A stretch of DNA of 63,511 bases, filler included, from Sphacelaria rigidula (taxonomy: Eukaryota), in assembly GCA_964200075.2 (NCBI GenBank). It is 7 parts of 7 records of this genome, joined end to end, with 100 filler letters (N's around TTAATTAATTAA, not from the genome) between each part and the next. Parts side by side here need not be neighbours in the genome. Positions count along the whole stretch, not along the records: positions 9,090 to 18,077 come from CAXNAA020009581.1; 6 more parts are not named here. One strand, given 5' to 3'. The notes beneath the pieces are model-generated. The model saw only the letters and a list, made by a program, of their open reading frames with translations, was not told where the DNA came from and did not search any database. Of the stretch, positions 1 to 63,511 are shown piece by piece (position 1 is the stretch's first letter; each line of letters starts with the position of its first letter). The position numbers were made by a program, and so were the translations under genes.

Positions 1-949
1 AAAAAAGAAAAAGAAAAAAAGAAGAGAAAAAAAAAAGAAAGAAAGGAAAAGAAGAGGGGGGGAAGGCGGAGGAGGGGGAAGAAAAAATGAAAATAGAAGA
101 GAAAGAAAGAAGAATCGTATCGTGAGGAGGAAAATAAGGAAGAAGAAAACTAAGAAACAAAATAATAAATAAATAACAAAACAAAAGAAGGGAAAATAAA
201 GAAGAATAAAAAGAGAAAAAGAAGAAAGAAAAAGAAGTTACGAGGAAAGTGGGGGCAAAAATCACCCAAGTGGCACGAAACATGTCAAAGATGTACCCAG
301 ACGGAAACTCGGAGACCGTTACTGTCATCACACAAGCCTAAACACTTTTACTTATCTGACGGACAACGGAGGTAGGTAGGTAGGTACTACGGTGTTTTGG
401 AAAGGGGACTCAATACTGCTCCCACCATGTCGATTCCATCCTCTTGTACGGCCTCCGACAGGAGGTCGAACAGCAGTCGCGTCCTGGCCTCGAGCACACT
501 CATGAGGAAAACAACAAAGCAAACTAAAACCTTGGAACAACGCCGCGAGTGGCAAATATATTCGCGCCTGACTGCGCCAGGACAGTCTTGAAATGCGGAG
601 GTCTGGCGCCAGCGTACCTGATCAAAAAGCGGGTACGGCGGCGACAAGTGATGGGAGGGGGGCAGGGTGATCAACGTTCTTGCTTCTTGTATTTCATATG
701 TACTGAATACATCCACTGCGGCAGACGTTATCGTCCGAGTTGTTTTTCACGTGCGAATGCTCTTCGAGCAAATAGAGATCCCTGACTATGTGGTTCGTCG
801 TTGAACATTTGATTTGGCCCTTGACGGTCTGAAGCCCCATGATTATTATTTTTTGGGGGGGGGGCTATGGATAGTTGTTCGAAAACGCCAGTCTACACTT
901 TTCGGCATATGGGGCGCACCAGCGAGGGTCACACAGCAGAGAAGGTCAC

Positions 950-1222
950 GCACCCGAATTTTTAGTCTATATTTCAACTTGGGCACCATCCTCCTCCCGC
1001 GGTGCTTGCGTTCTTCTTCATCACGAGAAGGGTCATGCGATCTCGTTCCCTCGACAAACGTGGCATCAAGTTTTGTGTACTCACGACATAGTCGCTCTCC
1101 ATTGTTGGGCATGACGTGAAAAAAAAAAACACATCTTGTAACTCCGCCGAGATTCGAACCCATGTCTAAACCGTTAGAAGATCTCGAGCTGCAACCAACT
1201 GAACAACTGGGGTGACCGGTTA
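950..1222 (-). mobile_element. tRNA-derived SINE copy
   Basis: The minus strand reads an A-box-like 'cagttgttcagttgg' and a B-box 'gggttcgaatctc', then a body 'catgcccaacaatggagagcgactatgtcgtgagtacacaaaac' clearly homologous to the copy at 55935-56220. The 3' boundary is approximate. Confidence 0.65.
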
Positions 1223-1981
1223 TATCAGAACAAAAAAAGGCCGTTCCTACACGCATGCCACGTGTCAAAACCCATCGTGCATGAGCCACGACCAGCAGTC
1301 CTTCAGTCATCACCCTAGTCGAATGACTACAGCGACAGCGCTATAGTAACCGTTGCCATGCCGGCCTCAGCACGTGTGGAGTTTACGCGGGTTCGTCGTC
1401 GAAATCTAAAATATATGGCTGATAGATTTTGGCTTTTTCAAACCCTAATCCTAGCCGCAACCCAAGGCATACGGAGAACCCTCGGGACAGGAGGGTACAC
1501 AATAGGGTGTCCGAGGCACAGCGTGCATTGGCAGACCTCAAATCGGCGCCTGCGGTGCCCATCTAGGCAGAAAGCAAAAATGCGTGCCGCGGACGCTGGG
1601 AGCATCAGTAATTTTTTTGTCCTGTGAAAATCTGAATCTTACGATGGTCGCAACCGTGGAAATTTGATCAACTCGCGCTTACTCTACCCTCTGTGGCTAA
1701 CCACAGCAAACTGGTGCACAAAAGGAAACCAGTAGATGTTACCGCTTGGTAGAACGACTATTTCATGGACGGTTCTACTTGATTTGAGTATGAAGACCAA
1801 ATTCGGATCTTTAGTGGTACTTGCAGTCCCAAGTGCCCCCAGCGTACGTAGAATGCGGTTTCGTCTAGATGGGCACCTGCGACGCCGATTTGAGGTATAT
1901 GAGCCCTACCAATGACACCCTCTGCCAAGGGCATATATTGCAGTCCCCTTGTCCGAGGGTTCTCGTGTGCCTTAGTTGTGG

Positions 1982-2014
1982 TAGGGTTAGGGTTAGGGTT
2001 AGGGTTAGGGTTAG
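1982..2014 (+). repeat. Interstitial telomere-type (TTAGGG)n tract, about 5 copies
   Basis: Seen directly: tagggttagggttagggttagggttagggttag. Confidence 0.9.
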
Positions 2015-2249
2015 TTTGATTCTTCCCGTACGAACCAATGGTGTGAAAGATCCGCGTACGGAGTTTTCCGCATGAATAACGAATGTAAAATACGTAGCTT
2101 TATGCATGTCGTACGGAAGGTGAAAAAAATGTACGGATCGGACGAATATAATCGGGTTTCGACTCAAATTCGACGTTTGTACCTATCAATTGTACGATTC
2201 GTACATAAGTTGTGATTCGTGCATGTATGGGGTTCGTGATTCGTGAATA

Positions 2250-4260
2250 CACAGACGAATGTACATGTTTCCCACCTTCCACTCGTATGGTGTGAATTAT
2301 AGGCACAAGCTTCCTTTTTTCCGTTCATGCAGCATGAATCATAGGAACACGTTCCCCGCCTTCCATTCATGACGCCATGAATCATGGATCTATATTTCTC
2401 CCCTTCCATCCATGCAGCATTGATCATAGATACATGCTCCCCACCTCCCATTCATACGAGGAGAATTAACTGTACATGTTTCCCAGTTTCCGTTCATGCA
2501 GCATGAATCATTTGTCCATGTTTCCCACTTTGTATCTATGCAGCATGAGTCATACGCACATGTTCTCCACCGTGTGTTTACATGACAACTCATGAGAACG
2601 TGTTGTCTCTCACCTGTCATTTCTAGAGCGCGACTCTTCGGTGGAGCGGCATTTTTGCAGGTGGGGTAGGCAAGCAAGAGCGTACAGGCGCGAAGCCCTT
2701 GAGGGCCAAATCTCCAATACAAAATCTCCAATAAACTCAACTTCAAACGTCGTACTCGCACGTAACTCAACACATTAAATATAGTACAACACACGCGCCT
2801 GCGTGCCGAGAGCGGTTCTTCTAGCCATGAATTTGCCCGAGCTATGCTATTGACAGCCTTCGTGATTTCATTTATTTGTGGTTTTATGCCGTGTTCCATG
2901 GTACAGTTGACCTGAATACACGGTACTCAATACCACGAACACCTGCGTAGAAGGCATTGCCAGCACAAGTCGTCTCGCGTGTTCGCGGGACTTTTCGGGA
3001 AACCTTCGGCAGCGTATACTGTATTCCGTAGACAGTACGGTACAGCATAGCACAGCACGCATCTGCACACCTAGAGTGATTTTTGCAGCTGTTTATTTCC
3101 CCGAGCTATATATACCGAATATGTATAACAGAACGAAGACTGCATCAGACAGCACCAGTACTGCAAGAGTCGTGCCCGTATGCTCGCGTGAGTTTCCGGG
3201 AACATCGGCAGCGCCCACTGCAATCAGCGGACAGTACAGTAAGTAGAACAGTGTCGCACAGCACAGCATAGCACTGTACAATCTGTGAAGCGGACAGCAG
3301 ACATCAGTAGTACGAAACCTTCCATGTATATGGCATGAATCATAGCTGTACACTGCATTCCCCCCCCTTGACTCATGCAGCATGAATCACGTAATTCATA
3401 CACACGTTTTTCACCTTGTATTCGTGTAGCATGAATCATTGGTACATATTTCCTACCTTCAACTCATACGCGGTGAATAGAGCGCACATGCATCTCCCCT
3501 TCATTCATGCAGCATGAATTATAGATACATATTCCCCACCTTCCATTCGTACGAGGTGAATCAAGCGTACATGTTTTCCAATTTCCATTCATGTAGCATG
3601 AACAAGACGTACATGTTCTCTGCCTTCCATGCATACGAGGTGAATCAAGCGTAAATATTTTCCTATTTTCATTTATGCACCGTGAATCATATGCACATAT
3701 TCCCCACCTTCGATTAATACGAGATGAATCAAGTGCACATTTCAACTTTCCACTAATGATTCACACAGGAGTTGTGACTCGTATAACTTTTGCACTCATG
3801 ATTCGTGTAACGCAACTTGAAGAGTAAACATTCCCAGCTCGTGACTCGTGCGGTATGACCTTGAACGTACAACGTTAACGTTAACCATCCGTGATGCATA
3901 CCAGATGACTTTTTGGTACATGATTCCCATTGAACTCTCATAGGAATTCCACCCGTATGAACTCTGATGCGTCGGAACCGTAGAAAAAGGTATGTGTGAT
4001 GAATGCAATACCGTATTCATGACGGGTTGGGAAAGATGCACGCTTGATGCATGCAGGACGATTGACAGGCGGAAAAAATGTACGTATGATTATGCAGTAG
4101 GAATCACGGCTGGTAAAAATATACGTATGATGTATGATCCATACCGTACGAACGCACGAACGGCGGGTGGGGGAAATGTGCGAAAAGGGCGTGCTGTATC
4201 AATCAAAGATGGGAAGAGTATTCGTTCGACGTCAGATGGGAAGAGTGTTCGTTCGAAGTA
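2250..4260. repeat. Degenerate ~42-bp minisatellite blocks (2250-2580 and 3320-3750 forward; ~3990-4260 reverse), probably part of a non-autonomous DNA element
   Basis: Consecutive 42-43 nt units such as ccgttcatgcagcatgaatcataggaacacgttccccgcctt, ccatccatgcagcattgatcatagatacatgctccccacctc and ccgttcatgcagcatgaatcatttgtccatgtttcccacttt. The reverse block is more diverged. Confidence 0.75.
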
Positions 4261-4464
4261 CTCAGTAGTGTCGCACGAACCATAAGTTAGATCAAACATA
4301 CACCAAGTATGACCCACAGTTCTCATACGAATTACCTCATTATTGACCCGTGCAAAAATTGTATATGGGCGATTCATGATACAAGAGAGGATTCTGACAA
4401 ATGAGGTTGAATACTACAATGAGGTTCAACTTCACGACAACAGTGGTTTACCTCGCCTAAAGTC

Positions 4465-4730
4465 ATGACGAATGACTCTCATATGCACGGCCTAATGCCC
4501 CCCGACCTTCCTGAAACTAGTTTAGGGGGTTTCCGGCCTTTCGTTCCCCCAAAAATCAAGTGCGAAAGCATCATTTTCGGGCTAAAAAGCGTCCCTGTCT
4601 TTAGCGTCAAATCTAGGCAAAACTATGTTTTCGCATATACCCTTTCGGGAACGGAAGACGGGAAACGTTCCGAACTAGTTTCAAGGAGGTCGGAGGGCAT
4701 GAGGCCGTCGACATGAAAGTGATTTTTCAT
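4465..4730. mobile_element. MITE-like element with ~60-bp imperfect terminal inverted repeats
   Basis: catatgcacggcctaatgccccccgaccttcctgaaactagttt (~4480-4523) matches the reverse complement of aactagtttcaaggaggtcggagggcatgaggccgtcgacatg (~4673-4715). Confidence 0.7.
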
Positions 4731-5624
4731 GAGTTCAGGTCAGGGAAGGCATTGTTTTGGAGTCGAACCTCATTTTATGTTCAGCGCCACTCTCAGAATT
4801 CTCTCTTATTCATATTGTCTGCCTGTGACCGACCCCCCCACAGCAACCCAAAACCCAATCAAGTCAGGAGTATTCAGCACTTGGTAGGTGGAAGTTGGCC
4901 CACTTGGTTTGAGAGTGGACACCAAAGTCCGGATCTTTAATCTGTGATGGGGCTGTGCTCCAATAATAGCGTGCGCCGAAAGCGCTGGTGTCTACGGCGT
5001 TGATTCGAGGTCTGGCAACGCGCACATTACCGAGGGAACACTTTGCACCCCTCTTGCCTGAGGGTTCTCGGTATTCCTTCTTTGGATGAGGGCTAGGGTT
5101 TGGGTAAGCGTTAGAGTTATTCAAAATGATGAATTTCCGAGAAGGCTCTTCCCCCTACCAAGTGGTAAATGAACTCACCCAACCTTACCATCAGACCCGT
5201 TCATAAAAAAAGCCCCGAGCCAACCAAAAATCAGACTCCCTCGAAAATAATGTGCCTTCCATCTTTACATGTGATGTAGGTCTATCCCATTTATTCACGT
5301 CTTCTCACGGGTGACATCTTCGTGGTGTATGCATGATGAGTACACGTGCTGGTGGCATGACCATTGCATTGATTTGGTTGCACTGTGACGGCCAATGTGA
5401 CACTGCTCGTACGTCATGCACCATACAGGTTGCACGCGGCGTATGCCTACGCCTGGTATGTTGGATGGCTCGTGCACCCGTGGAGAATTGGTGAGAGGGG
5501 TTGTTAATGCAGTACAGCCAGTTGGTTGTGGCCAGTGAAGAGAGTGAGAGAGGGGGGTGCGCGCAGCTCTACCCTCATCACGTGAACACCTACGTAAGCA
5601 TACCCGTGCCCCCGTCAACGGTAC

Positions 5625-5790
5625 GTGAGGCTTACAGAACTCACAGAACTATCGGGTACGGGTATGAAAGTCTTCCAGACTTTATAGAACTGTCGGGTAC
5701 CGGTATGAAAGTGTCGGGTACGGTAAATACCTGGAAAAATATCCCGGGTATTCAGAAAATTATACCCTACAGAACACAACCTCGGAAACT
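5625..5790 (+). repeat. Short degenerate tandem repeat (cagaact...cgggtacgggtatgaaagt units)
   Basis: 2-3 recurrences of agaactNtcgggtacNggtatgaaagt. Confidence 0.55.
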
Positions 5791-7225
5791 ATTATTTCGA
5801 TCACTCTCTCCAAGCCCGTCCCACCGTACAACTGGGGGACCTGGACAATCGATGGGTCACCTCAATAAGGACTCCTGTGTCGTAAGGACGAATCGAAAAT
5901 CTGGTGCTGGGTAACTGACACGAGGCAAAAAATTGAGCTGTGGCGGGACCGCGCACCGTGTTGTTCACCATGTCATTCAAGAAATATCTAGGCTAAACGA
6001 CTTGTCCCACAGGGTGGTATTCCCCGTCACTAAAGAGTGTAGGCAGCAGATCTACGGTACGAGTACCGTAGTTTGACGCCGAACCGTTTGTTCTTGTCTG
6101 CGGGTGAAAGTACGTAACTGTATTATGGTTCAAATCCGCGTGAGATAAGCAGCGCGCCCTGCCGAGCCTAAAGAGAATTTGGATAAATTCAGATTACCAA
6201 ACAATGCGATGATCACGACGCTTATATGCTTGCGCGGGGCCGAGGACAGCCCAGCACGGCCGAGTCACGCACATACCTCGTCGTTATGAACGTTAAACAT
6301 GCCCGTGGCTGGGGCAAGCACAGTATTCACCGTTGTTACCGTCCACACCTGCAAGCCATGTTCATCTACTTCGATTTCCTCGAACCGTGCGAGGACCGCA
6401 CCGCCGATCATCAACTTACTGAAATGATTACGTCGATATAGTTCGATGTGACGCACCTGCTGGGAGTGCAGCGTCTTCCTTGTCGAGGAAGCCGAGGTTT
6501 GAAAACCTGCTGCTGTTAGATTATTTGGGTTTGCAGTGTAGGCAGAACCAAAACTCGTATCCGGCAATGCCCCTTCGACCATTCGACAGTCTCGCCGGAA
6601 AGTGGAGATCAGCCGACGCCTCCGACGAGTTGATGTCATATATTGACCGGCGAATTTCAGTGGAGTGTCGTCACAAATTCACACAGATTATTTAGCTGTT
6701 GGGCGACAGGGAACGCGGGTCAAACAAACAACTAAATATTTATAACCCTGCTACATACGACGATGGGCTACAGCCACTACAAACCATACGACTTTCGGTT
6801 CAGCTCCTGTTCCGAGAGTCACAAACCAACAAGGCAGTTTTTGGTTGGTGACACCCATCATGCGTTCAGAACAACTAACTAACTGTACTTCGCCCTTCAT
6901 TACGTATCGAGATTGTTTTTCGGGAACCTCTGAATTTTCGAACAGTCCAGACATATCGGACTCTGTCTTCGGGGTTACCAAACCAAGCGGCTTGATTTTC
7001 TCTGAACCTCCGCTTTTGGTGCACTTTGACTATTCAGGGCTGCAACCCAGCACTTCGGAGAGCTGCCCAGCGTGTACGGCGCGGCGCTCTCACGGGCTTT
7101 TGAACGTCATCAAATTTCGACAATTAATTTCGGAAACGTCCGAAACAACATTGTCGATAATTTTGGGATATTTTGGTATTTTGAAGGCTGGACCACGGTT
7201 TCGACCCAAAATATGCAGGGAGGGA

Positions 7226-7946
7226 TACGTGACACGTGAACGTGAACGTGACGTGAATCATGTTCGTAAAATTTAACGTAACGCGTGACACGTGACGCGT
7301 GTCACGTTTGGAGAATTTAACGTAACGTTAACGTGACGTTAATCACGTTGAAATTTTTTAACGTGACGCATTGATACATGTAACGTAATATGTAACGTGA
7401 CATTGCCACGTGTCTCGTTCGAATGTAACGTTTCAGTTTCGTTTTCTTGGGTGCGTCTATCATGAGACCACGGCTGTAGCCCTGGGGGTCAGTTGAAGTG
7501 CGACAATCAATCAATCAATCAAATCAAAATAATACATCATCATAATAAACACGTTACATGAAGCGGTGAACACTTCAAATCTGCACCGAATTTTGAAACG
7601 CCCCACAACAAGCAAACAAAAGAAAAAAAGAAAAAAAATGAAAAAGGGATCGAACAGAACGACGTAGCAGACCAAGTATGTAAGTCGTGACAAAAAAAAT
7701 AAAAAGTCAACACAAGCAAAGCACAGAAAGAAATGGCCGACCTAAGGCCGCTTCTTATATTAGACTAAGACAAAAATAAAAATCTGGAAAAGTGCCTTTT
7801 CGAGCTTTTACATCGTTTTATCCCCCAGTAGACAGCTAGGCGGAGTTTGACGTGTGTGTAACGTTTCATGTCACGTGTCACGTATAATATAATATATGAC
7901 ACGTGAGTTATACGTGACACGTGACATGAAACGTTACATATTACGT

Positions 7947-7950
<4 letters not shown>
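7226..7950. repeat. ACGT-core motif clusters (gtgacacgtga / taacgt) at 7226-7435 and 7850-7950
   Basis: Dense recurrence of acgtgac, taacgt and cacgtg motifs, followed by a (TA)n tract at ~7950-7992. Confidence 0.65.
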
Positions 7951-7987
<37 letters not shown>

Positions 7988-8094
7988 ATATGTCTTCCAT
8001 CGTTTCATTGAATTTTATGTTTTTTGCTTCGTACTTTCCTCTTGTTTTCTTTTTTCTTGTTTTAGGCCGCTCCTTATTATAATGGACAAAAAAC

Positions 8095-8560
8095 ACCCTA
8101 TTCGTGAGATTCAGAGCGTAGTTTCAGATTCAGAGTGGATGCTCTAGCGTTCTCAACAGGCAACTTTTCTCTTGATTTTTTGCTTGAGCACACGTGCTGT
8201 GCATGCAGCTACCGTACTGTACCCCATTCGAGGAATTCGGCGGTCTGTTTGGTGAGATACCGCACGAAGCATTTTACGCCTGGAGGGTCATTTCGGAACT
8301 GAAACTAAACTGTTTCAGGCACTAATCGATTTTTTTTTCCTGAAAGAGGGGATCTTTTGTTGCAGTGGACGGACTATGCCGTTGCGATCAAGCGATGTGT
8401 CATATTGATCGTGTAGATGACAGCTTTCATTGAAGCCACCGCTTCACCACCTGGGCGCATTACTCCTCGAACTGTGGCCATGTCAAAATCGACGGGAGAA
8501 TCAATTATTTCGGGTCTCACTCTGAATCTGAAACTACGCTCTGAATCTCACGAATATGGT
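8095..8560. mobile_element. MITE with 43-bp terminal inverted repeats
   Basis: accctattcgtgagattcagagcgtagtttcagattcagagtg (8095-8137) is the reverse complement of 8518-8560 with one mismatch. No coding capacity. Confidence 0.85.
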
Positions 8561-8564
8561 TATA

Positions 8565-8650
8565 ATTAGCTACCAGTAGGTGAAGAAATGGAACCATATT
8601 TCGAATATTTAGTGTGGATACGAAGATTTTAATCCTCCGGGTTCTCATCT
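8565..8650 (+). mobile_element. Partial copy of the foldback MITE seen intact at 27918-28361
   Basis: tagctaccagtaggtgaagaaatggaaccatatttcgaatattt...gattttaatcctccggg nearly matches 28237-28320 and 18339-18420. Confidence 0.8.
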
Positions 8651-8989
8651 TCAATGAAAAGCACCATCCTCAACATAGATGATTGGCTGTTATATGGTGT
8701 TAAATCAAGAATCTGGAAAAAAAGTGCTTTTTGGAGCTTCCACGCCCTTTTACGCGCCAAAAGAGAGCGAGGCGAAGGTTTTACACCTTGGAATGATTTG
8801 CTCTACTAGTTGAGGCGGTTCCAGGACATTTTCTCGTTTTCCGGTGGCCGCAGTTTTCATTTCGGCCAGAAAATAATTTTTGTCGAAGAACGGTGGAAAA
8901 CCGTCAAATCTATCTAGAAAAAATCCCCACTTTTCTCCGGAAACAGCCAATCATCTATAATAACAGTGTTTTCGTGAGATTGAGAGTAG

Positions 8990-9089
8990 NNNNNNNNNNN
9001 NNNNNNNNNNNNNNNNNNNNNNNNNNNNNNNNNTTAATTAATTAANNNNNNNNNNNNNNNNNNNNNNNNNNNNNNNNNNNNNNNNNNNN
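8990..9089. other. Artificial contig linker (44 N + TTAATTAATTAA + 44 N)
   Basis: 100-nt cassette with stops in all six frames, repeated at near-constant spacing. Confidence 0.97.
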
Positions 9090-9195
9090 AATTCCCAGCT
9101 TCTCGTCGTGCTCGGCTTTTCTCATTTTGATTTCCGTCAAGATTTTGCCTCCCCAAACCATGTACTTTGATGGGGGGGGGTATCGTAGAAAGCGT
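9090..9195 (-). mobile_element. Short gag-like fragment homologous to the ORF at 45439-47161
   Basis: gatttccgtcaagattttgcctccccaaaccatgtactttgatggggggggtatcgtagaaagcgtc closely matches gatttacgtgaagattttgcctcccaaaaccatgcacgttttggggggtgctatcgtagaaagtgtc at 45439-45505. Confidence 0.75.
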
Positions 9196-11073
9196 CTTCT
9201 GCACGAATGCCATTCACAGGCCTCGACTCATTTAGTAGCCATTAGGGCCTCCCAGATGTTGGAACGTTCTTATGGGTGGATTTGTATGGACCAGTGTTGT
9301 TGTTGGTGGGTGAGGCGTTGTCTTTTGTGTCAGGCGCGAAAAACGTCTCGTCAAACAGTTCGTTGGCCGATTGTTTCCATACCACTCCCAAACGGACCTG
9401 GTGAAGTAGTTTCGTGGGACTATTTTGGTCCTTTGCCCCTGACGGATAGTGGGAATAAGTATATTTTGTTGTTTACGGATATATTTAGTCGACATGCGGT
9501 GATGTACGCTGTCCCCGCCAGTAGCTATAACGCGGAAGGTACCGCCAACATTCTTGTATACATGTACATCCCACAGTGGGGTATGCCCAAACGCTTACTG
9601 TCTGACAACGGCCCGCATTTTTCTGGCAAACTTTCAGCCGCCGTCAGTGACCTTTTGGGTGCCCATCGCATTTTTACTAGTTCATATCACCCTTCCACCA
9701 ATGGTGGAACGGAACGAGTGAACCATACGATGGCACAGATGCTTGATGCTGTAGTAAATGAGAGACAGATGGACTGTGACCTGCACCTGCCCGTTGTCCA
9801 AATGTGCTACAACAATTCAGTCAATGCCGCTACGGGATTGTCGCCGAATGAAATTCATATTGGACGCATGCCTAGGTTAGCTTTAACGGTATTCGAACGC
9901 AAAAATATAGGCGGACATCAGAGTCGAGATCGTGATATTGTAGAGTATCATTTGTCGGTTAGCAATCGTCTTCGTCTTGCATATGAAGTGGTACGAGAAC
10001 AGAACTAAATCAATTTGGCCAAGTTTGCCAGGGCGAACTCGATGTTGGATGATGTGGTACATAACCGCCCGGTGTGGAAGGTAGGCCAATGGGTATGGGT
10101 GTCAAACGATGTGAAGACCATTAATCAAGAGGCTAGCTCGAAATCATCATCTTTGGACAAAGTGTTGAAGGCGAAACTATCCTTGAATTGGACTGGTCCT
10201 TGGGAAACTTTAGCTGTTGGTCCAAGCGCTACCGCACCCGACAAGAGTACGGTGGGAGCGAAACTTTCGCATTTAGATTTTCCCACGAATGAACCTGGTT
10301 TGAAACCGAAAAATCGCGTCTCGATGTTACGATGCAAACCGTGTATCCCCCCTGATGACTCCTCTTACATACCCAAACAACTGCCGCTAGGGCTCAGCTA
10401 GTATGTGCTGACCAAGTATGCGATCAAAACTCCGCCGTATGACATGACGGTCGAGGATGCGGACGCATCCCTGGAACGCGTTGAGGTAGATAGGATTTCG
10501 GGCCACCAACTGGTTCGCGGTCGTGGAGGTAAGATAGAGGTTATGTATCAAACACATTGGAAGGGTATCATGCGTGTTACATTGGAGCGTGAAGTTGATT
10601 TGCGTCATTTTCGTCGGGAGATATTGCTGTACTGGGTAGGAGATACCGTCCAGCACCGCCCGTTGAATAAGAGATATCGGTCGATGCGCAAGAAAGCTGC
10701 CGCTCGGGAACTGGCACGTGAACACTCAGCGCGGTTTGTTGTGACAGGATATAGCCTTCTTTCGCGTTCGCAATACATACAGTCTATTCACGGAAAACGC
10801 TTACCGAAGGGGGCGCACTTTTGGAAGAAGGTCTTGGATTCACTGTGGTGGTTGGGTAAAATTCATTTGGTCGATCCTGCATCTGACCACTCCTACTTTA
10901 TCCGTTTCCTTGATGACCCGAGCCCCCTCAAGATTCGCTTGGATGATGCGTACTACACCGAGGTGCCGACCGCTCGGAGGGGATCCTGGTGCCTCCAACG
11001 ACACGACCAAGGCGATCTCGACACAGCCGTTCTACGGAACACGGACACCGCTTGGGGTGCAGATGACTCATGA
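9196..11073 (+). pseudogene. pol: Ty3/Gypsy pol C-terminal part: integrase (HHCC, DDE, GPY/F) + chromodomain + PWWP-like extension; two in-frame stops
   Basis: One reading frame interrupted by stops at 10006-10008 and 10399-10401. Zn finger: CH..STH...CLLCQARK. Catalytic motifs: VSWDYFGPLP, SDNGPHF, NGGTERVN. GPY/F module: KLSLNWTGPW. Chromo-like: VEVDRI...YQTHWKG...TLEREVDL (10480-10635). Confidence 0.92.
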
Positions 11074-11464
11074 TGCCGCATCCGAGTCTGCTTCCCCATT
11101 CACCTTGCGTAGTGTACCACGTTCGAGTCGCTTGTCTTGTGCCGTAGCGTCGTTGAAAAACCATGTGTCCCCCCCCCCCCCTTCATTTTGTTTTCGTACT
11201 GATTAGCCCCGTACTTCTAATGGTTGATGTTGTGTTTTATATTTGGTATTTCGTCTTTTTTTTGTATTTTGTATTTTTTCTTGTGCTATGTTATGTTTTT
11301 TGTTGCTTTGGACCCTAATTTTGTGTTTCGGTTTTCTTTGCCTTTGCGTCATTTTGTTTTGTTTTGTTTTTATCTTTGTTTTTTGTTTGTTTTTCTTCTC
11401 TTCTTTTCTTCTCTTTTCGCCTCGTGCTTCGTGTTCGACTTTTTTTTGTGTTCAACGGGAGGTT

Positions 11465-11835
11465 TGTCCAGAAAGAAGGAAACCGTCGTTTATTGCAAAC
11501 ATCGATTTGGCCAAAGAGGCGTCTATTTGTTCAGCCGCTCTTTTAGGGTCACGGAGGAACAGTCAAATAGTCAGCCTCCTTTTTATTATTTCAGTCGCTG
11601 TTCGAGGTTCACGGTGGAACAATTGAATAGTCAGCCCCAAGCGTTCACTCTGCGGGAAAGTCCACGGAGTGTCAAAACAAGGAGACGCAAATCAGCGTAG
11701 GTTGGAGACACAAAAGGTGGACAGAGAGAGCATAGAAGGAGTTGGGCTAGTTCGACAGGAGCCAGCAAGTTTTATCGATTAGGTGCGCCTTTTGATCGGT
11801 TAGGTGCGCAAGCTAACAAGTTTTATCGATTAGGT
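11465..11835 (+). mobile_element. Putative 3' LTR of the upstream Gypsy element (end uncertain)
   Basis: After a T-rich 3' UTR and purine-rich 'gggaggtt' the sequence starts TGTCCA. Candidate ends are TGGACA (11718-11723) or GACA (11757). Internal short direct repeats are present. No partner LTR in the contig. Confidence 0.4.
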
Positions 11836-12049
11836 GTGAAGGAGGCGGGGCTGCGCAGGGGGCCCAGTTTCCGGGCGTGGCGCGTGGGCATCTACGCGCT
11901 TGAAAAGGCGGAAGGCGGCGGGGCTGCGCAGTGCGCAGCTTCCTGGCGTGGAGCTATCACATATACCGGTATGTCTGGTCACTGTGGTATATCTGTACGC
12001 ACTGTGAAACAGATTGCCAGCTATTGGGGAGCAGATACTGTCGAAAGTA

Positions 12050-13526
12050 AAGTTGCACGATTTTCTGGCTCCATCGCAGACATCTGTGTTTTGCCGTCCA
12101 AATCATCCCGAGCTGTCGAGTTGTGCTGGCTCAATCGCACACGTTTGTGCATTGCCGATTCCGGATCATCCCAGAGCTGTCGAGTTTGTTCGAAGTGCAG
12201 AAAACCTACTCACATGTTGAATGTTTTCTGACTCACTCACACACAGGTGTGTGTATTGCCGCTCTGGACCATCCCGAAGTTGTCGAGTTTTATCGAAGTG
12301 CACAAACCCATCGTGCTGAACCAACCTCTGCAGGACATCCGAGAGGTTGCCGTCTGGTCAAATAGCGAGTTGCACATACTTTTCTCGAGTTTGTTGCACA
12401 TACGCTTCGCGACCCGGGCTGCCAAAAATGTTTTCGGGTTGCAGTAAAAAATGAGTTCCAAACATTGCAGCAGGCTTCTGACTCAATTGCACTGTGTGAT
12501 TGCCGTTTCGATTACCTATCGAAACTGTCGAGTAGTCTTCGAAGGGCAGAAGTCTGCGTAAAGAAATGCCTATGCTGAACCAATCTCTCAGGGAAATTCA
12601 CAGGAGGTTGCCGTCTAGTCGGTTAGCGTTGCACACGTCAATAGCTTGTCTGCACATACGCTACTCGACCCGGGCTGCCGATTTCGGGTTGCAGCAATAC
12701 AATGAGCTCCAACACATTTCGACCGGCTTCTGACTCAATTGCACGTGTGGTTGCCGTTTCGATTACCTATCGGAGCTGTCGAGTCGTCTTCGAAGTGCAG
12801 AAGCCTGTGTAGCGAAAAACAAAAATGCTGAACAATCCTCTCACGGAATTTCGTGGGAGGTTGCCGTCTGGTCAACAGCGTTGCACATATGCACACTCTC
12901 TGACCGGGCTGTCGGGAATTTCCGAGTTGCAGCAGTCAAAAAGCCCCAAAATTCAGCAGGCTTCTGGCTCGATTGTCATGTGCAATTGCCGTTTCGATTG
13001 TATATCGGAACTGTCGAGTCATCTTCGAAGTGCAGAAGTCTGCGGGCCAAATGCCTACGCTGAACCAACCTCCTACGGAAATCCACGGGAGTTTGCCCTC
13101 TGGTCAATTAGCGGATGGTGCAAACGCTTCTTGATTCAAAGCGCCAAAATACTTCGGGAGACAGCATAATATATATATATATATATATATCAGTTAAAAC
13201 ATTGAATCAATCGCACCCAGAGGTGGTCGCCGTTGCGATTGTAGTGCCACTGTCGAGTTCTGTTCTTCTTACAAGTACAGAAGCCTATGAATGTCGCTGA
13301 ATCAACATCATACGATGTTGCCGTTTCATCCCGGATGTTCGATTACTTACCGGTGCTGTCAGTCGTCTTCGAAGTGCTGAAACCGGTGTAAAAAACAAAA
13401 TTATGCTGGACCAAATCTCTCACGGAAATCCACGAGAGATTGCCGTCTGGTCAGTAGCGGTGCACGTGTGTACGCTCCGTGGCCCGGGCTGTCGAAAACG
13501 TTTCGAGTTGCAGCAAACAATATGTT

Positions 13527-13561
<35 letters not shown>

Positions 13562-13830
13562 CAAGTTTTCTGCCTCACCTGCCCCGTGTACTAGCTGTTT
13601 CGATTGTATATCGATCCCCCGGATATCCACGAGGGGTTGCCCTCTGGTCAATTAGCAGATGGTCAAGACGCTTCTTGATCCAGTGTGCCGAATGATTTCG
13701 GGAAGCAGCCAAGTATATATCAGTCGAAACTTTGACTGTCTATGGGAACGGTCGAGTATAATTTTCTTCGACGTACAAAAAGCCTACGTACGCCGCTGAA
13801 TCAACATCATAGGATGTTGCCGTTTTCATC
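12050..13830 (+). repeat. Degenerate ~240-bp tandem repeat array upstream of the Ngaro-like ORFs
   Basis: The motif ttgccgtttcgattacctatcggagctgtcgagtcgtcttcgaagtgcagaag...tgctgaaccaa...gaggttgccgtctggtca recurs near 12255, 12500, 12750, 12985, 13230 and 13320. Confidence 0.85.
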
Positions 13831-14021
13831 ATGGACGCTTGGTGTGTCCGCGATGTAGAGCGTGTGTGTGATCGTCGGTCAAATATCGAATCCGTCGGCA
13901 CAAGTGTTCTCTGTTTATATATGTATGTATACATATATTTTCCCGCGGGGGAGGGGGGGGCATGACGGAAATGGCGTGATCGGTAAAAAGCCATCGATCC
14001 AAACGCCGGCGAGCAAAAAAA

Positions 14022-14029
<8 letters not shown>

Positions 14030-14098
<69 letters not shown>
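14030..14098. repeat. (CA)n microsatellite
   Basis: About 34 CA units. Confidence 0.97.
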
Positions 14099-14099
<1 letters not shown>

Positions 14100-14355
14100 C
14101 AATGACACATCTCGACAGCTGATTTCTCCAGCTTGCGATAGGAATACGAGGCGTGTCTACGAGTAAGGTTAGCGGGGCTACTGTCCAAACTATCCACGAA
14201 AGTTTGACGATGCGTTTCCACCTGGGCGTGATGCTCGCATGTGCTTGAAACCCGAACACCAGTGGCCGCCGCTTATTGATATTCGTCGCTAAACTTTTGT
14301 TTATCCCATATTGGCCCATGTCCGCATGACCCGCCATATTTTTTCTCTACATTAG

Positions 14356-15819
14356 ATGCCTGCAGCGACGAGGTCGTCGACTGAGGGCACTCCACGGGGG
14401 CACGGCTGCGGGGGCGCCCGTACTACACGGCGCGCGCCCGGTAGATCGGGGTCGACTGGGGGCACTCCACGGGGGGCGCGGCCGCGGGGGCGCCCGCACT
14501 ACCCGGCGCGCGCCCGGTAGATCGAGGTCGGGGCGTGCACCACCCAGGGCGCGGTCGGCTGCACTTCTACGCGGGGAGGGTCCGCTCACGGCAGCCGAGG
14601 CAGCCGCGTTGTGGGCGCGGCTCGAGGAGATGCAAGCCGAGCGCGATGCGGCCGCAGTGGAACGCGACGAGGCCCGTGGCACGGTTCAACAGCTTCAGGC
14701 CCTGGAGGCAGATCGCGCCGCGGCAGAGCCACCAGCGACGCCAGGGGACCGCCGTCGCGAGAACGAGGATGTTGATGCTGGCGAAGGACGGCCTATGGTC
14801 CACGGTTTGACTCAGCCGCGTGTTTCAATCGCGTCGACCTCGCACGTCCAACAGGCTCGTGCGAAAGAAAGCATAAAAGCGTGGTACAACCCGACAATGA
14901 TGAAGTTGTGGGTTTTGATAGGGGAGCGTTCGACCGTCAGCGGGTTGAAGACGACGGAGATGCAAGCGGTGTTGCATGAGATCGTCAAAGTTACCCCCGC
15001 CGTCATGGAACAACTAAACTCCATGAGTGGTTTTCACGTGTGGCTGTATATGGTGGAGAACGACGACCCACGCGTCAGCAGCACGTCGCTGTACGACCAC
15101 CTGGAGATACCGATCGAGGCCATCATGACGCTCCTCTCCCTGGGTATCGAGTCGGACGACGGGTGCGTCCGTCTGGAGATTCTTCGCGAAGTCATGGAGG
15201 AGGGTGCTACGCTGTTGCGGGCACACTGCCGCAAATGGCCCGCCAAGATGTTGGACCCGGAGGTAAGCGCCATGCTGGAGTCCCTCGTTGATGATGACCT
15301 GGGTCGGTGATCTTCGAGCCTGTTTACTAGCGCCGTCGCATTCCAGCGGCAGCACCCAACGCCTCGAAATATCGAGGACATGCCTCCGGTGGTGACGCCG
15401 CAGTGGACTTTCCTGCGCAACTCTATTGATAGCGGGGGACTTCGGGGCATCCGCATCCGCACCTCTTCCCTACTGTTGCCGACCAAGCGTTCCGCCTCGG
15501 AAATAACCAAATTCGTGACCGATACTGCTTCGTGGAGATGAAGGAAGGAGTATGCCGTCGCCGGAACTGCCCATGGGAGCACAACAAGAAAGCAAACCGT
15601 CGATCCAGCAACGGGGGCGACGGTCCTCGAGCTAGCGGCGGGGGAGGCGGCGGCGGTGGCAATGGTCGCGCCGATGGCACTGGTCGCGCCGGTGGCGGCG
15701 ACTTGGAGACCGGGGGAACCAACAACCGCCCCAGCAACCAGAGCGCCGGGGGCGTCACTGGTGGACGCGGTTATCGCGGTGGGGGCGGGGGCGGCGGCGG
15801 TGGTGGGGGCCGAAACTAG
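14356..15819 (+). pseudogene. gag: ORF1/gag of a Ngaro-like tyrosine-recombinase retrotransposon (frameshifts and a stop)
   Basis: ATG at 14356, a duplicated ~73-bp unit, coiled coil (LEEMQAERDAAAVERDEARGTVQQLQALE) and a TGA at 15308-15310. After a frameshift there is a CCCH finger C-FVEMKEGV-C-RRRN-C-PWE-H (~15525-15582) and a Gly/RGG tail, directly followed by a DIRS/Ngaro-type RT start. Confidence 0.65.
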
Positions 15820-15873
15820 GGGTGCGGGCCTCGCCTCGAGGCAGGGACAACCTCGGACCAGCACGCGGTTTCC

Positions 15874-16443
15874 GTGGAAGGCAAGCAGGCGGGAGGACCG
15901 AGGTCGGCGTTGAGCGAGCAACAAGGTGTGGCTGGGGATATGGAAGAATGTGCGGTAGCGCTAAAACGGTTAGCGCGCTCAGCCGATTCTCAATCAACCT
16001 ATACAGCACTCCATAATGTAGCAGCAAAAAGCCAACGTTTCTTGAAAGACAAAAGTGGGTCGTTTAGCAGTATGCTTGAAACTCTGACTGTATTGCCCGT
16101 TCCCCGCGTTGATGTATCTCTGATTCGGCGTTGCTTTGGCGAAGTGAAAGAGTTTCCCGACATAGATCTGCTGGTGCAGATTGTCAGTATCGGGGCACCG
16201 GTTGCGGTATGTGGGCGGAGAGATTTGGTTGCGGCGCTTCAATATGGAAACCATAATTCTGTCAGACCATATTCTTTGGAAATTTTGGCAAAAATTGTGG
16301 AGGGTGTGTTACTTGGGAGAGCATTTGTTTTTCCACGTCACGCAGCTGCTGCTATTCCAGGTCTTCGCGAATCACCTTTGATGGTCGCTGTCTCCCCGTC
16401 AAAGGTTTGCATTTGTCATGATTTGTCTAACGCTGTGTCTAGG
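15874..16443 (+). pseudogene. pol: Truncated reverse transcriptase N-terminus, DIRS/Ngaro type
   Basis: YGNHNSV...ILAKIVEGVLLGRAFVFP...ESPLMVAVSPSKVCICHDLS fits the N-H-S...GR...SPL.V..K.R.IHDLS pattern of YR-retrotransposon RTs. Cut at ~16444 by an insertion. Confidence 0.75.
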
Positions 16444-17877
16444 AACAGTGCACACCCTCGACAATACGATATGTAATATATATTGCCCGCTCAATATATC
16501 GACGCGTCGGGTGGTCAATATATATTGGGCGAGCAATATGATGGCACGAGAGAGGGTCAACATATATTGTGCCATCAATATGTCAAGGCTCGTGACATGC
16601 AATATATATCGACCGAACAATATATCACGACACGCGCCACCTCAATATATATTGGCCGAGTAATATGTTGGTGCGAGAAGGCACCAATACATATTGGTCG
16701 TGAAATATGTTGGCTGCCACCTAAGGTCAATATATATTGACGCTTCAATATACTCGACACCCGAAGCGTCAATATTTATTACCGCCCCAATATGGTCAAT
16801 GCGTCCAATATATATTGGGCGGACAATACATGAGGGAACCGACGGTCACAATACATGTTGGTGTAGCAAAATATATGGATTTTCAACATGTATATTGCAA
16901 AGTGTATTGGAGTTAGTATGGTGGGCAGTTCTTTGTTCGCGGGCGCCATTCAAAAATGCATTTTACATGCCGAAAACGCTCAATGTATTCCCCCGCAAGC
17001 GTGTTCAATATATATTGGCTGCACAATAGCTATCCGATGAGCGTGTGCAATATATATTGGAAAAACTACACCTCTGCATGGTTTGCGTTCAATATATATT
17101 GTGGTGACAATATGCTACGCATCGCTTCGACTCAATATATATTGACACTTCAATACATACACGGCCGGCATGCACAATATATATTGAATATTTTATTCCC
17201 AGAGCAACTGCATGTCCAATATATATTGCCATATATTACTTCATGATCATGACACGAGCAATATATACTGGTGCTTCAATGTCTCCGAGGGCATCTCACC
17301 ACAATATATATTGACAGGACAACATTCTAGCTGGCTCCAATACAAAGTATTGGTATCATATTGGAACATATTGTATTGTCCAGGGTGTAAGCAACACAGC
17401 CCCGGTGACCACAGGGGTACCAAAAGGCGCATACCGACCCGCGTTTTCTGTCATCGTAATGTTTGGCAAGATATATTAATTGCATACTGGGAAGGGGATG
17501 GGCGGCCCCGTAACGGTGGCCAGATAGGTATCAGGAGGCATATATATCGGGTCGCCTCTTTTGTCGCCATATTTTCTGACCAGTATATATATATATATAT
17601 GTTAAACGCATTCGACAACTCTCCGTGGTAATGCACGCGAACTTCTGCGGCTCCCTTTGAAGCTTTCCCAATCTGCACGGGATCCGGCATCTATCGCGTT
17701 TGGATCTTTCTTAAAGCGTACACCATACTTATAATATCCAAATATATTGACCGGCCAATACATTGTCACCCACGCAGACCCAATATATATTGACCGGTAA
17801 GTATGTTCTCATTAATGCGAGCCTAATATATATTGGTCGTGCAATATGCTGTCGCCCACGCTGCCCCAATATATATT
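16444..17877 (+). repeat. Periodic array of palindromic CAATATATATTG-N6-CAATAT motifs with unique spacers (about 22 units in 3 clusters), likely the end region of a DNA element
   Basis: Palindrome starts at 16474, 16516, 16558, 16600, 16643, 16685, 16728, 16770, 16806, 16849; 17006, 17048, 17090, 17133, 17175, 17217, 17259, 17302; 17739, 17781, 17824, 17867. Confidence 0.9.
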
Positions 17878-18077
17878 AACAGCCCATCCTAGTTTTTGGG
17901 GTTGAAACATAAAATGAGGTTGAAGTCCCATTCCTCCATTGCAGGGAAGATACGAAAAAGTAACACAGAGCGAAAGTATCTTCCCCCCCAAAACTCCGCG
18001 GGAGACCGCGAGAGTAGGTCACCTGCTGAATCGGCATCAATATTCACTTGGAAAAAGTACATGTGGTCCAGATCGAC
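17878..18077 (+). mobile_element. Left end of a MITE family (aacagcccatcctag...); a reverse-oriented end of the same family starts the next contig at 18178-18250
   Basis: 17878-17949 is approximately the reverse complement of 18178-18250. Confidence 0.65.
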
Positions 18078-18177
18078 NNNNNNNNNNNNNNNNNNNNNNN
18101 NNNNNNNNNNNNNNNNNNNNNTTAATTAATTAANNNNNNNNNNNNNNNNNNNNNNNNNNNNNNNNNNNNNNNNNNNN
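18078..18177. other. Artificial contig linker
   Basis: 44 N + TTAATTAATTAA + 44 N. Confidence 0.97.
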
Positions 18178-18264
18178 CTTCCCTGCAATGAAGGGATGGG
18201 ACTTCAACCTCATATTTTGTTTCAACCCCAAAAATTAGGATCGGCTGTTAAATGGTTCCGAAAT

Positions 18265-18463
18265 TGTTTTTTTCACCTAGGACTCCAACATTTCGGTGAT
18301 CGAAATCCAAAATTTCTATGACGTGTAGCAGTTGTCAATAGCTATCGGTAGGTGAAAAAATGGAACCATATTTCGAATATTTGGTGCGGATACAAAGATT
18401 TTAATCCTCCGGGCTTCTCATCCCCGATAAATTATCCATCCCCAATTTATAAGATCCCGTGTT
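18265..18463 (+). mobile_element. Right arm of the foldback MITE family at 27918-28361
   Basis: Matches 28165-28361 and ends identically at ...gatcccgtgtt. Confidence 0.8.
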
Positions 18464-19384
18464 GAGCCGGTGAAATGCGATGAAGAAGTATTTACGCGAT
18501 CGAAAGGCATTAGGCCGACAAGAAAGTCATTGGGCACCATCGCTGAAAGTGCAGAGAACTTACTGTTTTGGGCTCGATCCTCATTTAATTGGTGAACCTC
18601 ATTTTATAGAATTGTCTGTTCGTCGCTGCTTTCAACCGCGATTTGTGCAAGAAGTGGCCTAAAGTACCCCCTCCCCTATCGTAGGATGACTCATCTTTGC
18701 TTAGGGGGAGAAGAAGCAAATAATTAACCCGAAGAAGAAAAAATGAGAGACTCCAGTCCTCAAGTATGCACAAACACCCCTACATCGCAACAGCAAACCC
18801 ACCCAATGAATTCAGCCCGACGCACTGTCACGTGGCCTCCCCACAAGTACAGTACTCGTACGAAGTTCCGCCGCGTTTTTTGCAGCATATTCGATGCATA
18901 GCACCCCCTTGTAGGTGATTGAGATCACTCAACTACAACTTCGGAGTGCATGCCCCCCCTCATCACCCACATTGAGGTTGCCAGGGTTGAAGGGATTTTC
19001 TTTGGGGGGGGGATACGCCCCTGCGCGATGGAATTGAGAAGAAGAGCAGGCTGCGAATGCGCAGTCTTTGGCAAGGTCACAGAGATTGCACATTAGCGAA
19101 GAACGACATGAACGCTGATGATGCCCGACGGTTGTCACATTGTGTACAGTACTTCGTCAGATTTGGTCATTCAGGTGCTGATTCACTCGGGGTTCGTAGC
19201 GAGTTTCGGCCGGTCGCTATTTCCAGCAGTTTTTTTCACCGGAGCTGACGCACCGCGGCCGTCATTATTGACCAGAAATGGGTCTACTGCACCAAGAACC
19301 AGAGATGTGCTCCGCTCCGTCCACTGCGGATATCCGCTCCGTTTGAAAACAAAATCCGCGGATTTTTTTTTTTTTTGGACATTG

Positions 19385-19625
19385 CGATGGATGGAACTTG
19401 CTCTGTCCATCAAGGAGAACCCGCTTAAGTGGTGGGTGCTGAACGTGCACAAGTACCCATTCATTGCGCATGTCGCTCGGAACGCCCTGGCTGTTCTGGT
19501 AACGTCAGGTCCCTTAGGGCGAGCATCCTGCCAGAGTGGGCAAATTGTGACGCAACGAAGGAACAGACTCATCAACCTTGAACGTCTTGAGACGCCGATG
19601 TTTCTGAAGGGTTCCTGGGAGACCG
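19385..19625 (+). pseudogene. hAT transposase C-terminal dimerisation domain remnant
   Basis: ENPLKWWVLNVHKYPFIAHVARNALAVLVTSGPLGRASCQSGQIVTQRRNRL..ERLETPMFLK fits the hAT consensus PL.WW....YP.LA.LAR..L..PATS..SER.FS..G.IVT.RRNRL. The catalytic SER motif is degraded. Confidence 0.85.
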
Positions 19626-22600
19626 CCGAGGTTTTTACTCGATCATCAGCACTCAATTAAAAAGAATCCGACAGGGTTGTTGCCACCAAAACGTGGTCGT
19701 GAGATCGTAGATTTTGTCGTCGCGGGAAGAGATGGAGCAGCCGATGCAGCTGATCATGAAGCACTTCACACGCGTGCTGTGGTTTGTAGTGGTCTTGCGA
19801 CAATTGGATGTCGTGGTCAGACTTGGTTTCGGTTTGCCATGGGAAAGGCGTTCACTCTTGCACATCGCTGGCACAATGCGGGGATAACAACGACAATCTT
19901 TCCGCTTCAATCGTCATTTTATTTGTGCTTCTGACTCGTGATGCGCTATCCAAGGATTCACTACCCCTTTCAGGCATGCGCAACATCCATGTGAGGAATT
20001 GAAAAGTGTCTATCGCTCGTTTTCCTCGGAATCCGTTTGCAAATCAGACATCCGGATAGTCGGATATCCGCCACTTTTTCCACTCCGCGGATTGATCCGG
20101 GTAAGGTTATCGGCAATCCGAAATCCGCTCTGAAAAATTTAAACGGAGCACATTTCCACCAAGAACATCTGATCTCCGAACTATTCGATTCGGATGTAGT
20201 ACCTCAACCATGGAACTTGGTGATGGGTTTGGGTGGGCATCTGAATCTGGCGATAATTTTTCAAGAGAATGATGCCGATTCAAAATACCTTGTACATGAA
20301 CACAACTGGGGTCCAAGCGAACCCACGAGTAGTACACTCAATTCTCATGTTGTACGCCCAGCAGGTTTCCGAAGGAAGTCCGCTTCTCTTCTTACTGCAC
20401 CTCTCACAAAAGTTCTCTAACGTACAACTCGTGAAACGATGGGCAATAATATTTCAACTTGTAACTGGGCCTGCGACGGGATGACCAGCAAAGTTGCAGG
20501 GAGTGGGAGCACATCCAAAACAGCATCGTGTTCCACAAAACACATCTGCGGTGAAAACTAGCGTCTAGTGAGACCGTCTCTTACGGTTTGCATTTGGGGG
20601 GGGGGGGGATATTTTCCCCTTCTGGAACGTTTGATACGGTTATTGGCGCCCAAACAGGGAATGGCGCAATCATCACATGTGTTGGATACTTTGCATCATC
20701 CCACAGAGAGGAGTCTAGCCCGCTTTGCCGATTCGCTTGGCCCCGAGGTTTCGAAACTTGACCTCAGAACAAAAACGGGACCGGACAAAAGAATGTGGTG
20801 TCTGCAATTCATTCTCGAAATCTCGGGACCAAGCGAATCGGAAATGTGGGCTACAACAGCGTAATACAGCAATCGTTCTGTGCTCGTTCTTCTCCCAAGT
20901 CGAGTTGTCGATGGCTTATTCATCTGAGAATGGCACGTTGTCTCGAGTTTTCCGTTGCCTCTACATACTGTACTGCATTCTCGAGGGCCTGTGGCATACT
21001 CGATCTTTCTCTCCTCAGCGACCACTTATTTTTTGCACGTTTCTCACGAATGGCTCACGTTTCGAGAGCCGCCAGATTTGTCACTTGTGGTACGGAGAGT
21101 GTCGCCTTTTCTTGAATGGTTGTACGACCAAAATGGAGAACCCTAAACCTATACGATTTATCTCTACATACATGCTTTAGAGTGCATGCGACAAACCAAA
21201 CAATTTCCGCGCCGCGGGGACACACCCTACCTGATCGGCGAGGTATAATGAAGGTATCTATTATACTCGAAGCTCCCGGCATATTACACAATAATTTACC
21301 GTCAAATATACTGGGGGGGGCGGTTTGAGATGCAAGTATACAAAAGACGGAGGCTGATGTTAAAAAAAGATACCATGTCTTCGGAATCTAGTATAATACT
21401 ACATCGTCATCTGTTGCTACTCGCCCATCTTCAAAGCGGTTAGTGCAATAGCCACTGAGCTATCAGTCAGCGGTGACTAACATTGCTCAGTAGGTGGTGT
21501 GCGTTCTAACGAGTCAAAACCGATACGAAGATCTGGGAGAGCACAGCATATTGATGCGCCAGCGACCGAGAGTCAAATCGACGAGGCCATCGACGCCCGC
21601 GAAAAATCGAAGGCAACCGCCGTTCCAAACGCCAAGTGCTATACAGGCCCCATGAGCTGCCGATATCCGATAGTGCCGCTGAACCGCAGAAAAAACGCTG
21701 AAAATGTTAAATACGTCGTTATAGGCCCGCTCAGGGGCCTGAGATCTAAGCCTGCTGCAGAGGGACTCCAATCCAGCGGGCGGAAAATGATGTGGGTTTG
21801 ACAACGATGTGTATATCTTCCCTCATTACACACTTACTCTTCTTTACCGGTAAAACGAGGGGTATACATTTGACGGCGACCTAGCTTTATAAAATTGGAC
21901 ACACGGAGAAGCCCTAAATAGAGTACCGTACAACAACACCCACACCGCTTGAACGATCTGTTGGAAAATGTGAACCGTGGCTGTCAGCCAGCTCGCCAGC
22001 GCGGTGCAACTTATACCGCCGTTGTACGTATCTGTTTTCATTTTGTTCCCCTGTGTTGAGGAGTTTCGAGCAATACATATACTCTATATTTGGCATCTAG
22101 ATTTCAACCGTTAACGGTCAAACGCGACAGGCCTGAGAAGTATCGTTTGGCCAGAGAGTATCCTGCGAGTTGCGCCCGTCGGCACCCCGTCTTCGCCCTC
22201 TCGCACAGTCAACACGTCACCTCAAATCACCCCATCCCCCTCTTCCTCCGCCCGATCACATCAGTCTGTGCCTGTTGGGTCACTACCATGCCAAGTACCG
22301 AACAACACAGCTCGGCGACAAAAGGTATGGAAGCCTACTACTACCGGTTGCCAGTACCGTGGGTGGCGTTGTTGGCGAAGTACATCGGAATTCCCGCTTC
22401 GCACGGTCTTCCTGTGCTGTAACTATTTTGTTGTCCATCCTTGACCAAACTACCGCTGATCGTCGCGTACGGTTGTGCCCATTACATTTTAGGTAGGGTG
22501 GATTTTTCAGAGGAGAGAGGCAGCGGCGTGCTGGTGTGCAACCCCCTTGATCGGTGCAAATGTTTCATGCCCCGTATTTATCGCAGCGCAATATGTATAT

Positions 22601-23565
22601 ACCCTGTCTGCGCGACTACTGTGAAACGCACATTCTCATAGGCGCTGATTGCAACTGTTGTATGTGTGTTTCGGTGGGCACCCTCCATGGGCAAAGATTG
22701 AGTTCGTAAAATGAAGTATGTGTATAGATGCATTTTTCTGGGCCATGATTTCCTGCGCTGCCATGGGTAGAGCGAGCACTGTATTCCGCAGCATCTCTAG
22801 GATCTTCATAATAGATAATGCATTGAGCAGTCGTGGTGCTGTGAACGGAGTCGCTGAGCATGTGTAGCGACACTAGCGTACGGCAGCATCGACATCTGCC
22901 TGGCAGTGGGAACTTTCAAACTTGTTCAAATATTCGGTCCGGATTGGTTGATGGAGATTTGCGCGGTTTTGGGGGGTACGCAAGAAGAGGTAACTGTACC
23001 AGAGAAGATGAACGGACCGGGGCAATGTGCAGACAATTCATGCGGATGTACGATGCAACACATACATGAAGTGCACGACGATGTATAGTGAACACCAGGA
23101 TACACTGGAAATGTTGCGACCGCAACGCCGTCACCGCATCTGTTGCCTCTATGTCTGCGCTGTGTCGGAGTGTTTTCATCGTGTACAGGAATCGTTCTCC
23201 ACTGCAGTATGCAGATAGCAAAGCAATCATTATTTTTGTGTGAGCGTGAGCTTAGCTGTGTCGTGAAGGTAAGGTGAGGCCAGTCACTCTAGACCCGTAC
23301 CCATGGTGGAACGTTACACATTGCGCTTGTGGACTATACCGGCTTTGGGGGCACCCTAACCGTGCGCACCGTGTTTCGGCGCGTTGTTGCTTCTGAATAG
23401 ATTTATTTGTTGATAAACCTGCTCGCCCGTTTCGTGCGTGTTGGAACGTCGGAAATCGCCAAATTGACAAGCAGTTACGACTCTGTATGTATCTCTTCTT
23501 TCATTCACTGTCGTCTCAACAATCAATGGTCAGGTGCTCAACGACTTCGGCAAGATTTTATTGCG

Positions 23566-23670
23566 ATGACACGAGGAGTCGTTGTCGTCGGCCTTGCCGC
23601 CGTCGCTGTTATGAGGGTTGCTACCTCACAAGGAGCACTACGAGGAGGGCCGGCCGTGCTTCATCACGAC
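23566..23670 (+). CDS. Probable first exon of a secreted protein (signal peptide); downstream exons not identified
   Basis: ATG...MTRGVVVVGLAAVAVMRVATSQGALRGGPAVLHHD followed by the donor GTACGT, phase 0. Confidence 0.5.
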
Positions 23671-23910
23671 GTACGTTTTACCGACTGTGATCTATGTTTG
23701 CTGGTCGGTCATAATTTGCACGTAGATACTACTGTAGTGATAGTTAGCTCGTTCGTTGTGCGTTCAATTCAGCCATTCGGCCATTGCCCATGGGCAGCAA
23801 CTATAAGCTACTGTAGGAACACGGTGCGACCACTCCGCACTGGAACATATTGCAGCTGTACAGTCGTGTTTGCGAATGTATCTCAAGAATATGATTCAAA
23901 AGAAGTACTC

Positions 23911-23989
23911 GTATCTCAAACTCGAGGTTCCCGATATGTTTCACTGTAATTTATAGTCCAGTATACGGGGAACCTCGAGTTTGAGATAC
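23911..23989. repeat. Short inverted repeat (22-bp stem)
   Basis: gtatctcaaactcgaggttccc ... gggaacctcgagtttgagatac. Confidence 0.8.
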
Positions 23990-25611
23990 ACCTAATATTG
24001 GGGGTATGTCAAGAGCTAGAGGGTGACCTAACTCGCGATGCCGTATACTTGCGTGTGCTATATTGCGATTCCTGCTTGGGAAAAATGGAGCGTGTTCTAA
24101 TCGATGGCTATATTGATAGTAGCTGCTCCCTGACCACCAACTCGTGAAGAAATATACGTGTGCGCCTCCCAGAGAACAGGGTAAGCGGCAAACGGACGTT
24201 CAAGGGTTATTCAGTGCCGAGGAACTCCAACCGTTGCGTTGTTTTGATCTGAGTGGTTCTGTTTTTCTCTCTCACTTGACTGGTAGTACAGTGTCCACCA
24301 AGTGTTTCCCGTCCTCTCACACAATACAGTTCAGCGTCCATTTACTCCAAATTTCAGACACAAGAAAATGCAACTGTGACGGTTGAGCATTTAGGCCGCG
24401 AAATATATGTCCTCATCGTGGGGCTCCCAAAGCAGGACGTACTCAGGCCAATGGGCCAGGACATTCCTCTTCTTTCAATCCATTCAAGCTATTCCTAGTT
24501 CATTGGAATCATGGCGTCCACACATTCCATGGGTCAATTTTTGAACGAATTAAAGGGCTCCCAACGATTCAACGCTGATGAATCTTCTGTGCGCACCCCT
24601 ACCAGGCATCACTCATCATGCACATATCGTCGACAGAGTTGACTTCCGACCAGTGCGCTACCATAACAACGGCAACGAGTAGCCCTTGCATAAGACGATC
24701 GGATGTGGGTCAGTCGCTGCTTTGTTGTTCATCTCACTGCCGCACACATCATGACTCCTCAATTACAGTCTTGCTTTTAGAGACGCGTGGCCACACATTT
24801 GTGATCCACTTTCATTTTACTTTCATGCATGTCCGTTCATGTTCCGTTCAACAAATACACACGAAATTATCTTCATTCACAAGCCTCGCTGTCTCACCGA
24901 CCAAACCACCGCACAGTACTCGCCCATTGGTAGCCATCGCAAACAAACAACGATCTTGGTCAGTTATTACGTGCATAACCTCACGTGTGTTGTAAGATAT
25001 CTCATCTCAACCTGTGGTCTCATCTACTCGGCTCACTAATGTTCATGAAGAGGGCGCTTCGTTCATGTTGCCGTCGCTCCTTCATACTGCTGTTGCGAAT
25101 TAATTTCACATCTCATATCGACATGGGAAAAACCGCCCCCGCCCGCCGTACCCATTGCCCGAGTGCATTTATTACGCTACCGCCAATCATTACGTCATGG
25201 GGGTGCTTGTGCAGTGTTTGCCGTGGTTCCAACGAATTGAACCCACGCATATCGCCAAGGTACCACCCGTAACTCGAGTAGGTTCAAATGCATTTCATCA
25301 TGCGTGAATATTTACGTAAATGATCGGTCAATTTTTCAGCAGCACCGTTGACCCTTCAGTAACTGCAGTTTCCGGCAATCCTCTCAGCTCGTTCCATATT
25401 GGTCAGAAGTTAGTTGTCAGTGTCGGCAACATCATGATGAGAATTTGAAAAGCAGAAGCAGATAGCAAAAAATGCTTACACCCGAGAGCAGGTTGCATAT
25501 CGGACCGCGGGTAAAGTTCGATACGATATTTTTAGAACATCGATCCACATCCAACGGGCGATGCCGATATTCATGTCGATATTTCTAAAAATGGCAGGAG
25601 ACGTAACGAAG

Positions 25612-25690
25612 TATTGTTTTTATTTTTATTTTTTCCGCACCTTAGCCCGATCTCGCACACCTGTGGTCACACGTATCGGTATTCAATATG
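25612..25690 (-). mobile_element. Retroposon (LINE/SINE) 3' end with A-rich tail
   Basis: ttccgcaccttagcccgatctcgcacacctgtggtcaca is homologous to 52739-52780 and 54393-54425, each preceded on the plus strand by a T/ATT-rich tail. Confidence 0.6.
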
Positions 25691-26376
25691 GTAAGGCCGT
25701 TTTGGTATGCCTGCAGAGTACAAGACCTAGCGTTAGACTGACACGCTGGCGTCCTCACTTAGTATCGTATGTTGCGTAAGTAAGATACCACATCCCCTGG
25801 ACTGATTTTCAAAGCTCATTTATTTACCCCTCACCAGAAACGATGCCGGGGCTGAACTGGGTGGCGTTGTAACCATCTCGTCGAGAGCTTTTCAAAACAT
25901 GTCGTTTGATGTTGGCACGGACACAACATGATACACAGCAGCGGTTGTGTGCAATTTGATCCCATGGCAGCGGCGGCATGCGGTGATGTAGCTGTCTAAT
26001 GAATATCTTTCGTCATCGTGCAAGAGGTAACTGATCACAGCGGGCCGACGGATGCGGTATGGATTGGTTGTGTTTATTTTACGCCCATGTTTCTGTGTGC
26101 TTCGATCGAATGAGCGTATACCTCGACTCTGCGCACTCATTGAAAAAGAAAACGAGCCAAGCCTCGAACGCGCGCAAACTCCAGCGTGCTTGTTCTTTTT
26201 ACGATTTTCGCCACCAACAACAGAAACTGTTGGCAGAATGCGTCGAATCTTGAATCTTGGATGCCAAACAACATGTAGATGCGAAGACTAAGAGGCTCTT
26301 TGATCGAAACAAGAAAAAAAGGAGAAGCGTACGAGCTGGTTCAGATTGATCGCCCAAAGTTCATTCCCCGGGATTT

Positions 26377-26640
26377 CCTCACGCCGTTTTTTCGAGTTAG
26401 ACCACGAAAATTTGCACATATGTTCTTAGGCACTATCAAAGACTCGAAGACCTTCTTTCTTTCTTTTTTTTGTTGGTGTCGACATAATCGGGATTTGACC
26501 CCTCCCGAGGTCAAGTAGGTCAACCGCGACCTTGGATGAAAAGCCACCAACAAAAAAAAAAACAGTCTTGGAGTTTCAGATAGTGCCCTCCAGAACATGT
26601 GCGCAAATTTTCGTGGTCTAACTCGAAATTACGGCGTGAG
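26377..26640. mobile_element. MITE with ~100-bp imperfect inverted arms
   Basis: ctcacgccgt..ttcgagttagaccacgaaaatttgcacatatgttct pairs with agaacatgtgcgcaaattttcgtggtctaactcgaaattacggcgtgag. Confidence 0.8.
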
Positions 26641-26759
26641 AAAAAGCCACAACGTGTGCTGAAGTATAAAAAGTCTGTAACTACTTGATTAAAGTACAGA
26701 ATCGCCCTTTTGGGGGTTGTTTTTTTGGGTCTTGCTCTTTACGTCAACGTTGACGTAAT

Positions 26760-27097
26760 CTGTTACATCCGTCAACGTTCAGCATCCATCCCATAAGCCC
26801 CGCATGGACACAGCAACACATGGACACAGCAACACATGGAAAACACTCACACAGTCTCTAGCTATCGTTCAAGCCATCGTACGGAGCAAACGGACCCGTA
26901 ACGGATGAGATACATGCTCATGGCAGAGTGCTCTTGTGGCATGCCACCATGCATCATGCATGTATCTCGTCCGCTACGGGTCCGTTTGCTCCGTACGATG
27001 ACTTGAACGATAGCTAGAGACTGTACTGTGTGAGTGTTTTCCATGTGTTGCTGTGTCCATGCGGGGCTTGTGGGACGGATGCTGAACGTTGACGGAT
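26760..27097. mobile_element. Foldback element, ~140-bp arms
   Basis: 26768-26918 is a near-perfect reverse complement of 26958-27096, with a 16-bp duplication in the left arm. Confidence 0.85.
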
Positions 27098-27164
27098 AAC
27101 AGTGTTTTCGTGAGATTGAGAGTAGATGACACGATTGAGAGTGGCTTTGATCATTCACTTTAAG

Positions 27165-27264
27165 NNNNNNNNNNNNNNNNNNNNNNNNNNNNNNNNNNNN
27201 NNNNNNNNTTAATTAATTAANNNNNNNNNNNNNNNNNNNNNNNNNNNNNNNNNNNNNNNNNNNN
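27165..27264. other. Artificial contig linker
   Basis: 44 N + TTAATTAATTAA + 44 N. Confidence 0.97.
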
Positions 27265-28407
27265 CCAGTCTGAACCAGCTATCACGCCTTGTATGGCCAC
27301 CTCCGCCGTGGCTGTGTTGGGAACCGGTTTCGCGGTGAGACTGTCGAACAATACTACCGTAGTGCAACGCGCTTGCAAAATCCGAGCCGTTTCTTTGAAA
27401 TCAGAACCCGCATCAACTGTAGTTTGAACATTCCTCCTGACGGTCCCAAACGGCGTCTGATCCAGCGACGAAAAGCGTTGGCACCCTCCCCCTCAGATAG
27501 GATTTGTGACAACCTCAGCGTTAGGATCAGACCCCAGGGGAAGCCCTGAAATAACGGATGGTTTTCTTGGAAAGCAGTTGTTCGTTGTAACGGGTATAAA
27601 GTGTTCAAGCAAGGAAATTTCGATTTTCAGGAGGAAAATATGTACTACGATACCCCTGAATACTATTCTACATGTTTCATCCCGAGCGATCTTCCCCAAA
27701 TACCCCCACAGTTGTCACAAATCCTATCTGAGGGGGAGGGTGCCAGCGCTTTTCGTCGCTGGATCAGACTCCGTTTGGGACCGTCAGGAGGGATATTCAA
27801 ACTACAGCTGATGCGGGTTCTAAATTCAAAGAAAGGGCTCGGATTTTGCAAGTGCGTTGCACTACAGTAGTATTGTTCGACACCCTCACCGCGAAACCGG
27901 TTCCCAACACAGCCACGAACACGGGATCTTACTAATTGGGGATGGATCATTTCTTGGGAACGAGAAACCCGGAGGATAAAATTCTTCGTATCCGCACCTG
28001 ATATTCAAAATATGATTACATTTCTTCACCTACTGATAGCTATTGATAACTGCTACACGCCATAGCAATTTGGATTCCGACCACCGAAACGTTGGGGTCC
28101 TGCATGAAAAAAACATTTTCTGACCATTTTGGCGTCCGCTCGAACACCCGGAATTCCACAAAACTGTTTTTTCATCCAGGATCCCAACATTTCGGTAATC
28201 GAAATCCAAATTTTTATCACGTGTAGTAGTTATCAATAGCTACCAGCAGGTGAAGAAATGGAACCGTATTTCGAATATTTGGTGCGGATACGAAGATTTT
28301 AATCCTCCGGGTTTCTCATCCCCAAGAAATGATCCATCCCCAATTTGTATGATCCCGTGTTCACGGCGGAGGTGGCCATACAAGGCGTGATAGCTGGTTC
28401 AGACTGG
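27265..28407. mobile_element. Foldback element with ~250-bp inverted arms, right arm interrupted by a second MITE
   Basis: 27265-27310 is the reverse complement of 28362-28407; 27311-27513 is approximately the reverse complement of 27709-27913. Confidence 0.85.
27918..28361. mobile_element. Nested 444-bp foldback MITE (AACACGGG...CCCGTGTT) with 4-bp CACG target duplication
   Basis: ~200-bp inverted arms, with CACG at 27914-27917 and 28362-28365. Removing it restores the host element's arm. Confidence 0.85.
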
Positions 28408-28996
28408 ATGAAGCGCCTCGCATGGGCACTACTGGCGAAACACACCCAAGCGTGGGACCAACCCTTACCCCCGTTGTGTGTGCGTGTGCAGCTTTATTGT
28501 GGGGCATCCATTTTATCCAACTGACGACTGTACTGTAGTGATGCTGTACTCTGGTGACGGTATATATCAGCAGACTGCTGAATGATGCTGCGCTTCAAAG
28601 ATCTCTGGCGTCTGTCCCCGCATTAGATCGTTTCGCTGACGACAGTCGTCGCCGGCGCAAAAACATGTAGTCTCTCTCAGATACTCAACAAGAGGCGCTC
28701 GAAAACTCGATGGCTAGTCCAAAGAAGTATGTTTTCAGCATGCTTTGTTACCTGTTGCGTAGCGCTTAGACGCAGGTCCTGCTCAAACAAAGATGCCGCA
28801 CAATGAATGACGGCGGTTTTTCTGTTGGACTGCTCATCATCATGCTTGCGCTACCGTGCAGAAACTTCTGGGTTAGGGCTGCATGGTCGAAACCGGTTGC
28901 GAGTCCCGAGCCTTTTGAACAAAACAAATGAAATTTCAATGGCCCGTTGAACCTCACCCAAACGTTGAACCTCAAACACGAATTCAGGCTGTTTGT

Positions 28997-29088
28997 TGTG
29001 AACGCTGACAACTGAAACTTCAGCCAGTGAGACTGGGGATTCCCTCAATAGCAGTGATCCACCAGTTATTCTTCAGGCGGGCGTCACA
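28997..29088 (+). repeat. 5' LTR (92 bp)
   Basis: tgtgaacgctgacaactgaaac...ggcgtcaca aligns without gaps to 34897-34988 (about 20 mismatches). Confidence 0.75.
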
Positions 29089-29289
29089 ATATCGATATCA
29101 GTGCTAGAGATGGTATCTAGAGGAAACCTGCTGGAAAAATTCAAGCGGAACAGTCTGGTAGCAGGGGACAACCTGATTCACCACGGACGCGTGGAGGGGA
29201 TTCAAGCTGAGGTGATCGGCAGAAAGGCGATTGGCCTGTGATTGTTCCTTACTGGAGACTTGCTGAAGCTACGTGAAGCGGGAGTTTGG

Positions 29290-30682
29290 AGGATCCTATG
29301 ACTGTGTGGTGCGGCGACGAAGCAAGGGTGAAGTGTGCAGTTCGCGACGGTCCGCTGGCCTGCGAAAGGTTCGCAGGTAGCCGGCTGCTGTTATGGCGAC
29401 CGGCCCGCGTGTTGTGTCTAGCGTAACGCCCGTGGTTATACGGGAAGAGTTGCGACCTCCCAAATACGGAGAGTGCATCTCGCAGTTTTTACACCAGGTA
29501 CTTGAAGTACAGGAAGCGTGTGGGGCACGCTAACGCAGGGGTTGTAGTGCGACATCAGGTAGTGTCGATGGCTGAACAAGTGCCGACGCATGTGCAGAGA
29601 GTGTTTGCGCGTGGGGAGCATGATGAGAGCACGATAAACCCACCGCAGTTGGTTGCGGCGATCAAAACGCATGCTGCGCATGTGGCAGGCACCGAGGTGG
29701 AGTTGACCCACTACGTCTGCGGCTGTGGCGAAAGCTGTCGCCATGAAGTCTCGGAGAAAGACGGTGCAAGAGCGGGTGGAGCCAATCCTGTCCAATCTGG
29801 AAACTTACTCACAAGAAAATCCGAACGTGGAACTAGTATATCGTTCCCCCGATGTTGAACCCGATATGTGAGACACCCATGAGGCAGTGTATAAGCCGTG
29901 GCTCTCTCTGCAAGTGGCGATACCAGATAATAAACCAACTCATCGTAGGCTGTCATCAAAATGCAAGATCATCAGTAGTAGGCCTCGGGCCGAACAATCT
30001 TAGCAGGATGTAGCTCACCCTTCATGCGACTCGCCGAACATACGACGGCGCTTCGCGCTTGGTGGTTGAGTGCGAGCCTGGTGCGGTGAAACCCCGGCGT
30101 GCTCCGTCCCGGCTTTGTAGGGACGCGAGGTCAATGATCTTATGACTATGACATGCATGATCATGACTGCACCCCCGATGTTGAATTCATTTCCGACCCG
30201 GCTGCAGTAATCACCAAGGCTGTGGTGGAGAATTTAACGCCGGAAACAAATTGAAACAAGCCGTGCTTGTTATGTTGCAGCACGAAACAGACTGGAAGGC
30301 CGACCCTTACCTGGTGATGGACACCGTCGTGGCCAAGGTGAAAGAGTGGCGGAAGGATGAAGTGTTTGGCCAGTCGTCCATCTCCACGCCGAAGTGTTTG
30401 TGCCACCATGGCTCGAAATCGGCCACCGCTATGGTCAGATGGATCAGTAAACGCGCGATTGCCCAACGTCTTCCAGCGGAGAGTCTGGGCAATCTCATGT
30501 CGCGCGCCATCAGTATCGTCAACACAAGGGCAAAGGACGAGGTGATCGGGGTGGTGGCGGCAGTGGATCCTACGACGGTGGAAGGTCGCAGTCGTGTTCT
30601 CTGCAGCAGCAGCAGCAGTAGCAGCAGCAGTAGCAGCGGTGGCGTCAGCATGGGTCTGATTCTGGGTCCGGCGCCACCGTAG
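29290..30682 (+). pseudogene. gag: Degenerate gag region
   Basis: Fragmented ORFs (29502-29858, 30251-30682) lie between the 5' LTR and the protease, in the gag position. No diagnostic motif was recognised with certainty. Confidence 0.5.
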
Positions 30683-30705
30683 GTGCTGCTGCTCCGCCAA
30701 GCGCG

Positions 30706-33700
30706 GTGCAGGTGGGATCGATTTCTACAGTGTCGAACACTGCGCCGGCGCCGGTGGTGGCGCCGGTGGCGACACCTGCAGCAGCGCCAGGCGTGACGCC
30801 TGCTGATGCGCTGGTCGGAGTTTCGCCAAACTCTTGGTCTGCTGGCTGGGAGTCGTACCCGCCGGCGGTGCCGTTTGAACCTGCCGGAGCGTCTTTGCCT
30901 CCGCAGCTTGCGCAGCCGTGGCGTCAAGTGAGATTAGCGGTGCATCGGTCGGCGCATGAAGTGCCATTGGAGTTTGCGGACAAATACGTTCGTGCGGAGC
31001 TATGTATTTCAAATCAACGGGAGCGTGGAGCCATTGCGGTTCGGGCTGTGTTGGACTCTGCGGCCCACTTCACGAGTCTGTCGGTGCAGACTGTAAAGAT
31101 GTTGGAGCGTCTTCTCCCGGGTGTGGCGCTGCGCATCCCGTTTTCACTCGGGGCGCGGCAGGCCTTTACCGCGTCGGGTCAGCATGTTTCCGTCACGGAG
31201 CGTACTGTTCCGCTGCAGCTGGCTTTCACGACTGCCTGGGGGCCGGCGCCGTTGCCTCAGATCTCGTTTGCGATCATGTCGGGGTCGGATGGCGTCATTA
31301 TTCTGTGGTTGCCGACGCTCCAGGATCTTGAAGTCGATCCATATGCGCGGCTGTGGGACTCCATCAAGACGCAAATGTCTCCGCCTGGTCCGCACGTGGA
31401 GACGCTCACCGTTTTGGGCAGTCGTTGCGTGAGGTTGTTGGTGGATGCTTTGCAGGAGGCTGGGGGGCAGGTGACCGAGGAGCGGGATGATGCGGTGGAA
31501 CGCTTGGTGGAGCACGACCCGGAGATGATTATGGATCCGGCGGAAGAGGAGTCCGCTCGGGAAGGTCGCGCTGGAGGTAAGCGTGACGGATGCTGTGCCG
31601 AAAGGCCGCAGCGTCTCAGAAGCGGAGCGCCTGCGCGGCATCTTACATCTCCGCGTCGACGCGTTTCGTCGTGCGCTGGGGGATGATTCTCCTGCGCGCG
31701 TGGAGCCCATGCGTGTTCAGATAAAACCTGGGGCGTCCACGGTGAAGAGGACGAAGCCGCGGCGGTACGATCCGGTGAAGTCCAGTTGGTTGGCGTCGTG
31801 CATGGCGGCTCTTTTGGCGCTCGGGTTGGTGTTCCGGAACTTGCAGGCAGTGTGGTCCCGTCCGGCTATGGCGGTTCCGAAGGACATGTTTCGCCTGGTA
31901 AGCGACTACAAGGCTGTGAATGAGTAGGTTGAGAAGTCGGCAGGTGTGGTGCCCAACTAAGAGTCAGACATGCGTGATTTGTTGAGTGCTCGTTTTCTTG
32001 GCAAGTTGGACCTCCTCCAACGTTACTGGTAGATGCCATTGGCGGAGGAGGTGTAGAAGATTTTCACAGTCACGACTCCGTTTGGCTTATTTACCCCGTA
32101 GCGAGTACCGCAAGGCGTGCTGAATGCCACAACATATTTTCAAGGCATCATGACAGAACTTCTCTGCTACTTAAAATGCAAGATATGGGTGGATGATGTG
32201 TTTTTTTTCGCGGACACGGAAGACGAACTTTTAGATACGCTTGATACTCTTTTGGCTCGCTCAGAGAGTGTTGGTTTATTTGCGGCTGCGCACAAGTGTA
32301 CCTTTTCCGCTAGCGAACTCGTGTGGTGTGGGAAAGTGTTCTAACTCGGACGCGCATCTCATGACCCTGTCAGATTGCAAGGCTTGACTGACATGCGGCG
32401 CCCGGAGACGGCCGCAGAGCTCATGCAAATCGCTCAGGCCGTGAATTGGCTGCGCACCTCGTTGCCGCGTATGGCTAAAATTGTAGCTCCCTTACGTTTC
32501 TTCCTCGAAGAACTCGTGGCGGGTGCTGCGAGGCGGACCAAGCGTATGGCGAAAAACCGCGCTATTCCGCCTGCATCCTGGACGGAGGGCAGGCTGCTGG
32601 CGTGGGCGGCAGCGAAGGATCTAGTGGCTCATGCCGTGACGCTGTTCCATCCTCGTCCTGACTGTTAGGTGTTGATGTTTCCGGATGTATCTGAGTGCCA
32701 TTGGGGTAGTTTTGTCACGCAGGTGCCTGAAGCTGAAATACAACGACGCTTGCCGGTCGAGGATATGACGCATGAACCGCTGGCTTTCTTCAGTGGTAGT
32801 TTCAAGGGCTCGGAGTTGCGTTGGGCCACAGTTGACAACGAAACTTTTGCTATTGTGATAATTTTTCGTCGTTTGGAGCATCTTTTGTAGGATGGGGTGC
32901 AAATGTTTACGGACCACCGAAATCTCGTGTTTATATTCAACCCGGAAGCGTGCGTTACGTTTGTGTCGAACGCGTTGGGACAACGTTGGGAGGGTTGGAA
33001 ATGTGTTCTTGCTCAGTATCGTTACTCGATTTGCCATTTTCCGGGTGACCGTAACACGTGGGGTTACTTGCTTTCGCGTTGGGTGAATATTCCGACTTTG
33101 CCTGTGCGCACTGTGGCTGTGTATGGTCCGTGTGAACCTGATGACTCGATGCCGTCCAAATCTTTTGTCCGCCAAGCCCGACGGAAAGAACTTGAGGACA
33201 AAGATGCGGATGTACAATCTTTCGAGTCGGACGTTGGTACTGCTGTCTTGGACAATGAAGGTATGTTTCGTGTGCATGTGCGTGACCGAAGCGTTTTGTG
33301 GATTCCGAGTTCTGACAAGCAGTTGCTGGTACGTCTGATGATTTGCGCCCACATGCGCGACGCCGGGTATCGTGGTGTGGCTGCGACGCTCGTGCGCTTG
33401 CAAGAGTTTTGTGTCTGGCAGGGGGTAGAAATCATGCGCGCGAATGCCCGCCAGTGTCTTCACTGTGTTGACTCGAGGGCGGGCGATGTTGTTCCCCACC
33501 CGCTCGGTGAAACGGCCCATGGGACCATGCCGAACGAAGTCGTTCATTTTGGCTCATTGTACGTGGGCGAGAGTGGCATGATTTGAGCGACTTCGTTTCT
33601 CTGGAACCAGTAGCAGTGTGTACTGCTGAATCGACTGCTGCATCTTTGCTGAATTGGCTCGAAGCTTTGGGGCTGCCGCGTGTGAGGGTTAGTGATACCG

Positions 33701-34627
33701 CCACGCATTTCAAGAATGCGATCTCGGCCCGACAGCGAGAGGCTTTGCACGTTGGTAATCAGTTTACGGTGGCGTATTCTCCGTGGTCTAGCGGCAAGTG
33801 CGAACGCATGGTCAAGGAAGTAGTTCGTGGTCTTCGCTCTATTTTTCTCGAGCAGCGCGAAGCGGTTTTCGAGTGGGTGGACGTGTTGCCTGCGGTGCAA
33901 CGGGCGCTCAGTACAGCGTATCATCGTTGTCACGATAGTACACCGTACCACGTGATGTTTGGTTGTGTTCCTCGGACGTGTTTCTCGATATTTGCGTCTT
34001 CGGCGGGGGAGTGGAATTGTGATGTCTTGTATGATAATCAAATTAAGCGTGCATTGCAAGGAGTCTTGGACTTGCAAGAACGTTTCCACGTTCAAGTGCA
34101 GGAGCGTGTTGCCGCTGAACGTGCGCGTAGACGTGAGGGGTCCTCGTCGGGGCTGGAACTGCCGAGGTTTGAGGTAGGCGACCGTGTCTTGTATGCATGT
34201 GTGCGTTGTCTGGGCGTTACGCTCAAGTTGATGACGACGTGGACCGTGGAGAGTGGTTGGTGCTCACCACCCGTTTGAGATCCAGAATATTGTTTCGGGT
34301 CGTGTTTAGACCGCCCATGTAGCTCGTTTGCGTTTTTATGCAGACTCATAGCTTAATGTTACAGCTGACGTCAGGGAGGTGTTCCAGCACGCTTTCAATA
34401 AGGGGCAACTTCAAATGGATGGTATTGTCCGAGAGGCAGAAGCAGACGATCGTTTGTTGATCATGATGGTCGACTGGGTTGGTTTCGAAGTGGAGGAGCG
34501 TACATGGGAGACTTTCAAGGATATTTTTGAGGCCGCTTCGGAATTTCTCACGAAAGAGTTGCGTAAATTGCACGTGACTCGTGCCGTTGCTGCTCGCATG
34601 ACGCGTGAGTTTGGTATTCAGTTGTGA
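30706..34627 (+). pseudogene. pol: pol: aspartic protease, RT, RNase H, integrase, chromodomain; multiple stops and frameshifts
   Basis: PR: AVLDSAAHFTS. RT: FRLVSDYKAVN, GKLDLLQRYW, PQGVLNA, KIWVDDVFF. RH: FPDVS, FTDHRNL, LLSRW. IN: AHMRDAGYRG..CLHC, VSDTATHF, SGKCERM. Chromo: VDWVGFEVEERTWETFKDI (34379-34627). Confidence 0.93.
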
Positions 34628-34896
34628 CTTGCTCATCGTTTTGGCGTTTTTTATGTGTCAAGCTTGTTGCTCGATTTTCGTCCGACGTGCTCTTGGGATG
34701 CTGTGACGAAATTACGCTGTTACGTTGAGTTGATAGTGACGAATCTGTTGGTAGGAATGATCAGGATAATGACCGGGGAGACGAGGATTCCAGAGGATTT
34801 GGGGAGGATTCTGGATAGTGACCGGGGACACTGGGATGATACCCTGCGGGTCTAGGAGGCTGTACCTACAAGGGCACTCCAAATAATATGAGATGT

Positions 34897-34988
34897 TGTA
34901 AAGGCTGACAACTGAAACCGAGGCCAGTGAGACTGGGGAGTCAATCAACAGCAGTGACCCACCAGCTCCACTCGTGACTGGCGTCACA
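34897..34988 (+). repeat. 3' LTR (92 bp; may be the distal part of a longer LTR starting at 34702)
   Basis: tgtaaaggctgacaactgaaac...ggcgtcaca followed by GTTTGT. Confidence 0.75.
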
Positions 34989-35462
34989 GTTTGTTGAACC
35001 AGGTGCGTGCACTACGTTAACACGCCAGACAGCAAACTGAGGTATATATATATATATATATATATATGGTTGACTCAATTCTTTGTATTAGCACATGAGG
35101 AGAGCCCCAGACAAGAGGATCATTCATTAAGAGTGATCCAGGGGACAGGCACAAGCATTGGCTCCGCTCCCTGGTTCCTATAGTCATCTTTCATACAATT
35201 TCCTTGCTACTACCCGTATAGAGTAAACGCCCCTGTTACGGAACATTACCATCAACGAACCCTGTTTTTTAATCGTCCATAACTCCCCGAAATATCGATC
35301 GTTTTCAATTCTGTTTTTTGCTACGTCTGCACAAGAGCACGGCGGTTCTCTTGAGCTACTGCTCGTGCCTCTTGCATTGAAATAAACCATCCCAAAGCAC
35401 TGCGAATAAGCGCGTGCGTGTCTTTATCCAAAATCAGCTCTTTGGTCGATGGGCTGCTAAGC

Positions 35463-35990
35463 ATGAAGAGAGCGAGGGTGGACCTAGAACGTGCAGATGA
35501 GGCTCTAGAAGCGAGGCGCAGCGGTCGCATGACCTTCCATGCTACTGCAAAGACCTTAGACATCTCCGTTGGATCGCTGCAGGAGCGTGTCAGTGGTAGC
35601 GTGGGCATAGCTGGCAGGGTTGGCCCGAGTTCTGTCCTGTCGAGGTAGGAAGAAAATTCCATCGAAGATATACTGAAATTTGCCGCAGCTCGTCAATGGG
35701 CCTGAATAGAGATGACCTGAAATAGGCGGTTATGTCACTCTGCAGCGACGTCCAACCGATACCATAGGACCCGACGGTAGGCTCAGGTCGAAAATAGCTC
35801 GACTTGTTTCTTCAGAGGCACCCGCGGCTAGGTGAGCGCAGCAACCGCATCTACAAGGCCGACAGGGTGGTGCGGCCGACGAAGAAGATCGCATGCCGGA
35901 TTTTTATGCAGCCTGTGAGGACTAGGGGAACAAAGAGAAGCCAGCAACCGACCACAGAGGGAACACTGACGAGACAGGTGCTTCACAGTC
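35463..35990 (+). pseudogene. pogo/CENP-B-like transposase N-terminal remnant (psq-HTH + CENP-B HTH)
   Basis: EALEARRSGRMTFHATAKTLDISVGSLQERVSG...GPSSVLSR*EENSIEDIL...LDLFLQRHPRL fits the HTH_psq, GP..vLt.eEE..l and W...F..RHP.L pattern. Confidence 0.8.
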
Positions 35991-36251
35991 TGTCAAGAGC
36001 CGTTCCGTGTATGTGACACACCGCTAGCGCCAGAGGCTGTTGCTGTGGAGTGGTGTTTATCTGCTCCAAATTATCCTGCGTTTAAACCGGTATTATTTTC
36101 GCTGCATTCTTCGCCGACAAAGCACTTGGCGTTTGCCTGCTCATTGCTGTCTCGGCGTGTTTTGTTGATTGCACTTACTCGTTATAGAGGTGCTGCCTGT
36201 ACTGTCTGTAGAGGTGTTGCAAGTATCGCGGTTAGAGGTGTCGCAAGTACC

Positions 36252-36351
36252 NNNNNNNNNNNNNNNNNNNNNNNNNNNNNNNNNNNNNNNNNNNNTTAAT
36301 TAATTAANNNNNNNNNNNNNNNNNNNNNNNNNNNNNNNNNNNNNNNNNNNN
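36252..36351. other. Artificial contig linker
   Basis: 44 N + TTAATTAATTAA + 44 N. Confidence 0.97.
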
Positions 36352-61647: not shown

Positions 61648-63511
61648 GTAAGCCTCCCATCCACGCTGATAACTTGGAATGAAAACTGCCGTAGCCACTT
61701 GAATCCTTCAGGTGCAGGGCCGATGGGCTGCCCTTCGATGCCGGGATTCCCGACGCCTTGTAGCTGAGCCGCTCCTGCCTGTTTGCGAGGATGACATCCA
61801 GTCATTAGTAAAAGCTTTTGCAATCAATCGATAGGTGCTTTCCCAAGGCCTGACTCACGCGATTATACCAGACCTATTTTTTTTTTTCACGACATGAAAA
61901 AAGCAACGCGTTCTTCATTGCCATTGAATATAAAACGATGTACAAAAGGATCGATCGGCATTCGATCTCTCTGTCCGTCTGTGGCATGTGGGTGTTTTCC
62001 CCATGGCGTTCACCGATCACTCCGAACGCCGTTCGTGTTAACCCTTCGGACGTTCCTCAGCTGACGCAAGCCATCACGACCGTCGGTCACCTTTTATTTC
62101 TCTGAAAATCAGAACGGCCGCCTTGTGCTCAAAAATGCCTACATACAGACAATACGCCCACCATGAAGCACAGGAAGCACCGGATATACAGTCTACGTAG
62201 GAACTTCGTCAAAAAAGTAACACCCTTTCCCGCGGAGGCATTCTTTCGCCTATGCGTATCCTCAAATACAATGAGTCAACACTTGTTTTTTTTCAATACA
62301 TTCAACCTCAATACATGCTTTGCGTCGCTTTCCTGAGTATCATATATCGTCATGGAACGTCCCTGTTTTTGCAATTCATATTTTTAAGTACTACTGAGAC
62401 GTATCATGTCTACGAGTACCCCATCTGCGGGAGTGCCAGATTCTAGTAATGGTCAGAATAATAGAATAATGAATAAAATTCATGCTACACATCACAGCCA
62501 ACGAGCGAAGTACCGACACATGCATGGTAGCACAAAGTTGTGAGATGAAAAGGGATGGGGGCGGGGGGGGGGGGGGGGGGGAAACCTAGATGAGATTAAA
62601 AACGTGATTCGGCAGAGGTTGGTGAGTTCGTGTCGTTCAACCCGAGCTATAGTCTGGAATGGTCATCGTGCAAGAGGGCTAATCGACCTTTCGTGTTTCC
62701 TATTTTAGTGTATGGCTGTTGTCTTCATTTCGTGAGAAGAAGGGCGCTATGGCAAAAACTGGAGTTGTCCTTACATACTGGTTCTATCTGTTATAGTTTC
62801 GCGGAGTTTATCACCGATGACACATTTTTCCGCCTCGATCTTCTCCAAGCCGACGGTGTTTTTGACGTCGACATTTGGGTCGCTGCAAAGATATTTCCCG
62901 AGATTCATCTGTTTAGGGGTTTTATCCTTGAGCACGGCCTCTTCTTTCGAGAACTTGCTGGGGAAACAATTCCCTTGAGAAGGGGGGGTGGTAGTGGGGT
63001 GGAGATTGCGGGGTGTGTGCTTTCGAACCAAAACTCTGCCAGACGTGATCATGATCAGTTCGAAGTGTGGAGGTTTCTCCGTGTGAGCTCAGCTTGATAT
63101 ACGGCATGGTACGAAAGTCTAGTGGATACGGAGAATGTCATTTGGGACCCGTGTTTCGCATATTGCCCCCCACGCTCGCGTCGCCCAGCTGGTGCACCAA
63201 TAGTCGGTTACGGTGCAGAGGATTCGGGTTTCAATCTCGGAAGATACGGGTTTTCAACAGAAAATTGGCTCCTCTTCAAAAGGAGCGAGGGGAGGCGCGC
63301 GAGTAGAAAATAAAAGATTGGACATGGTGTGGGAGTGCTATCATCAGAGTAGTATCAATAGTAACGATCGAGTCCGCAATATGGTGGTTGAATGTCAGTC
63401 AGGTACGAGGGGGGAAAGGGGTGTGATTAATCACTTGAGACTACCTACTTGTCCCGAGGAAGAGGAAGGGGGGAGCGGGGGGGGGGGGGGGTGCTCAGGC
63501 TATTGGATGGG

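Follow-up and report, generated by a model that had tools for sequence, protein, structure and literature searches.

A chromodomain fold followed by a Tudor-like barrel in a brown-alga Ty3/Gypsy integrase, a candidate chromatin tether

Few routes are known by which retrotransposons target their integration: a chromodomain on the integrase itself, or tethering by a host protein, as with LEDGF/p75, whose PWWP domain, a Royal-family barrel, tethers HIV-1 integrase to marked chromatin. The window analysed here, a stretch of 63,511 nucleotides of Sphacelaria rigidula DNA, contains a Gypsy integrase for which a sequence-only reading proposed two histone readers in one chain, a chromodomain and a PWWP-like domain. 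The locus raises the question of whether the sequence beyond the chromodomain is a real second domain, of what kind, and what such a pair might do.

The window copy and conservation of its tail

The locus comprises the 3’ half of pol from a decayed brown-alga LTR retrotransposon of the Ty3/Gypsy group. Pieces of ~9 kb joined by fillers make up the window, and the 5’ end of the element at 9090 is cut by one filler (N44-TTAATTAATTAA-N44, 8990–9089). The sequence begins at 9090, and the N-terminus and RT of this copy are not within the window. Downstream, self-BLAST of 11074–13500 found no 3’ LTR, only internal tandem repeats. Frame +1 from 9091 to 11073 was identified as a Ty3/Gypsy integrase from Pfam matches and translation, which revealed H2C2, rve and a GPW motif. 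All features of this frame are on the plus strand. The N-terminal and catalytic part (9091–10005) contains the zinc-binding H2C2 domain at ~9187–9348 and the rve (DDE) catalytic core at ~9391–9693; Pfam assigned PF17921 to residues 33–86 (E 4.7e-06, 27.1 bits against a cut-off of 25.5) and PF00665 to residues 101–201 (E 1.2e-09, 38.7 bits against 32.6). An in-frame TAA (10006–10008) separates this part from the integrase C-terminal region (10009–10398), where a GPY/F-type motif, NWTGPW, was read from the sequence (GPW at 10195–10203); relatives have GPW or GPF in the same alignment column. No Pfam family matched 10009–10398, and Pfam has no GPY/F model.

A second in-frame stop, TAG at 10399–10401, lies immediately upstream of the chromo-like segment; aligned relatives have no stop at the equivalent position and read through. 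The window copy also carries substitutions at several positions conserved in the family alignment and is therefore a decayed copy. Because of these substitutions and the two in-frame stops it cannot function, and it is a dead pseudogene. As had been read from the sequence, the frame continues after the chromo-like segment for 145 more residues, to a TGA at 11071–11073; this extension includes LPKGAHFWKKVLDSLWWLGKI, starting at 10801, and SYFIRFLDDP, ending at 10920. A second Gypsy element in the window (34379–34627) had been offered as a contrast, and it does stop soon after its chromodomain (~20 residues past the chromo-like segment, near 34630, frame 34202). This second element, which carries a frameshift of its own, belongs to a different piece of the window.

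The tail of 223 aa was compared with proteins to assess its conservation. Nine proteins matched at E ≤ 0.01 among 308 candidates, the best at 3.9e-128 with 88% identity, and three longer proteins matched among 1829 candidates. The tail is in frame in all of these (9 + 3) by alignment. The closest named protein, at 88% identity, is from Sphacelaria rigidula, and conservation reaches relatives down to ~30% identity, full Ectocarpus polyproteins among them; the taxonomic spread of the family was judged from few named matches. A profile built from the tail only (A3) matched 50 proteins at E ≤ 0.001 among 8000 candidates scored. PF00665 is present in half of these (25/50), and several span a complete polyprotein (RVT_1, RNase H, H2C2 and rve). 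In the relatives P0171, P0159, P0160, P0176 and P0193, RT and RNase H are upstream in the same polyprotein. In Ectocarpus sp. P0171 the N-terminus additionally bears a NADAR domain (PF08719, E 1.9e-40), and NADAR is listed for P0190; Pfam did not find it in P0159, P0160, P0176 or P0193. A longer profile (A1, 448 positions), which covers the tail and the integrase C-terminal part, gave 3150 matches at E ≤ 0.001 that are not tail-specific; the best 150 of these all have E < 1e-38 and do not reach distant relatives.

Conservation is uneven along the protein. Mean pairwise identity among 24 long relatives was 0.71 in the rve core, 0.65 in the chromodomain, 0.57 in the barrel, 0.48 in the connector and 0.38 in the C-terminal end. 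Among 204 fetched proteins, 68 have the chromodomain and the barrel, and 60 have the chromodomain only. Just two of those 60 extend at least 120 residues beyond the chromodomain, and in both the connector is kept and similarity is then lost, as after a frameshift. The expectation that the segment would be conserved and in frame in relatives was thus borne out by the family alignments and profile A3. A chance ORF or non-coding read-through is ruled out, since the tail is conserved in frame across dozens of proteins.

Folds and aromatic cages of the two domains

The AF2 model of the 223-aa tail (pLDDT 86.4, pTM 0.76) contains two confident domains. The first, a chromodomain fold at 10480–10638 (tail residues 27–79), was delimited by AF2 and structural alignment. 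It consists of a three-stranded sheet (29–39, 45–53 and 60–63) and a C-terminal helix (64–79), with pLDDT of 87–96. VIA-align superposed it on the Chp1 chromodomain with Z 7.2 and rmsd 1.7 (53 of 55 residues aligned), on dHP1 with Z 6.8 and rmsd 1.6, and on Polycomb with Z 6.1 and rmsd 1.5. Pfam Chromo (PF00385) had no match at E ≤ 1 in the window copy and stayed below threshold in the family, where five of 35 members matched at E ≤ 0.1 (best E 0.0026, at 18.1 bits where the cut-off is 25.1). Against PDB sequences, profile A1 returned only Ty3 (E 0.2) and the MPP8 chromodomain (E 0.64–0.69).

The chromodomain cage comprises Y24, W45 and Y48 in HP1 numbering (PMC3350952), and the alignment shows one of these three positions kept. 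The W45 equivalent, W53, is retained in 19 of 22 sequences, and the Y48 equivalent is replaced by Leu (12 of 22) or Ile (6 of 22). Judged from the ranges of the structural alignment, the Y24 equivalent is probably residue 27, which is mostly Val or Leu (V 6, L 5 and F 2 of 17). The chromo-box Y-x-T-H-W-K-G is kept in the family alignment. Similar losses are described for the group II chromodomains of retrotransposons, which lack Y24 and usually Y48 and keep W45 and the chromo-box, and which are said to be found only in plants (PMC3350952).

A conserved connector, defined by AF2 secondary structure and conservation, follows at 10669–10788. AF2 placed in it a long helix (tail 90–107) and then a short strand and helix (tail 117–129) ahead of the barrel, with pLDDT of 90–96. 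The long helix carries the motif MRKGAAxRELAR in relatives, with R96, A100, R102, E103 and R106 near-invariant.

The second domain, at 10801–11004 (tail residues 134–201), is a predicted five-stranded Tudor-like beta-barrel of the Royal family, supported by AF2, Foldseek and the profile. AlphaFold and Foldseek had been proposed as the check for a Royal-family barrel in 10801–10960, and one is predicted with high confidence. Its strands (139–143, 149–157, 164–169, 172–179 and 196–201) are the same in the 223-aa and barrel-only models; pLDDT is 92–96 in the former, and the latter has a mean pLDDT of 89.5 and pTM of 0.80. The top Foldseek matches are the Tudor domains of PHF1, PHF19 and MTF2, which read H3K36me3, and of Drosophila Pcl, at probability 1.0 and E 6e-3 to 6e-2, so that even the best E-value is above 1e-3. 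In two Foldseek searches these superposed with rmsd of ~2 Å over 47–52 columns and 23–33% identity, with 26–33% for PHF1, PHF19 and MTF2. Profile A3 against PDB sequences independently had PHF19 Tudor as its best three rows, although at E-values of 0.029–0.042. Phmmer with the single tail sequence gave no PDB match at E ≤ 10, and no Pfam Tudor family matched, with Agenet below threshold in three of 35 members (best E 0.02). VIA-align gave middling Z-scores of 4.5–5.7 against many Tudor, PWWP, Spindlin and Agenet chains (PHF19: Z 5.1–5.2, rmsd 2.1–2.2); small barrels of this fold class are common. The top VIA-align rows for the barrel alone are the bacterial TraI translocation-signal domain (TraI TSA, Z 6.3–7.1). 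In ESM Atlas, the best score for a 129-aa tail was 0.85, and the KIF2A-like first-domain, Spin/Ssty and Agenet rows, all below 0.9, are leads only.

The proposed PWWP identity did not hold as the best label. The motif of the barrel is L-W-W-L (148–151), with no flanking proline and with L151 kept in 27 of 34 sequences. Pfam PWWP (PF00855) reached E 0.12 in one of nine members, none at threshold, and none of 35 at E ≤ 0.1. The PWWP chain 6kco aligned to the barrel with Z 5.3–5.5, tied with Tudor domains. Since Foldseek ranks the Tudor domains of PHF1, PHF19 and MTF2 first and the profile finds PHF19, the predicted barrel resembles Tudor more closely than PWWP in these comparisons of model and sequence.

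The barrel is well conserved at many positions, and its cage is incomplete. W141, W149, W150, G152, Y165, F169 and D171, as well as P173, G174, P175, L180, W196, C197 and L198, are kept in ~25–32 of 30–34 sequences. The PHF1 cage W41/Y47/F65/F71 corresponds to W50/Y56/F74/Y80 of PHF19 (PMC7492083), and the HMMER alignment to PHF19 shows two of these four positions kept: Y56 aligns to W150 (30 of 34 sequences) and F74 to F169 (31 of 34). PHF19 W50 aligns to tail residue 144, which is Ala in 21 of 34 and Val in the window copy. Binding is lost in the PHF1 mutant W41A, whose position corresponds to W50 (PMC7492083). The Y80 position is Pro175 (32 of 34), by extrapolation two residues past the aligned block. 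In common with the Polycomb-like Tudor domains, the family has a five-stranded barrel, an LWWLGKI-aligned block and an F-x-D block shared with PHF19. In contrast to them, it keeps two of four cage aromatics and has an extra strand and helix ahead of the barrel. Those Tudor domains belong to PRC2 accessory proteins, whereas this one is on a transposon integrase, and Ectocarpus is reported to lack H3K27me3 (PMC12477816).

Past the barrel, where PWWP domains carry a helical bundle, the model shows one short helix (206–209; 95–100 in the barrel-only model) that precedes a fall in AF2 confidence. The poorly conserved C-terminal end (11005–11073, including the TGA), defined by translation and family alignment, has a pLDDT that drops to 45–63. 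A homodimer prediction for tail residues 20–215 scored 0.00 in two runs without controls or a family alignment, and speaks neither way.

A possible tether and the alternatives

With moderate confidence, the chromodomain and Tudor-like tandem is best read as a chromatin tether that biases insertion. The integrase is ordered as H2C2, rve core, GPY/F region, chromodomain-fold module, conserved helix and Tudor-like barrel, and the tandem small-barrel pair would tether the intasome to chromatin, biasing its insertion sites. We infer that the barrel, rather than the cage-poor chromodomain, would contact the histone tail or nucleosome. The pair would play in cis the part that the PWWP domain of LEDGF/p75 takes in trans with HIV integrase. 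LEDGF/p75 is a host protein bound in trans, whereas this family carries a reader-type domain within the integrase chain that is not PWWP by motif or Pfam; the likeness concerns mode of action only. Candidate ligands would be H3K36me3-like marks or the repeat-associated marks of brown algae, H4K20me3 and H3K79me2. Methyl-lysine reading by the chromodomain and barrel is plausible. Of the two putative histone readers originally proposed, the second Royal-family barrel after the chromodomain stands, predicted by AF2 and in frame in relatives, but both cages are incomplete and the reader role is putative.

The incomplete cages favour another reading, in which the two C-terminal barrels, though genuine, do not read methyl-lysine and instead tether the integrase through DNA or a host protein, like Ty3 with TFIIIB and target DNA. 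We regard this as possible but somewhat unlikely. The Ty3 chromodomain, described as vestigial, contacts Brf1 and DNA independently of histones and forms with the CTD a C-terminal tandem small-barrel unit for targeting, for which the authors draw a LEDGF/p75-like analogy (bioRxiv 10.1101/2021.07.27.453949); to this extent it resembles the present family. Ty3 differs in targeting TFIIIB and DNA, not histones, and in having no Tudor-like third barrel. The non-histone TraI domains that head the barrel-only structural comparison, and a 2026 report that the PHF20L1 Tudor domain binds DNA (PMC13285377), also favour tethering of this kind. However, the nearest domains by Foldseek and sequence profile are the histone-reading PCL Tudor domains, and two cage positions are conserved, as is the acidic residue that follows the Phe of the cage. 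The near-invariant W141, Y142, W149 and Y165 adjoin the missing positions and could perhaps rebuild a cage.

A more specific form of the tether reading is doubtful, in our estimate. It supposes that the chromodomain and a Tudor domain of Polycomb-like type act jointly and steer insertion to a state specific to brown algae (repeats marked by H4K20me3 or H3K79me2, or H3K36me3), having evolved in a host without H3K9me and H3K27me3, the marks that chromodomains usually bind. Ectocarpus is reported to lack both, and to have H3K79me2 and H4K20me3 associated with repeats (PMC12477816). With H3K9 and H3K27 methylation reported absent from Ectocarpus, few marks may be left there for a chromodomain by itself. 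The Tudor-like domain could provide another mark for reading in brown algae.

Dimerisation offers a different role for the first domain. Were it a chromoshadow-type module for intasome assembly, only the barrel would contact chromatin; this we consider very improbable. The retention of W45 with loss of Y24 and Y48 is the pattern of most shadow chromodomains (PMC3350952), and the chromoshadow domains of HP1 (Z 6.6, rmsd 1.7) and Chp2 (Z 5.5) gave Z-scores that differ from those of true chromodomains by no more than 1 unit. The plant group II retrotransposon chromodomains share the loss, however, and yet keep features of the classical type (PMC3350952). The chromo-box is also kept here, and the top VIA-align rows are classical chromodomains.

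Published lineages and what the tandem may mean

Fusion of integrase and chromodomain is itself familiar from chromoviruses such as MAGGY and those of plants, and chromodomains direct the integration of MAGGY-type elements (PMC3350952). The chromovirus chromodomain is at the integrase C-terminus, and the descriptions consulted mention no second domain. The chromodomain lineages of Ectocarpus are reported to be unrelated to chromoviruses or Chronos, and one of them, the NADAR-bearing lineage IV (e.g. Gypsy-12_Ec32), is described as chromodomain-bearing (PMC12477816). Since some relatives of the tail carry an N-terminal NADAR domain, the family probably belongs to this lineage, published as chromodomain-only; Ectocarpus relatives with NADAR, RT, RNase H, H2C2 and rve (P0171) agree with it. 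The text passages, supplementary legends and curation notes consulted from that paper mention no barrel after the chromodomain (PMC12477816). The window copy differs in coming, to judge from its best named match, from another brown-alga order, in being decayed and in having its N-terminus outside the window.

In the same paper, Gypsy-10_Ec32, which has a homologue in Tribonema, is described as ending in a Tudor domain and is called the first TE reported to carry one (PMC12477816). Here too, the integrase of a brown-alga Gypsy element terminates in a domain of the Tudor superfamily. Gypsy-10_Ec32 forms ‘the final lineage’, apart from the NADAR lineage in the RT tree, and it is reported without chromodomain or NADAR, which by description sets it apart from the window family (PMC12477816). 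That the present architecture was already catalogued there is most improbable, for despite the published C-terminal Tudor and its Tribonema homologue, the Ectocarpus relatives P0171 and P0190 carry the NADAR domain assigned to the Gypsy-12_Ec32-type lineage, and the curation notes mention Tudor for Gypsy-10_Ec32 only (PMC12477816). The sequence-only reading had not recognised the architecture as described. This stands in part: no description of a chromo-plus-barrel integrase was found in the literature consulted on retrotransposon integrases and chromodomains, but a Tudor-bearing Gypsy integrase has been published. Because that integrase belongs to another lineage (PMC12477816), only the tandem arrangement looks new.

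The published picture would be refined, as a lineage annotated as chromodomain-only (PMC12477816) apparently has a further domain that had escaped recognition. A family with two different reader-type domains in series would show that transposons can build multi-part chromatin-targeting modules from host domains. If both do read histones and act together, the chromodomain and Tudor pair would represent the first combinatorial histone reader encoded by a transposon. Intact polyproteins of this abundant family occur in Ectocarpus, a species whose genome is near-gapless and for which histone ChIP maps exist.

Coding status and conservation of the integrase tail

The ~9-kb pieces of the window are linked by N44-TTAATTAATTAA-N44 spacers (8990-9089, 18078-18177, 27165-27264, 36252-36351, 45339-45438 and 54426-54525), and adjoining pieces are not necessarily genomic neighbours. 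Elements in the window are truncated where pieces end. The piece carrying the integrase and its tail begins at 9090, with the 5’ end of the element cut at the spacer. Frame +1 of 9091-11073 (+ strand, as are all features of this protein) reads as a single protein with two in-frame stops, a TAA at 10006-10008 and a TAG at 10399-10401. Above-threshold Pfam matches to Integrase_H2C2 and the rve core lie within 9091-10005; beyond 10005 this frame gave no above-threshold Pfam match. The middle segment contains a GPY/F-type motif, NWTGPW (GPW at 10195-10203), and the last segment, at 10402-11070, is the 223-aa tail, along which residues are numbered here. A chromo-like stretch (10480-10638) is followed in frame by 145 further residues, within which LPKGAHFWKKVLDSLWWLGKI begins at 10801. 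The sequence-only reading had described a Gypsy integrase with a chromo-like segment and about 145 residues continuing in frame, and translation and Pfam bear out both place and content. That reading overlooked both stops, the cut at the spacer and the decay of the copy. By column counts in a 35-sequence alignment of tail relatives (A2), the window copy departs from the consensus at several agreed positions; for example, it lacks the Trp that relatives share in chromodomain strand three and the Tyr they have in barrel strand one. The window copy is a pseudogene.

Among 308 candidates, nine proteins matched the tail at E <= 0.01, the best being a Sphacelaria rigidula protein (88% identity, E 3.9e-128). 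Three longer proteins among 1829 candidates also matched at 50-73% identity, one of them an integrase of 779 aa that carries H2C2 and rve. The tail is in frame in all of these 9 + 3 listed relatives. When 8000 candidates were scored with a tail-only profile (A3, 129 aa), 50 longer proteins matched at E <= 0.001; rve is present in 25 of them, and several span a complete polyprotein, comprising RT, RNase H, H2C2 and rve. Judged from these matches, the tail is real coding sequence. Ectocarpus sp. CCAP 1310/34 is the named source of four of the 50, and since the relatives include both Sphacelaria rigidula and Ectocarpus sp., the family covers at least two brown-alga orders by source-given names.

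Column counts in A2 cover 30-34 sequences at positions of the Tudor-like barrel, and ~25-32 of these keep W141, W149, W150, G152, Y165, F169, D171, D172, P173, G174, P175, L180, Y185, W196, C197 and L198. Mean pairwise identity among 24 long relatives was 0.71 in the rve core, 0.65 in the chromodomain, 0.57 in the barrel, 0.48 in the helical connector between them and 0.38 at the C-terminal end. To judge from the alignments, this is the pattern of a constrained folded domain, not of a drifting extension, and the in-frame conservation expected by the sequence-only reading was found. Local profiles of chromodomain and barrel were both matched by 68 of 204 retrieved proteins, a sample biased by having been gathered with profiles that take in these regions. 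Sixty matched the chromodomain only, and just two of them (P0064 and P0134) have >=120 residues after it; in these two, similarity continues through the connector and then stops, as expected of a frameshift. The barrel alone was matched by 19, nine with >180 residues ahead of it, which look like frameshifted copies, gene models skipping part of pol, or other proteins.

Predicted folds and aromatic cages

AlphaFold2, given A2, modelled the 223-aa tail with a mean pLDDT of 86.4 and pTM of 0.76. The model contains a chromodomain of three strands and a helix (29-79), a long helix (90-107), a short strand and helix (117-129) and a five-stranded barrel (139-201). The barrel region alone (101 aa, alignment A4) gave the same elements (pLDDT 89.5, pTM 0.80). 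VIA-align against 48,161 chains divided the tail model in two. Residues 24-98 were chromodomain-like, matching Chp1 (Z 7.2, rmsd 1.7 over 53 residues), dHP1 (Z 6.8, rmsd 1.6) and Polycomb (Z 6.1, rmsd 1.5), with chromoshadow domains <=1 Z unit away. Residues 127-213 resembled Royal-family barrels (Spindlin, a PWWP, RDM15, PHF20L1, PHF19, TDRD3, LBR and Agenet at Z 5.0-5.4; similar matches at Z 4.5-5.7 for the barrel-only model), middling values that may reflect just a common arrangement. The top match of the barrel-only model was the TraI translocation-signal domain (Z 6.3-7.1), a match that extends over the strand and helix ahead of the barrel.

In both Foldseek searches, the check proposed for a Royal-family barrel, the Tudor domains of PHF1, PHF19, MTF2 and Drosophila Pcl ranked first (probability 1.0, rmsd ~2 A over 47-52 columns, 23-33% identity, E 6e-3 to 6e-2). 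Three PHF19 Tudor entries likewise topped the comparison of the A3 profile with PDB sequences (E 0.029-0.042). None of these barrel scores reaches usual cut-offs or is strong singly; obtained separately from predicted structure and from sequence, they agree with each other on Tudor kinship. The second domain had been read as PWWP-like. A Royal-family barrel is indeed predicted and the pattern resembles the PWWP consensus (FWYK for VWAK, LWWL for PWWP), but a Tudor-like barrel is favoured by model and profile. PWWP was rejected as the best label: the motif (LWWL) is without proline, Pfam PWWP matched one of nine members, at E 0.12, and a set of 35 gave no match at E <= 0.1, just one short helix follows the barrel in the AlphaFold2 models before confidence falls, and among solved structures Tudor domains come closest.

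The chromodomain cage comprises Y24, W45 and Y48 (PMC3350952). An MPP8 alignment with column counts showed the cage Trp kept (W53 in 19/22), whereas the residue three positions on is Leu or Ile in 18/22, and residue 27, probably the first cage position from aligned ranges, is Val or Leu in 11/17. In retaining the cage Trp alone, this chromodomain resembles those of plant group II retrotransposons and shadow chromodomains, for which the same pattern is reported (PMC3350952).

The PHF1 Tudor cage is formed by W41, Y47, F65 and F71, the last corresponding to Tyr80 of PHF19, and binding is absent in the W41A, Y47A and F65A mutants (PMC7492083). With PHF19 numbering set from the VIA-align aligned range, HMMER paired Y56 with W150, F74 with F169 and D76 with D171. 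W50 pairs with residue 144 (Ala in 21/34 sequences, Val in the window copy), and position 80 would fall on Pro175, extrapolated two residues beyond the aligned block. Compared with PHF19 and PHF1, the barrel thus retains two of four cage aromatics and has lost one essential position. Cage conservation, which the sequence-only reading proposed to test, holds in part: W150 and F169 are kept, whereas the positions of PHF19 W50 and, by extrapolation, Y80 are not aromatic. Near-invariant aromatics lie nearby (W141, W149, Y165 and Y142, the last on the same strand face as residue 144) and could restore a pocket. The proposal of two histone readers fares similarly; two reader-type folds are predicted, but the chromodomain cage is poor and the barrel cage half complete.

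Possible role in chromatin targeting

Reader domains fused to integrases skew where elements insert. That of MAGGY, a chromodomain, recognises H3K9me2/3 (PMC3350952), and the vestigial chromodomain and CTD of Ty3 form a tandem barrel docking on TFIIIB and DNA (bioRxiv 10.1101/2021.07.27.453949). By analogy, the chromodomain-helix-barrel unit would tether the intasome to chromatin, and we regard such a targeting role as the most likely reading, somewhat more probable than not. Ectocarpus is reported to be without H3K9me1/2/3 and H3K27me3, its repeats being marked by H3K79me2 and H4K20me3 (PMC12477816). Because those methyl marks are reported absent, the cage-poor chromodomain may have no classical ligand; the barrel may supply the contact in its place, with a histone mark, DNA or a host protein as candidate ligand. 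A true two-part methyl-lysine reader, counted within the tethering role, is doubtful.

Tethering independent of histones is a tentative alternative. It is consistent with the incomplete cages (Trp alone in the chromodomain, 2/4 in the barrel) and with the binding of TFIIIB and DNA by the Ty3 tandem barrel (bioRxiv 10.1101/2021.07.27.453949). That the chromo-like part chiefly dimerises is improbable, even with a cage pattern found in shadow chromodomains (PMC3350952) and chromoshadow Z scores within one unit.

Family assignment and other observations

In Ectocarpus, four Gypsy lineages are reported, three with putative C-terminal chromodomains; Gypsy-10_Ec32 has a C-terminal Tudor domain, termed the first known on a transposable element, and the lineage of Gypsy-12_Ec32 is cited for a chromodomain and also an N-terminal NADAR domain (PMC12477816). 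Pfam found NADAR (E 1.9e-40) followed by RT, RNase H, H2C2 and rve in P0171, an Ectocarpus relative of the tail, and NADAR is listed in a second relative, P0190. The window family is therefore most likely, from these matches, the NADAR lineage, published as chromodomain-bearing, rather than the Gypsy-10_Ec32 Tudor lineage. That the tail is simply the latter is very hard to credit, as Ectocarpus relatives P0171 and P0190 carry NADAR, assigned to the Gypsy-12_Ec32 lineage (PMC12477816).

The passages of text, curation rows and supplementary legends covered from PMC12477816 mention no second domain after the NADAR-lineage chromodomain. No integrase with a chromodomain plus a Tudor or PWWP domain was found in mainly open-access literature on LTR retrotransposons, chromoviruses and brown-alga NADAR Gypsy elements, or in the passages covered from work on brown-alga centromeres, from the Chronos paper and from a chromatin-evolution preprint. 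Within that literature, the suggestion that the architecture is undescribed stands provisionally. The chromodomain and barrel architecture of the family is real and conserved, and apparently unreported; it belongs among reader domains fused to Gypsy integrases, an already known kind.

Several relatives differ in layout. P0183 (828 aa) and P0182 (612 aa) end in the pre-barrel element and Tudor-like barrel, with integrase and chromodomain absent. Their N-terminal half resembles a coiled coil, a long stretch is rich in Arg and Ser, and Pfam gives no family match; candidate identities are a gag-like protein, an element that is recombinant or non-autonomous, and a host gene into which the domain was taken up. 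P0168 (373 aa, a EukProt gene model) has TIMP and WSC domains, then connector and barrel, and probably runs into a transposon fragment. P0189 (585 aa) passes from the integrase C-terminal region straight into the pre-barrel element, without chromodomain or long helix, through either a deletion or a predicted intron. In P0048 (352 aa), a more distant relative, a GPF region and chromo-like segment precede a different barrel-like stretch, truncated at its end (G-A-H-I-F ... G-W-Q-L-G-V-I ... Y-N-V-N-F-V-D); going by P0048, the layout with two domains may predate the tail family.

A second, unrelated Gypsy integrase fragment (33511-34630, + strand) is frameshifted, and its rve is just 26% identical to that of the first element. 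Its chromo-like segment (~34379-34560, frame 34202) meets a stop ~20 residues on, so the internal contrast drawn earlier is upheld, in a frameshifted copy.

Downstream of the pol stop of the first element, self-BLAST defined no 3’ LTR. Low-complexity, T-rich sequence containing short tandem repeats (11230-11450) is followed by two copies of a 251-bp tandem repeat (12391-12887, 81% identity), whose further diverged copies reach ~13830. A GC-rich block at 14001-16000 (GC 0.616 against ~0.45-0.50 around it) contains an (AC)38 microsatellite (14022-14098) and a 76-bp GC-rich tandem repeat (14376-14530).
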